Origin: an uncultured virus (IMG/VR IMGVR_UViG_3300035188_001031)
Lineage: Duplodnaviria > Heunggongvirae > Uroviricota > Caudoviricetes
Length of the DNA stretch: 64,000 nt
Virus record (IMG/VR): IMGVR_UViG_3300035188_001031
Direction: 5' to 3' (one strand)
This document shows, piece by piece, positions 1 through 64,000 of this stretch (position 1 is the first letter of the stretch; every line of letters begins with the position of its first letter). The position numbers were made by a program, and so were the translations under genes. Under the pieces are notes generated by a model. It was not told the DNA's origin and ran no database searches. It was given only the letters and a program-made list of their open reading frames with translations.

Positions 1-511
1 GACCTTTTACAGTAGATGCTAAAGGCAGACTAACATCTGTCGGTACAGCAGTAACCATTGCTCCAGCCTTTAGCTCCATCACTAACAAGCCTACAACCCT
101 TAGTGGTTACGGCATTACTGATGCACTGTCAAACGGTAATCAAAATCCGAATCTGGTACTCGCTGGTCCTTCCACTGGTAGTACTGCAGGTACACCAACG
201 TTCAGAGCTCTAGTTGCTACTGATATACCAAACATAGATGCTACAAAGATAACCAGTGGAACACTTAATGCACTGAGACTACCTGCTTTTACAGGAGATG
301 CTACCAGTACATCCGGTACGTCAGCTCTTACTCTTTCTAATACAGGTGTTACAGCCGGTACTTACAATTCTTCCACAGAAATCAGACCTTTTACAGTAGA
401 TGCTAAAGGCAGACTAACATCTGTCGGTACAGCAGTAACCATTGCTCCAGCCTTTAGCTCCATCACTAACAAGCCTACAACCCTTAGTGGTTACGGCATT
501 ACTGATGCACT
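1..511 (+). repeat. Exact 127-bp direct repeat (1-127 and 385-511), period 384 bp
   Basis: Direct sequence identity, in frame within the fibre gene. Confidence 0.95.
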
Positions 512-1298
512 AGCCTCCAACAGTGACCGACTAACCCCTTCTGGTGCCATCACTCAATTCGCTGGCGCGACACCCCCGGCTGGTTGGCTTAAGTGCAATG
601 GTGACACCATACCCAATGGAACTGGCACAGTTCAAGGCGTCACTGCTAATTTTGCACCGCTATATGCAGTCCTACAAAATACCTACGGGGGATTCGGCAA
701 ACTGCCCGACCTCCGTGGTGAATTCATCCGAGGCTGGGATGATGGTCGTGGCGTGGACGGTGGACGGGGACGCGGCACGTCACAAAGCGGACAGCTGGAG
801 CAGCATGCTCACAGCATGAATCACGGGCACACGATTACAGACAGCGGCCACGTTCATGGAGTCAGCGACTCTGGCCACAGTCATGGAGTCAACGACCCCA
901 CTCACGCTCACGGCGTCTCCGACCCCGGCCATGGTCATAATATAGTTGTTTTCAATAATGTTGGCACATTAATAGGAAATGATACCACAACTACCATATG
1001 GCAAAGCGTAGCCTCGAACACTCCCTTAAATAACTCTGGCATCACAAGCTATGTACAGGGGACAAATGCATCGCAACGATTTTTGGGAATTGGAGGAAGA
1101 ACTACTGGCATTAGTACCATCGCAGCTGCTACTAGCATTACCATTGTTAATAGCGGCACCGGTATTTCCGTCGCTAACAACGGCACCGGTATCTCAGTCA
1201 ACGGTATGACCGGCAATACAGGCACAGCAGGGGCAGCGGTAGGCGCAGACGCCAACAGGCCGCGTAACATTGCGATGCTAGTCATTATCAAAATATGA
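3..1298 (+). CDS. Tail fibre protein with tail-collar domain and His-rich repeats (5'-partial)
   Basis: Frame open from base 3 into track ORF 753..1298. Contains TVDAKGRLT and KPTTLSGYGITDA fibre motifs, a collar motif (GAITQFAGATPPAGWLKCNG...LPDLRGEFIRGWDDGRGVD), HxH repeats and C-terminal RPRNIAMLVIIKI. Confidence 0.9.
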   Translation, partial: PFTVDAKGRLTSVGTAVTIAPAFSSITNKPTTLSGYGITDALSNGNQNPNLVLAGPSTGSTAGTPTFRALVATDIPNIDATKITSGTLNALRLPAFTGDATSTSGTSALTLSNTGVTAGTYNSSTEIRPFTVDAKGRLTSVGTAVTIAPAFSSITNKPTTLSGYGITDALASNSDRLTPSGAITQFAGATPPAGWLKCNGDTIPNGTGTVQGVTANFAPLYAVLQNTYGGFGKLPDLRGEFIRGWDDGRGVDGGRGRGTSQSGQLEQHAHSMNHGHTITDSGHVHGVSDSGHSHGVNDPTHAHGVSDPGHGHNIVVFNNVGTLIGNDTTTTIWQSVASNTPLNNSGITSYVQGTNASQRFLGIGGRTTGISTIAAATSITIVNSGTGISVANNGTGISVNGMTGNTGTAGAAVGADANRPRNIAMLVIIKI

Positions 1299-1353
1299 TG
1301 AATAACCAATTCATGTCTAGCGCACATGTCCCCCGAGACCGGAACCAGTAACC

Positions 1354-2580
1354 ATGACTGTCCCTTTCCCGCCTTTGCGACCCTCCAACCGCTCTTTCAC
1401 CAAGGGGCAATATCCGGTTAGGCGTCAACTATCCCCAGCAGGTACAGGCATTTCTCGGCGCTTTGGCACTAGGCCTATAGATACAGTAATGTCCTTGGAA
1501 TTCGCCAACATAACCGATGCGGATGCTGCTGCTATTGCTAGAGCTTACGATGATGCTGCAGGTTCTTACCACACGCTTTTACTCCCCCTCGAACTGTGGG
1601 CAGACTTAAGCGAGTCACTCCGTAATCAATTGAGCCCTGGAGATAGTCCATTAGTGACTACCCCTACTTCTCTTACGACTAACGGAAACCTAGACACATG
1701 GTTCGGATCAACTCTCGGCCCCCTTTCTGTATCGGGAAGTTTTGGACCTGAATCATTATCATTGGCTTATAAATGGTTTGCCGCTACTTATATTGAACCG
1801 TCTAACTCACCTACCGGAACCTTTACGATTGAGAAAAAAATCTCCGGACCAACAGAACTCTCCAGTTTTACTGCCAATAACTATTTAAGATTTAATACCA
1901 GTCATACTATAGGTACTATTTCACTTAATAATCTAACAACTGCTGCTTACTCTTTCATTATTCAGGAAATTGAAAATGCAAATACTGTACTTGGTTCCAC
2001 GGTTACCTTATCCTTTAAGGCTAGAGCAAGTCAGAATAATACTAAAATTGTTTCTGAAAGCCAGATTTATTCCAGCAATAATTCCTTCTGGACTCCCACA
2101 ATCTGTAAAACATTTAACTTATCTACATCTTGGCAGACATACACGCACATATACACTATGCCAACCTACGCTCAAGTAATAGGCGCCGCTTACAACCCCA
2201 CTGCTGTTAATCCGACTTTAGCCAATCCTACTTATACACCTATTGGCGTAGGGGCTCTACCTCCTCGTTCTAGTTGGATGTTTCAAGTAGATATTAAAAC
2301 TATGTGGTCTCTAGGTGAGTGGAGAAGAGCAGGCAACGCTTATCTAGGCCCACGTCCAGCGGGATTTGAAAACACACAACAGACTGAATCCGAAATGAAC
2401 GCAATGAATAATAGCTACATCAGTAATGGATATTACGACATTGCTGACATTCAGCTCATGCCTTCTAGTGCCTATTCCTCACCTCTTTGGCGCTTCAGTC
2501 AATCACCTGTGTTTTCTAAAGGATCCAGACCGGGTTATAAAACAGTCACGGTTGAACTCATCGGAGATCCGGCATACTGA
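1354..2580 (+). CDS. Distal-tail-like protein with large internal (carbohydrate-binding-like) insertion
   Basis: N- and C-terminal parts align by eye with the 128-aa downstream paralog; the insert of about 280 aa has a beta-rich VTLSFKARAS...LSTSWQTYTH pattern. Confidence 0.65.
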   Translation: MTVPFPPLRPSNRSFTKGQYPVRRQLSPAGTGISRRFGTRPIDTVMSLEFANITDADAAAIARAYDDAAGSYHTLLLPLELWADLSESLRNQLSPGDSPLVTTPTSLTTNGNLDTWFGSTLGPLSVSGSFGPESLSLAYKWFAATYIEPSNSPTGTFTIEKKISGPTELSSFTANNYLRFNTSHTIGTISLNNLTTAAYSFIIQEIENANTVLGSTVTLSFKARASQNNTKIVSESQIYSSNNSFWTPTICKTFNLSTSWQTYTHIYTMPTYAQVIGAAYNPTAVNPTLANPTYTPIGVGALPPRSSWMFQVDIKTMWSLGEWRRAGNAYLGPRPAGFENTQQTESEMNAMNNSYISNGYYDIADIQLMPSSAYSSPLWRFSQSPVFSKGSRPGYKTVTVELIGDPAY

Positions 2581-2581
2581 A

Positions 2582-2968
2582 ATGGCAGTTACGTTCCCTT
2601 CTTTAAAACCGACAAACCGTACCGTCTCACAGGGTACTTATGCAGTCAAGATGTTCAAATTCATCACGGGACTACCGGCAGCACGGAGGTACGGCACTTC
2701 ACCGCATAGCGCCACCCTAGATCTTGAATACTCCAACATCACAGATGCCAATGCAAGTCTCCTTACAGCTGCATTTGACCAAGCCTACGGTACATTCGAC
2801 TCCCTCACGCTGCCTAACGCCCTCTGGGACGACATCGAAGAGCCTCTGCGCAGTCAATTAAAAGGCACATTCATATGGCGCTTTGCCCAGGCACCAACAG
2901 TGAATCAAAGTGCCGTACCCGGCTACAAATCCGTCAGCATCCAGCTGGAAGGTCAGCGTGACGGGTAG
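2582..2968 (+). CDS. Distal-tail-like protein (short paralog)
   Basis: MAVTFPSLKPTNRT...WRFAQAPTV...GYKSVSIQL; ATG just after the upstream stop. Confidence 0.65.
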   Translation: MAVTFPSLKPTNRTVSQGTYAVKMFKFITGLPAARRYGTSPHSATLDLEYSNITDANASLLTAAFDQAYGTFDSLTLPNALWDDIEEPLRSQLKGTFIWRFAQAPTVNQSAVPGYKSVSIQLEGQRDG

Positions 2969-3024
2969 CTCTCCAATCCCCCCGAGCCCGTTAAACTTTA
3001 TATAACGCATAGCGCCCGCGAACC

Positions 3025-3414
3025 ATGGCGGTTCAGACAACTAAAAATGCAGCTTTATTCTGTGATGGCAATCAGGTAGGAAAAGTAGTATCCGCCTCTT
3101 TAGACATCTCCTTGGAGGCGATGGAGACGACCACAGTTGAGAAATACTTCCGTACTTTTGTCCCTGGTATTAATAGCGCTACAGGCTCTGTCTCTGTACT
3201 TTACGACCCCGATGACACGCAAGCCGTCGCTCTTCTCAATACGATAATCAGTGGGGCTTTGGTTACCTTAGTATTTGTCATCAATACTGTACTTAGCAAA
3301 TCAATAACAGTTACAGCATTTGTGACCCAAGCAAGTATCCCATTCGCAGTTAGAGAAGCTGTAGTCATCTCCCTGTCTCTGCAAATAACAGGCACTATCA
3401 CACCTGTTCTCTAA
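3025..3414 (+). CDS. Tail-tube-fold minor tail protein
   Basis: SLDISLEAMETTT...RTFVPGINSATGSVSVLYD...SLQITG pattern typical of tail tube folds. Confidence 0.65.
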   Translation: MAVQTTKNAALFCDGNQVGKVVSASLDISLEAMETTTVEKYFRTFVPGINSATGSVSVLYDPDDTQAVALLNTIISGALVTLVFVINTVLSKSITVTAFVTQASIPFAVREAVVISLSLQITGTITPVL

Positions 3415-3920
3415 TGGCTGTCATCGGACGTCACGGAATCTTACGGTTAAGCCCCCAGGCTGTACCGCCTAGTACTACTACACCTTACACGGGTTTTCGC
3501 ACACAGATCAATCTTGTGGATTGGTCTCTTAACTTATCTCATAATGAAATTGATACTACAGCTATTGGTGAAGCATTTGGTGATGCTGTTAAATCCGGTG
3601 TTGTCAGCGGTGGCGGCTCTCTTAATTTCCTTGTTGAGCGTTCTCAAGCTAGTACCACAGAAGAAGACAGTACCCTTTTACTCGAACTGCTATTCCTAGC
3701 AAATCCAGGCGCCAATGCACTTGCTGAATTTTGGATGATACGAAATCGACCTACACTTAGCTGTAGCGTACTAGCCCCAGGTAGTTTGTACTATACCGCA
3801 GACATTCAGATTACGTCAACAGTAATAAATACCGCCGCTGACAACCTAATCAGTGGATCTGCAGAGTTCATTACTATCGGCGAGATCAATCTTGTCGCAA
3901 CCGGGGCTGCAACTCCCTGA
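3414..3920 (+). CDS. Tail-tube-fold minor tail protein
   Basis: WSLNLSHNEIDTTAIGE...SGGGSLNF...SAEFITIGEI; TAATG coupling with the upstream gene. Confidence 0.6.
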   Translation: MAVIGRHGILRLSPQAVPPSTTTPYTGFRTQINLVDWSLNLSHNEIDTTAIGEAFGDAVKSGVVSGGGSLNFLVERSQASTTEEDSTLLLELLFLANPGANALAEFWMIRNRPTLSCSVLAPGSLYYTADIQITSTVINTAADNLISGSAEFITIGEINLVATGAATP

Positions 3921-3959
3921 TCCCCCTTTTGCCTTAAAATTCTATGAGATTCCCGACAC

Positions 3960-4238
3960 ATGGCTGAGCCCCAATTCGACGAGCAACACCCCCCGACGCA
4001 TTGGCACTTGCTTGTCGAGCTACGTGTAATGCAGGAAAAGCTAAGCAGTGTAAGTGGCGTAATAAACTCTGCTTTAGAGACTCACAGCAATCTGAAAAAG
4101 GAAGTTGATCTCTTGAAAATCCGTGTTGCCCAGGGCGTTATTTTAGCAGTGACTGTAGCTATTGTCCTGCCTGTAGTAATTAATATGATGAACCCTCGTA
4201 TTCACTTTGAATCACACTCAATAATAAAACCCAAATGA
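3960..4238 (+). CDS. Small coiled-coil protein with C-terminal transmembrane helix (holin-like?)
   Basis: Hydrophobic segment GVILAVTVAIVLPVVI. Confidence 0.5.
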   Translation: MAEPQFDEQHPPTHWHLLVELRVMQEKLSSVSGVINSALETHSNLKKEVDLLKIRVAQGVILAVTVAIVLPVVINMMNPRIHFESHSIIKPK

Positions 4239-4450
4239 ACAGAGTACTTGGTATAGCAGCTCTATTTGTAGTTTCCCTTAGGCTCGTCCTCGGGGGTCTG
4301 TATGTCGCTGATTGCAGGCAGGTCGGCGGTCCTCCCAAAGACTGTTGGGCTGAAGGCTACGAAATGTCCGGTTTCGAATCCCTTGGTCTCGCTGCAGGCG
4401 GCTTCTTAGCTGGATTCTGGACTCATAATCCTGCCCTAGATCGAAATTAG
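4235..4450 (+). CDS. Small two-TM membrane protein (holin-like?)
   Basis: Two hydrophobic segments; ATGA overlap with the upstream gene. Confidence 0.5.
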   Translation: MNRVLGIAALFVVSLRLVLGGLYVADCRQVGGPPKDCWAEGYEMSGFESLGLAAGGFLAGFWTHNPALDRN

Positions 4451-4492
4451 GCTGGCGCTCCCTCTGCAATCCATCCAGCGCTAATCTGCTGC

Positions 4493-4846
4493 ATGAGCAT
4501 TCAGCCTGCGAATTACGATCTGCTGGTTCCTCAGAGAGCGTCCCTTGAGGAAACATTCCGCTTCCCTTATGACGGCACGGGATCTCAGATCTTCGCTTCA
4601 ATCTACGATAACGAAAGACGCCGCCGTAAGTATCTCGATTTAGATGTCTTCTGGGTTAATAGACTGCAAGTAATTAATACATCAACTGTACGATCTACAG
4701 TCACAATAAGCGCGTCTTGGGAAGATACGAGGGAGATTACTAAAGAAGGTTACTGGGACCTTTTGTGGGTATGGCCTGACGGCTCAAGAAACTACTTAGT
4801 CGAAGGTCGAGCTGTTCTCAACCTTAATGTTTCTGAAGCCTCATGA
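4493..4846 (+). CDS. Virion/fibre adaptor-like protein
   Basis: YDLLVPQRASL...GYWDLLW...YLVEGRAVL pattern commonly seen upstream of fibre genes. Confidence 0.55.
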   Translation: MSIQPANYDLLVPQRASLEETFRFPYDGTGSQIFASIYDNERRRRKYLDLDVFWVNRLQVINTSTVRSTVTISASWEDTREITKEGYWDLLWVWPDGSRNYLVEGRAVLNLNVSEAS

Positions 4847-5022
4847 CCGCTTTAACCATTGAAGTAATACAGGATGGGCCCGTCAAAATCGTAGAAGTTC
4901 TACACCCCGGGCCTCGGGGACTGAACGCCCTAGATATTAATCTTCTTCAAATTGATGGCGGAGCGGCCTCGACAATTTACGGGGTAACTAACTACCACGT
5001 TGTTGACGGAGGCGGAGCATAA
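4843..5022 (+). CDS. Hypothetical 59-aa fibre-associated protein (not in ORF track)
   Basis: [26 protein letters not shown]...IDGGAA...VDGGGA; overlaps both neighbours (ATGA, TAATG). Confidence 0.6.
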
Positions 5023-7199
5023 TGGCCACCCGTATTCAAAAACGTAGAGATACTGCCGCGAACTGGACTGCAGTAAACCCAGTCTTAGCCCAAGGAGAAG
5101 AAGGAATTGAGCTGGATACCAACAAAGAGAAAATTGGCAATGGCACTACCGCTTGGAACAGTCTCCCTTACAAAACACTTGGACTCACCCCGAGTGCGAT
5201 AGGCGCTGCCACTGCAGCTCAAGGAGCAAAAGCAGATTCTGCTGTACAACCTGCAGGCTTGACCAAGGCTGCTGTAGGCCTTGGGAACGTTGATAACACC
5301 AGTGATGCTAACAAGCCTGTCAGCACAGCACAGGCTGCTGCTTTGATAGCCCATGAAGCTGCAGCAAATCCACATCCCGGCTACCTGACACCGGCCGAGG
5401 CGAACGCGGCTTATGCAACGGTGGCGCAAGGGGCACTAGCGGTAACAGCAATTCAACCGGGCAATCCAGCGCTGAGTGATCCCAGGACGCCCACAGCACA
5501 CAAGAGCAGCCATGCTGTTGGCGGATCTGATGCGCTGAGCCCTGCAGATATTGGCGCGGTTGGCACCAGTGACAGCAGAATGAGCGACTCCAGGGAATGG
5601 AGCGCTCCAACAGTCACGGAAGCAGAGGCCACCCAGGGCACGTCTACGGAAAGGCGCGCCTGGACTTCAGTTCGAGTCTTCCAATCCATCGCAAGCTGGT
5701 GGAACGGCTCAGCGGCAAAGACCAAGCTGGACGGAATTCAGGAGGGGGCCCAGGCAAATGTGGCTACCAACCTCAGTTACGACGCCGCAACCCGCAACCT
5801 GACCAGCAGCACGGGATCGCCTGCCGTGCTGCCGTTGTTTGGGAGTGGTACCGCTGGATTGGTGCCAGCCAGTGGAGGCGGAACCACCAAATACCTGCGG
5901 GAAGATGGCGCATTTGCGGAGCCCCCTGGCGCTGGTGGATTCCCCGGCGGCTCCAATACCCAGATCCAATTCAACGATGGCGGCACTTTCGGTGGGGACA
6001 TAGATCTCACCTACAACAAGACCACCAACCTGCTGACCAGCAAGGGCGACATCCTTCTGGATGATGGTGGGTCTTTTACTACCACGCTTCAGACGGTTAC
6101 AGCAACGGCGAATCGGACGATTTCATTCCCTGATGCGACCGGCACGGTGGCCCTGGTTGGTGGCAGCAGCGGTCAGGTTCTAGTCAACACCAATGGTGCT
6201 GTTGCGGGGCTAAGCACTCTCACCGCTGACAGCTCGGGCAACCTCACGCTCACGGCCAGGCTGATCAATGCGTTTAACAGCCTGGCCAGCGCACCGGCCA
6301 AGCTGTTCAGCGGCACTTGGTTCACGGGTGGGACGTCAACCACCACGAAACCGCATGTGTTAATTGAACCGGCGGGGACCAGCTCAACGCACTGGAACAC
6401 GGGGGGGACGGGATGGGGGGTTAATGGTCCGCCTGGGTTTGCGGGGGATCTGGCGTGGCTTGGGGTGAATGGGACTTCCTTTTTTCGGCTTTCCTCCGGA
6501 AGTGGATTGTCTATCAATGGAACGGTTGCTGGTAATTCATTTAGAGATGGCGGCGGGACTTTTCAGCTTGACGGTAATGGATTGCGTATAAGATCAGACA
6601 GAGTATTCGGGATTGGAACTGATGCTTTTGGTACAAATGCAGACGTTTTATGGAGGCGCGACGGTGCCGGGATCTGGGCAACTTACAACGGTGTCAATCC
6701 TCAGACAGTCAGGATCTACAACACCTTCACCAACGACACCAACTTTGAGCGGGGCAAGTCAGGATGGGAGCGCAGCACATCTGATGGTGTGGTTACTGGT
6801 TCGATTGCTGGCACCACGCTGATAGTAACGGCTCTCACCAGTGGTGCTTTAGCAGTTGGTCAGATCATTACAGGAACCAATGTTCTGTCGGGCACTCGTA
6901 TCACGGCACTTGGCACTGGCACCGGAGGAACCGGAACTTATACCGTCAGCCAGTCCCAAACCGTAGCTTCCACCACAATCACAGGTGGTGCCCCTGCGTT
7001 CCGCCTCGGCACCGAAAAAGGCTCCGGCGGCGGCACTGCCCGCGATATGGAGTTTCAGACTGATGGCATCACAAGGATCACGCTGAAGGCTGATGGCGCG
7101 ATCCTGTTTTCCAACATACCAACGACGAATCCAAACGTTGCGGGCCAGCTGTGGAGCGACGCCAATGACGGCGGAACCCTGAAACTCTCTGCCGGTTGA
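5022..7199 (+). CDS. Tail fibre/receptor-binding protein with Mtd-N-like N-terminal domain
   Basis: [32 protein letters not shown]...[31 protein letters not shown], Gly/Thr-rich body. Confidence 0.85.
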
Positions 7200-7609
7200 C
7201 CGCCATGAACAGCCTCACCATCACCCTCACTGATCTCCGCGCCATCGACGGCTGGATCGAAGCCGCCAACAAAGCAGGCATGACCCCTGAGGCCATGGCC
7301 CTGGAGCTGCTGCAGCATCAGGGGTTGCGGTATGCGGATCTGTTCAAGATCGGCGTACTGACCAGCGCTGCGTTCGTTCAGCGGTTTACAGCCACAGAAC
7401 ATGGCGACATTAGGGCGGCAGCCGAGCAAGTGGCTGAGGTGGCCTCCGCAATCGGGGAGCTGCTGGAGGAGCCATTTGTGGTCTTAACGGATCCTCGAAT
7501 TGCCCCCAGGCTGGCAATGTTCACAGCTGCGGGGCTGCTGGCCCAGGGCAGGGCAGCGGAGATCCAAGCGTGGGAGCATCCAACTCCGCAAGCGCCGGGG
7601 GAAGTATGA
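7196..7609 (+). CDS. Putative tail fibre assembly chaperone
   Basis: Directly follows the fibre gene; FVQRFTATE...[11 protein letters not shown] motif. Confidence 0.55.
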
Positions 7610-8439
7610 CCCTGATCCTGAAGAAGGGGTTGAGGTTGCGTAGGAGTGGGCCGTCCAGTTGGCTGATTACAGGTACACAAAAATTAGACCTCAACGCCGC
7701 TGCCTACATCGCCGCTGCCTACATCTCCGCTGTGGAAGCCGCAGACGGGCAGGCACTAGAGACTGGAGTGAGGGACGCCATCAATGCGTTTGTGCTGGGC
7801 TGTGAAGCTGATGGCATCTGGAACGCCATCAAGACCTGTTGCATCCTGGCTGGGGCTCGAACATTAGCTGGAGCGCTGATGCCACTGGTGGGGGCTGCGC
7901 CGACGAATGTTGGTTTTACAAGCAGCAACTACAACCGAAAGACAGGCCTGCTCAGAAATAGCACTCAGTATCTTAACAGCAACAGGGATAATAGTGCCGA
8001 TCCACAAAATAGTAGCCATCTTGCTTTGTACTCTGCAGTTCAGTGGCCTGAGCAAAATGGTTTTTATTTTGCTGGGATGGGAACAAATAACCCTGGATCA
8101 ACTTGCCTTCGGTCTATTACTGGCGTTATCAGGGGAAACATAAGACATGGAACCACGTCGCAAATAAGTTTTACTCGAAATTCTGGATTTCTTGGCATGG
8201 CAAGGTTTAACTCTGTCGAGTTCCAGATGCGCGTCGATGGTACTACATCAACACTATCAGCAGTTTCCACGACTCCGCTTTTGGGCCCCATCTCAATCTT
8301 TACAGATTCTTCAGTGGCTACATCGGGCGTTGCGAATACCCGCCTAGCCTTCTACTCCATAGGCGAATCCCTAGACCTCGCCCTACTTGATGCCCGTGTG
8401 ACGGCACTTGTGAATGCACTGGCGGTGGCGATACCATAG
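7606..8439 (+). CDS. Putative virion/tail-associated protein
   Basis: AAAYISAVEAADGQALE...GIWNAIK..CILAGARTL...FYSIGESLDLALL pattern recalled from cyanophage tail regions. Confidence 0.6.
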   Translation: MTLILKKGLRLRRSGPSSWLITGTQKLDLNAAAYIAAAYISAVEAADGQALETGVRDAINAFVLGCEADGIWNAIKTCCILAGARTLAGALMPLVGAAPTNVGFTSSNYNRKTGLLRNSTQYLNSNRDNSADPQNSSHLALYSAVQWPEQNGFYFAGMGTNNPGSTCLRSITGVIRGNIRHGTTSQISFTRNSGFLGMARFNSVEFQMRVDGTTSTLSAVSTTPLLGPISIFTDSSVATSGVANTRLAFYSIGESLDLALLDARVTALVNALAVAIP

Positions 8440-8443
8440 AGCC

Positions 8444-8605
8444 ATGGAAAACTCGATCGCTCCTGTTAACGAATTACGGCAGCCGGTTCAGACTCTTGAG
8501 TTCAGCATCGGTCCCGCCGTCGATCTAGCAAAGCTAGACGCCGCATTCAAAGAATGGGCCAAAACGCCGTGGGACGACCCCACCGCCCCCTTCCCTGACG
8601 CATGA
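8444..8605 (+). CDS. Hypothetical protein
   Basis: Short ORF in the operon, ATG at 8444. Confidence 0.4.
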   Translation: MENSIAPVNELRQPVQTLEFSIGPAVDLAKLDAAFKEWAKTPWDDPTAPFPDA

Positions 8606-8676
8606 CCACCTCCCGCCGCGAGCACATCCTGCAGCCCCTACTGGCCAGCCTCAACGGCCTGGCGGGGGTGGGCTAG
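8602..8676 (+). pseudogene. Truncated N-terminus of a tail-completion-like gene
   Basis: MTTSRREHILQPLLASLNGLAGVG*; ATGA-coupled and cut off where the convergent L,D-transpeptidase gene ends. Confidence 0.35.
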
Positions 8677-9269
8677 ACCCTCTTTGCTTCCTGTAGCACC
8701 GAGATATACAAATTGCCCATCCCTACCAAAGGCATCAGCCTTTCTTTCAAATCCTGATTGTGCATACGAATACAACCCAGAGTCGCAAATAAACCTTGTC
8801 GTGGCATCCATGCACCGGGCCAGCCACAAGCGCTTCCACCTCCATGCACCATAATCCCGTCTCGATACGGTCGACTATCCGGCCCTTCCTGCCCCTCTAA
8901 CCCCACGAGATCGAAAGAGTACCAACCGTAAGCACACCTATCTCCTGTCATGAAACTAGAAGAAGGGTTTTTCTCATAATCTCTATAAATACCCTTTTTA
9001 TTGACTCTGTACAATCCAGGCGGCGTATCTTCTCCGGTACGGCCCCACTCAGCTTCTTTTCCCTGACCCCTACATAAACAAGGTACAGACCACAGTCTCA
9101 TCCCTTTATGCGTGTACGCAGTAATAGTCTCATTTATATCATTAGCAATCAAATGGTGATCACCGGCTTTAAGCGGCGGCCGGATCTTCGGTCCCACCAT
9201 GCCCGAAGGCCACACAGGAGACGCGATAGCCACTGAAAACAACCCGTATAGGCCACTGTAGCGACCCAT
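8673..9269 (-). CDS. L,D-transpeptidase (YkuD) domain protein, candidate lysin; true start may be 9200
   Basis: TPPGLY, GIMVHGG and TLGCIRM catalytic His/Cys motifs. Confidence 0.85.
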   Translation of the reverse strand: MGRYSGLYGLFSVAIASPVWPSGMVGPKIRPPLKAGDHHLIANDINETITAYTHKGMRLWSVPCLCRGQGKEAEWGRTGEDTPPGLYRVNKKGIYRDYEKNPSSSFMTGDRCAYGWYSFDLVGLEGQEGPDSRPYRDGIMVHGGGSACGWPGAWMPRQGLFATLGCIRMHNQDLKERLMPLVGMGNLYISVLQEAKRV

Positions 9270-9480
9270 TCATGAACCGTTGACGTACTCCCCCGCCTGA
9301 AGGCGGGAGATTCTCGGATCTTCAGGAGCCCTCATGGTGCTTCCCCTCCCCGAGCTTCTCTAGCGCCCAGCCCGGACGCTGAATGGATTCCACGCTTGAG
9401 CACCACCTGAGCGGCGGCTACATCCCGATCGGCGGTGTAGCCGCACTCCGGGCAGTCGTGGACACGAACACTGAGATCCT
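9260..9480 (-). ncRNA. Predicted TnpB omega/reRNA (boundaries approximate) with guide CGGTTCATGAATGGGTCGCT
   Basis: Inferred from known TnpB biology: the scaffold overlaps the tnpB 3' end and right end, and the guide is the flank beyond TCAA. Confidence 0.55.
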
Positions 9481-10600
9481 TCGGCACTGCCGCCCCGCAC
9501 TCGGGGCATTGCTGGCTGGTGCCCCTGGCATCCACCTTCTTCACGCAGACGCCACGCTTCAGCCCGACCCATTTCAGGATCGAGATGAACTGGCTCCAGC
9601 CTGCATCGAGCACCTGCTTCGACAGGTTGCCGCGTGCCATCCCTGCGATGTTCAGCGCCTCAACCACGATGGTGTCGGCGGTGTCGCAGAGCCGGTGGGC
9701 TTCCTTGAAGTGGAAGTCTTTGCGGACATTGCTCAGGCGTTCGTGTTGCCTGGCGAGACGGTGCATGGCGATGCGCCAGCGGCTGCTCCCCTTGCGCTTC
9801 TTCGATGCCAAACGGTTCAGCTCTTTCAGCCTGTGTTGTCCGGTCTCGAAGAAACGGGGATTGGCCACCAACTCACCGGCACTGGTCGCCAGGAAGTTGT
9901 TGATGCCGACATCGACGCCGATCGCATTGCCGTGTGGCTGCGGTTCGGGGATGTCGATGTCCTGCTCAAGCGAGAGCATGGCGTAGAAGCCAGACGCTCG
10001 CTTGACGATCCGCACCTGCTTGACGATGGCGCCATCAGGCAGCGGACGAGACTGGCGTAGCTTCACCCAGCCGATCTTCGGCAGGCTGATGCGGCCAGCA
10101 GATAACACCTGCTTGTTCAACTGCGGGAACAGGAAAGACCTGATCCGTTTCTTGAACCTTGGGAAGCCCAGTCCTCGCTCCCATGTCGCCACAAAGGATG
10201 CCTCCAGGTTGCGGAGGACTTGCTGGAGAACATGGGTGTGAGGTTCCTTCAGCCATGGCCGTGATGGCTTGGCGGCTGCCAATGCAGCGCACTGCTTGGC
10301 GAAGGTGGGCTTGGGTGCATCCGGCGGAATGATGTACTCCTGCCGGATCGAGCAGGCGTTGACGGGTGATTTCTTCGCACGAGCGAAGTCCCGTCGCTCA
10401 GCCAGGGCGTAGTTCCAGACGCCTTTGCAGATGTCCAGCCAGCGGTCGAAAGTCTCGACCTGGGCGGGCGTCGGCAGCAGCTTGAACTCGTAGGTCTGGT
10501 TAAGCATGACTAAATGGTAGCCGTTTTCTTCAGGCTGTGCTGGACAAGGCTTTGAGGGAAAGCCGCCCTGAAGGGCGGGGCTTGAGACCCAGTTCCAAGG
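9280..10600 (-). mobile_element. IS200/IS605-family (IS1341-like, tnpB-only) insertion sequence
   Basis: On the minus strand: left-end hairpin CCGCCCTTCAGGGCGG after CTGAC, right-end hairpin CCCGCCTTCAGGCGGG ending in ...CGTCAA; no tnpA. Confidence 0.85.
9332..10507 (-). CDS. tnpB: RNA-guided endonuclease TnpB
   Basis: MLNQTYEFKLLPT HTH start; RuvC motifs IGVDVG, IVVEAL and DRDVAAA; CPECG...CPECG zinc finger. Confidence 0.95.
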   Translation of the reverse strand: MLNQTYEFKLLPTPAQVETFDRWLDICKGVWNYALAERRDFARAKKSPVNACSIRQEYIIPPDAPKPTFAKQCAALAAAKPSRPWLKEPHTHVLQQVLRNLEASFVATWERGLGFPRFKKRIRSFLFPQLNKQVLSAGRISLPKIGWVKLRQSRPLPDGAIVKQVRIVKRASGFYAMLSLEQDIDIPEPQPHGNAIGVDVGINNFLATSAGELVANPRFFETGQHRLKELNRLASKKRKGSSRWRIAMHRLARQHERLSNVRKDFHFKEAHRLCDTADTIVVEALNIAGMARGNLSKQVLDAGWSQFISILKWVGLKRGVCVKKVDARGTSQQCPECGAAVPKDLSVRVHDCPECGYTADRDVAAAQVVLKRGIHSASGLGAREARGGEAP

Positions 10601-10718
10601 GTCAGCTACCAGGGCTGGCAGGGGCGGCACTGCCGCGACACCTTCCGGGATCTGAAGGCTTGCATCAGCGCGGTGGATCAGCGGCTGATGGGGGATTGCC
10701 CCATGGACCCTTAACGAG

Positions 10719-11015
10719 ATGCTGATGGGCAGCCGCTTGGTCGCCATTACGACTGAGGCCTTCCAGGGCAGCAGCGACCGAAGCTTCAGAGCTCCCCGCC
10801 CTCGTGCTCAGGGGGTAGGCAACCACCAAGCCAAGCTGACCGAGCGTGAAGCCAAGGAGATTCTCCGCGCTCGGGGGAACTGCTCTCAGGCTTCGCTGGC
10901 GGCTCGTTACAAAGTGTCACCCGCACTGATCAGCGCCATTCACCGGGGCAAAAAGTGGGGCCATCTTCAGCAGCAGTCCACTTCTAGTCCACCTGCAAAG
11001 GGTGCGCTACCATAA
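10719..11015 (+). CDS. HTH DNA-binding protein resembling the C-terminal domain of phage HNH endonucleases
   Basis: GVGNHQAKLTEREAKEI...SQASLAARYKVSPALISAIHRGKKWGHL; no HNH motif present. Confidence 0.6.
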   Translation: MLMGSRLVAITTEAFQGSSDRSFRAPRPRAQGVGNHQAKLTEREAKEILRARGNCSQASLAARYKVSPALISAIHRGKKWGHLQQQSTSSPPAKGALP

Positions 11016-11051
11016 ACGCAGTCGTAGAAAGCCTTCTCAGCGACTACCTAT

Positions 11052-11097
11052 CACTTTGGGGTAGTGGGGGTCGTGGGTTCGAATCCCGCCGCTCCGA
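11052..11097 (+). other. attP core: 3' part of tRNA-Pro(GGG)
   Basis: CACTTTGGGGTAGTGGGGGTCGTGGGTTCGAATCCCGCCGCTCCGA has an anticodon arm, T-arm and 3' acceptor strand but no 5' half; lies next to the integrase. Confidence 0.9.
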
Positions 11098-11125
11098 TTC
11101 AGTTACCGACTGAGATCTCAGTCAC

Positions 11126-11157
11126 AGCCCGCCTTCTCCCCCGAGGGCGGGTTTTTT
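11126..11157 (+). terminator. Rho-independent terminator after the tRNA fragment
   Basis: GCCCGCC...GGCGGGT stem followed by a T run. Confidence 0.8.
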
Positions 11158-11227
11158 GTTTCGGCCTGTTTGGACCCACTTAGGCCCACTCAGGCGCCAA
11201 AATCAGTCCACCTTTCAGTCCACCGGC

Positions 11228-12280
11228 ATGTCCCTGGCCATCGCTCTCGGGGAGCTGAACGCCCGTCTCAAGGCCGGCCGACATCGCTGCAGCGCCGAGC
11301 AGCGCAAAGCCTCCCTGGTCCTCCGGGCCACACTGCCCGACCGCAGCGACCCCTCTATCTCGCGACAGCAGCGGATAAGCCTGAACCTCCCGGCCACTTA
11401 TGCCTCACTCCCTGAGGTCGAACGCCTAGCTGTCGGACTCAGCCATCAACTCCGAACTCGCACCTTCCACTGGGAAGCCTGGGAAGCGTCCGAGGCGGCG
11501 GAAATCACCACAGACGACTTTCACGCAGCTGCAGTCCGCCTCCACGCCACCAAATACCGCCACTCCCCCGAGCGCGGCTCCACTGCCTGGGCCAAGAAAT
11601 GGCAACCCGCCCTCCGCAAGCTGCCTCAGGGCCCCGTTACCGAAGCGATCCTCCTGCGCACTGTGCGGCGCCTCCCTGAGGGCTCTGCAGCCCGCCGCGA
11701 TCAGGGAAACATCCTGGCCCAAGTAGCTCGTTCCCTGGGGATTCCCGACGCCGCCCTGCTGGCAGCCTGCCGGGGCTACGGGGCAGCCTCCCTGCGTCCC
11801 CGGGACATCCCCTCCGATCCCGAGATCGAAGCCGCCTGGAGCTCCCTGCGCCTGCCGCACTGGCGATGGACCTGGGGCATGTGCGCCGCCTACGGCCTGA
11901 GGCCTCACGAGTGCGCAGAGCTGGTCTGGCTGGAGGACGATTGGATCGAAATCGCAGATGCCACGAAGACCGGCTCCCGGCGTGTGACCCCCTGCCCAAG
12001 TTCCTGGGTGCAGCTCTGGGGCCTGCGAGAGCTGCAGCGGCCTACCCAGTCTTCACAAACCTTAAGCAAAGCTTTCGCTGATGCTCTCACCCGAGACCGC
12101 GTCAGCACCAAGCCGTACTCCTTGCGTCACGCCTACGCCCTCAGGTTGCTGAGCAGGGGCGTCTCTGCAGATCTGGCTGCCCGCCTGATGGGCCACAGCC
12201 TGGCCGTCCATCAGCAGACCTACCAGAGGTGGATCGAGGCTGACCGGATTCAGAAAGCTATGCAAGGCTGTTCGCTTTAG
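11228..12280 (+). CDS. int: Tyrosine integrase
   Basis: YGLRPHE, TKTG, YSLRHAYA, MGHS and QTY catalytic motifs. Confidence 0.93.
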   Translation: MSLAIALGELNARLKAGRHRCSAEQRKASLVLRATLPDRSDPSISRQQRISLNLPATYASLPEVERLAVGLSHQLRTRTFHWEAWEASEAAEITTDDFHAAAVRLHATKYRHSPERGSTAWAKKWQPALRKLPQGPVTEAILLRTVRRLPEGSAARRDQGNILAQVARSLGIPDAALLAACRGYGAASLRPRDIPSDPEIEAAWSSLRLPHWRWTWGMCAAYGLRPHECAELVWLEDDWIEIADATKTGSRRVTPCPSSWVQLWGLRELQRPTQSSQTLSKAFADALTRDRVSTKPYSLRHAYALRLLSRGVSADLAARLMGHSLAVHQQTYQRWIEADRIQKAMQGCSL

Positions 12281-12325
12281 GGTATAGTTCAACCAGTTTA
12301 GGCCTGCGAAGGCCCAATCAGACCG

Positions 12326-12670
12326 ATGCCACTGAGCCTGTTGCCCGATGCCGACGAGCGTTCCGAGCTGTTGTATCGCCTCACACGTATTGAGGCTGTA
12401 CTAGACAGCCTGGTGCGAGCACAAGAAAAACATTCCGAATGGATTGATTCTGAAGAGTTTTGCAAACAAGTCGGAATCGCTCCAAAACAACTGACTTATT
12501 ACATGTCAAAAGGGACGCCGGGCGGTGATGCAGTACGAAACATCGGCACGGTTGCTCGTCCTCGGTATCGGTTCCATCGCGTGAAGGCCGTTGACCAGTT
12601 CCTGAATAGGGGTCTGCATAACCCAGCCCTCTATTTTCGTACGGCAAAATCCGCACCCAAGAATATGTAG
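12326..12670 (+). CDS. Excisionase-like winged-HTH protein
   Basis: WIDSEEFCKQVGIAPKQL...RYRFH; follows the integrase. Confidence 0.6.
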   Translation: MPLSLLPDADERSELLYRLTRIEAVLDSLVRAQEKHSEWIDSEEFCKQVGIAPKQLTYYMSKGTPGGDAVRNIGTVARPRYRFHRVKAVDQFLNRGLHNPALYFRTAKSAPKNM

Positions 12671-12700
12671 AGGAGCAATGTGCGCGGAAGACCCCGACGC

Positions 12701-12916
12701 TCAGAGCTTGGAGATAGAAAGTATTGCTATGTACTTAGGATCAAAAAATGTAAGCGAGTTCTTTAATGCAATCTGCTGGGATAATCTTACTCTTAAGTCA
12801 TCAAGCCACCCTTCTTGTTCTGGATTCTCTAATTCCAGTAAGCAATCAGAATATCCGTAAATATCATCAGTTGAAACAAAACAGCAAACATGATAAAGAT
12901 TGTTAGCCCTCATCAT
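12701..12916 (-). CDS. Hypothetical protein
   Basis: Abuts the dcd stop in the leftward operon. Confidence 0.5.
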   Translation of the reverse strand: MMRANNLYHVCCFVSTDDIYGYSDCLLELENPEQEGWLDDLRVRLSQQIALKNSLTFFDPKYIAILSISKL

Positions 12917-13492
12917 TTACACCCTCGCTAAAGTCACACCAGCCGCCTGATTCTGGTACTTTCCCTGACCATAGGGCTTCAGACAGGGCTCACCTCGAAA
13001 AAACAGCGCCTGGCAAATACCTTCCATAGCGTAGATCCGCACATCAGCGTCGGCTGAATTGCTGATTTCTAGGGTCAGGTGACCTTCCCAACCCGCTTCA
13101 GCAGGTGTCGTATTTACGATAATGCCACAACGTGCATACGTGCTTTTACCGATAAATAGCACCGTAATATCTTCGGGAATCTTCAAGTAGTCATACACAT
13201 AAGCCAAGCTGTATGAGTGATGCCTTGCGATGAAAAAACTACCATCTTCATCGGTATGCAGTGGGTCATCCTCCAGATTCTTTGGATTAAACCGCTTCGG
13301 ATTTATGACCGTCCCCGGGATATGGCGGAAGCTCTTGAACTGATCCGGAGCCAACCGCAAGTCGTAGCCGTAAGAACTGGCACCGAAACTGATTGCTGCG
13401 ATGTCATCAACCTTTCGTATCTTCTCGGGGACGAAAGGTGTGATCATACCCGCTTCCGCCAGTTCGCGGATTTGCAAGTCATTCAGAAGCAT
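12917..13492 (-). CDS. dcd: dCTP deaminase
   Basis: ISFGASSYGYDLRL, GKSTYARCGIIVN.TPAEAGWEGHLTLEISN, GKYQNQ. Confidence 0.95.
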   Translation of the reverse strand: MLLNDLQIRELAEAGMITPFVPEKIRKVDDIAAISFGASSYGYDLRLAPDQFKSFRHIPGTVINPKRFNPKNLEDDPLHTDEDGSFFIARHHSYSLAYVYDYLKIPEDITVLFIGKSTYARCGIIVNTTPAEAGWEGHLTLEISNSADADVRIYAMEGICQALFFRGEPCLKPYGQGKYQNQAAGVTLARV

Positions 13493-13682
13493 TGCTTTTA
13501 CCTACATTTGTACTACGTGTGTACTGCGCTAAACGGGCTGAAGCCCGCGCTCGCTTTTTACCCAAGTTCCAATCGTAAAAGAACTGAGCATCATCAACGA
13601 GGCGGACTAACAACCCGTTCGGCAGCTTACGAGCTATTACAGTTAAGCGGTGCAATAGCTCGTTTCTGTGGTCGACGCTCAC
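13479..13682 (-). CDS. Hypothetical protein
   Basis: Overlapping ORF in the leftward operon. Confidence 0.55.
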   Translation of the reverse strand: MSVDHRNELLHRLTVIARKLPNGLLVRLVDDAQFFYDWNLGKKRARASARLAQYTRSTNVGKSNASE

Positions 13683-14098
13683 GCAGCAACAGCTTCGAGT
13701 TCCGCTTCTTTTTTCTTGAACCGGCCCTTGGAATCCCGAGGCTCAACTTCAGCCGCCCGTTGGAGAAGCACTACCCGAACTTCGCCAGGAGAGACAACAA
13801 TCTGCAGTTTGTCACCAGGATCGAAGCCTGCGTCCTCTGTGTAGGTCTTGCCCAGCAGCATCACACCATTCGTGTGAACAGTTGTGACATACCGTGCTGC
13901 TTTGCCCCTGTTCCGATTCGGATCAGCACCGACTTTCAGATCCTTAGCAGCGAGCAGCTGCGTCATGAAGCTTTTCTTCAGCACTTGCGGCTTTCCTGAA
14001 GTGGTCGTCCGCACGTACCCAGCTCCGCTAGCTAAGTCAGTTTCAGAAATGCCAGGGTTGGCTTGGACAAATGAAACCAGTTCGTCGCCTGTCAGCAT
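13679..14098 (-). CDS. Cyanobacterial AbrB-like transcriptional regulator
   Basis: MLTGDELV...AGYV...LLAAK...RG...Y.TTVHTNG..LLGKTYT...PGD cyAbrB signature. Confidence 0.85.
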   Translation of the reverse strand: MLTGDELVSFVQANPGISETDLASGAGYVRTTTSGKPQVLKKSFMTQLLAAKDLKVGADPNRNRGKAARYVTTVHTNGVMLLGKTYTEDAGFDPGDKLQIVVSPGEVRVVLLQRAAEVEPRDSKGRFKKKEAELEAVAA

Positions 14099-14165
14099 TG
14101 GAATGAAAGGAATGCGTTTTTAGCCTAACCCGTGCTGCGGGAAAAAGCAACCAAACCAGAACAGG

Positions 14166-16112
14166 TCATTTTGCGTCAGCCCAAGTAGCCCCCTTAGACA
14201 CCTCGGCCACGATGGGCACTTTCTCGCAGATCGATGCCCCCGCCCTCTCCATACATTCCCGCAGGCGCTCGCTCCAGTAGTCAGCAAACCTAGTCTCAAC
14301 CTCCAGCACGATCTCGTCATGGACCATCGCAATAAGGCGGCACTGCCCCTCCGGAGCTCTTGAAACCTCGCGCCATATCAGGCCTATGGCTCTTTTTGCA
14401 ATATCTCCAGCCGTCCCCTGCACCTGAGTATTTATTCGGGTGGTGTACTTGTCATCAAACCCTTTCAGAACCCTGCGCCTCCCCGAGAGCGTGAGTACAG
14501 CCGGGGAAGTTCTGGATCCCTCGACTTGCTGCCATCTATAAAGCGTTGGGTATGCTGTTCTAAAACCATCGACAATCTCTTTTGCTTCAGAAGCGCTCAT
14601 ATCAATATTGTATTCAGCCATAGCTTGCTTTCTCAAAGTTGCTGGACCGGCACCGTATAGCAGACCAAAGTTTGCAATTTTTGCACTTGTTCGTTGCGCT
14701 TTAGTGATCTTCTCGCTTTCGACGCCTGTGATTAAGGTCGCGGTCTCGGTGTGAAGGTCCCTACCAGCTTTGTAAGCCTCTAGCATGCGTTCCTCCCCTG
14801 ACAGTTCTGCCGCTACCCGCAGCTCAACCTGTGAGAAGTCTGCGACCACAAGAACATAACCATCTTCCGCTACGAACTTACTTCTAAACTCTGGACTGCG
14901 ATCGACTTGCTGCAGATTGGGACCAGCGCAACTGAGCCGCCCTGTCTTGGTCCCCATCTGCCTGTACCCCGCGTGAATCCGACCGTCCGGTCCGACCGCT
15001 TCAATGAGCTTCTGGATGCTAGTAACTTGGTTCGCCGATGATTTCCATGTCAAATACTGATCGACTAATTGATACTTCTGCCGTATAAACGCTAATAAGT
15101 TCTGGTCAAGACTTGTTTTACCCTCCGCACCAGGCGGCAGAATGATACCCGCATTAGTAAAGGCTACTGCCATCTGCTGTGTAGATGCGGGATTAAAACC
15201 CTTGTACTGTTTAGTTCCTAAGCGGACAGACCCAGTGTCTTTAGCTCTGGTATTAACGCTACCGTCGTCTTCTCTAGGCATCCATAGTGCTGGCTCGCTA
15301 GGGTGCCTCTCTTTAATATGAGTGTCCAGATTCTCTAAAAATGCGGTTTTTAACCCGTCAGCTTTCAATATAAGAGCGTCGTACAGTGACAATGCGTTTG
15401 GTACGTCGAACTTAAAGCCGTACCACTGCATAAGCGCCACAGGACGTAAAACATTCATTTCTAATGCAAAAATATTGTACAAAGTGACGTTTTCTTTTGT
15501 CCTAGCCTGCATTAATGCGGCTATTAACTCTTCTGATAGATGCGGTAAACACATAGCGTCACGAGCGGCGTACAGAAGCATTTGGTCATCAATAGCTCCA
15601 GCCCAATTCGCTTTTTGTAATTCTTTCGGAAGTTCATATTTCAAAATCCGCTGCGCGATGGAGCCTAGGTCGTTTTTAGCACCTGTCCCATTGTTCATAA
15701 TACTACTAGCGATCATAGTATCAAACAGTGGGCCACCTAATACCACCCCTTCACTTCGTAAGAAGTTCAGATCGAAAGTAGCGTTCTGCAGCACCTTAGG
15801 TATTTCCGATTCTAAAAGCTCTTTTAACAGCTTCATCTCAGGAAATTCCCATTCAACTTTATTACTCTTAAAATCTCTCCATCCTTCAATGTCTACTATC
15901 AGTGTAAAATCCTTTGACGCGACTTGTATTAGTCGCACATTGTCTACTGTGAAGTCTAAACCCGTAGTTTCAGTGTCTACTCCCAGTACAGTCTCCTCTT
16001 TAAGGCGCTTGACTGCTTTTACAAACAATACATGGTCTTCAGGACCTCCTACAAACACATAGTCAGCTTTGTCTAGAACCTGCTTACGGTTCAGCACTTT
16101 GTCAGAAGGCAT
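14166..16112 (-). CDS. polA: Family A DNA polymerase with 3'-5' exonuclease
   Basis: GVDTETTG, YAARDA, DFSQVELR, AKIANFGLLYG, MVHDEI. Confidence 0.96.
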   Translation of the reverse strand: MPSDKVLNRKQVLDKADYVFVGGPEDHVLFVKAVKRLKEETVLGVDTETTGLDFTVDNVRLIQVASKDFTLIVDIEGWRDFKSNKVEWEFPEMKLLKELLESEIPKVLQNATFDLNFLRSEGVVLGGPLFDTMIASSIMNNGTGAKNDLGSIAQRILKYELPKELQKANWAGAIDDQMLLYAARDAMCLPHLSEELIAALMQARTKENVTLYNIFALEMNVLRPVALMQWYGFKFDVPNALSLYDALILKADGLKTAFLENLDTHIKERHPSEPALWMPREDDGSVNTRAKDTGSVRLGTKQYKGFNPASTQQMAVAFTNAGIILPPGAEGKTSLDQNLLAFIRQKYQLVDQYLTWKSSANQVTSIQKLIEAVGPDGRIHAGYRQMGTKTGRLSCAGPNLQQVDRSPEFRSKFVAEDGYVLVVADFSQVELRVAAELSGEERMLEAYKAGRDLHTETATLITGVESEKITKAQRTSAKIANFGLLYGAGPATLRKQAMAEYNIDMSASEAKEIVDGFRTAYPTLYRWQQVEGSRTSPAVLTLSGRRRVLKGFDDKYTTRINTQVQGTAGDIAKRAIGLIWREVSRAPEGQCRLIAMVHDEIVLEVETRFADYWSERLRECMERAGASICEKVPIVAEVSKGATWADAK

Positions 16113-16218
16113 GGTAGTTAGTACCTCGTAAAGAAACGATAAAATAAAAGTGGAGCTAGTAGAGGTGCTCCGGCCCGCAGGTAAATAGTCCCGGGAGTTC
16201 CACCTCTAGGGACTAGGG

Positions 16219-18876
16219 CTATATCGGCCAGCTCCAGTCGTCATCCTCTCCCAGAGCCTCCGCGCGCGCGCGTGATATCTGTGTGGGGATGATATTTGCA
16301 ACTTGTTCCCCGAGATCGCCCTCGGGAGCTGAGGAAAAAGAAGTATCACCTGTTCCGGATCTGGTGGCCTGATAATTGTTTTCCGGAATCGGTGACTCCT
16401 CCAAAGAAGAATTATCATCCCCCTCCGGAGCCTCAGGGGTGATATTTCTTTTTTCCTGTTCCTGCAACCGTTCTCGGGGAACAAGTTGCAAATATCGCTC
16501 ATCCATGGACAACGCACGCACGCGCGAGGGGGGAAGCGTATAGGTGGTTACCGGTTTTTTGCTTCCTGGGACGGACTGCTTTTTCCCCTCCACGAGCACG
16601 CCACCTACAACCCAGCGATCCAACCAGCGCCTCACAGTCAACTGAGAAGGCGTCTTCCTCGCCTGGCCGGTCATCTCCTCTCCCAGGCGCTCCCAGACCT
16701 CTTTGGCGGTCACCCGGTCCGGACCTCCCCCAGACTCCCCCCGAGCACGCTGCACAGCGTCCTTGACGATCCTCAGCGCCATGGTGTGTGGCTCTGGATC
16801 CCCCTGCCCCTCGTCCTCCCGCCGCTCTGTCGGCGTCCAATCCCACACCGAGTACGCGAAATCAGCGTCCCGCTCCACCACCAGCAGGTCCCCTTCCCGG
16901 CCCAGGCGGCTTTTTTTGATCTGGATCAGCCTGCAGCTGGATGGCACCAGGCGCCGCTCCCGCATTTTTTCCCGCTCCTCGTCTGACGGCTTACGGAGAT
17001 GCCATTGCTCGTCTACGGCCGCTGTGAGGTATCGCGTACCGCGAGCACCACCCTGCGCGTTGTCGTGGTGAATCCAAATGATGCTAGTAGCAGGGAAGCC
17101 GTCAGGAGACCCGTTCTTTTCTCCGTAGTAGTAAAAAGGTGAAGCAAATGCTTTATCTTTTTCCTCTACTTGCATTTTTGTACTACATGAACCGATACTA
17201 TCTACTACGACTAATGCTGGCTTGTATTGCTTAATCCACTCTCCGAACTCATGGGTGTGGTTAAGCTGGAAGCCCTTTTTTACAATGAACCAGGAGTCTG
17301 TAGCTAGATCAATTCCATTGTCTTCGCAGTCTTGCACCAACTTGGCAGCGCTCTGATCATTTTGTATCCACAGCACTGGGCCCTGTCGTAGAGGTAGTTC
17401 AATGCCCCGAATCCGCATGGGTATCCCCCGGCCGATGGCTGTAGCCAAACCCATGCAAGCCGATGTCTTCCCGAGTCCGCCAGCGGCATGAAGCATGACC
17501 TGAGTGGGTTTTTGCAGCAGGTTAGGAATAACAAAGGTCATTCGTTCAATTTCTTGCCACCAGGCTTTCTTAAGATTGGATTCCCTAGATGATTCGTAGT
17601 ATCTGTATTCGTCCATAGCAGCTAAGCACTGCTGACCAGTTAGGCGGCGACCAGTCTCAGCAGCTAACCCCGCCATACGGCCTATTCGAATAGCGGGGTT
17701 TAATTCAGTATCATGTATGCGTATCAACGCTTCATGAAACTCACGCTCGTTCATCACTAGACGAGGCGTTTCAATAGATTTAACAACTTGCAGCTGCGCG
17801 TCTTCGGGATAAGAGTAACCGATAGCTGTCGCTATTTCAGCTACATAAGTCTCTAAATCTCCCCCTTGCGGACGAGGGGCGTGTTTCTTACCTGTCCGCA
17901 CTTTATGTATAAAGTCTAAAACATCACCATGCACCCCACACGCTTTACAGTCCCAGCATCCTGTATCCAGTGAATACTGGAATGCCGTCCCGCTCTTGCC
18001 CCCATGCCAAGGGCACCCTGAAAGCATTTGAGGTTTGGAACCAGAACGCAGTGTCCATCCGTATTCGTCGAATGTGGAATGTTGGAATACAAGATCTTCC
18101 AACCGAGGACGTAGTTTTGCCTGTACTTCTTCTCGGAAAAACCAACCCCTAATTTGCTTAGGCGGAATCATTGTATTAGCACCTACATCCGCTGTTAATT
18201 CCTCAAGCTCATCTGTACTTAGGAATTGAACCGGCTTTCTATATGGACGTACAGCATCTAACAGCCATCCCGGCGCATTAGCGGGCATTCCATCGTTGTA
18301 ACTAAGCCATTTGTAGATCATTCCATCTGGATGCTTAGATCCAGGGAGCACGCTCTGGCAGGCATTAAATCGTATGACTAATTCTTGATAGTCGCCCTCA
18401 GTTTGTACCTCAGGTACGGTATCTATCCATTCATCTTTCTCAGTTGCTGAATTATAAGCGTAGTACAGCTTCTTTACACCAGTCATCTCATAAACAAGCT
18501 GCGTCGGTACTCTATAGACAATCTGTCTTCTTTCCAATCTGCCTGATGTCCAACTCATAGTTCTTTCACTCCCATAAGGTTCATATTCTGTTCCTGCCAT
18601 CTTTTTAAATCGCACATCCGCATCTGGACCATCGATGTCCACTGCAATAAGCCCGTCAGAAAGGCTTCCTGTAACAACTCCTATTCCGTTGTAGGCCGTT
18701 TTGCTCTTATACAGTGCAATTGTCTGTTCTTTTGTTAAAGGCTGAATAGTCCAGTCTTTAACATAAGTGTCTTTCCCTGCAACAGGAACAAAAGACCAAC
18801 CGCTTGGGAAGACATTGTTTTCTAATTGCTTAATCGCTTTCGCTCCTAAGAGCTCGGATTTGTCTTGTTCTGCCAT
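16219..18876 (-). CDS. Primase-polymerase / zinc finger / AAA helicase replication protein
   Basis: Prim-pol GIGVVTG...AVDIDG and QSVLPGSKHPDG; CPWH...CKAC; Walker A GGLGKTS and Walker B VVVDS. Confidence 0.9.
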   Translation of the reverse strand: MAEQDKSELLGAKAIKQLENNVFPSGWSFVPVAGKDTYVKDWTIQPLTKEQTIALYKSKTAYNGIGVVTGSLSDGLIAVDIDGPDADVRFKKMAGTEYEPYGSERTMSWTSGRLERRQIVYRVPTQLVYEMTGVKKLYYAYNSATEKDEWIDTVPEVQTEGDYQELVIRFNACQSVLPGSKHPDGMIYKWLSYNDGMPANAPGWLLDAVRPYRKPVQFLSTDELEELTADVGANTMIPPKQIRGWFFREEVQAKLRPRLEDLVFQHSTFDEYGWTLRSGSKPQMLSGCPWHGGKSGTAFQYSLDTGCWDCKACGVHGDVLDFIHKVRTGKKHAPRPQGGDLETYVAEIATAIGYSYPEDAQLQVVKSIETPRLVMNEREFHEALIRIHDTELNPAIRIGRMAGLAAETGRRLTGQQCLAAMDEYRYYESSRESNLKKAWWQEIERMTFVIPNLLQKPTQVMLHAAGGLGKTSACMGLATAIGRGIPMRIRGIELPLRQGPVLWIQNDQSAAKLVQDCEDNGIDLATDSWFIVKKGFQLNHTHEFGEWIKQYKPALVVVDSIGSCSTKMQVEEKDKAFASPFYYYGEKNGSPDGFPATSIIWIHHDNAQGGARGTRYLTAAVDEQWHLRKPSDEEREKMRERRLVPSSCRLIQIKKSRLGREGDLLVVERDADFAYSVWDWTPTERREDEGQGDPEPHTMALRIVKDAVQRARGESGGGPDRVTAKEVWERLGEEMTGQARKTPSQLTVRRWLDRWVVGGVLVEGKKQSVPGSKKPVTTYTLPPSRVRALSMDERYLQLVPRERLQEQEKRNITPEAPEGDDNSSLEESPIPENNYQATRSGTGDTSFSSAPEGDLGEQVANIIPTQISRARAEALGEDDDWSWPI
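16291..16496. repeat. Long imperfect palindrome with perfect 25-bp arms; candidate replication origin
   Basis: GATATTTGCAACTTGTTCCCCGAGA (16291-16315) and its exact reverse complement (16472-16496). Confidence 0.85.
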
Positions 18877-19077
18877 TTTAGAACAGGTGGAATGAGGTGA
18901 GTACCGCCACAGCTTGTCCAGTAACGGTCAGGTCATCATAACACCCGTTCACGAAAAAGGGCTAAACTGACATATTTTGGCAGTAAACACGCGACAAGTG
19001 GTCTTTTCGATTGCTTTCTAACCTTCGCAACTGCTTTAATTGGGACAAGTGACGCCGTGTTCTCTTTCTTTTTAAAA

Positions 19078-19791
19078 ATGATGGATCCAGATCAAAAGCA
19101 AGATTCGCTTCACTTAGCCGAGTTTAATCAAGGTGTACGAAACTTTTCTCTTCTTTTTACCCGCTGGATGGACACAAATGAGTGGTCCCACCCGGTTATG
19201 ACTGTTTTGGCTAAAAAGGCGTTAAATGGTACTGCATGGTTACACAGTAGTCAAATTAGCGGTTTAAGACACGGTAAGTTATTCAGCCCCGGCCCACGCA
19301 CTTTTATAGCAATAGAACGCTTAAACTATTACTTGTTTCGCTATATAGAAAGCAAGACACTTATTCCCGGCACAACGAGTAGCAATCAATACTCTAAACC
19401 TTATGCTGTTACTGAGGATAATAAACCGCCTGCTTTGGGCTGGTGGGTAGAAGTCTTTTGTGGAGTTCGTATCCCTAAAGACATAGACTTGAGAATCAAT
19501 TTCTTTACTGAAACACAAGCTAGAGAGATGTCTTTGTCTTGGGCAGCTCTTGTTCGTAAACTGATGATTGCCAATCAAGTGGATATTATTACTGAACTAG
19601 AGCATACTATTCGTATGAACTATCCCGCTAATGACCACGACCGTGTCCTTAAAGTTATCCAAGTAATCCAAAACAAAGCTGTGTGGACTCCCCTGGAACT
19701 TACTGCAGAGTTACCGGCGATCACAGTGCTTACTGAAGCTTTAGGAGGCCCCGAGACCGAAGATCAGCTCCTTCTAGCCTTGCAGAAGTAG
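19078..19791 (+). CDS. Putative repressor-like HTH protein
   Basis: Divergent from the replication operon; WLHSSQISGLRHGKL..PGPRTF resembles an XRE helix pair. Confidence 0.45.
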   Translation: MMDPDQKQDSLHLAEFNQGVRNFSLLFTRWMDTNEWSHPVMTVLAKKALNGTAWLHSSQISGLRHGKLFSPGPRTFIAIERLNYYLFRYIESKTLIPGTTSSNQYSKPYAVTEDNKPPALGWWVEVFCGVRIPKDIDLRINFFTETQAREMSLSWAALVRKLMIANQVDIITELEHTIRMNYPANDHDRVLKVIQVIQNKAVWTPLELTAELPAITVLTEALGGPETEDQLLLALQK

Positions 19792-19831
19792 TAGAATCTT
19801 GTAACATGCAGATATTCACTACAGCTCAACG

Positions 19832-20131
19832 ATGCCTGATCTTTCTACCTGTGTATATCTGCCAGTTGTAGCTGTTAGCGAATGCCCTAAGTATTTTGCA
19901 TTTTCTTGTTACGATTCTGATGTGGACACTACTTATGAGGTAAGGGGTTACGACAAAGCATCCCTTCTATCATACGTTGACCAAGCCAGAAACTGGAGTA
20001 GGGCGCCACTTGTCCATGAACAGGCGGTTATCCCCGTCTATTTCCTTGAGGGGGTGATTCGGATCCATATGCCGACTGTCTATGCCCATGCCTACATCGA
20101 TACCCCCCCCCCCTTAAATCAGCCAGGTTGA
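19832..20131 (+). CDS. Hypothetical protein
   Basis: ORF track. Confidence 0.45.
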   Translation: MPDLSTCVYLPVVAVSECPKYFAFSCYDSDVDTTYEVRGYDKASLLSYVDQARNWSRAPLVHEQAVIPVYFLEGVIRIHMPTVYAHAYIDTPPPLNQPG

Positions 20132-20156
20132 CATTCCAACCAAGATCGGTTACTCT
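20128..20156 (+). promoter_or_regulatory. Sigma70-type promoter TTGACA-17-TACTCT
   Basis: Near-consensus boxes upstream of the SSB-like gene. Confidence 0.65.
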
Positions 20157-20214
20157 GCTTGCAGGTTGATCCACGATCAACTCAAAACCCTCCATTCAAC
20201 CTGCATCTGTTTCC

Positions 20215-20757
20215 ATGACCGCAGCATTTCTTGAGACTTCCGTTCTGGATGAACTCACAAAAGAACTCCAAAGTGGCAAGTACTTGAATCTCAGCAAAAT
20301 TAACGGAGACAAAAAAGTCCGTTTCTTTGGTACTGGGATTAAAGGATGGGAAGCCTGGACCGAAGACAACAAGCCTCTCCGTTGGGAATCCAAGCCTAGT
20401 GAGTATCCCGCAAACATCAAAAGAGCTGAAGATGGAACCGTAAACATCAAACGCTTTATTGCGGCTGCTATCTGGGACTATGACGATGAGATGTTCAAGA
20501 TTATTAACTTGAACAAGACAACTGTACTCAAAAAGTTTTTGACTTACTGCAAGGCTGAAGAGTATGGCAATCCCACTACATACGACATTCGCATTTCACG
20601 TACCGGAACAGGTATGGATACCGAATACGAGTTGCTAGCCCTGCCACCCAAAGCAGTGACCAAAGAAATCGCAACTGCATACGCTGCAGAATGTGCCAAC
20701 TGGAATCTTGCCGCCATGTTTGATGGTGATGATCCCTTTGGCGAATCCGCTGTTTAG
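20215..20757 (+). CDS. Putative single-stranded DNA-binding protein
   Basis: KVRFFG...YGNPTTYDIRISRTGTGMDTEY; acidic/aromatic C-terminus DGDDPF; lies next to the exonuclease. Confidence 0.6.
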   Translation: MTAAFLETSVLDELTKELQSGKYLNLSKINGDKKVRFFGTGIKGWEAWTEDNKPLRWESKPSEYPANIKRAEDGTVNIKRFIAAAIWDYDDEMFKIINLNKTTVLKKFLTYCKAEEYGNPTTYDIRISRTGTGMDTEYELLALPPKAVTKEIATAYAAECANWNLAAMFDGDDPFGESAV

Positions 20758-20804
20758 TTCAACATCATACATGGGCCCCCTTGGGCCCTTCTCTTTTTCA
20801 TCTC

Positions 20805-21053
20805 ATGGGAACTGAAGCTCCTCTAATCCGCATTTATGTACGCAACATTGAGCTACTCGGCTTCAAACGCGGTTGGGATTCCACTCGTCTGGCTTCAGAG
20901 TTAGGGATCTCCACTAATACTTTTCGGCGTCTCCGCTCCGGAGTGAATCGCTACATCTGTACTGATCTATTTCGTACAGTGCTGAAACTGTTTGACTGCA
21001 GCCCTAACGACCTACTGCTCCCTCAAGATGGCGTTGATTACACCTTTGACTGA
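20805..21053 (+). CDS. Cro/C1-type HTH protein
   Basis: RLASELGISTNTFRRLRSG...LFDCSPNDLL. Confidence 0.8.
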   Translation: MGTEAPLIRIYVRNIELLGFKRGWDSTRLASELGISTNTFRRLRSGVNRYICTDLFRTVLKLFDCSPNDLLLPQDGVDYTFD

Positions 21054-21783
21054 GCGTTTAATCGCGCTTCCCTGCTGGGAAATACCTAGCCACACAGCCC
21101 CTAACGGGGAGCGGACATACGAAGCCCCCACCGGCCTCGCTAGTTCAGTCACTACTATTTTGAGTGGCTCTCGTGACAACACCGAGATCGAACTTTGGCG
21201 CGAGTCTGTAGGTACTGAAAAAGCCGATGCTATTCGTGATTTCGCCGCCGCGAGAGGCACAGATCACCACAGCCTAATCGAGCAGTTTCTAAAAGATCAC
21301 AAGGAGCCCGCCTTTGACTACGTCCAATCATCCTACTGGTCTTCTACTCGTCCTTTTCTCGATACGATTGATCATTGCCTTTTAAACGAAGGCACCATTT
21401 GGCATCCAGAGGGCTTCGCCGGTAAGCTAGATAATATCTCTTACCTGTCCCGTGCTGAGTTGCTGGTTTGGGATAAGAACCATGGAGCGGTCTCAGTAAT
21501 CCAAGTAGCAGATGATTTACAACCCACTCTAATAGATTGGAAAACAGCAGATACCCCTCGTAATCCTAAAAAGATGTACGAGTATTCGCTGCAGGTCGCT
21601 GCTTATGTTGCTGGTGCTAATTACGTCTATGGCAATTTAGGTCTTGACATCCAGCGAGCCAAAATCGTGGTGGCACTACCTGATCAACCGCCGCAGATAA
21701 AAATCATGGTAGGAGAGGAACTAGACCAATTATTCGAGCATTTTCTTGCCCGTTTACAGCGGTACACGTTCGCGAAGAAATGA
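21028..21783 (+). CDS. PD-(D/E)XK exonuclease
   Basis: SVTTIL, RGTDHH, FAGKLD, LIDWKTA, QVAAY. Confidence 0.85.
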   Translation: MALITPLTERLIALPCWEIPSHTAPNGERTYEAPTGLASSVTTILSGSRDNTEIELWRESVGTEKADAIRDFAAARGTDHHSLIEQFLKDHKEPAFDYVQSSYWSSTRPFLDTIDHCLLNEGTIWHPEGFAGKLDNISYLSRAELLVWDKNHGAVSVIQVADDLQPTLIDWKTADTPRNPKKMYEYSLQVAAYVAGANYVYGNLGLDIQRAKIVVALPDQPPQIKIMVGEELDQLFEHFLARLQRYTFAKK

Positions 21784-22010
21784 TCCATCTACACTGGCTG
21801 AATCTATTCTGCTTGCTTTACGCAGCGTGTACGTTCGGGTATCTATTTTCTAAGTACCTAAACAATCGCAGATTGAAGCGCCTAGAAGCACGGATTCACT
21901 CAACTATCGAATCATCTACTACCCACCCTTCCTTCCTTATCGATCATGGCCCCTCACGTAATAGCCCTGTACTCTTCCGCTCCCGGCGCGGGAAAGTCCA
22001 CAGTCGCTAG
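21780..22010 (+). CDS. Hypothetical membrane protein
   Basis: N-terminal hydrophobic helix. Confidence 0.45.
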   Translation: MIHLHWLNLFCLLYAACTFGYLFSKYLNNRRLKRLEARIHSTIESSTTHPSFLIDHGPSRNSPVLFRSRRGKVHSR

Positions 22011-22599
22011 ACACCTGTGTGACAAGCATTCATACACTAGGCTTTCTTTTGCGGACCCACTAAAGCGGGTAGTTGAAACCTTTCTTATTGAACTAGGTTA
22101 CGACCACAGCTGCACTTATTCGCTACTGCGCGGCTCTCTCAAAGAAGTGAGACTCCCCGAGATCGGCACGACCCCCCGTCACCTGATGCGTACCCTTGGG
22201 ACAGAGTGGGGGCGTCAATGTGTCCATCCTGATGTATGGGTCACCATTGCTGATAAGCACATCTCCCGCGCCTTGTCCGAGGGTCGAAATGTCGTCATTG
22301 ATGATCTACGTTTCCCGAATGAATACGACCTATTGGTCAACAAGTACAACGCTACCATTTGGCACATAACCCGTGATCTGCATACCAAGGACAGCACCCA
22401 CGCTAGCGATGGAGCTTTAGAAAATAAATTCTTTACCGGATACATAAATAACAACAGCACTATTGTTGAGTTGCTCTCCTACGTCGATCTCCTCCTTCTT
22501 CCCCTCACCTGCTCAACAAAAAAGCCCCCTGAGCCTGACGATAGGAATAGGAATACTGTTGGCACAAGACTGTGCATATCCGCATCATCACCAACGTAA
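21946..22599 (+). CDS. Deoxynucleoside monophosphate kinase
   Basis: PGAGKSTVA, SFADPLK, TPRHLMRTLGTEWGR, IDDLRFPNE, HASD. Confidence 0.9.
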   Translation: MAPHVIALYSSAPGAGKSTVARHLCDKHSYTRLSFADPLKRVVETFLIELGYDHSCTYSLLRGSLKEVRLPEIGTTPRHLMRTLGTEWGRQCVHPDVWVTIADKHISRALSEGRNVVIDDLRFPNEYDLLVNKYNATIWHITRDLHTKDSTHASDGALENKFFTGYINNNSTIVELLSYVDLLLLPLTCSTKKPPEPDDRNRNTVGTRLCISASSPT

Positions 22600-22611
22600 T
22601 GCACAACCGCC

Positions 22612-24363
22612 ATGACACTCCCTGATCCCCGTTTCCGCGTCGAACTAATTGCTCAGACACCTAATCCCCAGCGGGTAATCTGGGCGGCCATGCACCAGGA
22701 CTACAGCGAGGGCTTCGTGGCCGCTGAGCGGGAGGCCTGGCCCGATGAGAAACGGTCCGGTGAGATATGTGTTAAGCGGCTACTTGCTGGAGATAGGGGC
22801 CATTATGGATGTTATGACTCTATTACAGAAGTCCTAACAAGTGACGGGTGGATGGCTTGGCCAGATGTAAAGGAGCAGTGGGACTCTGACTGCAGTCCCA
22901 ATCTTCTAGCCGTTGACATCGCAAATGGAACCTGTCACTTCGAGGCACCCAAGGACATACAGGCCATCGAGTTACTCAATGGTGACCAACTCTATTCGCT
23001 AGGCAGCCAGTACCTAAACTTTGCGGTGACCCTTGACCATCGAATGGTCGTAAGCCATCGGCAGACTGGAGGTGCATTCAGCTCATGGTATTTCAAGCGG
23101 GCTATAGATGTACTAGGGAAGCCTGTCCGCTACTTGCTGAATTCCTGCCTGGCGTCCGATTGCCGCAGCCTGCCTGACGACATGCCAGTAGACGCAGATC
23201 CACTGACCGCGTTCAAGCTCGCTGGCTTTTTCTTTGGTGATGGCTTGAGATCTAACAACAAAAATCCCTTTTGCATTCGTTTTCGCATTAGAAGACCACG
23301 CAAGATCGCCTACCTTTTAAGCCTTGGATTGCCAACAGAAGAGAAAAAGGGGGACCGATACACCATCGCCCGCCCAGACCTGGCACGGTGGATTCACAAA
23401 CATTTTTCTAATAGTTCGGGCAAAGTTGTGCCTGTCTGGATCTTGACACTACCAGAGGAATTGGTCGCAGCCTTCTGGGATGGACTCAAGAACAGCGACG
23501 GAACCAGGATTGTAGAAAAGAGCTGGGCTTATGACAGCTCTGACAAGGAAAGCCTAGATCTTATTCAGGCGTTGGCCCACATAAATGGTTTTTCGGCAAA
23601 TATGTCGTTAAATAATCTCAACGAAGGGCCCGAACATGCAAATCATAGGCCTTGCTGGAGGCTAACCATCGCCGAAAACTCTACGCGAAGAGTAGAGGCA
23701 TGCTATGGGAGAAGTCCAGGGGTATCTGAGTCGCTAATTGACTATTCCGGTTTTGTTTATTGCGCCACGGTTTCCACTGGTGCGCTAATGGTTCGCAGGA
23801 AAAACAAAGTATTTGTATCCGGCAACTGCCTAGAGCATCCGGCCATCACACTAAACGTAGGCTGGTTTCCTCACTCTGTAATGCAACAGGCTAGGACTCA
23901 CAGAGTAGGAGTAAGTTTTGATGTCCAGAGCATGAGATATTCGGGACAACGAATCTGTGATGCTGCAGAGGGAAGGCTAAAGATTGAAGATGTATTTTAT
24001 CTTAGGCCTGTTGGTGACTATGCAGATCGTCAAGGCAAAAAGTACACCTACACGGCTGATCAGCGAGCAATCGACTTAAACACTTGCCACCTTGCCGCTG
24101 AGCGTTATTGGGATCTGATGGCGGCAGGTTTTGCAGAGGAGCACGCTCGCGGCATCCTGCCCTTTGACTATCGCCAGCACTTCGTGGTCAGCTTCAGCTT
24201 GCGGGCCTTCCTCCACTTCCTTGACCTGCGGGCGAAGCTCGATGCCCAGGAGGAAATCCGCGCCCTGTGTGATCTGATGTGGCCCCACCTAGAGGCCTGG
24301 GTCCCCGAGATCGCCGGCTGGTACGCCAAGACCCGCCTGCACAAAGCCCGCCTCGCCCCCTGA
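22612..24363 (+). CDS. thyX: Flavin-dependent thymidylate synthase with intein
   Basis: GHYG/CLEH motif split by an intein; QQARTHRVGVSFDVQSMRY; EHARGILP; AQEEIR. Confidence 0.93.
   Translation: MTLPDPRFRVELIAQTPNPQRVIWAAMHQDYSEGFVAAEREAWPDEKRSGEICVKRLLAGDRGHYGCYDSITEVLTSDGWMAWPDVKEQWDSDCSPNLLAVDIANGTCHFEAPKDIQAIELLNGDQLYSLGSQYLNFAVTLDHRMVVSHRQTGGAFSSWYFKRAIDVLGKPVRYLLNSCLASDCRSLPDDMPVDADPLTAFKLAGFFFGDGLRSNNKNPFCIRFRIRRPRKIAYLLSLGLPTEEKKGDRYTIARPDLARWIHKHFSNSSGKVVPVWILTLPEELVAAFWDGLKNSDGTRIVEKSWAYDSSDKESLDLIQALAHINGFSANMSLNNLNEGPEHANHRPCWRLTIAENSTRRVEACYGRSPGVSESLIDYSGFVYCATVSTGALMVRRKNKVFVSGNCLEHPAITLNVGWFPHSVMQQARTHRVGVSFDVQSMRYSGQRICDAAEGRLKIEDVFYLRPVGDYADRQGKKYTYTADQRAIDLNTCHLAAERYWDLMAAGFAEEHARGILPFDYRQHFVVSFSLRAFLHFLDLRAKLDAQEEIRALCDLMWPHLEAWVPEIAGWYAKTRLHKARLAP
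22810..23826 (+). mobile_element. Intein (339 aa) with LAGLIDADG-type homing endonuclease
   Basis: Starts CYDSITEVLTSDGW; block B VTLDHRMVV; LAGFFFGDG and FWDGLKNSDG; ends VYCATV...VFVSGN followed by Cys. Confidence 0.92.
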
Positions 24364-24449
24364 AGACATCATGCGACGGGCTTGCGGTCTTGCTGAGTTG
24401 CTGCCTTGCTGAGGAAAGCAGTTCCAGTAGCGCCTCATTCAGGAACAGG

Positions 24450-24479
24450 TTGACAAAACCTATCAACCCTGTCTAGGAT
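24450..24479 (+). promoter_or_regulatory. Promoter TTGACA-18-TAGGAT with TTGACA-N14-TGTCTA palindrome
   Basis: Seen directly; same architecture at 26475, 26948 and 29221. Confidence 0.7.
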
Positions 24480-24510
24480 GCAATCGAACAGCAGGCCCCG
24501 GCCAGCTGAC

Positions 24511-24535
24511 CACACACACACACACACACACACAC
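24511..24535 (+). repeat. (CA)12 microsatellite
   Basis: Seen directly, in the probable 5' UTR. Confidence 0.95.
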
Positions 24536-24558
24536 CAAATAAAAGTCGCCCAGCCCTT

Positions 24559-25212
24559 ATGGTCACAACGCAACTGTCTACTGTTGACACCTGGAGAAGT
24601 GACATCAAGCACGCAACGCTTCTACATAATGAAGCCCGCAAAAAAGCTGAACCTTATGCAATATGGGACAGGGAAAGCAGGGTTGTTTTCGTCAGCGAAG
24701 TCCAAGGTATGTCCATGGAGCAACTGCGAACGTTGGCTGATGACTTGAGAATTGTAATCACAAGTCTAAATGACCGAATAAGCACGGAATACGTACTCCT
24801 TGCTGAGTGCCCGCAAGATAAGCCAATGGTGGCCCGCGACATCAGAAAAAAGATTAGAAGGCTAATTGCAAGAAAAGAGCAATGCAAATATGTCATGTTA
24901 GAAGCGACTAGGTATAAAAAGCACCTCAATAGAGAGGCGAACAAGCCGAAAGAAAAGCCCATGAAGCTTAATAACAGAGACGAAAACAAGCATGTAACCT
25001 TTTTGCGTGTACAAAAAAAGATGGAGTATTTAAGTCGAAAAAGGCAATTTGAAATCTTGGCTGACAGATTTGGTGCAGATACTCTCGCCGATCTTGAAAA
25101 GGAAGCTGTAACGGCTTCTATCGAACCTTTTACGCAATGGGCAAGAGAAAATGACGTAGAGCAAAACATCGTTGATCACATCATCTTCCATGCGCTGAGA
25201 AAGGGGGCCTGA
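24559..25212 (+). CDS. Hypothetical basic helical protein (moron gene)
   Basis: AT-rich ORF with its own promoter and terminator. Confidence 0.7.
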   Translation: MVTTQLSTVDTWRSDIKHATLLHNEARKKAEPYAIWDRESRVVFVSEVQGMSMEQLRTLADDLRIVITSLNDRISTEYVLLAECPQDKPMVARDIRKKIRRLIARKEQCKYVMLEATRYKKHLNREANKPKEKPMKLNNRDENKHVTFLRVQKKMEYLSRKRQFEILADRFGADTLADLEKEAVTASIEPFTQWARENDVEQNIVDHIIFHALRKGA

Positions 25213-25221
25213 CCCCCTTTT
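25201..25221 (+). terminator. Rho-independent terminator
   Basis: AAGGGGG-CCTGA-CCCCCTTTT. Confidence 0.7.
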
Positions 25222-25242
25222 ACGCCTCGCCCCCTGAAGACA

Positions 25243-25476
25243 ATGAGAATCATTATCACCAGCGCTTTCCCCCTCGACCCCAGCTCCCCCGACCTTTGCA
25301 ACTGGGAATTACGCGACGGCCCCGAGGAGATCTTCACCGAGACCGGAACCACTCTCAGCCTCTACTCCGCTTTCGCCGAGATCTGCCAGGCCCGGGCCCG
25401 ACTCGCAGTACACATCACAGGAGAACCGGATCCCGAGGAGCTGCTCCCTGCACCTGAGTTCTCCCCGGATCACTGA
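25243..25476 (+). CDS. Hypothetical protein
   Basis: ATG immediately after the second 20-bp repeat. Confidence 0.55.
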   Translation: MRIIITSAFPLDPSSPDLCNWELRDGPEEIFTETGTTLSLYSAFAEICQARARLAVHITGEPDPEELLPAPEFSPDH

Positions 25477-25603
25477 CTGTCCCCAGACCATCCGCCCCCT
25501 CGCACACGTCTCCCCCTGCAGCAGCACATCCCACCCCTCTGCCATGACCACTGACCCAGCATGCTTTACAGTTGCCTAACCAAATCCGGTTGGCAAGCTA
25601 TGT

Positions 25604-26491
25604 ATGACCCGATCTGAAATACAGTCCTATTTAGACGATCTAGGTCGTTACCCTATTCTCACCAAGGAGACGCAACTTCGTCATTGCTACAACATCCACG
25701 CTTGGGTGAACCACCCTGACGGAAAAGAGAACTGTCCTAAGAAGATACGACGCTTGGGCAGACGTTCCATGGAAGCTATGGTTCAAACTAATCTGCGCTT
25801 GGTCCTATCTGTTGCTAAGAACTACCAAAATCGCGGTTTAGACCTTGCAGATTTAATCCAAGAAGGGAACCTAGGCCTCATACGCGGTCTCGAACTTTTC
25901 GATCCAACTCGCGGCTACACAGTCAGCACTTACAGCTACTGGTGGATCCGTCAATCCATCACCCGTGCATTGCATGTCCGTGGTCGTGCCATACGTCTCC
26001 CTATCAATATTCACGAAGTCATAAGTCAAGCCGAGAAAGCCACCGCTGAATTCACCGCAGAGCACAGACGCAGCCCCACTATCGCTGAACTTGGCGCCGT
26101 TATCAATGAATCCGAAGAACGCATTAACTTCTGTTTTGAGATCGCAGGCATGACCAAGTGTCTATCCTACGACCTTGCCTGCAGTCCTGATGGCAGTAAC
26201 TTTATAGAGTTTATCCCCTCCTCTGAAGGCAACGACTACGAAACCGATTACCCCGAAGACTTCTGCGAGCGTGCTGCACCCGACGCTGTGTCGTATGCCT
26301 ACTCTAAACTTACTAATAACGAACGGCAGGTACTCGCCAATAACTTCTTCGACGAAATCACCATCAAAGACATCGCCGCACAACGTTCGGTATCTCGTTC
26401 CCGAATTGGTCAAGTCCGCAAGGACGCTCTTAATAAGATGCGAACGCACATCGAGCGCTACAACCTCGGTCTGATTGACAACCCGACATAA
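25604..26491 (+). CDS. RpoD-like (sigma70) RNA polymerase sigma factor
   Basis: NLRLVLSVAKNYQNRGLDLADLIQEGNLGL...FDPTRGY..STYSYWWIRQSITRA; region 4 VSRSRIGQV. Confidence 0.95.
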   Translation: MTRSEIQSYLDDLGRYPILTKETQLRHCYNIHAWVNHPDGKENCPKKIRRLGRRSMEAMVQTNLRLVLSVAKNYQNRGLDLADLIQEGNLGLIRGLELFDPTRGYTVSTYSYWWIRQSITRALHVRGRAIRLPINIHEVISQAEKATAEFTAEHRRSPTIAELGAVINESEERINFCFEIAGMTKCLSYDLACSPDGSNFIEFIPSSEGNDYETDYPEDFCERAAPDAVSYAYSKLTNNERQVLANNFFDEITIKDIAAQRSVSRSRIGQVRKDALNKMRTHIERYNLGLIDNPT

Positions 26492-26503
26492 ACCTGTCAA
26501 GAT
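26475..26503 (+). promoter_or_regulatory. Promoter/operator TTGACA-N14-TGTCAA (perfect palindromic arms)
   Basis: Seen directly, upstream of the HTH gene. Confidence 0.65.
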
Positions 26504-26523
26504 TAATCATTCCCTGCCGCCCT

Positions 26524-26901
26524 ATGCCTCAGCCTGCGACTCTGGAAGCGCTCACCCACACCTGTGACGAGATCTACAAACGTGACGGCTACGTCCGCTG
26601 GGCTGAAGTCGCTTCCATCCATGGCATCTCCCGCCAGGCTGTCCACGCTCGCATCAAGGATGCCGTTGCGCAAGGCTCCCTCTCCCCCGAGGACGTTGCC
26701 CGCTGGCAATCCATGTCCTCCCGGGCCGCCCTCGCCCGCCACCGCCGCGACACCCAGGAACTGCACCGCCGCTTACGCTTAGACATCCAGTTGACTGTGG
26801 ATAACTACACCTGGCTTGATTCTCAGTGCGCCAGTCGCAGCTGCACCCGTACAGATATTGTGAATGGTCTGTTAAACAAGGAAAGGCAGGCACTTGGTTG
26901 A
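26524..26901 (+). CDS. HTH DNA-binding protein
   Basis: WAEVASIHGISRQAVHARIK; C-terminus resembles a ribbon-helix-helix. Confidence 0.7.
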   Translation: MPQPATLEALTHTCDEIYKRDGYVRWAEVASIHGISRQAVHARIKDAVAQGSLSPEDVARWQSMSSRAALARHRRDTQELHRRLRLDIQLTVDNYTWLDSQCASRSCTRTDIVNGLLNKERQALG

Positions 26902-26947
26902 ATCCATGATGCTGTGCATTGACAGCCTGTGACCAGCCCGAGATAGG

Positions 26948-26977
26948 TTGACAACCTGCGCAGCTCATGTATAGAAT
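26948..26977 (+). promoter_or_regulatory. Promoter TTGACA-18-TAGAAT with TTGACA-N14-TGTATA
   Basis: Seen directly. Confidence 0.7.
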
Positions 26978-27153
26978 GAAGGTTCACCAACAACGGAGCC
27001 TGCCCACGTAGACAGCCCCTGTCGCACCCTTTGTTGCACCCCGACCCTTCCACTTGTACACCCCCATGAATACAACTATTTCCAGTCCCGAGCAAACAGC
27101 AGACATGTCCGCTAATCAAGAGCAAAAAAACGTTTATCCTTCCTGCTGACATT

Positions 27154-27732
27154 ATGTATATTGCCGCCCAGTTTGCTTCGCAAGACTCGTTTAAAGGCAT
27201 TCTTACTGGCATTTCAATCAAGCCATGTGTTACCACAGCCGACAGCGCACTGACACCCATCGAAATTTGCTCAACAGACGGCCATCGAATGTTCCGCTGC
27301 AGAATACCAGTTGCCGAAAAGGAATTCCCTCTTGACAGACATATTGTGGTAAATGCTGCAGCATTCAAGAAAAAAGTAGCTAAGGCAAGTACTATTCATC
27401 TCTCCGCGTATAATGGCGTGGAAATGGCTAACTTCTTCGGTCACAAGGCTGAGCTTATAAGTAGCGTACCTTACACAACGTTAGACGGGGACTACCCAAA
27501 CTATAATCAGCTTTGGCCCGATACTTTTACGAACCAACCAGGCGAGTCTATTACATTCAATGCGGGCTATCTCGCGTCTTTCCTGAAAGAAGTTCAAGCC
27601 TTCTCAAGTAATTCTAACGTCACAATGAATTGTAATCTCGCAACAACACCTTTAACGTTCTCTGCTACACATCATCTCTATTCAGACGTAACTCTTGAGT
27701 ACCTGTTAATGCCGGTTCAGATCCGCCGCTAA
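27154..27732 (+). CDS. Two-domain DNA polymerase III beta-clamp-like protein (N-terminus possibly frameshifted from ATG 27066)
   Basis: STDGHRMF, DGDYPNY, FNAGYL and YLLMPVQ are DnaN motifs. Confidence 0.8.
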   Translation: MYIAAQFASQDSFKGILTGISIKPCVTTADSALTPIEICSTDGHRMFRCRIPVAEKEFPLDRHIVVNAAAFKKKVAKASTIHLSAYNGVEMANFFGHKAELISSVPYTTLDGDYPNYNQLWPDTFTNQPGESITFNAGYLASFLKEVQAFSSNSNVTMNCNLATTPLTFSATHHLYSDVTLEYLLMPVQIRR

Positions 27733-27773
27733 CCGATTCCCGAACCAGTCACGTAGCGACCAGCATCCGCCCG

Positions 27774-29207
27774 ATGTTCAACGCTGATTTCTACCCCACT
27801 CCGCCCGACGTGGCGGCCACCATGTTGGACCCGCTTGAGCTGCGCAGCCGAGTGGTGGTCGAGCCCTCCGCCGGTAGCGGCAACCTGGTGAGCGAGTGCT
27901 TGGCCCGTGGCGCTGCTGAGGTGCTCTGCTGTGAACCTGAACCGCAGCTCCGAGCGATCCTTGCGGCGATCACAGGCAGCCGCCTGATCGGCAGTGACTG
28001 GCTGGCTGTCACGGGAGATCAGATCAGCCACGTAGACGTGATTTGCATGAATCCGCCGTTCTCAGCGGACGAGGCCCACATCCTGCACGCCTGGGCCATT
28101 GCCCCACCGGGTTGCGAAATCGTAGCGCTGGCCAACTGGAACACGATCAGCGGTAAGTACCGTGGCCTACAGCTCCAACTGGCGAAGCTCACCGAGGCCT
28201 ATGGCAGCAGTGAGCACCTAGGCGAGTGCTTTGCGGACTCCGAGCGCCCCACCCGCGTCTCAGTCGGAATGGTCCGCCTCACTAAGCCAGGCCAACGTGT
28301 AAGCGGCGCTGATGAGTTCGACGGTTTCTTCCTCGGCCCTGATGACATCGAGGCCCAGGGTGAGGGGATCATCCCCTACCGCCGCAGCCGCGACATCGTA
28401 AATCGTTACGTCGAGGCCTGCCGCATCTTCGATGAGCAGGTGGCGGCCGGCGTGCGGTTGCGCAGCGTGCTGGATGGCTTCTTCGGCAAGGACCTAGGCC
28501 TGCAGGTGACCGTCGAAGGCCAGGCCGTCACCCGCAACCGGTTCCGCAAGGATCTGCAGAAGGCCGCCTGGAGACATGTGTTCGACGAATTCCTGCCGCA
28601 GCAGATGGCCACCAGCCAGCTGGCGCGGGACATCAATCGATTCGTAGAGGAGCAGTCGAAGATCCCATTCACGGAGCGCAACATTTACCGGATGCTGCAA
28701 ATCGTCTCTGGCACCCAGGAGCAGCGGATCGACCGTGCAGTGGAGGAAGCGATCGATAGCCTCACCCGCTACACCACGGAGAATCGCTACGGCGTCGAGG
28801 GCTGGGTCACGAACAGCGGCTACATGCTGAATCAGCGGTTCATTCGCGGTCACCTGGCAGAGCTTGCATGGAGTGACCCCAGCAAGGTGCGGCTACAGAC
28901 CCACGGCGGCCAGTGGGATGAGATTCAAGATCTGATCAAAGCCCTGTGCTTCATCACTGGCAGCGCTATCGACAAAATGCGCTCCCCCGAGAACGTAAAC
29001 GCCAACAGCTACGAGCCCGGCATGTGGTACGACTGGGGCTTTTTCCTGTTCCGCCCCTACAAAAAAGGCACCGTCCATTTTCAGTTCAAGGATCCGGAAC
29101 ACTGGGCGGCCCTGAACGCCCGCTATGCCCGTATCAAAGGTCAGGTATTACCGGAGCAGCTCCGGCGTAAACCCCAGACGCGCCGACAGCCGCCCGTTGC
29201 GGCTTAA
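27774..29207 (+). CDS. N6-adenine DNA methyltransferase with DUF4942-like C-terminus
   Basis: FYPTP, EPSAGSG, NPPF; C-terminal WGFF.FRPYKKGTVHF.F. Confidence 0.85.
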   Translation: MFNADFYPTPPDVAATMLDPLELRSRVVVEPSAGSGNLVSECLARGAAEVLCCEPEPQLRAILAAITGSRLIGSDWLAVTGDQISHVDVICMNPPFSADEAHILHAWAIAPPGCEIVALANWNTISGKYRGLQLQLAKLTEAYGSSEHLGECFADSERPTRVSVGMVRLTKPGQRVSGADEFDGFFLGPDDIEAQGEGIIPYRRSRDIVNRYVEACRIFDEQVAAGVRLRSVLDGFFGKDLGLQVTVEGQAVTRNRFRKDLQKAAWRHVFDEFLPQQMATSQLARDINRFVEEQSKIPFTERNIYRMLQIVSGTQEQRIDRAVEEAIDSLTRYTTENRYGVEGWVTNSGYMLNQRFIRGHLAELAWSDPSKVRLQTHGGQWDEIQDLIKALCFITGSAIDKMRSPENVNANSYEPGMWYDWGFFLFRPYKKGTVHFQFKDPEHWAALNARYARIKGQVLPEQLRRKPQTRRQPPVAA

Positions 29208-29220
29208 TCACCCAGGGAGG

Positions 29221-29250
29221 TTGACAGACTCCAGCAACCGTGTCTAAGAT
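29221..29250 (+). promoter_or_regulatory. Promoter TTGACA-18-TAAGAT with TTGACA-N14-TGTCTA
   Basis: Seen directly. Confidence 0.7.
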
Positions 29251-29391
29251 CGAAGCAACCAAGCAAAGGAGCCAGCTTATGTAGACCAAGACCCTCCAGG
29301 CCGTACAGCATCAACGGTTGGCATCTGTACAGTTCCGAGCTTTGCGTCAACCAATTCACAAACCTCTTCTACTACCCACCTTTTTCTGATC

Positions 29392-29595
29392 ATGTCTTCT
29401 TACGTCCACACTTTTGAAGTACGCCTTCAATTGGAATCCCCTTTTGAAACGTTCGATAGTGCCTTGAGTGATTTTATCAACAAATATTCAGACCAGGAAA
29501 TCAGAGACAGGTTGCTTGAGGGCAGGGACGTGTCTTCTCTACTGAGATATGCCGTGCATGCCGAGACCTTTGATGAATCAGACACGGATTTTTGA
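29392..29595 (+). CDS. Hypothetical acidic protein
   Basis: ORF downstream of the 29221 promoter. Confidence 0.55.
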   Translation: MSSYVHTFEVRLQLESPFETFDSALSDFINKYSDQEIRDRLLEGRDVSSLLRYAVHAETFDESDTDF

Positions 29596-29639
29596 CAGTT
29601 GCTTTTTCGACTCCTGTTCAACTGATTCCCGAACCAGTC

Positions 29640-29789
29640 ATGCCCCAACCTTCCCACGTCTGCGGCTTCCTGCTGGCCCTTGCCTTTACCGGCTGGGCCC
29701 TCCATCAGGCTCGCATCACCCCGTCCACATTCCCCAGCCAAGAGCACCGCGCTGTCACCGCTGTCACCGCGCCCCCAGTCCACCAGTAA
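29640..29789 (+). CDS. Hypothetical small membrane protein
   Basis: VCGFLLALAFTGWAL hydrophobic segment. Confidence 0.45.
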   Translation: MPQPSHVCGFLLALAFTGWALHQARITPSTFPSQEHRAVTAVTAPPVHQ

Positions 29790-29826
29790 CTGCACCTTTT
29801 CCCACACTCATCTATTACAAACCGCA

Positions 29827-30174
29827 ATGACCGCAACCGTTTCCCGCGTCCGCATGTATAAGCCCACTGGCGACATCGGCAAACGCTTACAAGAGGCCTA
29901 CCAACTGCAGGCCGACATCGCCGCTCTCGAAGATAAGCTAAAAGTGCATCGTGATTTTATACTCATGCACATGGAAGAGAAAGCACTTGACAAGATACAG
30001 CTTAACGACATCATTGTTTACAGAAGAATCCGCCACAAGTGGAGCTACTCTATTGCCACACGCAATGAGATGCTGAAACTACAAACCACCCAAGAATACG
30101 AACAGGCCGAGGGCATCGCCACCGATACCCCGCGTGTTTACATTGCTCTCACTCATAAGGGGGCCCAGAAGTGA
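29827..30174 (+). CDS. Hypothetical coiled-coil phage protein
   Basis: In-frame ATG within track ORF 29680..30174. Confidence 0.6.
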   Translation: MTATVSRVRMYKPTGDIGKRLQEAYQLQADIAALEDKLKVHRDFILMHMEEKALDKIQLNDIIVYRRIRHKWSYSIATRNEMLKLQTTQEYEQAEGIATDTPRVYIALTHKGAQK

Positions 30175-30605
30175 TGACTGATTCAGCAAGAGCCCGACGC
30201 ATCAGCGACCTGATCGAAGAATCCGTTTATGGCCCTAGAGGAGCAGAAACCCCTCCCTGTGCAAACGCATGGGAAGTTTCCAAACTGATTGCTTCACTAG
30301 AGGCCCGCCTGGAAGCGCTAGAGGCCATCCCACAACCCCCCATCTCAATGGCACAGGCCCCCGAGAGCGCCACGAAAGAGCAGTCGAGCCCATGGCGAGA
30401 TCCTCGTTTATATCCGAAAGAGATCTCAGACGGGCAGTACATAGAAGCTGCTCGCCTGGCCGTTCAGTACCTGGGTCATATCAGCATTGCTGAGACACCC
30501 TACGTTGAGCGCACTGACGACGATCTGGGCGCCTATGTTAGTGCTCAGATCTGGGTCCCTAAATGGCATGGAACTTCCTCTCTGATCACTAATTCCACAC
30601 CATGA
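30171..30605 (+). CDS. Hypothetical protein
   Basis: Coupled operon ORF; GAYVSAQIWVP motif. Confidence 0.55.
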   Translation: MMTDSARARRISDLIEESVYGPRGAETPPCANAWEVSKLIASLEARLEALEAIPQPPISMAQAPESATKEQSSPWRDPRLYPKEISDGQYIEAARLAVQYLGHISIAETPYVERTDDDLGAYVSAQIWVPKWHGTSSLITNSTP

Positions 30606-31324
30606 CCACCACCACCCTCACCAGGAACACCGACCTCCTTAAACAGGGAGTCCACGAACACATCACGGCGGATGTCGTCGTCCAGGGTAAGTACTGGTCA
30701 GACGGCAAAGGCTGCTTCATCGGGTGCCTGACTTATTCAGACGACCCCACTCCTGCTGTGGAGCGATTTGGGCTCACTGAGTGCATTCTTCGCATTGCGG
30801 AACACATCTTTGAATCTCTTCCGCTTGAGGAAGCTAAGCAATTCTTCTTCGACTTTCCCGGCGCTGTGGCTACGGACGGTAAAGACCTCTCCTTGATCCA
30901 TTGGGCCTTCCTCGGTGAAACCCTAAGGAATCTCCCTCCTCAGCGGCCCGAAATCCAGGCCGTTATTGACCCAGTTATTGATGGCATGGATTTACTGGCT
31001 TCTGGCAGCGTCTGGGAGAAAGGCACCCGTGCCGCCGCCAGTGACGCCGCCAGGGCCGCCTATGCCGCCTCCTGTGCCGCCGGTGACGCCGCCGGTAACG
31101 CCGGTAACGCCGCCTGGGCCGTCAGTGACGCCGCCGGTGTCGCCGCCGGTGACGCTGCCAGTGACGGCGTCTGGGCCGCCACCATGGCCGTCGACATGGC
31201 CTACTGCCGTGCCGCCGAAACTCGCCGGCAGCGGGAATCCCTGTTGCGGCTCATTCGAGAGGCGCCTGTTGTGACCCCTTCCCCCAGCCCGAGGAAGGCC
31301 CCCGAGGGCGACCTGGGAGAGTAG
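30602..31324 (+). CDS. Hypothetical protein with Ala-rich AAxDAA repeats
   Basis: QGKYW...GCFIGC N-terminus followed by an Ala-rich tract. Confidence 0.7.
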   Translation: MTTTTLTRNTDLLKQGVHEHITADVVVQGKYWSDGKGCFIGCLTYSDDPTPAVERFGLTECILRIAEHIFESLPLEEAKQFFFDFPGAVATDGKDLSLIHWAFLGETLRNLPPQRPEIQAVIDPVIDGMDLLASGSVWEKGTRAAASDAARAAYAASCAAGDAAGNAGNAAWAVSDAAGVAAGDAASDGVWAATMAVDMAYCRAAETRRQRESLLRLIREAPVVTPSPSPRKAPEGDLGE

Positions 31325-31380
31325 TAGCTGCTGCCCGCCGGGAGCCCATCCCGGCAATTTATTCAATCGCAGTTCCCACC

Positions 31381-31623
31381 ATGAGCAAATCCCAAATCCC
31401 ATCAGATTTGGTCTGTTTCGTTCCCTTCGACGAAGCCGACAAAGACCTCGCCAACGCCTGCCGCGAATGGATTAAAGGGTGTAGCTGCGCTCCACCAGAT
31501 TCGCCGCAGGAATGCACGGCCTGCACCAATGCCTTTCTGAACGCTGTGCTCACACGAGCCAAAAACCACGGACTAGAGATTGGCGCCAATGCCATCTGGG
31601 CAGACGGCTGCTACGACGTGTAG
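31381..31623 (+). CDS. Hypothetical Cys-rich protein
   Basis: EWIKGCSC...ECTAC. Confidence 0.55.
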   Translation: MSKSQIPSDLVCFVPFDEADKDLANACREWIKGCSCAPPDSPQECTACTNAFLNAVLTRAKNHGLEIGANAIWADGCYDV

Positions 31624-31635
31624 TACTGAACAATC

Positions 31636-31938
31636 ATGTACCTAGACGAGATGCTGCAACTGCTGAACGAAGGTCCCAATCGCCTCGTTCAAAACAACAA
31701 CATAAAGGAGAGCCCCAACACCATGTTGGTGCCCGTCAAAATCGCAACACAATTCAGTGACGCCTTTGCCGCCTTACTCAAAGCCTTTTCCGCCTTCCAA
31801 TCCTCTCCCAACTATGCAGAGCCCTGGTGGCCCCTAGACGTGACCGACACCAGCGGCTCCTTCGGCCGCTTCGTCTGGGTCAACTCCGATGAGTGTGGCT
31901 GGGGCCACTGCTACTGGGAGGATGACGACAATGCTTGA
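31636..31938 (+). CDS. Hypothetical protein whose N-terminal 30 aa copy a segment of the major capsid protein
   Basis: 31645-31734 matches 50350-50439 at 84/90 nt, in the same frame. Confidence 0.7.
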   Translation: MYLDEMLQLLNEGPNRLVQNNNIKESPNTMLVPVKIATQFSDAFAALLKAFSAFQSSPNYAEPWWPLDVTDTSGSFGRFVWVNSDECGWGHCYWEDDDNA

Positions 31939-32149
31939 ACCTGTCACCCCCGCCCCCATGCCCACCTACACCATCCTCACCGTCGATCGGTACGGCCACT
32001 GGACCGATTACCTCGGTCCCGGTGACAACACCTGGCCCTCTACCACAGCTGCCACTCAAGCCATCACCGAACTGGAAGCCATCGGCTTCACCGGCCCCTG
32101 GGCCATCGTGCAGACCAGCACCCTGCCATTCCGCGACCTTGTTGCGTAA
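31931..32149 (+). CDS. Hypothetical protein
   Basis: Overlapping operon ORF. Confidence 0.5.
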   Translation: MLEPVTPAPMPTYTILTVDRYGHWTDYLGPGDNTWPSTTAATQAITELEAIGFTGPWAIVQTSTLPFRDLVA

Positions 32150-32174
32150 TAAAGCGCAACCAAGACGGGATAGG

Positions 32175-32203
32175 TTGACACCCTGACCAAATCCCGCTAC
32201 GTT
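32175..32203 (+). promoter_or_regulatory. Promoter TTGACA-17-TACGTT
   Basis: Seen directly, upstream of the pseudoknot leader. Confidence 0.65.
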
Positions 32204-32217
32204 TTGAAAGTCCCCAC

Positions 32218-32247
32218 CCCAGGGGTGCGCCTGGGTCACCAACGCAC
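32218..32247 (+). promoter_or_regulatory. Predicted H-type pseudoknot leader, copy 1
   Basis: CCCAGG-GGTGCG-CCTGGG-TCACCAA-CGCAC. Confidence 0.6.
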
Positions 32248-32274
32248 AGTCCTCTCTTCTCATCTACTACCACC

Positions 32275-33375
32275 ATGCAGACAACCTTTATCCGTCCAGG
32301 CACTTACAACACCGTGACGCAGGCCGCCATCGCCCCCGGCCACGACGTCATGGTCTACGGCCGCTATCGCGAACGGGGCTACCACGTCGAACCCCTCACC
32401 TCCCGCGCCGGAGGTGTCTTCACCCCCGAGAACGCCTCCGCTTCCGAAGCCTTCGCCCTGGCAGGTCTGAACTGGACGGCGGAGAAGCATGATGCGCTGT
32501 ACAGCCCTGATGGCATCACCATCAAAAGAGCTACCGACCACTGCTCCATCGTCCGTTCCGATACCGGTGACCTGCTCGGCATCCACGGCGCTGGCTACAC
32601 ACCACTCCAGCACCACGCCATCATCAACCTCCTCGACTACCTGCGCGAAGACATTCGCATCGAGTCAGTACTGAACATTTGCCAGGGCCGCAGGGTCGTC
32701 GTCAGCGCCGCCCTCAAACTGCAGGATGAAGTCGTCCCCGGCGACCGCATCCGCCGGTACATCCACATCTTCAACTCTCACGACGGCTCCAGCGCCTTCG
32801 GCGTGATGTTCTCCGACAGGCGCCTCCGCTGCGCCAATGAGATCAACTTCATCACCGGCCGCGCCTTCCACAACGCCGTCGCCGAGGGTAATGGCCTCCG
32901 AGCCCGTCACACCGTCAACGTCGAGTGGTTCGCCCGTTCCCTGCCGGATCTGATCAATCTCCAGCAGCAGAGCTTCCACCAACGCATTTGGGAAATGCAG
33001 GACATGGCCGCCACACCCTGCACCATCGAGATGGCCCGCCGCATCCTGGAGCAGACCTACGCCGATCGTCTCGCAACTCCCGTCCACGAGCGCAACGGCA
33101 CTACTCGCCCTCGCCATCTCGGCGACATCCGCGACTTCGAGACGATCATGAGCCACTACCAGGGGGAGACCGGCTACGGCATCAACGACGACGCCCGTCC
33201 GATTGGCGGCACGGTCTACGGCCTATACAACGCCATTACCCAGTTCCACACCCACGATGCTGGCCGCAAAACCGACACCACCGAGCACGCCCGCGCCCGC
33301 CTCGAATCCCTCTGGGGCGGCCCCAGCGCGACTCGCATGGAGAAGGCTTACCGGGCTTGTCTAGCTGTCTGCTGA
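32275..33375 (+). CDS. DUF932 family protein
   Basis: AGLNW, YTPLQH, NSHDGSSA, RLRCANE, TVYGLYNAITQF. Confidence 0.85.
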   Translation: MQTTFIRPGTYNTVTQAAIAPGHDVMVYGRYRERGYHVEPLTSRAGGVFTPENASASEAFALAGLNWTAEKHDALYSPDGITIKRATDHCSIVRSDTGDLLGIHGAGYTPLQHHAIINLLDYLREDIRIESVLNICQGRRVVVSAALKLQDEVVPGDRIRRYIHIFNSHDGSSAFGVMFSDRRLRCANEINFITGRAFHNAVAEGNGLRARHTVNVEWFARSLPDLINLQQQSFHQRIWEMQDMAATPCTIEMARRILEQTYADRLATPVHERNGTTRPRHLGDIRDFETIMSHYQGETGYGINDDARPIGGTVYGLYNAITQFHTHDAGRKTDTTEHARARLESLWGGPSATRMEKAYRACLAVC

Positions 33376-33384
33376 TCGCCGCAT

Positions 33385-33414
33385 CCCAGGGGTGCGCCTG
33401 GGTCCACAACGCAC
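33385..33414 (+). promoter_or_regulatory. Predicted H-type pseudoknot leader, copy 2
   Basis: CCCAGG-GGTGCG-CCTGGG-TCCACAA-CGCAC. Confidence 0.6.
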
Positions 33415-33437
33415 TTCCCTTTTACATCTCACATCCC

Positions 33438-33842
33438 ATGACATCGTCTTCACACGAAAAAGACTCAGACGCCGGCTTCACAACTGACCCCGTAGGTCCA
33501 GCGCAAACCTACGCGGAATGGAAGGCAGCTAGGCAAGGCACAACCCCATCCTGCACACCCGAAGTCTGCACTCCCACCGAGGGCGAAACCCTCCTACAGG
33601 AAGCCCTGGCGGAGATGACCTCCACCGTCCGCGACGAGGCCAAGGCCGTCATCCAGGAGCGCATCCGTGAGATCCAACACCTCGAAGTCATCCTTGCCAA
33701 GGCCAAAGCTGATCTGCAGGCACTCACACAGCGCCCCGCCGCTGAAATCGCTATGGGCGTCAGTTCCAAGGCCAGAGGCTCTCTCCGTCCTCTTGGTGAT
33801 ATGTGGGTGCTCCCTTCCGGAACTGGCGTCTCCCGTTCCTGA
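33438..33842 (+). CDS. Hypothetical coiled-coil protein
   Basis: ATG 24 nt after the second pseudoknot. Confidence 0.6.
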   Translation: MTSSSHEKDSDAGFTTDPVGPAQTYAEWKAARQGTTPSCTPEVCTPTEGETLLQEALAEMTSTVRDEAKAVIQERIREIQHLEVILAKAKADLQALTQRPAAEIAMGVSSKARGSLRPLGDMWVLPSGTGVSRS

Positions 33843-34177
33843 TGTCTCTCAACTTCGCTCACCACCTAGGCTCCGATAACCTCATGCGTGCCCAGAGACT
33901 CGGTCTATTCAGTGATGGCGAAACCCTCGCTATTCATTTTGCCAATGCTTTCCATCTATTGCCTAATTTCCAATTACGCAACCTTCAGATGATGTCGAGA
34001 CTTAAGATAGGACAGCTATACACCAATAGCTATTCCTTCGACATCGTCACATTCCGGCCGCCCATCATCGAGCACAGCTCTACCAAGATCCACGATCTCT
34101 TCCAGAACGCCAACAACATGTCCGTAGACGAGCTGCTCAAGCTGGCCTACCGCCGCATGGATGCCCGCGCTTCATAA
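33842..34177 (+). CDS. Hypothetical protein
   Basis: TGATG coupling with the upstream gene. Confidence 0.55.
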   Translation: MSLNFAHHLGSDNLMRAQRLGLFSDGETLAIHFANAFHLLPNFQLRNLQMMSRLKIGQLYTNSYSFDIVTFRPPIIEHSSTKIHDLFQNANNMSVDELLKLAYRRMDARAS

Positions 34178-34338
34178 AGAAAAGGCCCCGGGAACCACCC
34201 CGAGGCCGCTCATCTACTACACAGCCGTTTCGACCATGCCACCCGATTATTTCACACTCCCGCCACCCCGCGCCAAACTGCCCTTACCCGGGCCTCCATC
34301 CCCCAGGCCCCCTTCCCTTACCGCTTACCCGACACCTC

Positions 34339-34521
34339 ATGGACATGGCCATGGCAGGTTTTGCTGTCTACGTGCTCCTCCAAGTGGATACAGGAGTATC
34401 CCTGTACTCCACAACTGCTCTCCCTGAGGAGATCACAGCAGCCAACGCATCGTTAGAAGCCTACGGCAATACATGCCGTTTTGTTCCTAAGAGCAGTCTA
34501 CCGCATTCATCTACTACCTGA
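34339..34521 (+). CDS. Hypothetical protein
   Basis: ORF track. Confidence 0.45.
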   Translation: MDMAMAGFAVYVLLQVDTGVSLYSTTALPEEITAANASLEAYGNTCRFVPKSSLPHSSTT

Positions 34522-34581
34522 TGACCGCGCCAATCGCGGTATCACCACCCAGTCCCTTCCCCAGTCCAGTACCCGGAGTTC

Positions 34582-34827
34582 ATGACCGATGCCGAATTTC
34601 TCGAACACGTGCGCGGTATCTGCCCCACCAAGGCCTGCTACAGCACCTCCGCCGAAGCCAAAGCGATGATGCGCAGGCGCCAGTTCCCCGGCAGGCCCTA
34701 TGCCTGCCCCTGGTGCGACTTTTGGCACATCACGACCCTCGACCGAGTCCGCAGCAAAGCGTTCTCCCGTCGCCTTAAAACTATCCGCTCTCTGGAGCTT
34801 GAAGACCCATGCGCTATTCCGTCTTGA
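34582..34827 (+). CDS. Small zinc-ribbon-like phage protein
   Basis: CPTKACY...YACPWCDFWHITT. Confidence 0.65.
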   Translation: MTDAEFLEHVRGICPTKACYSTSAEAKAMMRRRQFPGRPYACPWCDFWHITTLDRVRSKAFSRRLKTIRSLELEDPCAIPS

Positions 34828-34985
34828 TTTTTTGCATATCGCTGTTGACTGGGTGTGCTTCTAGTTATCACCCGTTTCCGCAGACAGAAACACTGAAGTT
34901 CGACTACTCTATTACAGAGCCCCGTCCTTGTATAGACCCGGCAGTGCCTGGTTTAGCATTTTCATCATCTATTTATCATGACTGA
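34809..34985 (+). CDS. Putative 58-aa lipoprotein (not in ORF track)
   Basis: MRYSVLIFCISLLTGC signal peptide with LTGC lipobox. Confidence 0.55.
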   Translation: MRYSVLIFCISLLTGCASSYHPFPQTETLKFDYSITEPRPCIDPAVPGLAFSSSIYHD

Positions 34986-35346
34986 ACAACAGCAGCATCT
35001 CAGCAGCCCGCCTCAGGAGCTGCGAAAACAGTGGATGGACGAAGTTCGCGGAACTTACTATCCGGACTTCCAACACTTGATTGATCGCGCCGCCCAATGG
35101 GCCTGGGACCAGCGTGAGCCAGAGATTCAGGCCGCTGCAGATGCTGAGCTGGAGGCGTGCGTTTCGTCGGTGGTACGGCTTTGCGGCTGCGCGATTTCCG
35201 ATGATCTCCGCGTCGCCCGACGCCCTGAGCCGCCGAGCTTGAAACAACGTGCATTAAATGCACATAACCGAGCCCTCTTGGGCTCTTCTTTACCTGGCGA
35301 CGGCGCCATCATCGGCCAAGCCCTGGAGGCCCTACCCGATGGGTAA
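34978..35346 (+). CDS. Hypothetical cyanophage-type protein
   Basis: AADAELEAC...LRVARRPEPPSLKQRAL...ALEALPD motif. Confidence 0.7.
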   Translation: MTEQQQHLSSPPQELRKQWMDEVRGTYYPDFQHLIDRAAQWAWDQREPEIQAAADAELEACVSSVVRLCGCAISDDLRVARRPEPPSLKQRALNAHNRALLGSSLPGDGAIIGQALEALPDG

Positions 35347-35662
35347 AACGCTTCCCTCGCTTCCAACACGAATCGAAATGACCGAGATCACCCAACCAGG
35401 CCTATTCATGGAAACGCCCGAAATCATCCAACCAGACCCGGCTCATGCCTATGCCGCTCTTGCCAGGCATGTTGCTGCTATTGATATAGCGCTCAAGTGT
35501 AGGAACGCCCACCAGACCAGGATGATAGACATCGCTACGTTCAAGGACGTTCAAGGACTGATCAGGGCTGAAGTCGAACAAAATCGCTACGTTCAAGGAC
35601 TGATCAGGGCGGAAGTCGAAGCAGCCATGGGGGTCATTCATCGCTACGAGAGCTGTGACTGA
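35339..35662 (+). CDS. Hypothetical protein with internal duplication VQGLIRAEVE x2
   Basis: Duplicated sequence at about 35531-35620. Confidence 0.5.
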   Translation: MGKTLPSLPTRIEMTEITQPGLFMETPEIIQPDPAHAYAALARHVAAIDIALKCRNAHQTRMIDIATFKDVQGLIRAEVEQNRYVQGLIRAEVEAAMGVIHRYESCD

Positions 35663-35715
35663 CCTCATCTCACTCTTAACCAACCCTCTTCAATATAAAA
35701 CCCACTGTTTTTCCT

Positions 35716-36012
35716 GTGATTACCATGGACAACGATTCTAAACAGCTTGCCGATCTCTTTGCCGATCTTATCGGAGATAAAAACCTTAGTGAAGTCTTAG
35801 AAGATGGCCGCGAATTCACCTTCAAACCTCTACTAAATATTACAACTTATGAACTGGCCCTGTGTTTATGCTTCTTACTTATGCCACTAGCAGATCTAGG
35901 GCCTGCGGGACCGGAAGATTATTTTCAAACAATAAGAAAAATGCAAACCACATTTGACGCATTGCCTCCTGAAGTGCAAAGGCACTTTCGTGTACATCCG
36001 ATCTCCTCGTGA
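35716..36012 (+). CDS. Hypothetical protein
   Basis: ORF track. Confidence 0.55.
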   Translation: MITMDNDSKQLADLFADLIGDKNLSEVLEDGREFTFKPLLNITTYELALCLCFLLMPLADLGPAGPEDYFQTIRKMQTTFDALPPEVQRHFRVHPISS

Positions 36013-36024
36013 TTTTCATGAACA

Positions 36025-36288
36025 ATGATTCTAAACCACTCTCTCACTCTCTCCCGCCATGTCAGAACTAACCACCGCAACGACATTCCAAGAGCGCATG
36101 TTCGAACGTGTGCGCGGCCGGGGGCGGAGGATTGCGATTCGGATGGCCGTTGCTGGTGGGGTGACGCAGGTTGTGATGAGTTTGTGCCGAGCTGGCGCCT
36201 CTGCGAGCAGCCTGACAACCCTCGCTTTACTCACTGGTGTCCTTATTGGGCCCTACCCCTGCCAACCCCATTGGAGATGAATCCATGA
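36025..36288 (+). CDS. Hypothetical cyanophage-type protein
   Basis: PGAEDCDSDGRCWW...THWCPYWALPLP motif; start uncertain. Confidence 0.55.
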   Translation: MILNHSLTLSRHVRTNHRNDIPRAHVRTCARPGAEDCDSDGRCWWGDAGCDEFVPSWRLCEQPDNPRFTHWCPYWALPLPTPLEMNP

Positions 36289-36713
36289 CCCGCACGATCA
36301 CACTTTCTGACGACCACTGGCAAACGATCAGTGACGCCCTGTCTGATTTTTGCGACGAAGGGCCGCCAGACTCACCATGGAAAAGCCCCGGTTTAGAGGC
36401 TGCTCAAGCGGCACTGGACGCAGCTTTAGCCCAGCCCGAGTGGCCTGTTCAAGATGACAAGACCCTCAAGTCGATCAGAGAGACTACGCCACGCTATCGA
36501 ATGTCTGTCATTGTTAGGACAAATGACAGTGCTATTGATACCAGGATGATTGTCATTGGGAAAGCACTCGATCTGAGTAAGGAGATTCTTGAATCCGTTT
36601 CACTCCCGGAACGACTACCACCCTTTCTCTACTCTCCCGCAACCATTGCGGAATGTGCTGGAGGCCCCTGTCAGCAAGGCCCCGAATATTGCGATTGTGG
36701 CGCCATCCCCTGA
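36285..36713 (+). CDS. Hypothetical protein
   Basis: ATGA coupling; AALAQPE and ECAGGPC...CDCG motifs. Confidence 0.55.
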   Translation: MTRTITLSDDHWQTISDALSDFCDEGPPDSPWKSPGLEAAQAALDAALAQPEWPVQDDKTLKSIRETTPRYRMSVIVRTNDSAIDTRMIVIGKALDLSKEILESVSLPERLPPFLYSPATIAECAGGPCQQGPEYCDCGAIP

Positions 36714-36737
36714 CCCCCCCCCCCCCCCCCCTGGAAT

Positions 36738-39103
36738 CCCCGAGTACGCGCCGTCCCCTGAGCCGCCTTCAACCAACTCAAGAACAGCTCATAGACACAC
36801 CCAGACCCGAATGCTATGCTTGACCTAGCTTGACCGTCCCCTACTGCTGCGCCTACCGTGGACAGCGATCAGCTCTTCACGAGCAACGTCACCATCAATG
36901 ACCCCGGCTACACCAATGGCCACTTATGGGGCATGGGCCCTGGCTTTGGCTCCAATGCCGAAGCAGCATGGAAAACAGGCCACACGGGATCGAGGGATGT
37001 TTATGTGGGAATTATTGACACAGGGGTGGATTTTAATCACCCTGATCTGGCTGCGAATATCTGGGTCAACCCCCACGAGACCGTAGACGGAATTGATAAT
37101 GACGGGAACGGCTACATTGATGATATTCGCGGCTGGGATTTCGATAGAAACGACAATACGGTTTTTGACGGCCCTCAAGATGGCCACGGCACCCATGTAG
37201 CCGGAATTATCGGGGCTGTTGGTGGAAATAGCCAAGGTGTGGTTGGAGTAGCCCCCAACCTGCGAATTATCCCCATCAAATTCATAGGGAATCGCGGCGG
37301 AACGACCATCGGGGTCCAGAGGGCCCTGGATTACTTGACGGATCTGAAACGGCGTCATGGCCTCAACATCGTGGCCAGCAACCATTCCTGGTCAGGTGGA
37401 ACAGGCCCTTGGATGGAGGACGCCATCCTTCGAGCCGCGCAGGCAGACATTTTGTTCGTCGCGGCTGCTGGCAATTCCGGTCGGGACAGTGATGTTCATG
37501 TCTCCTACCCATCGGGGATCAGCACCTTGCAGAGAGCCGGTTACGAAGCCGTCATCTCTGTAACAGGATTGGATGTCAACGGAAATCAACAATACAATTA
37601 TGGAAGGACAACGGTAGATCTAGCCGCACCCTCGTCTGGCATTTACTCCACCCTGCCAGGAAACAATTACTCAACCCTGAGCGGAACCTCTATGGCGGCG
37701 CCGCATGTTACGGGGGCGATTGCACTTTATGCCGCAAAGTATCCCAACGCTAGTGCTCAACAGATTCGAGAAGCGTTGCTAGCGAGTACCACTCCAACAG
37801 CCTCGTTGGCGGGCAAAACAGTGACAGGTGGTCGGCTGAACGTGGCGGCATTCCTGAACACTCCACCACCAACTGGCGCTTTTCCAGCTCCAACACCGGC
37901 CCCGGTACCTCCAACACCAGCTCCAGCACCAACCCCACCCCCTGCTCCAACTCCAGCTCCAGCACCTCCAACACCAGCCCCTCAACCGGGAGCGCTGGTG
38001 CCGGTAGAGGTCACGGCAATCGACCTGGACGGTTTTAGTGACTCTCCCAGATTCGAGCAGGTGGTCAACGCCTTTGATAGCAATGCAAACACCAAATACC
38101 TCAACATCGGAGGTAGCAACTCAGGCATTCAGCTGCGCTTCGCGACCCCAACCCGTTTGGGCTCGTTCTCTCTCACCACGGCCAATGACATGCCCGGCAG
38201 GGATCCGGCCTCTTACCAGGTCTATGGCCTCAACGGCAGCTCCTGGCAGCTCCTCACCTCAGGTGCTTTGCAACTACCAGCGGCGCGTCTCACTGCTGGC
38301 AACAGCATTGCATTGCCAGAGCTGCCAATTCTGTCGAGCTACCGGGTGATTTTCCCGACGCTCAGAGCAGAAAACCAGATGATGCAGATTTCTGAATTGA
38401 AGCTCTATGGCCACGGCAGCACGCCAGCTCCCACTCCAGCGCCACCAGCCCCCACTCCTACTCCTGCACCACCGGCACCACCGGCACCAGCGCCGCCAAC
38501 ACCAACACCAGCACCAGCACCAGCACCAGGGCTTCTCCCCTCGCCCGTAGGGATTACAGCAATAGATCTTGATGGTTTTAGTGCCTCCCCAACCTTTGAG
38601 AAGGTAGGCAATGCGTTTGATAATGATCCCGTAACAAAGTATTTGAATATCGGAGGTAGCAACGCTGGTATTGAGTTCAGCTACTTGACAGCAACCCACA
38701 TCACTGGGTTCAGGGTAACCACAGCCAATGACATGCCAGGCAGGGATCCTGCCTCTTACCAGATCTATGGGCAGCGAAATGGCGGATGGGATCTTCTCAT
38801 CTCGGGCGGCCTTCAGCTGCCCACTGCACGACTGACAGAAGCTCCAGCCGTCTCCCTAGATGGTCTGTCCGCACTTACCACATACCGCCTGGTGTTTCCA
38901 ACCCTCAGGACAGACGGCAACATGATGCAAATAGCTGACCTGAAGCTCTACGGCACCCAGGCCAGCCCCACCACAATGTCCGATCCAGCCACAAGCCCCC
39001 CGAGTACGGACTGGCTTGTATAGCGCAGCACCAACCTATTCACGAACAGCGCATGGACGCACCCACATCCGAATGCTATGCTTGAACCAAGTTCACCCGT
39101 CCC
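36738..39103 (+). repeat. Imperfect ~100-bp direct repeat (about 36738-36840 and 38998-39103) flanking the subtilase gene
   Basis: Shared CCCGAGTACG...GAACAGC.CAT.GAC.CACCCA.A.CCGAATGCTATGCTTGA...CCGTCCC. Confidence 0.8.
36858..39023 (+). CDS. Subtilisin-like S8 serine protease with Pro-rich linkers and two repeated discoidin-like domains
   Basis: Catalytic triad in IIDTG, HGTHVAG and GTSMAAPHV; AAAGN oxyanion motif; duplicated NAFD..TKYLN...TANDMPGRDP..YQ...MQI..LKLYG domains. Confidence 0.93.
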   Translation: MDSDQLFTSNVTINDPGYTNGHLWGMGPGFGSNAEAAWKTGHTGSRDVYVGIIDTGVDFNHPDLAANIWVNPHETVDGIDNDGNGYIDDIRGWDFDRNDNTVFDGPQDGHGTHVAGIIGAVGGNSQGVVGVAPNLRIIPIKFIGNRGGTTIGVQRALDYLTDLKRRHGLNIVASNHSWSGGTGPWMEDAILRAAQADILFVAAAGNSGRDSDVHVSYPSGISTLQRAGYEAVISVTGLDVNGNQQYNYGRTTVDLAAPSSGIYSTLPGNNYSTLSGTSMAAPHVTGAIALYAAKYPNASAQQIREALLASTTPTASLAGKTVTGGRLNVAAFLNTPPPTGAFPAPTPAPVPPTPAPAPTPPPAPTPAPAPPTPAPQPGALVPVEVTAIDLDGFSDSPRFEQVVNAFDSNANTKYLNIGGSNSGIQLRFATPTRLGSFSLTTANDMPGRDPASYQVYGLNGSSWQLLTSGALQLPAARLTAGNSIALPELPILSSYRVIFPTLRAENQMMQISELKLYGHGSTPAPTPAPPAPTPTPAPPAPPAPAPPTPTPAPAPAPGLLPSPVGITAIDLDGFSASPTFEKVGNAFDNDPVTKYLNIGGSNAGIEFSYLTATHITGFRVTTANDMPGRDPASYQIYGQRNGGWDLLISGGLQLPTARLTEAPAVSLDGLSALTTYRLVFPTLRTDGNMMQIADLKLYGTQASPTTMSDPATSPPSTDWLV

Positions 39104-39106
39104 AAA

Positions 39107-39517
39107 ATGCTCACGGCTATTCGTGACTTCTCGCGGTCGGTGAGCCGAGATGTGGAGCGTTTCTCGAAAGCCCTCCGCACAATCGAGCGTCTGCCCGCCC
39201 TCCTGGCAGAAAATCACACCGCCCTCTTACGTCACATGTCCGCCCTTACCCAAATCCTGTCCGGCGTCGAATTCCTCATCTCCGAGAACGCCTCCCTGAA
39301 GGCTGCCCTCGGTGAATCCGGCCTCGCCAACTCCGCTCTCCAAGCTGAACTGGCCGCCGCCGCTGAGCGCTTCCAGACCCTTGTGTCCGAGGAAGTCGCT
39401 GAAGACGAAATGGAAACCCGCATCCTCGGCCGCCTCGCCGAAGTGCTGCCTCAGCCCCCTGTGGCCGACGAGCCTGTCGCTGACGAGCCTGTCGCTGACG
39501 CAGACCCCGAGGCCTGA
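39107..39517 (+). CDS. Hypothetical coiled-coil acidic protein
   Basis: ORF with C-terminal PVADE repeats, followed by a terminator-like hairpin. Confidence 0.65.
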   Translation: MLTAIRDFSRSVSRDVERFSKALRTIERLPALLAENHTALLRHMSALTQILSGVEFLISENASLKAALGESGLANSALQAELAAAAERFQTLVSEEVAEDEMETRILGRLAEVLPQPPVADEPVADEPVADADPEA

Positions 39518-39590
39518 TCCGCAGCCTGTTGACTGCACTGGGGGCCCCGCGCCCCCTTTTTGCTAGCTATTCGCACTTTGGTACAGCTCC

Positions 39591-39770
39591 ATGTCGGACC
39601 CTGATCCCATGCAGTTAACCCTTTATCAATCCTTTGAACTAGAAAGAATGTGCCGCACAGTAGATGAAACCAACGATATAGCTACCCTACGTAAACTATG
39701 TAAAGACACCCTCCGGGCCCGGCAAATGCAAAAAGCCGCCACAGCATGGGCCATGCGCCAAGGGCTGTAG
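39591..39770 (+). CDS. nblA: NblA-like phycobilisome degradation protein (59 aa, not in ORF track)
   Basis: MSDPDPMQLTLYQSFELERMCRTVDETNDIATLRKLCKDTLRARQMQKAATAWAMRQGL; LTLxQxF two-helix pattern. Confidence 0.65.
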   Translation: MSDPDPMQLTLYQSFELERMCRTVDETNDIATLRKLCKDTLRARQMQKAATAWAMRQGL

Positions 39771-39805
39771 CTGTTTAGTATACTGAATATACAGCACCCA
39801 CGCAC

Positions 39806-40258
39806 ATGCGCACAATCAATCCCAACCCCATTGACGGTCTTCGCGAGCAGGAACGGATGGCTGTCGCTCTCCTGGCCCGGGGAAAAAACAACCGAGAGAC
39901 CGCTACAGAACTTGGCATCGCAGAGCGCACTCTCTATAACTGGCGTCAGAAACCAAGAGTTCAACGTGCTATCTTCCTCAGACAGCAGCAGATAATCTCA
40001 GACAACGAAAGTCAAACTATAGAACTTCTACCCGAAGCTATCGACACCCTTAAAGCCATCATGCGGGACCCCCGCGTGAATGCTTCTGATCGCATTGCTG
40101 CTTCTCGTGCCCTAATCAACGGTGCAGGCCGCTATCAAGAGACCCAGATGCTAAACCGCAAGTTGGCCAACCTTGAAGCCATGGTGGACCCCCTGACCGC
40201 TGAACTTCTCCCCGAGGACGAAGACAATCTCCCTTCATTCGAGCCCACCGATGAATGA
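39806..40258 (+). CDS. Terminase small subunit (HTH)
   Basis: ETATELGIAERTLYNWR...EAIDTL...RIAASRALI; immediately upstream of TerL. Confidence 0.8.
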   Translation: MRTINPNPIDGLREQERMAVALLARGKNNRETATELGIAERTLYNWRQKPRVQRAIFLRQQQIISDNESQTIELLPEAIDTLKAIMRDPRVNASDRIAASRALINGAGRYQETQMLNRKLANLEAMVDPLTAELLPEDEDNLPSFEPTDE

Positions 40259-41763
40259 CCACTTCATCGCTGACTCAACTCGCCCGCCGCGCTGACAAGC
40301 TGCAGGCCGCAATCGAACGCCGCAAGGCCCAAGCCACCGCCTCCCCCGAGCCCGCTGTCAGCACCCTGCCCACCATCGACCGGTGGTCTGAATTCGCTCG
40401 ACTCACCTGGATCACCACAAGCGGCACTGTCGCCCCGTTTGACCCGTATGACTTTCAAATAGACCTGATAAAGCAGATCTATTCCCATCAAAATGTTATT
40501 GTAAATAAATCCCGACAAGTTGGCGTCAGTGAAACTGTTGTCAACGCCCTCAGCTGTCGCGCTGCTACTGAACCAGGATACGTTGCTGTCGTATTCTCCA
40601 AAACTCAGGGCGACTCTTCTCAATTAGCTCGCCGCGCTAAGCGGATGCTTAACAGCATCCCAGGCCACTCATTCCGTTACGCCACAGACAGCGCCACGCT
40701 AATCAGCATCGTTGGCTTCGGCACTATCCACTTCCTACCCGGCAGCCCTCGCGCTGCTCGTGGCATCCCCTCTTGCTCAGACCTCTGGATCGACGAGGCC
40801 GCCTTCGTTGACGGCGCTGAAGAGATCTACCGTGCCGCCAGCCCTACGCTTTCCATGCTGGGCGAAAAAGGCCGGGTGATCGTCACCAGCACACCAGATA
40901 CCGCCTCTGACTGGTACGGCTCCCTTTGGCACGCCGGTATTTTCCCCGATTGGTTGTCCTACGTCGAGCGTGCGCGTGATACCCCCGCCCAGGGCCCTGC
41001 TGTTATTGCAGAGCTCAATAGCCGCCTGGCGCAGTTGCCAGACAAGTGGCTCCGCGTCGCAATTCACTACTCCCAGCATCCGGTCTACAACCAAGATCCC
41101 AACTGGGCGAAGAAAACCCGGGAGGATCGTCGCATCACCCAGTCCGCCTGGGCCACCGAGTACGAGCTTTCCTTCGGCGCCACCGACAGCCAGATCTACC
41201 CCTATGACCTGATCAGCCGTGGCGCCCGTGGCTCCTGGCGCGAATGCGGCTCGGTTAACCGTACATATGTACTAGCGATAGATCCCAACGCAGGCGGCAG
41301 TGACTATTTCGTAGGACTGGTACTTGACATCACCAGTAAGCCTTATGAAGTCGTCAGCCTATATCGTGAAAACGGCCGCAGCACTGAGTACAGCCTGCGC
41401 AGGATCAAAGAGCTTATAGAAGACTACATCCCGCATCGCATCATCGTAGAAAAACAGGCCATGGGTGCAGTGATCGCTGAAGCGCTCCAAGGCATTGTCC
41501 CCGAGTACGCTATTGAGCTCTTCTCCACTTCTCAACCCAGTAAGATCACAGCCACGGACCGCATCTTGTTCCTGTTGGAACATGACGACCTGATATTCCC
41601 AGAGGGCGTGATTGTGGACGAACTCCGCGCTTTCCAGCAGAAAGATCACGGAGTCCGTGCCGCTGCATCCGGTTTCAACGATGATACTGTCATGGCGTTG
41701 GCCTTTGCCTGCAGTCTGATTCCAGAAACTCCAAATACTGCAGCGTTCTTTGCAAATATCTAA
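40255..41763 (+). CDS. terL: Terminase large subunit
   Basis: NKSRQVGVS, WIDEAAF, TSTP, AIDP, DDTVMALA. Confidence 0.93.
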   Translation: MTTSSLTQLARRADKLQAAIERRKAQATASPEPAVSTLPTIDRWSEFARLTWITTSGTVAPFDPYDFQIDLIKQIYSHQNVIVNKSRQVGVSETVVNALSCRAATEPGYVAVVFSKTQGDSSQLARRAKRMLNSIPGHSFRYATDSATLISIVGFGTIHFLPGSPRAARGIPSCSDLWIDEAAFVDGAEEIYRAASPTLSMLGEKGRVIVTSTPDTASDWYGSLWHAGIFPDWLSYVERARDTPAQGPAVIAELNSRLAQLPDKWLRVAIHYSQHPVYNQDPNWAKKTREDRRITQSAWATEYELSFGATDSQIYPYDLISRGARGSWRECGSVNRTYVLAIDPNAGGSDYFVGLVLDITSKPYEVVSLYRENGRSTEYSLRRIKELIEDYIPHRIIVEKQAMGAVIAEALQGIVPEYAIELFSTSQPSKITATDRILFLLEHDDLIFPEGVIVDELRAFQQKDHGVRAAASGFNDDTVMALAFACSLIPETPNTAAFFANI

Positions 41764-41771
41764 GTGTCCAG

Positions 41772-41845
41772 TGTAAGTTCCTCTGCGCACATTGTAAGTT
41801 CCTCTGCACTCATTGTAAGTTCCTCTGCGCCCAATGTAAGTTCGC
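41772..41845 (+). repeat. Tandem 21-bp repeat TGTAAGTTCCTCTGCnCnCAn, about 3.5 copies
   Basis: Units start at 41772, 41793, 41814 and 41835. Confidence 0.92.
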
Positions 41846-41894
41846 AAAGTTACATTCCAGCGATAGGATGTAGCACATAGCGCACCAACATCGA

Positions 41895-43703
41895 GTGTCT
41901 GACTCGTCTGATATATTCCGGAATAACGAATCTGTAAGTCGTACAGATGGCGCGTTGGTGAACGTGCTAACCGGCATGGGGACTGCCTCTACCGATCGCA
42001 GCGTCGCCACAAGAGTTGCGAATGCTTCACTGCTTTCTCAGACAGAATTAGAAATACTGTATCTAAACGGTATTCCCCGTCGCTACGTAGATAACATCGC
42101 AGATACAGTTCTGCGACACCCTGCAACAATTAAGCTAGGCGGGGACGACATCCCCAATGCTAACGATCTAATTGCTGATTTCGATGAATACATTAAAAAC
42201 CTAGAATTTCGCCGCGCTTACGCTGAAGTTGTCAAGCTCCAACGGCTATACGGTGGCGCTCTCCTAGTTCTGCTGATTGACGACGGCCTTCCGCCTGAAG
42301 AACCTGTTGACCCAACACGTATCCGCGCTGTTCGAGGCCTAGTCCCGCTGTCTCGCCATGAGGTGATACCAGAGGACTTCACGATTATTGACTACAGCAA
42401 GCCTCAGTTCTACCGGATTTCCACTTCGCAGCGCATGTCGCCCGACCAGACCAGCAGATATGTCGATATACGCATACACGCATCCCGAGTGGCCCGCTTC
42501 GATGGGCTGTATCTCCCCTGGAATCTCCGAGTACGTAACGTCGGCTGGGGCCAATCTGTTCTGCAACTAATTTGGGACGCCTACAAGCGCTACGAAAGCG
42601 GCATGATGGGTTTGGAAACAATGCTTTCAGACGCAGATTTATTTGTACACAGCATCCCAGGACTCTTTAATCGTATTGCTGCTGGCAACGAATCAGACAT
42701 CCGGAAGCGCCTAGAAGCCAATATCCTATCTCGCAGTATGTACAAAGGCATGGTCATTGACAAAGAAGAGACAGTTACATATCTCAACCGTGCTCTCAAC
42801 AATATCTCTTCAGCCACAGATCCCTTCATCAAAGACCTACAAGCTGCCACTGGTTGGCCTTCTGCCATTCTCATGGGGGAATCCCCCGGTGGCCTGGGCA
42901 AAGAGGGCCGGTTTGAAGAGCGCCTCTGGGCTTCCCTGGTGGAGAACTGGCAAGAGCTCTACTGCATGTCAGCGGTCGAGCAGATCTTCTCCTACATCTT
43001 GGCCAGCAAGGAGGGCCCCACCCGAGGCCGCCCCCCACGTAATTGGTCCGTCTCTTTCCCCTCAGCTTTTACTGAGACTAATAAAGAGAAAGCTGACATC
43101 CGCGCTGCCCAAGCTCAAATAGACAACACATATATTAATCTCGGTGTACTGAACGCCATTGAAGTACGTGAAGCCCGCTTTGGTGGCACCGACTTCAACA
43201 CTGAAACCACGCTCAATGCTGCTGTAACCAAGCAGCTGAGCGCTGCTGCGGACGCCTCATTCGAGAGCCGGATGATGGGGTATCAGAACCTGCAGCTCGC
43301 CGCCCAGCAGCCCCCGGAGGATCAACCCCCGCCCCCCGAGGACGGCGCCAAGACCGACGCTTTCGACCATTACGAGGCCCACGGCCTGCGGATCCGGGTC
43401 ACCCACCGGGTAGACGACCTCTGCGCGGGCTATCTGGTGGGGCCTGACGGCCAGCGCACTGATTCCAGCCAGGCGGCCCCGATGGTGGTGTTCGGCCCTC
43501 ACCGCGCCCGGGCCTATAAGCTGTACCGTGCCCGCTTCGACCGCGACGGGGAGCTGATCGACGGTCCCTATGCCACCGGTTTCGCGTCCCTCCGTGCTGC
43601 CAAGCTTGGAATTTCCCGATTGTTCCGGCAGAATATCGCAGGACTCTCCGCTATCCCCGAGAGCGAAATTGAATCGCTACGTGCTGGATGGGAGGTCTAC
43701 TAG
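41895..43703 (+). CDS. Portal protein (DUF1073/HI1409 type) with C-terminal extra domain
   Basis: RLYGGA, IHASRV, WGQSVL, LMGESPGGL; position after TerL. Confidence 0.88.
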   Translation: MSDSSDIFRNNESVSRTDGALVNVLTGMGTASTDRSVATRVANASLLSQTELEILYLNGIPRRYVDNIADTVLRHPATIKLGGDDIPNANDLIADFDEYIKNLEFRRAYAEVVKLQRLYGGALLVLLIDDGLPPEEPVDPTRIRAVRGLVPLSRHEVIPEDFTIIDYSKPQFYRISTSQRMSPDQTSRYVDIRIHASRVARFDGLYLPWNLRVRNVGWGQSVLQLIWDAYKRYESGMMGLETMLSDADLFVHSIPGLFNRIAAGNESDIRKRLEANILSRSMYKGMVIDKEETVTYLNRALNNISSATDPFIKDLQAATGWPSAILMGESPGGLGKEGRFEERLWASLVENWQELYCMSAVEQIFSYILASKEGPTRGRPPRNWSVSFPSAFTETNKEKADIRAAQAQIDNTYINLGVLNAIEVREARFGGTDFNTETTLNAAVTKQLSAAADASFESRMMGYQNLQLAAQQPPEDQPPPPEDGAKTDAFDHYEAHGLRIRVTHRVDDLCAGYLVGPDGQRTDSSQAAPMVVFGPHRARAYKLYRARFDRDGELIDGPYATGFASLRAAKLGISRLFRQNIAGLSAIPESEIESLRAGWEVY

Positions 43704-43711
43704 CCTAAGTT

Positions 43712-44584
43712 TTGGATCTACTTGAGCGCTACAACAATCTGCTACGGAATGCCGAGGATGATGTAGTTGTACTATTAAATCAGGTTCTGGAGAGCTCGTT
43801 TAATCGTCTGCTTCGCCGAGCACGGGAGCATATGCGACGCGGCATGCGAGATCCAAGCCAACGGAATGTGCTGCTGTTGCAAGTGTTCCGTGAGCTGATT
43901 CCTGCTGTGCGGCCGGACATGCAGGACCAGTATGACGAGTTATTCCGGAATTTAGTTGCGGAGGCATCCAAGCTTGGGATCGTGGCAGCTGATGCGCTCA
44001 CGGGTGAGCTACTACCCACTCATCCACGAGTGGATATTACAATTCCGATTGAGGCAACGATGGCTGCTGCGGCGCAGGCTAAGGGGTATTTAAGGCGTCA
44101 TGGGGATGAGTTTGCCCGAACTGCTGCGGAGATTGTGGCGCAGGGGATTGCAGAAGGTCGCCCTACTGATGCGATGGTGCGTGATATGCGAGACCGTCTA
44201 GTGATTACAAGAGGGCGAGCGGAGACCATTGTACGAACCGAAAGTATGCGTGCGTATTCGGAAGCAAGTAATGCGTATTACGCTACAATAGGAATTGATC
44301 TAGTGATGTATTACGCGACAAGTGACGATCGGACTTGTCCAGTATGTCGAGACAGGGCAGGTCGTATTTATCGACGTACAGAGTTAAAGTTACCGTTACA
44401 TCCACGGTGCCGGTGTGCTGTAGCGCCGTATGACCCTGAGATAGCAAGGATTGATCCTACTTATGCCGGAATGGCTGCACGTCATCGCAAGGAAGTCGCA
44501 AAGCATACGGGTGTTCCGTTGAGCGATGACCTGACAAAAGCGGTGTTTGAGTCGATGGCGCCTACTCCTGTTACAGATGTGTGA
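43712..44584 (+). CDS. Minor head protein MuF / SPP1 gp7 family
   Basis: RAETIVRTE, DDRTCPVC, PLHPRCRC. Confidence 0.9.
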   Translation: MDLLERYNNLLRNAEDDVVVLLNQVLESSFNRLLRRAREHMRRGMRDPSQRNVLLLQVFRELIPAVRPDMQDQYDELFRNLVAEASKLGIVAADALTGELLPTHPRVDITIPIEATMAAAAQAKGYLRRHGDEFARTAAEIVAQGIAEGRPTDAMVRDMRDRLVITRGRAETIVRTESMRAYSEASNAYYATIGIDLVMYYATSDDRTCPVCRDRAGRIYRRTELKLPLHPRCRCAVAPYDPEIARIDPTYAGMAARHRKEVAKHTGVPLSDDLTKAVFESMAPTPVTDV

Positions 44585-44682
44585 CGGTTTGTGAACAGCC
44601 TGCTTGTGACCAAGCCAACCGCAACGCTAGGCGCTACTATTAGTTCATCGGAGGGGAGGCCCTCCACCACCCAACCCCAGAC

Positions 44683-44958
44683 ATGACCACCACCGCTCAC
44701 CGTTCCGCCACTGGCACCCGCCGCTTTCTGCAGCTGTTCTTTGAGGAGAAGCAGCTGGCCGAGATGATCTACGAAGTGACAGCCCCGGACGGCACCGCCC
44801 ACATCATCCCCACCTCTGTGGTGATTGAAGCCATCGACAACGCACCAGCCGCCGAGCAAGAGCAAATCGCCGGCATTGTGCGGAAACTGGACTTTGCAAA
44901 CGGAGACTTTCACCACTTCCTGCGTCATCTGGCCACTGCATTAGCCGCTCGCTACTGA
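44683..44958 (+). CDS. Cassette 1 gene a, hypothetical
   Basis: ATG at the fixed position after repeat 1. Confidence 0.8.
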   Translation: MTTTAHRSATGTRRFLQLFFEEKQLAEMIYEVTAPDGTAHIIPTSVVIEAIDNAPAAEQEQIAGIVRKLDFANGDFHHFLRHLATALAARY

Positions 44959-45010
44959 CCCACCCACGGCCCGCCGGGAGCCTATCCCGGCAAGCAATCC
45001 CACCGCAGCC

Positions 45011-45175
45011 ATGACCCACCCCTACGAAATCCACCTGCTGGCCCCTTCCGGACAACGTCGCACCCTGCACTTGCAGGCCCAGTCCCTAACCCATGCGCAG
45101 CTGTCAGCAATCGAGCTGGCAGGCCTCGGCCCTCGCGCCACGGTGCTGCAGTGCCATCGCCTGGGGGAGTGGTGA
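45011..45175 (+). CDS. Cassette 1 gene b, hypothetical 54 aa (not in ORF track)
   Basis: MTHPYEIHLLAPSGQRRTLHLQAQSLTHAQLSAIELAG...CHRLGEW; GTGA-coupled to the next gene. Confidence 0.65.
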   Translation: MTHPYEIHLLAPSGQRRTLHLQAQSLTHAQLSAIELAGLGPRATVLQCHRLGEW

Positions 45176-45399
45176 GCGACCCCACCAACGCCGAGCGCTC
45201 CCGCCGTTGGCGTGCCAGGAAAGCCGGGAAGATCCCACCAGCAGAGCGGTTGATCTGCTCAGCCTGTGGAGCAGGCCGCAGCGGACGCTATGGGGAGATC
45301 TGCCGGCGTTGCTGGGAACGGCTCACACCAGAGGGCCGTGCCGACAAGGCCGCCAGGGTTGCACGGGTCAGGGCCAAGACCAAAAGTGACGGATTGTGA
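45172..45399 (+). CDS. Cassette 1 gene c, basic zinc-finger protein (candidate regulator)
   Basis: DPTNAERSRRWRARK...CSAC...CRRC...RVARVRAK. Confidence 0.7.
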   Translation: MSDPTNAERSRRWRARKAGKIPPAERLICSACGAGRSGRYGEICRRCWERLTPEGRADKAARVARVRAKTKSDGL

Positions 45400-45487
45400 A
45401 CAGGCCTGATGGGAGCATGGCAACCGCAACGGCAAGCGCTACTATTAGTTCATCGGAGGGGAGGCCCTCCACCACCTAACAAAGCAA

Positions 45488-45679
45488 ATGACCATCACCG
45501 CCCGTTCCGCTTCTGACGTTCAACTTGCTCTCATGGCCGTAGGCGTGTTCATGGTTGACATGGGTAGTACTGGCCTGGCCGTCACCGGTTACCGTTTCCA
45601 GCTTCGTTACGCCGGCGAGATTGAGCGCTTTGTAACCCTGGGCCAAGTCAAGACCTGGGCCAAGTACAACCTCGGCTAA
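45488..45679 (+). CDS. Cassette 2 gene, hypothetical
   Basis: ATG at the fixed position after repeat 2. Confidence 0.8.
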   Translation: MTITARSASDVQLALMAVGVFMVDMGSTGLAVTGYRFQLRYAGEIERFVTLGQVKTWAKYNLG

Positions 45680-45692
45680 CCCCGCCGCGACC

Positions 45693-45715
45693 GCCCCTCA
45701 CCCGAGGGGCTTTTT
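45693..45715 (+). terminator. Rho-independent terminator
   Basis: GCCCCTC-ACCC-GAGGGGC-TTTTT. Confidence 0.85.
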
Positions 45716-45823
45716 CATTATGTGACGGGTTGTAAACTGATCCGCCAATCCCCTACTAACCGCAACGGTACGCGCTACTATTAGTTCATCGGAGGGGAGG
45801 CCCTCCACCACCCAACACCAGAC

Positions 45824-46072
45824 ATGACCAGCAACGCCGCCCAAACCATTGCCGCCGCCGCCACTGGTGCCACCCGCCGCCCTGAGATCACCGAAGCCCT
45901 CAACTACTGCCTGACCCAGACCGGTTGCAGCAAAGATCAGGCCATCTCCATGGTCGTGCTGACCCTGACCGAAGCGGGCATTCCCCTGCGCAACGCACTG
46001 GATGCCGTTGTTGGCCCCGGCACTTATCAGTTGATCTCCGACACCTGCTGGGAGCTGTGCCACGCCGCCTGA
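45824..46072 (+). CDS. Cassette 3 gene, hypothetical
   Basis: ATG at the fixed position after repeat 3. Confidence 0.8.
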   Translation: MTSNAAQTIAAAATGATRRPEITEALNYCLTQTGCSKDQAISMVVLTLTEAGIPLRNALDAVVGPGTYQLISDTCWELCHAA

Positions 46073-46094
46073 TCCCCACGGCTGTTCCCGACCC

Positions 46095-46119
46095 GCCCCG
46101 ACCACCACCGGGGCTTTTT
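46095..46119 (+). terminator. Rho-independent terminator
   Basis: GCCCCG-N8-CGGGGC-TTTTT. Confidence 0.8.
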
Positions 46120-46244
46120 CATGCCCTACGCTCGCCAGGTCCGGTCGGCCCATCATCCGCAAGGGGGGCGCGGTGGTTGCTTTCGTTGGGGGCAGCCTGA
46201 AACCGTACCGAAGGCCGGGCACCCCTATCAGCTGTTACTCCTGA

Positions 46245-46421
46245 CTACTCTGACTCGTCAAACACAAACCACTCATACAAACGGCCCATTATTGCGTTGG
46301 TGATCATCTCAGCAATAGCATCTTCTCCGGGGTCGTCTGTGTGCTTATGCGCTCTCCTATAACCCAGTAAGGTCCCTTCTTCCACACACTGCTCAATAAG
46401 AACCCTCAGTCTAGGCTTCAT
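46245..46421 (-). CDS. Hypothetical 58-aa cyanophage-type protein (not in ORF track)
   Basis: MKPRLRVLIEQCVEEGTLLGYRRAHKHTDDP...LYEWFVFDESE; ATGA-coupled to the phosphoesterase gene. Confidence 0.65.
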   Translation of the reverse strand: MKPRLRVLIEQCVEEGTLLGYRRAHKHTDDPGEDAIAEMITNAIMGRLYEWFVFDESE

Positions 46422-47287
46422 ATTGCGGGCTCCAAGCTGATCTCTACACCTTCACGAGTGGGCCAAAGTTTGAGCCACACCCCACCTAACGACTTAGGCA
46501 TCACAATACGCTCCACCGCCCAGCCAGCACCGTCTTCAAACTCTTCTTTGTAGCAACCTGTCTGCACATGCCAGCGCTGAGAAACTCTCTGTTTTCCATT
46601 TTCGTTTAGCCGATAGCATGGATGACTAACTATAGACCTCTCGTGGTTATGCCCGTTAACAATGATCGAAGATTCCGGCGCCAGTGAGCTGTATCTCATC
46701 CCCCCGAGCACGCCCTTACTTACAATCCCTCCCCAGGCACCATGATGGAAGAACAACGTACACCGTCGCGCACTATGTTCCCTCGTTTCGCCTGCACGGT
46801 AAAACGTGAACCATATCCACCCCTGATAGCGCATGTGTTCAACAGGGGATTTATACCGCTCCCTCATTAGCCTAACCACATTGCCCAAGGGGTCCACTTC
46901 TTGATTGTTCAGAACGGCGGTCTCGTGGTTGCCGTCAGACATCATCAGGATGGTTGAAGAGAAAGGCGAAAGCCATTCAGCAGTTTCGCTAAAAACCAGA
47001 TCAAAATAATTGCTGCCCAGATGCTCTGGCCTGATACTGCTCTTTGAGCCACGTCGATCTTTTTTGCCTTGCATCAAACACATCACATCCCCAAAGAAAA
47101 GGGCGTGTCCACCCACGCCCTGTGCTTGTTTAAGGTGCTTTTTTAGTAAATCCCTATTACACTTTGGGTTATCAAGGTGAATATCAGATGCGAGTAAGAA
47201 CGTATGGGGTTCGGCTTTGCCATACGGGATTCGCACTTCCAGCAGCTCCGGGGAGCGGCGCTCAAGTCGCAAAAGCGGCTTAACCAT
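46418..47287 (-). CDS. Calcineurin-like metallophosphoesterase
   Basis: SDIH, FGDV, GNHE, HHG and GHNH motifs. Confidence 0.85.
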   Translation of the reverse strand: MVKPLLRLERRSPELLEVRIPYGKAEPHTFLLASDIHLDNPKCNRDLLKKHLKQAQGVGGHALFFGDVMCLMQGKKDRRGSKSSIRPEHLGSNYFDLVFSETAEWLSPFSSTILMMSDGNHETAVLNNQEVDPLGNVVRLMRERYKSPVEHMRYQGWIWFTFYRAGETREHSARRCTLFFHHGAWGGIVSKGVLGGMRYSSLAPESSIIVNGHNHERSIVSHPCYRLNENGKQRVSQRWHVQTGCYKEEFEDGAGWAVERIVMPKSLGGVWLKLWPTREGVEISLEPAI

Positions 47288-47340
47288 AGAGCCTAGTGGT
47301 TTGATACTGCATAAGGGCACCAGGCATTTAGGTAGTAGCC

Positions 47341-47598
47341 TTAGATCACTACAGAATTTGAATTAAAAGCAAAACCATCAGCCCAGATGTTGTCCATCTT
47401 TGCCTTTTGCTTTGGACGACCGCTCTTTGGTTTGTAGCTTAAAGCTGCGCCAGTTAGTCCTAACTCTTTATCCTTGTCCATCATGCGCTTGTAACCTCCG
47501 TCCTTCATCTTCTTACTACCGCAGTAGCTACCACCATCTTCCATTTCGCACTCTCCCTCAGAAGGGGCCATCAAACGCTTTTTCGTGAGAGTTGCCAT
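47341..47598 (-). CDS. Hypothetical basic protein
   Basis: MATLTKK...KMDNIWADGF. Confidence 0.55.
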   Translation of the reverse strand: MATLTKKRLMAPSEGECEMEDGGSYCGSKKMKDGGYKRMMDKDKELGLTGAALSYKPKSGRPKQKAKMDNIWADGFAFNSNSVVI

Positions 47599-47700
47599 GG
47601 GTGGCAAAAAATCGTTGTATGTCCATAGTCTACCGATCTCGGAGGGATTGGATAATGGATCAGACAAAAGCTGTTGGTGTTGTCCCCTCAATGACACCCT

Positions 47701-47916
47701 TTACACATCATCGACTATATCCCGCGCCTTCACCCCGTATAAGTCACACAATTCAAGCAGCTTCAGCACGGATATTTCCACTTCCCCAGTTTCTAGGCGA
47801 CTATATGCCGCTTGACTGATGCTCATGTGTTCTGCTACGTCACTTTGTGTCATTCCAGCGTGTATCCGTAACGCCTTAATCCGCCTACAAATCGTCAACT
47901 GCCTGTAGATGGCCAT
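47701..47916 (-). CDS. XRE-family HTH regulator
   Basis: RIKALRIHAGMTQSDVAEHMSISQAAYSRLETG. Confidence 0.9.
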   Translation of the reverse strand: MAIYRQLTICRRIKALRIHAGMTQSDVAEHMSISQAAYSRLETGEVEISVLKLLELCDLYGVKARDIVDDV

Positions 47917-47977
47917 GGGCTGCTATTCGCTTTCCGATTAAGCCTACTCATTACAACTGAACCGAGTAAGCTGGCCC

Positions 47978-49234
47978 ATGGAAACATCTGTTTCTCGCTA
48001 CGACTTCGCTCCTATAACTAAGAGCGAGACCACTCCTGAGGGCTACCTCCGGGTGTGGGGTCGTACGGCTCGTGTCGGAACCCAGTTGTATCGACGCGCA
48101 GATGGCAGCCAGGTTCGGGAATACCGCCCTCCAGAAGAGGTCAGTAACCCTGAATCACTTAGTACGTTCGGAATGACTCCCGTAACGTATGACCATCCCC
48201 CTTCTCTTCTTGATTCTACAAATACAAAGCTGTACCAGACTGGCTATTCCGGTAGCAAAGTCCATTACAGCAATGGCTTTGTAGAAGTCTGCCTCACAAT
48301 TACAGACGCAGACTCTATCGAGAAGATTAACAGAGGCGATGCCACCGAACTATCTGCTGGATACAAAGTCGATTACGACCCCACCCCCGGTGTAACTCCC
48401 GAGGGCGAGGCCTATGACGGCATCCAACGGAACATTCGGGTTAACCACATCGCTGTCGTCCCCCGAGGACGAGCAGGCCCTGAAGTTCGCCTGCTCCTAG
48501 ACCGCATGGATGCTGCTGATGCAGTCGCCATCGATCCTGATTTCCCCCTCGTTCGTCCAGTCCAGTCCCCTACAAACCCATCTCCTCGTATGGCCACTGT
48601 CAAACTTGACGGCTTGGAGATCGAACTGCCCAGTGATGCAGCGACCGCTGTCCAGTCCTATGTACGGGATCTGGAGCGCCGTGTTGATGCCGCTAAGGCA
48701 ACTGAAACCGAGTTGCGCACCGCACTCGATTCAGCCCAATCCGATCTTAAAGCCTCATCCCAAGAAAAAGCTGACGCCGAACGGCGTGCTGATGCTCTTA
48801 AAGAGCGAGTTGATGAGCTGGAATCCGCAACCGGAGCCCGTCTCGACACAGCGCAGATTGACCAACTGGTTCAGAAGCGCCTGACCACCCTCAAACACCT
48901 TGCTCCGGCCTTTGCCGACGATTTCCACTTCGATGGGATCGACGACGCAGAGCTCTACAGCCAGGCTTTTACCAACCTCACCGGTAACAAACCCCCCGAG
49001 GACGCGAACCCTAGTTACATCCAAGGCGCTGTGGACGGCATCCTCGCCCATCGCGACTCGGAAGATCCCGAGGACACCGAAGAGGACGAATCCCCTGAAG
49101 AGGACCGCGCTGACAGTTCTGTTGTTCTGCAACAGGCTCTCAGAGGTGCTGGTAACTCCTCGCGCAATCCAATTGCGCAATACCATGCCGACCAACAGAA
49201 CGCATGGAAAAAACCGCTCACTGCCACTAAGTAA
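47978..49234 (+). CDS. DUF2213 prohead protease/scaffold protein
   Basis: TPEGYL, PVTYDHP, ELSAGY, QRNIRVNHIAVVPRGRAG, then a coiled-coil scaffold region. Confidence 0.88.
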   Translation: METSVSRYDFAPITKSETTPEGYLRVWGRTARVGTQLYRRADGSQVREYRPPEEVSNPESLSTFGMTPVTYDHPPSLLDSTNTKLYQTGYSGSKVHYSNGFVEVCLTITDADSIEKINRGDATELSAGYKVDYDPTPGVTPEGEAYDGIQRNIRVNHIAVVPRGRAGPEVRLLLDRMDAADAVAIDPDFPLVRPVQSPTNPSPRMATVKLDGLEIELPSDAATAVQSYVRDLERRVDAAKATETELRTALDSAQSDLKASSQEKADAERRADALKERVDELESATGARLDTAQIDQLVQKRLTTLKHLAPAFADDFHFDGIDDAELYSQAFTNLTGNKPPEDANPSYIQGAVDGILAHRDSEDPEDTEEDESPEEDRADSSVVLQQALRGAGNSSRNPIAQYHADQQNAWKKPLTATK

Positions 49235-49858
49235 ATGGCTGTTACCTTCACCGCTACCACTGTAGCCAATCCCATCGGAGCTCAGGGAAATTACCCCCTG
49301 ACTCAGGATGCAGCTCACGAGGGCATGATTGCTGATCAGCAAGCCTATGTCTCCCGTAGCTACATCAACCAGTCCGGCGCGGCACTGCCTTTTGGGGCAC
49401 TGCTGAGGATCGACAACACCCCGACGACCAATGTCGCATTGGCAGTCGAGATCGCTGCAGGAGCTACCAACATCGTTGGTCTTGCCGTGAGCTCCATGAC
49501 CATGGAGGGTGTTGGGGGCTCCCAGTCCTACATCCCCAATCCCACTCCTATCTTCTCGGACGGCCGCCTCGGCTATCCCGACAAGGAGACGGTGAATGTC
49601 CTTTCCAAGGGCGTCGTCTGGGTCTACGTCACTGAGGCCGTGGCTCTCGGTGATGACGTGCGCTTCTGGAATGCCGCTAACACCACCGGTGGTAGTGCTG
49701 TTGCAGGTTCGTTCCTTGGACGTTTCGCCAAAACGGCCGTGGCCAATAAGACCACGCGCATCACGGGTGCCCGCTGGCTCTCTGAGACCTCGGCAGCCGG
49801 TCTGGTTCTTCTGGAACTGGACATCCCCGCTTCCACTTTCACCGCTGACGTGCCATGA
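49235..49858 (+). CDS. Head decoration/cement protein
   Basis: Between protease and capsid genes; LPFG...VNVLSKGVVWV. Confidence 0.75.
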   Translation: MAVTFTATTVANPIGAQGNYPLTQDAAHEGMIADQQAYVSRSYINQSGAALPFGALLRIDNTPTTNVALAVEIAAGATNIVGLAVSSMTMEGVGGSQSYIPNPTPIFSDGRLGYPDKETVNVLSKGVVWVYVTEAVALGDDVRFWNAANTTGGSAVAGSFLGRFAKTAVANKTTRITGARWLSETSAAGLVLLELDIPASTFTADVP

Positions 49859-50769
49859 CCAGAGACATCCGTAACGATGCTGATGTCGGTATCTTTCTTG
49901 CTCGCGAGCTGGAGCAGATCCTTACTCGCACTTTCGAGCAACAGTATGCTGACATCAAGTATTCCACTGTTGTACCTATTTCTACTGAAGTAGGTCCCGG
50001 TGCCAACTCCTACACCTATCGGGTGTTCGACAAGATCGGCAGTATGAAGATGATCGCTGACAAAGCGCAGGATCTTCCCCGCTCCGATGTGCTCCGCAAG
50101 GAAGTCACCCACCCGGTGCGTTCCTTCGGCGCCTCGTTCGCCTACACCGTTCAGGAAACCCGGGCCGCCTCCATGGTCCCCGGCATGAACCTGGAGCAGC
50201 GTCGGGCCAATGCCGTCAGGCGGGCCTATGAGGAGACCATGCAGTCCCTCGCCTTTTTCGGAGATACCGGAAGTGGTATGAAGGGCTTCTTGAACAACGA
50301 TCAGATCGATAAGCTTGTTCCTAACAAGTGGTTCGATACTGCATCTACGGACGAGATGCTGCAACTGCTGAACGAAGGTCCCACTCGCCTGGTTCAGAAC
50401 AGCAACATGAAGGAAAGCCCCAACACCATGTTGGTGCCCTACGACGTGTACCGCATCATCTCCACCACCCCGAGATCGACCACCAGCGACACTACGGTTC
50501 TGGAGTTCTTCCTCCGCACCAATCCGATCATCCGTGCCATTGAACCCATCAATGAGCTCGAAGCATCGAAATCCGGTGGTCGCCTGTCCAAGGACCGCAT
50601 CGTCATCTACGACCGGAGCCCAGACAAGCTCCAGTTCCATATCACTCAACCCCTGGAGTTCTTCCCTCCGGAGCGCCGTGGTCTGGAATTCTCCGTTGCT
50701 GCACACGCTCGCTGCGGCGGCCTCGCTTGGTACTACCCCAAGAGCGGCCTTGTCATGGAGAAAGCGTAG
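49855..50769 (+). CDS. Major capsid protein (DUF2184 type)
   Basis: FLARELEQI, AFFGD..GMKGFLN, ARCGGL..YYP. Confidence 0.9.
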   Translation: MTRDIRNDADVGIFLARELEQILTRTFEQQYADIKYSTVVPISTEVGPGANSYTYRVFDKIGSMKMIADKAQDLPRSDVLRKEVTHPVRSFGASFAYTVQETRAASMVPGMNLEQRRANAVRRAYEETMQSLAFFGDTGSGMKGFLNNDQIDKLVPNKWFDTASTDEMLQLLNEGPTRLVQNSNMKESPNTMLVPYDVYRIISTTPRSTTSDTTVLEFFLRTNPIIRAIEPINELEASKSGGRLSKDRIVIYDRSPDKLQFHITQPLEFFPPERRGLEFSVAAHARCGGLAWYYPKSGLVMEKA

Positions 50770-50816
50770 CCTTTTCTGACCTATTCTGAACAGGTTGCTA
50801 ACCCAACCCATCCATC

Positions 50817-51233
50817 ATGATCCTCGTTTACCGTCCCGAGCTGCTCAATCCTCCAATGGACAAGGAGGCCTTTTGGGGCTTCTCTTTCCTGCAGAAGGAG
50901 GGTCTTCCTGATTACTTCTGCCTCTCGGCGGGTGTTAATCGTGATGTTCCAGAGACAGTTTGGGCTGCAATCCAAGACTACGCAGAGGTTAAAACCGCTC
51001 TTCAAATCGGTGCTTTACGCATTGAAACCACAGAGTCCACTGTCGTAGAAGAACAAGTCGAACCTGAAGCTAGCGATTCTCTCGCTGCTTTCCCTCTTGA
51101 AACCGCTCTGCGGTTGATTGAAGACAGCTTCGATCTTGAACAGCTCTCTAAATGGGACGCTAAGGATCAGCGGATCAAGGTCAAAAACGCGATCGCAAGA
51201 CGCAAGACAGCTATTACCTCTGGTAACGGCTAG
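50817..51233 (+). CDS. Hypothetical head-associated protein
   Basis: Position after the capsid gene. Confidence 0.65.
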   Translation: MILVYRPELLNPPMDKEAFWGFSFLQKEGLPDYFCLSAGVNRDVPETVWAAIQDYAEVKTALQIGALRIETTESTVVEEQVEPEASDSLAAFPLETALRLIEDSFDLEQLSKWDAKDQRIKVKNAIARRKTAITSGNG

Positions 51234-51541
51234 TGGCAATTCCTTCTACTGAATCCTTCCTAACCCGTTTCCCCGAGTTCGGAGAGCAGTCGGAGGACAT
51301 TGTCGAAGGGGCTATCGCAGAAGCGGGTCGTGCTGCTTCTCCTGTCGTGTGGGGCTCCCTCCACACAGACGGTGTCACCTATCTTGCCGCCCATCTCTTG
51401 GCCACCCGCATCGCTCAGATCGGTCTGCAGATTGAGGCTCGCTCTGGTGCCCCCACGGGCAACCTGATCGAATCGACTCTCTATGGCCAAGAGTACAAAC
51501 GACTTCTTGACTCACTCGCTATTTGTGGTTTCAGTCTCTAG
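51233..51541 (+). CDS. Head-tail adaptor (DUF4054-like)
   Basis: FLTRFPEF...LAAHLL...STLYGQEY. Confidence 0.85.
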   Translation: MAIPSTESFLTRFPEFGEQSEDIVEGAIAEAGRAASPVVWGSLHTDGVTYLAAHLLATRIAQIGLQIEARSGAPTGNLIESTLYGQEYKRLLDSLAICGFSL

Positions 51542-51543
51542 TC

Positions 51544-51945
51544 ATGCCTATCGCTACTGCGATTATTGCTGATTACGCCCCTTGGGGTAATGCTGAACTG
51601 GCGTTTGAGGTGCCCGCAGACAGGCTGGGCTCTGTAGATCCTACTACAGGAAACTTCACTCAAGATCTCGTAACTGTCGAATATCTCGCTGCTATCAAGC
51701 TCCAGGTCCCATCTTGGAAAGCGGATAGCGGTGTAGATACCACAGTTTATTCGTGCTCGGGGCGCTTATTGCACCCCACCAAGCTAGATCCACGCATTAC
51801 CAATGGCTCCCAAGCCTTTGCAACGATCAATGGCTACCGAGGACGTTTTGAACTGGTTTTTGATCTCGCGATGGATGCCTACCATCGCGCAACACTTCGA
51901 CAGTCCATCGGCGGCATCTTCCGAGTTGTAGGAGGCCCAGCGTAA
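51544..51945 (+). CDS. Putative head closure protein
   Basis: Position and size. Confidence 0.55.
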   Translation: MPIATAIIADYAPWGNAELAFEVPADRLGSVDPTTGNFTQDLVTVEYLAAIKLQVPSWKADSGVDTTVYSCSGRLLHPTKLDPRITNGSQAFATINGYRGRFELVFDLAMDAYHRATLRQSIGGIFRVVGGPA

Positions 51946-52319
51946 TGCCACGGCCACAACGAGATTTTGAACGAGCTCTTCAAGCTGCTAAGGCCAAAGC
52001 AATGCGGCAATTAGCGGTATATCTCGAAGCTAGTTTCACTGATGAAATTTCAGCAGTGAAGTGGGGCTGGCCTAATCCTCCAACTCAGCGGGACATCGTG
52101 GACACAGGTCGTCTCCGGGCCAGCTTGACCCGTGAGATCAACGCAGATGACTCCGTCACTTTTACCTGGGCTACCGAGTACGCCTCCCATGTCCATGAGG
52201 GGTATGTCGCCACCAATGGTCAACGCTACCCAGCTAGGCCCTGGACACGAGAGCCACTCAAGGAGGTCCCAACAAAGTTCGGTGTGTTCCTCCGTGCTGC
52301 TCTGGAGCGCTCGTCATGA
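51945..52319 (+). CDS. HK97 gp10-like neck protein
   Basis: VDTGRLRASL...EYASHVHEG...PARPW. Confidence 0.8.
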   Translation: MPRPQRDFERALQAAKAKAMRQLAVYLEASFTDEISAVKWGWPNPPTQRDIVDTGRLRASLTREINADDSVTFTWATEYASHVHEGYVATNGQRYPARPWTREPLKEVPTKFGVFLRAALERSS

Positions 52320-52789
52320 CGATCTCCACCGCCTGCCCCAGCCCCCGCGACCTGCGCCGCACTCTTGAGCGCTACATCCTCGACATCTACGAGGCTGACG
52401 GCTCCACCCTCAAGAGCGAGTTGCACTGGCCAGGTGTCTACACCCTGCCCAATGGCTCTCGAACTCCTGCGGTCTATGTCATCGGCTCTTCCACAGTGCC
52501 TTCCAGCTGGAACATCACCGGCATCGAATGCACCATCGAGGAAGTCCCCGAGGTCCGATCTCCAGGTTCGATGAGCGGCGTTTTGTCTTTCGAGACTTGG
52601 GACGTCCGCTTCACGAACTACGGCAAGAAGGAGGGCACCCAAATGCCCCTTTCTATGCGAGACATCGTCCGCCGATTGGTGCGGACTTTCCCCCGGGCTT
52701 CAATTGTGCCAATGCGTCGTACTGAGGCAACTTTTGAAGCTGTCACGGCTCGTATCACCGAGCCATCCATCCATCCCCCCATCCCCTAG
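52316..52789 (+). CDS. Putative tail terminator
   Basis: Position before the major tail protein. Confidence 0.55.
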   Translation: MTISTACPSPRDLRRTLERYILDIYEADGSTLKSELHWPGVYTLPNGSRTPAVYVIGSSTVPSSWNITGIECTIEEVPEVRSPGSMSGVLSFETWDVRFTNYGKKEGTQMPLSMRDIVRRLVRTFPRASIVPMRRTEATFEAVTARITEPSIHPPIP

Positions 52790-52800
52790 GAGAACCTACC

Positions 52801-53415
52801 ATGGCCGATTATGCAATCGGACTTGCTTTCCACAAAGCCCACCGCACGCTAGTTCGTGCTGTAGGTCTTAAAGCCCCTTGTCGCTATTACGCTACACGTA
52901 ATAGTACCACTGGTTTGATCACCCTGCCCACATTGGACGCGGGTGATGCTTATGTCACCATTCAAGGTGTGACACAAACCTCGTTCCAAATCAACGACAC
53001 CAATCAAGACTTCCGTCTGCTTGGTGATGACGGCTGGGGCGATAGCGTGATCACTGGATCTAGCGTGCAAGCCAGTGTTACGACTTACTTCCTACGGGAC
53101 ACTGATGTTCCTACTGGGGGTACAGGTACTTGTCCCCAATTTGTCGGTGATTACGAAGAGGGCTTTGAGCTGTTCCAACGCGCCCGTTACGACAAGAACT
53201 TCGAGGTTTACTTCGAGTTCCTGAAAGAAATGGGTCAGGCTACCGGCACTACAGGGGCTTACATCTACGACTTTACAGGATTCAACGCTGTTGTCTCCAA
53301 TTACCAAGAGCAGATGTCAGCCGAAGGCCTGACCGAGATCTCCTTGGATCTTATGTCCCGGGGTCGTCCTGTGTTCGGCAAGTACAGCAACACCACTGCG
53401 CTCAGCTTCGCCTGA
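52801..53415 (+). CDS. Major tail tube protein
   Basis: Position; tube-like sequence; followed by a terminator and chaperone genes. Confidence 0.75.
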   Translation: MADYAIGLAFHKAHRTLVRAVGLKAPCRYYATRNSTTGLITLPTLDAGDAYVTIQGVTQTSFQINDTNQDFRLLGDDGWGDSVITGSSVQASVTTYFLRDTDVPTGGTGTCPQFVGDYEEGFELFQRARYDKNFEVYFEFLKEMGQATGTTGAYIYDFTGFNAVVSNYQEQMSAEGLTEISLDLMSRGRPVFGKYSNTTALSFA

Positions 53416-53438
53416 TTGCGGCTGCCATCACACTCACA

Positions 53439-53462
53439 GGGCCCCGTTCTCGGGGCCTTTTT
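53439..53462 (+). terminator. Rho-independent terminator
   Basis: GGCCCCG-TTCT-CGGGGCC-TTTTT. Confidence 0.8.
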
Positions 53463-53469
53463 CTTCGGC

Positions 53470-53703
53470 ATGAACTATCCACTCTTGAGTGATCCGGAAA
53501 GCACAGTCTTTGCGGTGAATTGTCGAGTCGAGGGCTCCACGCTCCACTGTGGTGCCCTCTATCTCGAACCCCTCATCCGTCACCAGTCTATACGCTTAGC
53601 GGATGAACGCGCTACATTGTCAGTGAATCTCCCACCAGAACTGCTCAACCAATCGACCCCATGTCGGGCCTGGGACGTTGAGCTCCCTACAAGCCATGAG
53701 TAA
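53470..53703 (+). CDS. Hypothetical protein
   Basis: In-frame ATG within track ORF 53416..53703. Confidence 0.5.
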   Translation: MNYPLLSDPESTVFAVNCRVEGSTLHCGALYLEPLIRHQSIRLADERATLSVNLPPELLNQSTPCRAWDVELPTSHE

Positions 53704-54229
53704 GTACGGCAGCCTCCTATTTCCCGCGCCTACCGAGTTCCACGAGATCGGACCCTTTCGGTTACCAATTCACAAAGAGCTCCGTCCTGGTGAAATTATT
53801 GGGATTGAAAAGATTGATAAACAGCAGAGCAAGGCAACACTTGCTCAAATGAAGTTGGTTCGTCGAATTTCTAAAGATAAGGACATCGCACCGAAGGAAG
53901 CACAGGATCTCCTGTCCAATCTGTCGGAGGATGCAAACGGCGATCTCCTGTACGACTACGTCGAGGAGTTCAGTGAAGTCCAGAGTGCCGGCATCTCTTT
54001 CACACAAACGCAGATCGCTTATGTGACTCTGCTAATGCAGTACAGAGGGCAAACCAAAATGCCCAAATCTCGTGAGTGGATCCAAACCCGGGACTGGACC
54101 CAAGAAGACACCGAAGACTTGCCTTCTGAAATCCGCAAGAGCCTTTATCAGTTCCTTCTTTGGGAGCGCGACGGTTGGCCTGAACCCGAGGGAAAGCCAG
54201 AAGAGGCGGAAGCAGCGCTCGCGAGCTGA
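53696..54229 (+). CDS. Tail assembly chaperone (gpG-like)
   Basis: Between the tube and tape measure genes; slippery GGGAAAG near its 3' end. Confidence 0.75.
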   Translation: MSKYGSLLFPAPTEFHEIGPFRLPIHKELRPGEIIGIEKIDKQQSKATLAQMKLVRRISKDKDIAPKEAQDLLSNLSEDANGDLLYDYVEEFSEVQSAGISFTQTQIAYVTLLMQYRGQTKMPKSREWIQTRDWTQEDTEDLPSEIRKSLYQFLLWERDGWPEPEGKPEEAEAALAS

Positions 54230-54678
54230 GCATCGACGAGATCATCGACCGCTGCGAATCCCATCTCAGGCTCCCCGAGACCGATTGGGATTCGATCTAC
54301 TTCCGCATTCGCTGCTCCCCTCTCGGGCCTGATTTCCCCGCTGACCGGTTCCTGCGGACCCCAGTTCGCGTGATTCGCTGGGTCCTCCGTGAACTGGACA
54401 ACCAGGAATTCGGCCGAGCCAACCTCGATGCGCTCCCGGTAGCTCGCCTGACCACGACCCTAATCGGGATTGCTCACGGCTTCTCCGGATCCAAACGCGC
54501 CGCCCCCAAGTTGGATGTCAAGGATTTCCTGCCGTTCCCGGATTGGAACCCCGAGGGCGCAACCCGCATCGGGCCCAGTGACGAAACTGTGGCCCAGTTG
54601 AAAAAACTATTACTCAAGCGTCAGATTCCTATGCATGTGTTTACTTCTCTGATTACCCCGCTCAGCCAATCCACGTAA
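54190..54678 (+). CDS. Tail assembly chaperone gpGT extension via -1 frameshift at GGGAAAG (54190-54196)
   Basis: The -1 frame is open from the slippery site to the stop at 54678. Confidence 0.8.
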   Translation, partial: GKARRGGSSARELSIDEIIDRCESHLRLPETDWDSIYFRIRCSPLGPDFPADRFLRTPVRVIRWVLRELDNQEFGRANLDALPVARLTTTLIGIAHGFSGSKRAAPKLDVKDFLPFPDWNPEGATRIGPSDETVAQLKKLLLKRQIPMHVFTSLITPLSQST

Positions 54679-54706
54679 AATACGGATAACGTATAGGGCT
54701 TAAGGT

Positions 54707-57700
54707 GTGTCTGAGTATCAGATAAAAGTCACAGCGGACACTAAAGCCGCTTTAGATGAGTTAAGAAAACTATCTAAACAGATAGAAGATGTAAACAAGC
54801 CAAAGATAAAGCCTATTGTAGATTCTAATAGTCTAGCCTCTTTAACCAAAGGTTTACAAACTGAGCTAAGGCGCTTAAAAGAGCATCAAGTCACTATCGA
54901 CATCAATAGCACTTCGTTCAAACAGTTAGGCGCACAGATTCAAGATACTCAAAATAGGCTTAGGGGTCTTGAGCAAAAGAAGCTGCTTATCAATGCAGAC
55001 CCCTCTAGCATCGTTGCGTTAAGAGCCAAACTCGGAGACTTACAGCAACAACTTGAGAGAGTTAGTACAAAATCCGAAGCGTTTAAGCGACTTACTGGAG
55101 AGATCAAAAAAACTGAAGCTGCCTTAAGCGGAGTAGGTAGCGCGGGCGGAGGGGGCGCAATGCGTCTTGTGGAGAACTTTTCAAAAGTTGGTCTTGCCCT
55201 GTACGGTGTACAACAGGCTGTACGTCTGACGGGTGCTGCTTTTAGAGGGTTTTTTGATGAAACAATAGGCAGGGAAATCCAGTTTAGAGAAACGATACTT
55301 AAAACCCAGACCACTCTGGCTTCTACCAATAAAGTCTTTCGAAATGGTTCAGAAATTACAGATCCTTATCAAAAGATTGTAGCTCTTACAGGACAAGTTG
55401 AGGAGCGTGTCGATAGCATCCGCAAGCGCTCCATTGAACTCGCGGGAGTCACGTCTAATGATGTAGTTGAAGTTTTCGCAATTGTCTCCTCTCAGATCGG
55501 AATGATCGGTGGGGGCTTAAAAGATGCGGAAGATTTAGCAATCAGCTTCTCTGCCGCTTTAGGCACCTTTGGTCTTCCACTACATCAGGCTCGCCAAGAG
55601 ATTGGATCGATCCTGCGGGGAGATATTACAAAAGACTCGTATATGGCGAAGGCACTGGGGATTACTTCAGAAGATGTAGAAAGAGCACGAACACAAGCCG
55701 GTGGTGTGGTTGCCTTTATTCAGAACAAATTAGAAGGTGCTGTCGCTGGACAAAAGATAGCTGCACAGAGCTTCTCTGGCGTGATGAGCAATCTTAAGGA
55801 TTTACAAGAACTCTTTGGACAAGAATTTGGTAAAGGTTTACTCGACCCCATGCTGGGCGGTCTCCGAACTGTTTTTAACTATCTCAATAGCATTCGGGAT
55901 ACCCTATTCGCAATAGGTAGAGAAGCGGGAGCGGGTATCGGTGAACTCCTCGGCAATAATTTATCAGCGATCGTTGGAGGATCGGATTTATTCCAAGGCA
56001 TAGGCGCCAGTGCCGCCGAGGGCGCTAAGCAGTTTGTAACCGTTATTCAACAAGCTTTTACCTCATTGCAGGCTGATGCTAATGAGTTTATTGCACCAGT
56101 TCGCAACATCTTAGAGGAGCTTGTTAAAAGTGCTGGTGTTTTACTCAGTGCATTCTTAGAACTAGGCAAGGCCCTGGCCTCTATTGGTGTCGAATCTCTA
56201 AAATCGCTTGCTTCTCTTTTTTCAAACCTCAGTGAAGTTGTAACAGTTATTGCTACAGGCCTTGCTGGTGTGCTGAAAGTTTTGACAGCACTTGTGCAGC
56301 TTCCGCCTGTGATGGTGCTTGCTCAGTTGGCTGCTCAAGTAGCAATTCTGAACAAGCTAGGCATCACCCAGATGTTCGCCGGCGCTATCGGACCCATCAG
56401 AAATATGAGTACGGCTGTGGTGGGCCTTAGTCAAAATCTGATTAGAAGTGGAGTTAGCCTGAAGACTTTCACGAGTGCAGCCGTTGGCATGGGTGCTGCA
56501 GTATCTGCAGCGGTTGTATCCATGGGGCGAGCGGTTGCTGGTTTCATGAAAGCTAATGCGTACATGATAATTATCCAAGTTACTTTAGCCGTTGTTATAG
56601 ATCTTTTCGGTCGTTTCCAGCGTCAGCAAGAAGAACTGGCACGCACCCAGAAAGCAGAAGCAGCATTGAAGGAACTAAACACTAAGTTTCGTGATGTAGG
56701 TGAGAGCGCTACCGAGGCCGAAAAAGCTCAGAAGGCATATTTAGAATCCCTAGTTAGTAATGAGTATGACGCTGCTGTCAATAACTTAAATGAAATAAAT
56801 GAGAAACTAAGGCTACAGGCTGGCCCTAATATCTTCGAGAAACTAGGCAATAGCGTTAAATGGTTTGCTGGAGAGCTAGACAAACTGCTTCGCAAATTTG
56901 GACCATTACTTGCGTTGATTTCTGGCGGCGCAATCGGAGGCGGCACATTAGGAGCCATCGCAGGGAAGCAACCTGGAAGAGGGAGTAAATCCACAGATAA
57001 TAAAATCTTCGGTTTTGATACCCGCAATATCACCGATCCCATGGGTCGTCACAGTAAAACGGGGTGGTATCAGCAAGACTTACTACGTCAGCAACGAGAA
57101 GCAGCTGCCCGTGCTGAAAAATTTAAGCTCAATGATAAAGCTGGCGGCACCGGTTCAGATGACATCCGCCTTCAGGCTGAAGAAAACCGCGCCAATATCG
57201 AAAGACAAAAGCAGCTTGAAAGTGATCTAGCTGAGCGTCGTCGCGCTTTCGAGGAAGATCTTGCCAACTTCCGCAAGTCCCAGGAGGACGCCGTCTTCGA
57301 GCGTCGTCAGTCCCTGGCCCAGAAGGAAATCGACATCTTCCGCGCTGCTGGAGAGCTCCGAATCACCCAGATGGAGCAGGCCAACGCAAAGCTCCTCGAA
57401 GGTGAGGAAGGCGCCTCCCGGGCGGCCATGGAAGCGCTGAACACCTATATCACCGAGCGCGAGAAAGGGGAACTCAATATCGAAGCGCAGAAGAAAGAGA
57501 TGGCTACCGAGCTTGTCAATATGGAGAAGACGCTAGCCGACTACAGGCTAGAGCAGGAAAAGCGAATTGCTGAGATCCGTAGAAAGGCGGATGAATACAC
57601 AATGCTGGCAATTAAGGGTCAGCAAGAAATCGGTGCTGGTATGAGTGGTAGCGCTACCACTGGTGGCGTGACCGGCCTTTCTGGTGGTAAAGCCTTTGAT

Positions 57701-60652
57701 TCAGGCCTTCGCACTGGTCCCGCTCACCTGATAGGTGGGAGCTCGGAGTATCACCAAGATATGGCATTTGGCGCTGGAGTACCACTCAAAGAGCAGGTAG
57801 CTCTTGTGCGACAGATGGCGGAAGAGTATGACAAGATCGGCCGCGCAATGGTACTAAGCAATCAGGCTGTTCATGGAAGAGTGTTCCCTGTTAAAGGCTC
57901 TGAGGCTGAACAAACTAAATGGGTGACAGATGCCCGTGCTGCCCACCGTTCTCGTAATGGTGGGACTGGAAGAGATGCAATTGATTTCTACACACCTTCA
58001 AAACAAGTAGCTATTGAAAGAGGCGGTAAAGCCGCACTGGCCCATAGTTCAGCAGTAGAAAGCACGCCCATGCTTGCTCCTGTAATACCAGGGGCCCAGA
58101 GAAATTATTTCAGCGGCGGTCGTAACGGGGCTGGTATGAGTCTCACAAGAGATGGTCAGCGGCTCTTCACACTCATTCACGGACGCACTGACCGGGCTCT
58201 ACCGCAGGGTGGAGCAATCCCTGGAGCATCTACTGCTGCTGCTCCCGCTGCAGCCCGCGCCTCTGTAAACGGTATCACCCCCGAGCTACGAGCTGCACTC
58301 GACACCATCCGACATGCTGAGGGCACCTGGCTGGGAGGGTCCGACAAGGGCTACAAGACCATGTTTGGAGGCAGCACGTTCTCCAATTTTGCCCGCCATC
58401 CGGACAAAGTCATACACACTCCGAGGTACTCCAGCGCTGCAGCGGGTGCCTACCAGTTCCTACCTGGCACATGGGATGAAGTCAGTAAAAAAGCCGGACT
58501 GAATGATTTCAGTCCTGGAAACCAGGACCGGGGAGCGATTGAGCTTCTTAAAAAACGTGGTGTATATGACTCACTTAAAGCTGGTAAGTTTACACCTGAA
58601 GTTGCGGCAAAAATGGCACCTGAATGGGCGTCATTCCCAACAATGGCGGGCGGCAGTTACTACGGACAACCTAGTAAGAAGTTCGGAGAACTAGAAAAGT
58701 TTTATAAGAGCAGACTCGGCGCAAACAGAGAAGTAGCGCCAGCTCGCCCCCTCCCCGAGTACGGATCCACCGTTGATAATCCGCAGCACATGCGGACGAT
58801 TACAGACTTAGAGAACAAGCTGGTTGCTAGTAGTCAAAAACTAGCGGATCTCCGTGCTTCTCTTGCTGACATCGGCAATTCTAAGAACTTTGAAGCTGTC
58901 GGTAAAGCATTCGAGCAAGCGCTTCCAGGTAAAGAAGACTTCGAAGCGATGGAAAGTGAAATGTTCGGCACAATGCAAACTATTGCCGCATTAGGCACAG
59001 CCACTAATGCAGCCTTTGACCCAGAAGCGTCCAAGCTCACTGTGGAGCACGCAAAGAATCGCATGATTGCAGAACGCGAACTAGCTCAAATGAGAGCACA
59101 CATTGCTGGTGATACGCGACTTACAGACCAAGAAAGAGTAAAATGGCAAGAAATACTCAACGGTATAGCTATTAAATACAATGAAAATCAAGCACGGACG
59201 CTTGAACTCAAGCAAAAGCAGCTAGGTGCCGAGCGGGCTCTTGCTTACATCCAGGAAACCCAGCAGCGCACTCAGCAACTGAAACAATCAGCCGGAGATA
59301 ACCGGAAACGAGCCGAGATGCGGCGTAGCGGGATGCGACAAGAAGACATCGACTACCGAATACAAGTCGATGCGATTAATCGTGATTATGAAGAAAAAGT
59401 AAAGGGCTTTAGCACAGTCAATCCCATGGCTAACAAGATCGGGCAGGCTTTTAATGGGTCAGTAGATACTAGCTTCCTCACATCAGCACTCCCAGCTAAC
59501 AACATCGTCCCCACGACTGGTAAATCTACCCCCAGCACTACAGCCGCCACAACCCCGAGCACGAATCCACTTACAGCTATCACAAGTGGTTTCTCTCAGA
59601 ACATTGTAAAAGTAGAAGCCGCAATGTTTTCTGCTGCTGCCACTGCATCAGGGACCTTAGGACCCGCCCTTAGTGCCGCTCTATCACCTGAAAGTCTACC
59701 AACTCTGCTGGGTGATCTATCAAAGATCGGCACTGAAATAACGGATCCTTCTGGCGGTCTACGTGCGCAAGCAGGACAAGCGAAAGAAGGTCTCTTAGCA
59801 GCAGCGCAAAGTGACTACGAAAGTGCTAGAGCCCTGAACAGCCCTATTCTACAACTTGTCGGACAGTGGCGGCAAGAATTAGCCGATACTGAAGGCATGG
59901 TTACTAGCCTTGCTGGCACGATCCAATCAGAGCTCTCCGGTGCCATGAGCACCAGCCTTATTGGACTCGTCAACGGCACCAATACGGCGAAAGAAGCCTT
60001 CGGTTCGATGTTCCAAAGCATCGGTAAAACGATGGTCGATACCGCAACACAGATGCTGTCGAAATCTCTGATGACAGGTCTGCTGGGCGGTGGGGCACCG
60101 GGCGGCGGCCTCCTCGGCAGCATCTTCGGTCTCGGGGGTGGTGGCGGTGGTGGCGGCCTCGGGAGCCTCTTGGGGGGCCTCTTCGGTGCTCGTGCTGCTG
60201 GTGGTAACGCGGACGCCAACCGCCCCCTCCTGATTGGTGAACGCGGCCCCGAGATCTTCGTACCCGACACCGGCGGTCAGATCGTCCCGAATCACCGCAG
60301 CCAGGCCTACGCCGCGATGTCCCGCCCTGTTGACGACGGCGCTTTTCCAGTAACACAGAAAGGCGGCACAAATATTGAGCCCTCAGACCCTTTTGCCGCT
60401 AACAAGAAAATCCTCGATTCAATCGCTAGTGTGTCGCAGAAGCGCAATGCAGATAAGTCTTTATCAGCTATCGGTGGCTCTGCAGAGATTAAGTACAGTC
60501 GCGTCAACTCAGGTGACCTACCCTTCATCACCGAGGACGATGCCCTGCGAATAGCCAAACAAGCCGAAATGAACGGCGCTAAGATGGGTCAACAGCGCAC
60601 CCTCGCGGCTCTGCGCAATAATCCCAGTACAAGAAGAGGTATAGGCATCTAA
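54707..60652 (+). CDS. Tape measure protein with embedded lysozyme-like domain
   Basis: 1981 aa, helical; ALDTIRHAEG...AAGAYQF...DFSPGNQD; C-terminal RAAGG...IGERGPEIFVP. Confidence 0.92.
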   Translation: MSEYQIKVTADTKAALDELRKLSKQIEDVNKPKIKPIVDSNSLASLTKGLQTELRRLKEHQVTIDINSTSFKQLGAQIQDTQNRLRGLEQKKLLINADPSSIVALRAKLGDLQQQLERVSTKSEAFKRLTGEIKKTEAALSGVGSAGGGGAMRLVENFSKVGLALYGVQQAVRLTGAAFRGFFDETIGREIQFRETILKTQTTLASTNKVFRNGSEITDPYQKIVALTGQVEERVDSIRKRSIELAGVTSNDVVEVFAIVSSQIGMIGGGLKDAEDLAISFSAALGTFGLPLHQARQEIGSILRGDITKDSYMAKALGITSEDVERARTQAGGVVAFIQNKLEGAVAGQKIAAQSFSGVMSNLKDLQELFGQEFGKGLLDPMLGGLRTVFNYLNSIRDTLFAIGREAGAGIGELLGNNLSAIVGGSDLFQGIGASAAEGAKQFVTVIQQAFTSLQADANEFIAPVRNILEELVKSAGVLLSAFLELGKALASIGVESLKSLASLFSNLSEVVTVIATGLAGVLKVLTALVQLPPVMVLAQLAAQVAILNKLGITQMFAGAIGPIRNMSTAVVGLSQNLIRSGVSLKTFTSAAVGMGAAVSAAVVSMGRAVAGFMKANAYMIIIQVTLAVVIDLFGRFQRQQEELARTQKAEAALKELNTKFRDVGESATEAEKAQKAYLESLVSNEYDAAVNNLNEINEKLRLQAGPNIFEKLGNSVKWFAGELDKLLRKFGPLLALISGGAIGGGTLGAIAGKQPGRGSKSTDNKIFGFDTRNITDPMGRHSKTGWYQQDLLRQQREAAARAEKFKLNDKAGGTGSDDIRLQAEENRANIERQKQLESDLAERRRAFEEDLANFRKSQEDAVFERRQSLAQKEIDIFRAAGELRITQMEQANAKLLEGEEGASRAAMEALNTYITEREKGELNIEAQKKEMATELVNMEKTLADYRLEQEKRIAEIRRKADEYTMLAIKGQQEIGAGMSGSATTGGVTGLSGGKAFDSGLRTGPAHLIGGSSEYHQDMAFGAGVPLKEQVALVRQMAEEYDKIGRAMVLSNQAVHGRVFPVKGSEAEQTKWVTDARAAHRSRNGGTGRDAIDFYTPSKQVAIERGGKAALAHSSAVESTPMLAPVIPGAQRNYFSGGRNGAGMSLTRDGQRLFTLIHGRTDRALPQGGAIPGASTAAAPAAARASVNGITPELRAALDTIRHAEGTWLGGSDKGYKTMFGGSTFSNFARHPDKVIHTPRYSSAAAGAYQFLPGTWDEVSKKAGLNDFSPGNQDRGAIELLKKRGVYDSLKAGKFTPEVAAKMAPEWASFPTMAGGSYYGQPSKKFGELEKFYKSRLGANREVAPARPLPEYGSTVDNPQHMRTITDLENKLVASSQKLADLRASLADIGNSKNFEAVGKAFEQALPGKEDFEAMESEMFGTMQTIAALGTATNAAFDPEASKLTVEHAKNRMIAERELAQMRAHIAGDTRLTDQERVKWQEILNGIAIKYNENQARTLELKQKQLGAERALAYIQETQQRTQQLKQSAGDNRKRAEMRRSGMRQEDIDYRIQVDAINRDYEEKVKGFSTVNPMANKIGQAFNGSVDTSFLTSALPANNIVPTTGKSTPSTTAATTPSTNPLTAITSGFSQNIVKVEAAMFSAAATASGTLGPALSAALSPESLPTLLGDLSKIGTEITDPSGGLRAQAGQAKEGLLAAAQSDYESARALNSPILQLVGQWRQELADTEGMVTSLAGTIQSELSGAMSTSLIGLVNGTNTAKEAFGSMFQSIGKTMVDTATQMLSKSLMTGLLGGGAPGGGLLGSIFGLGGGGGGGGLGSLLGGLFGARAAGGNADANRPLLIGERGPEIFVPDTGGQIVPNHRSQAYAAMSRPVDDGAFPVTQKGGTNIEPSDPFAANKKILDSIASVSQKRNADKSLSAIGGSAEIKYSRVNSGDLPFITEDDALRIAKQAEMNGAKMGQQRTLAALRNNPSTRRGIGI

Positions 60653-61119
60653 TGCAGATCGCGATTGGTACTTATATTAACTTCAGATTGTTTGCCGGCG
60701 CTGACACAGGTTACGCCTTCCAAAACTTCCACACAAATGCGACACGCAGCTATGGGGGAGTGAACTACATCTACGCTGGTTTTGGATTTAGCGGCACAAG
60801 TATCGACTTACAGGGGAGTTCCATTGAGGCTCAGCTAGTGTTCGCTGTTAGCGATCTGCTGCTGTCTTTTATTCAGCAAGCTGCTGATGATCGGTGGATC
60901 CTCCGAGTGCGGACAGTTTGGTTAAACCCTGACTCACTGGTGGAAACCTCCACCTTCATGGAGGAAATTTATCAAGTCAATGGTTTTCAGCATGATGGTA
61001 GCCGCTTAAGTCTCAAGCTGGGTAGTCCGTTAGATGCTGTTAAAAGTCATATTCCAAAACGAACTCTTAGACAAGAACTTGTTGGTTCTCTACCTTCCTC
61101 GGGGCAGATTAACTTCTGA
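60652..61119 (+). CDS. Minor tail protein (gpL-like)
   Basis: Follows the tape measure gene; L.SPLDAV...PKRTL...LVGSLP. Confidence 0.65.
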   Translation: MQIAIGTYINFRLFAGADTGYAFQNFHTNATRSYGGVNYIYAGFGFSGTSIDLQGSSIEAQLVFAVSDLLLSFIQQAADDRWILRVRTVWLNPDSLVETSTFMEEIYQVNGFQHDGSRLSLKLGSPLDAVKSHIPKRTLRQELVGSLPSSGQINF

Positions 61120-64000
61120 TGTCATTAACCCCTTACAAAGGTCATATTGTCCTTCTCCCTGAAGACAGGGAGCTCATTGATGTCTTAGGTATCACTGAGG
61201 AGGAGTACCGCTCCTTTGTTCGAGAGGCGATGAAGCGCTCTCGGATTGAACCGGGGAAACCGCAGGCGCTACTCCTCATACCTTTTGTTGCAAACCTTGT
61301 CATAGGTCTTGCTCTTAGTTATGTAGGCAATCTGCTCGCCCCTAAGAACACAGGGGGCAAGGGACCGAATATCCGACAGACCCAGAAGCAGGGTCAAAAT
61401 ATTGTAAGCCAAACAGAATTTGCCCCTAAAGTTGGCTTTGATTCACTACAGAACGTAGTAGAACTCGGCTCAAGTGTTCCCGTCATTTATGCAAAGAGGG
61501 AAGTCATCAATGGTTTTACATACGGTGGAGTACGTGTTAATACAAACCTCGTTTGGTCCCAGATGCAATCCTATGGAGGTAACCAACTCTTTAGGGCAAT
61601 CTTCTTAATTGGTGAAGGAGCCATCGGCGCTCTTGACCCAACTCAGTTCGCTTTTGGTGATAATACGATCAACGGCTACGACTTAGGACTAGGTAATTCT
61701 TCCAATAGTAGAGTTACCTTTTATCAGAAAACCAACGGCGGTCGCATCACAAGCGCTGATCGCATAGCGGGCCGAACAGCAGATAAAGATCCAGGTAACG
61801 CCCAGAACCAGGGAGCACTTGATGTCTTCCATGTGCAGAGTATAAATAATGAATGGAGACCCGACTTTTGCTATTCATACAAACCGGCCACTCAAACGCA
61901 ATTCGGTGTCTATTCACCTATTGGTGTTGGCTTAGGCTACCGAATTAACCCCAGTATGCGTCCCGCTGTCGCAGTGCGGACAGTCCCCGAGGGCGATAAA
62001 GGAAAAGTCAAATTACAATGTGATAAAGATGGTGTAGCACTAGCGCAGCGTAACAAGTACAATACTAAGTTCAAATCACGTAGCGGTATCATCCGTATTA
62101 ACGGAGTCAATTTCAACAATGATGACGGCGAAACTAGAACACTAAATGTCAACGATACTGTTACTTACTTCCTTGAACGTAGGAGCGATGCACGGCGTGA
62201 ATTTAGGGGTGGGCAACCTGGCAATGACCACAAAGAGACTTGCAATGATGTTGCTCAAGCAGTTGCAAGCCGTCAGAAGAACTGGGACGACTCCTGTTCT
62301 ATCGGTGATCTCTACAAGCTCGGAACTGCTCAACTGATATGTGAATCACGCTCTCCCATTGATGAAGTCTTCTCCTCCGAGGTCGATCAGGACCCGATCG
62401 GCGGCGGACAAGACATGGCGGTCACCTTCCGTGTCGTCAAGAGCGGCATAGCCGAACTTACCAGCCTTTCTGGAGTTGGCACAGGCACTTCAAGATCACA
62501 TCTCTTGAAGCTGTCTATCTGTGCTTTTACTTTATCAAGGGCCACTCAAGTTATCGAACTAGGCTTTAAAAGCACCCTCGGTATCCGCATCAATGGCTTA
62601 TGTAATTTCAAAGACGCGATCAGTCATAGAGAAATCGACGGCAGGGCATGCGAACACTACAGAAATAGAGTATTCGGCAAGGGGCAGAGCCTAGGACTTA
62701 GCAATTATTCCTCCGGATCCTTTTCAGGATCAGAGCGCCGCTACTCCTTTTTCCGTATTGGATACCGTGTAGCGGGCAGCACTGACGCTTATATCTACAT
62801 GAGTCAGTGCTTCGGTTTTGCCGGAGTAACGCAACAGAACCAATTCAACTATATCCGCCTTCAAATGCCCAGATTTGAAGTCTGGGAGTTCAAGATAGAA
62901 CCCTTATCAGGTTGGGAAATACGTTCTAACCAGGCTACAGGATCATTAGAAGTTCTTGATGCGAAGATTAGTCAAACCAGAACTGTATGGTCTTCTGACG
63001 TTGGCGCTACATTCAACGGACGGGCCATAAGCCGGGAAAGAAGGACCTTTCAAATGGCTTGTACGAGAGATCGTAATCTAGGTGTTGAGAAGCAGGATAC
63101 ACGAGATTATGCAGACGATTGGGGTAAGTTAGCCGAAGCCTTCGTTTATGACGAGATCCAAAGCTCAGCTCGCACTCCTGAGCATGAATTAGCGTACATC
63201 AATATTATTACACCTAATACTGTAACGCCTACTTATAACAATTTAGCGCTTATTGGCATGAATATTCGGAGTAGTACCGAATTTTCACAGCTGAAACAGC
63301 TTTCCGTTTATGTTACTAGCGGCTTAGGAGGATACCACACTTTCCCACAAGTCCTACAAGATCTCTTATCTAACACGCGCTACGGACTCGGTGCGACCCT
63401 AAGTGCAGAGCAGATCGACAATGATCTACTGCTGTCGGCTACATCGTGGACATACTCTCGCCGCTACTTCTGGGATGGCGCTCTCCCCGAGCCCGTCAAC
63501 ATCCGGCAGTGGGCCAGCACTACAGCACCCCATTTCCTACTCGAATTTGTAATCAAAAATGGTAAGTTTGCTTTACAACCTGCCGTTTATTTTAATCAGC
63601 CGGAAGTAATAACAAATCTATTCACAAGTGGCAATATTCTGGAAGACTCTTTTGAATTTTCTTATGCTGATACGGAAGAACGCATACCGAAACGAGTTTC
63701 TGTAAAGTGGCGACACGAAAGACCGGCAAATACGAATGATTCAGCTGGAATTTTCCCATTAATCCGTGAAATTAATATCCGTGAGGTAGGCACGCCCGCT
63801 GATGCTCCGCTAGAAACCCTCGATTTAACCGATTTCTGTACCAACCAGGAACATGCAATAGATGTTGCAAAATACATTTGTAGAGTTTCTCGTCTTGTTA
63901 CACACTCAGTATCTTTTAAAACTGTCCCAACAGAAGCCGGCCTGGAAATCGGTAGATGTTTCAAGCTAGGCCTTGAAACAGTCAATTATGCACAACCTAA
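61119..64000 (+). CDS. Large tail-tip/central fibre protein (3'-partial; not in ORF track)
   Basis: TGATG-coupled ATG, MSLTPYKGHIVLLPEDRELIDVLGITEEEYRSFV...; no complete + strand ORF is listed here, consistent with a frame running past the window end. Confidence 0.8.
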   Translation, partial: MSLTPYKGHIVLLPEDRELIDVLGITEEEYRSFVREAMKRSRIEPGKPQALLLIPFVANLVIGLALSYVGNLLAPKNTGGKGPNIRQTQKQGQNIVSQTEFAPKVGFDSLQNVVELGSSVPVIYAKREVINGFTYGGVRVNTNLVWSQMQSYGGNQLFRAIFLIGEGAIGALDPTQFAFGDNTINGYDLGLGNSSNSRVTFYQKTNGGRITSADRIAGRTADKDPGNAQNQGALDVFHVQSINNEWRPDFCYSYKPATQTQFGVYSPIGVGLGYRINPSMRPAVAVRTVPEGDKGKVKLQCDKDGVALAQRNKYNTKFKSRSGIIRINGVNFNNDDGETRTLNVNDTVTYFLERRSDARREFRGGQPGNDHKETCNDVAQAVASRQKNWDDSCSIGDLYKLGTAQLICESRSPIDEVFSSEVDQDPIGGGQDMAVTFRVVKSGIAELTSLSGVGTGTSRSHLLKLSICAFTLSRATQVIELGFKSTLGIRINGLCNFKDAISHREIDGRACEHYRNRVFGKGQSLGLSNYSSGSFSGSERRYSFFRIGYRVAGSTDAYIYMSQCFGFAGVTQQNQFNYIRLQMPRFEVWEFKIEPLSGWEIRSNQATGSLEVLDAKISQTRTVWSSDVGATFNGRAISRERRTFQMACTRDRNLGVEKQDTRDYADDWGKLAEAFVYDEIQSSARTPEHELAYINIITPNTVTPTYNNLALIGMNIRSSTEFSQLKQLSVYVTSGLGGYHTFPQVLQDLLSNTRYGLGATLSAEQIDNDLLLSATSWTYSRRYFWDGALPEPVNIRQWASTTAPHFLLEFVIKNGKFALQPAVYFNQPEVITNLFTSGNILEDSFEFSYADTEERIPKRVSVKWRHERPANTNDSAGIFPLIREINIREVGTPADAPLETLDLTDFCTNQEHAIDVAKYICRVSRLVTHSVSFKTVPTEAGLEIGRCFKLGLETVNYAQP

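Follow-up and report, generated by a model that had tools for sequence, protein, structure and literature searches.

Why does a 100-aa ORF among the small genes of a phage genome open with a piece of the phage's own major capsid protein, and does that piece contribute to the function of the ORF? We addressed this question for a locus in a 64,000-nt stretch of DNA from an uncultured member of the Caudoviricetes (IMG/VR IMGVR_UViG_3300035188_001031), the whole of which we refer to as the window. A sequence-only reading had proposed three explanations for this locus: a capsid-mimic decoy, a recombination donor for capsid variation, or a neutral recent gene fusion. Considered together, the sequence evidence presented here indicates that this fusion of genes is real, of recent origin, and spread throughout the population.

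Thirty codons of the major capsid gene are repeated in frame near the start of a small ORF

The features of the fusion ORF and of its donor gene are as follows.

31636..31938, + strand: fusion ORF, 100 aa, consisting of a start and 2 codons, 30 capsid-derived codons, a 29-aa linker, and a C-terminal module
31645..31734, + strand: captured copy, equivalent to capsid codons 166-195 and forming codons 4-33 of the fusion ORF
31735..31821, + strand: variable linker, predicted to be helical, homologous to family members without the capsid piece
31822..31935, + strand: C-terminal module, WWPL ... GFGRF ... W.N.D ... WG.C.W plus an acidic tail, conserved in the family
49855..50769, + strand: donor, major capsid protein gene, 304 aa, with profile matches to PF09950, phrog_264, and PDB 8hdt/9kmg
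50350..50439, + strand: donor segment in the capsid gene, capsid residues 166-195

A repeat search of the window identified 31645-31734 and 50350-50439 as the sole members of one two-copy repeat family, a 90-nt direct repeat that is 84/90 identical (93%) and ungapped, with abrupt ends and a spacing of 18.7 kb between its two copies. Direct reading of the two stretches gave the same 84/90 match that had first been reported. The reading frame of the captured (early) copy is that of the capsid gene, and an ATG and two codons precede the captured segment, which confirmed the earlier placement of its start at codon 4. A Nei-Gojobori count likewise returned the three synonymous and three non-synonymous differences originally described, with a dS of 0.176 and a dN of 0.044, for an omega of 0.25 between the captured copy and the capsid that is based on 6 substitutions. 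All six differences fall inside 32 nt, with identical runs of 34 nt and 24 nt on either side (P = 0.017 for the clustering). This central clustering and the identical flanks could each be the outcome of selection acting on the core, of gene conversion with the capsid copy as template, or of a hot spot for mutation where the A-rich AAC repeats lie. The early copy carries A at 4/6 differing sites, the other two being C-to-G and G-to-A. Two of the three synonymous differences are polymorphic among capsid alleles, and the third is specific to the early allele of the window.

Similarity between the remainder of the ORF and the capsid gene was non-significant, with 53/200 shuffles scoring equally, supporting the earlier description of the C terminus as unrelated to the capsid. 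We also considered a duplicated structured RNA element and rejected it, since the fold stability of both 90-nt copies lay within that of the shuffled controls (z = -1.18 and -1.23, with 23 and 21 of 200 shuffles equally stable).

The donor ORF matched PF09950 (E 1.9e-53, residues 63-299), phrog_264 (E 4.4e-81), and, in a profile search, Pam3 gp7 (PDB 8hdt_A; E 1.3e-31); the relevant passage of PMC9942802 gives 8HDT as Pam3 gp7. These profile matches agree that the donor gene encodes a true major capsid protein of the HK97 type, as the sequence-only reading had assumed. A protease/scaffold gene and a cement-protein gene precede the capsid gene, and tail genes follow it. The nearest cultured relative of the capsid is the major capsid protein of the Synechococcus siphophage S-CBS4, at 55% identity. 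The host of the window phage would be inferred solely from this match to a Synechococcus phage and from the fact that the runs described below come from lakes.

In an alignment of 40 capsids, 17/30 residues of the donor segment were invariant. Segment positions 12-13 and 18-22 were invariant across 103 capsid homologues (103 of 120 were parsed, and 17 were not parsed by the pattern), and the segment was identical to that of the window in 14/14 members of its own capsid cluster with the segment. At the DNA level, the donor segment is identical in genome G001 and matches at 86/90 positions in the sister phage G003. The exact set of segment residues Q5, G10, and S24 was found solely in the nearest capsid clusters, which argues that the donor came from the phage's own clade. 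An AlphaFold2 model of the capsid (mean pLDDT of 37.5) placed the segment, with low confidence, in two short helices followed by a strand.

As a whole protein, the product of the fusion ORF matched no Pfam and no PHROG family at E <= 0.01 and contains just 30/304 capsid residues. It gave no whole-domain profile match to PF09950 or phrog_264, and we did not class it as an HK97-type major capsid protein. An ESM Atlas search returned a best feature score of 0.86 and no family. The AlphaFold2 model of the fusion ORF had a mean pLDDT of 56, and a predicted complex of the capsid and the fusion ORF scored 0.00, with the fold of the partner being uncertain.

Genomic setting of the fusion ORF

The fusion ORF is located among small ORFs between a methyltransferase gene and a DUF932 gene, and its designation as an early gene would follow from genome position alone. 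Its immediate neighbors are listed below.

31337..31355, + strand: terminator-like hairpin directly upstream of the three-gene array, in a repeated intergenic element with a second copy at 44969-45008
31381..31623, + strand: upstream Cys-rich ORF, 80 aa, with its stop 12 nt before the ATG of the fusion ORF
31931..32149, + strand: downstream small ORF, with an ATG at 31931 that overlaps the stop of the fusion ORF and an alternative ATG at 31889

The upstream ORF, the fusion ORF, and the downstream ORF form a tightly packed gene array. The small neighboring ORFs matched nothing in Pfam or PHROGs, and PADLOC, applied to the fusion ORF, five window neighbors, and the homologue at locus L004 of the sister phage, returned one weak match (HEase, 13.9 bits, E 0.006).

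Repeated intergenic elements flank genes in both the accessory and the structural regions of the window, at 31333-31372 and 44969-45008 and at 32212-32247 and 33379-33414. Further intergenic repeats occur at 44581, 45386, and 45722 (116 nt each) and at 36770-36835 and 39032-39097. Some of these elements are hairpin- or terminator-like and may represent regulatory sites or recombination hot spots. Upstream of the array, 30602-31324 encodes a 240-aa ORF of degenerate Ala/Gly/Asp-rich repeats with 11 copies of a unit of ~42 nt; in metagenome contigs this region showed insertions, skips, and back-joins, which marks the product as a repeat protein of variable length.

Elsewhere in the window, an IS605 OrfB/TnpB-like gene (OrfB_IS605, Cas12f1-like TNB, HTH) lies at 9332-10747 on the - strand, and a 465-aa ORF that resembles the same kind of transposase by sequence lies in another location in the sister phage (L004 3275-4672). 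At the window edge, the first ORF, a tail-collar ORF open at its 5' end, contains a perfect 127-nt direct repeat (1-127 and 385-511). Positions 36858-39023, which separate the accessory region from the terminase genes, encode a subtilase (Peptidase_S8) with two internal repeat units spaced by ~540 nt and Pro/Thr/Ala-rich linkers, which is unusual cargo for a siphophage.

The fusion is found in independent contigs and in many lake metagenomes

The sequence-only reading had allowed that the fusion could be an assembly chimera or be unique to this genome. We found the exact 100-aa protein on 23 contigs from several sources, the longest being 66,998 nt, and a 90%-identity cluster of the fusion protein with 21 members. 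Our count of variants is this 21, and the sequences inspected were the 15 listed members, of which 14 stand alone and retain the capsid piece in every case. One allele, P0128 (120 aa), has its last ~10 residues, the acidic tail, in tandem triplication, which may be a real expansion or an assembly artifact. In addition, a separate 21.5-kb IMG/VR contig was 99.99% identical to the window over 12.3 kb and covered both junctions of the captured piece.

The stretch 31300-32300 was present in 24 metagenome runs from lakes or fresh water, and 15 of these may belong to the source campaign; none of the runs listed for it was an RNA run. In four other runs, contigs bridged the right junction in 4/4 cases. 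The left junction was bridged by 30 nt in one contig and by 10 nt in another. The unitigs otherwise forked at the repeat, which the 34-nt identical run within it would lead one to expect, and none of the unitigs listed spanned the full stretch 31300-32300.

These breaks of short-read unitigs at the repeat are what would be seen if the capsid piece had been mis-joined into the early region during assembly. However, identical junctions in the separate IMG/VR contig, the exact protein on 23 contigs, the 21 diverged variants, which include an in-frame insertion, and the crossing of the right junction in 4/4 runs leave the probability of such an artifact close to nil. The 23 contigs and 24 runs likewise show that the fusion is not unique to this genome.

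The captured piece sits on the variable half of a small Trp-rich protein family

When 1.84 billion representatives were searched exhaustively by HMMER with the part of the ORF that follows the captured segment, just five real clusters emerged: that of the window itself (P0001), P0002, P0138, P0139, and P0142, all of ~90-100 aa. Two further matches were repeat proteins and were set aside. By phmmer, the fusion ORF matched P0002 with an E of 8.6e-20 and P0138 with an E of 1.4e-5. Invariant columns in the family alignment of 15 sequences numbered 14 and were confined to the C-terminal module, which usually has an acidic tail; the window ORF carries all 14. It also has the pattern and size by which we defined this WWPL-module family (WWPL ... 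G.FGR ... W.N.D ... WG ... W, ~90-100 aa). A PDB profile search with the family gave a best E of 0.18, and this search, Pfam, PHROGs, PADLOC, and the ESM Atlas all assigned no function.

The N-terminal halves of the family, in contrast to its C-terminal module, are unrelated or scarcely alignable. P0002 (88 aa) has its own 30-residue N terminus, and P0138, P0139, and P0142 have the C-terminal module alone in common. The form at L004 is 212 aa long, with a phrog_2164 domain in its ~130 first residues and the module at its end. The C-terminal part, whose homologues the sequence-only reading had suggested comparing, therefore occurs both with the capsid segment, in the window cluster, and without it, in P0002 and L004. 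These are small, uncharacterized phage accessory proteins with a conserved C-terminal Trp-rich module and a poorly conserved N-terminal half that is probably helical.

Beyond these clusters, matches among viral contigs were limited to the twin of the window and G003. No DNA match to 30600-33400 was obtained from cultured phages, family scans of metagenome contigs and genome contigs gave none that was confirmed, scans seeded with P0142 and P0138 gave nothing usable, and no longer fused forms were found.

Residues 36-41 of P0002 are the exact hexapeptide EMLQLL of capsid residues 167-172, which opens the captured segment. In P0002, this hexapeptide occupies a position homologous to the linker of the window ORF. 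Recombination may have started from this short similarity, or the match may be due to chance. BLASTP against the capsid gave an E of 0.29 for P0002, through this 6-residue match, and 9.6 for the L004 protein, which lends no support to an ancient capsid origin of the N terminus of the whole family.

The capture is a derived event with the marks of illegitimate recombination

The sister phage G003 (59,981 nt, 86% complete) encodes a capsid 98% identical to that of the window. In this phage the 90-nt segment occurs once, within the capsid gene, and the capsid piece is absent from the family gene, which indicates that the capture is derived. Since P0002 and the G003 protein have a common N-terminal motif that is absent from the window lineage, the non-capsid N terminus is the ancestral state. 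DNA homology to L004 restarts at 31740, 5 nt past the end of the capsid piece, and 31822-31948 has 92% DNA identity to L004. Compared with G003, the neighborhood as a whole is a heavy patchwork in which the order of blocks has changed and N-terminal leaders have been exchanged. Such a patchwork is the signature of illegitimate recombination.

One instance of leader exchange adjoins the fusion ORF. The upstream ORF has its 7 N-terminal residues (31381-31401) in common with an L004 ORF (6619-6885) whose body matches instead the window ORF at 30171..30605 (30244-30326). The presence of this start on a different body in L004 shows that N-terminal leaders are exchanged between neighboring small genes.

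A second short match to the capsid gene lies just upstream of the captured copy.

31611..31622, + strand: 12-nt exact match to capsid 50439-50450, formed by the last codons and the stop of the upstream ORF

Capsid bases 50439-50450 are those directly 3' of the donor segment, and the match lies 22 nt upstream of the copy, in permuted order. Among 200 shuffles, 2 produced a match of 12 nt to any part of the capsid gene, and the observed match abuts the end of the repeat. In L011 and L012, the homologues of this upstream ORF are without the 12-nt tail and have a different ending. We suspect that the 12-nt scrap is a second piece from the same multi-switch event.

Our model for the origin of this gene is that, in one S-CBS4-like lake-water phage lineage, the N-terminal ~30 residues of an accessory protein were replaced by 30 in-frame codons from the phage's own major capsid gene. 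Copying would have needed little homology, if any, and would have occurred by template switching or illegitimate recombination, probably in a multi-switch event that also left the 12-nt capsid scrap 22 nt upstream. An exchangeable N terminus may have been filled in this way by a capsid scrap that is predicted, in a low-confidence model, to be helical in its source context. The captured piece would then be translated as a tolerated N-terminal filler, and the function of the protein would reside in the C-terminal module rather than in capsid mimicry.

The captured piece has diverged from its source

Among 13 alleles, the early copies vary at segment positions 8, 11, 12, 17, 18, 20, and 21 (7/30 sites). 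Among 14 alleles, 11/29 residues of the linker and 2/33 residues of the C-module vary. One further allele has an extra Asn codon in the AAC run together with E2Q. The piece and the linker are therefore fast, the C-module is slow, and the capsid copy is almost static. The three non-synonymous differences of the window are all at residues that are unchanged in 103/103 parsed capsid homologues, indicating that these were changes in the early copy. Between the window allele and that of run X20, we counted 6 non-synonymous and 2 synonymous differences over 61 codons, for an omega of 0.83 that is based on 8 substitutions. All four residue combinations at core sites 18 and 21 occur among the alleles, which suggests recurrent change. 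Constraint on the captured piece is relaxed or different, and the piece is no longer evolving like the capsid. All variants remain in frame, with a start codon kept 3-4 codons before the piece (MYL, MTHN, MTL, or VTL) and the lone indel in frame. This retention of the frame and the upstream start in every variant implies that the piece may matter.

Possible roles of the captured piece

We consider the best reading of these data to be that illegitimate recombination replaced a tolerant N terminus and that constraint on the piece is now relaxed, to which we assign a probability of about 0.5. Among the earlier proposals, that of a neutral recent gene fusion is the best supported, by the variable N terminus of the family, the sister phage without the segment, the changes at invariant capsid residues, and the omega of ~0.8. 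Its recent fusion stands. Its neutrality is held back by the small number of substitutions, the omega of 0.25 between the early copy and the capsid, the central clustering of the differences and the four combinations at sites 18 and 21, and the conserved frame and start. On balance, the fusion looks like a tolerated recombination accident more than a purpose-built capsid mimic. We think it unlikely that the 30 residues act as a functional mimic that engages a capsid-contacting factor before or apart from assembly, either by blocking or titrating a host capsid sensor or by tuning assembly through a chaperone, the scaffold/protease, or the cement protein. Capsid proteins and peptides do trigger defenses, as the relevant passages of PMC9712102 describe for CapRel-Gp57, Gol-Lit, and PifA, and the fusion has persisted and diversified across many samples. 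The attachment of the C-module to another N-terminal domain in L004 would fit a constant module with an exchangeable specificity part. The nearly invariant flanks of the piece around a hypervariable core would also suit a mimic, but flank conservation is expected already from the young age of the capture, and the copy is altered precisely where every capsid is conserved, so that strict mimicry was not kept up; for this host, no sensor is known. More doubtful still is a working mimic from the accessory array that would occupy or titrate a host factor, either an immune sensor or a chaperone, recognizing the conserved helix-loop-strand, with the hypervariability of the core reflecting an arms race.

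Two further readings concern the captured DNA rather than the captured peptide. Translation might begin at the codon-29 ATG (31720-31722), making the captured DNA a leader or ribosome-binding region, which we regard as improbable. An AAGGAG at 31705-31710 lies 12 nt before this ATG where the capsid gene has AAGGAA, the synonymous difference at 31710 yields a better Shine-Dalgarno match, and M1 is without an obvious Shine-Dalgarno sequence. However, the X20 allele carries the capsid-type AAGGAA, and each variant keeps a start 3-4 codons before the piece, with the sole indel in frame. Furthermore, the 62 residues from M1 to WWPL fit the 49-63 of P0002, P0138, P0139, and P0142, compared to 34 from M29. 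The early copy could also be a reservoir that passes variant codons to the capsid gene by gene conversion, since 90 nt at 93% identity with perfect runs of 34 nt and 24 nt could permit conversion. One member of the fusion ORF cluster, P0133 (262 aa, on a 1,283-nt contig), consists of capsid residues 1-165, an early-type segment, and the C terminus of the early ORF and could be a recombinant. Its joint is equally well explained by unequal recombination or a circle between the repeats and by an assembler jump through the 34-nt identical run. Moreover, N12, N18, I20, and T21 of the early copies occur in 0/103 parsed capsid homologues (17/120 were not parsed) and in 0/14 members of the window's own capsid cluster, and crossing-over between the direct repeats would delete 18.7 kb including the terminase, portal, and protease genes. 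These findings speak against the earlier proposal of a donor for capsid variation, which we now consider highly improbable.

Significance of the fusion

This locus offers a clean natural example of how phages create new reading frames, in which part of the interior of an essential late gene was joined in frame to an accessory gene, was fixed in a wild population, and then drifted away from the original. A ready comparative series is provided by the 21 diverged alleles together with the sister phage that lacks the capture. If the piece is without function, the series would gauge the tolerance of N termini in small phage accessory proteins. If it is functional, the fusion would be a candidate, open to direct testing, for a decoy that derives from a capsid trigger and would connect capsid sensing by bacterial immunity with the origin of anti-defense genes, two subjects usually studied apart. 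Were the mimic reading true, this would be the first demonstrated case of an anti-defense decoy that consists in part of its trigger's own gene.

Comparison with known systems

The two nearly identical repeats of ~90 nt, with clustered differences that often involve adenine, resemble a diversity-generating retroelement. In contrast to such elements, the capsid copy here is invariant in nature and the segment is not at the 3' end of the gene. No reverse transcriptase was found among the 47 window ORFs scanned in Pfam, and the Mtd_N match of 5022..7199 covers a tail-fiber N-terminal domain only. We rejected this candidate on the missing reverse transcriptase and on the 2/6 differences without A in the presumed template. 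Satellites reportedly redirect capsid assembly with full-length capsid homologues, such as Ccm of cos-type PICIs. Ccm likewise places capsid-derived sequence outside the capsid gene, but such proteins are whole, co-assembling HK97-fold proteins, whereas the fusion ORF contains 30 residues and has no Pfam capsid match.

The Gol peptide is said to be similar in length to the 30-aa piece. Capsid-triggered defenses, for which the relevant text of PMC9712102 names the Gol peptide of T4 gp23 with Lit, SECPhi27 Gp57 with CapRelSJ46, and the T7 capsid with PifA, also center on a capsid protein or a short capsid peptide. In those systems the capsid itself is sensed, whereas our locus has a diverging second copy in another gene. 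DSAD1 counters DSR2, a sensor of the tail tube protein (PMC11087589), and such action of a phage protein against a structural-protein sensor is how a decoy would work. Derivation from a structural gene is evident here by sequence, whereas DSAD1 is not known to derive from the protein that its target senses. Literature searches judged by titles and abstract openings gave no case of a capsid-fragment decoy or a partial capsid duplication, which is weak evidence that none has been published.

In the model of Hendrix and Hatfull, phage genomes are mosaics produced by illegitimate recombination. Our locus shares with that model the sharp, low-homology junctions, a joint made viable by an open frame, and a patchwork relative to a sister phage. 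It differs in its donor, which comes from within an essential late gene that the same genome carries, and in that the piece was placed in frame in an accessory gene, with both copies coexisting as direct repeats spaced by 18.7 kb. Ordinary phage mosaicism, in this case involving an unusual donor, is the best explanation of the fusion.
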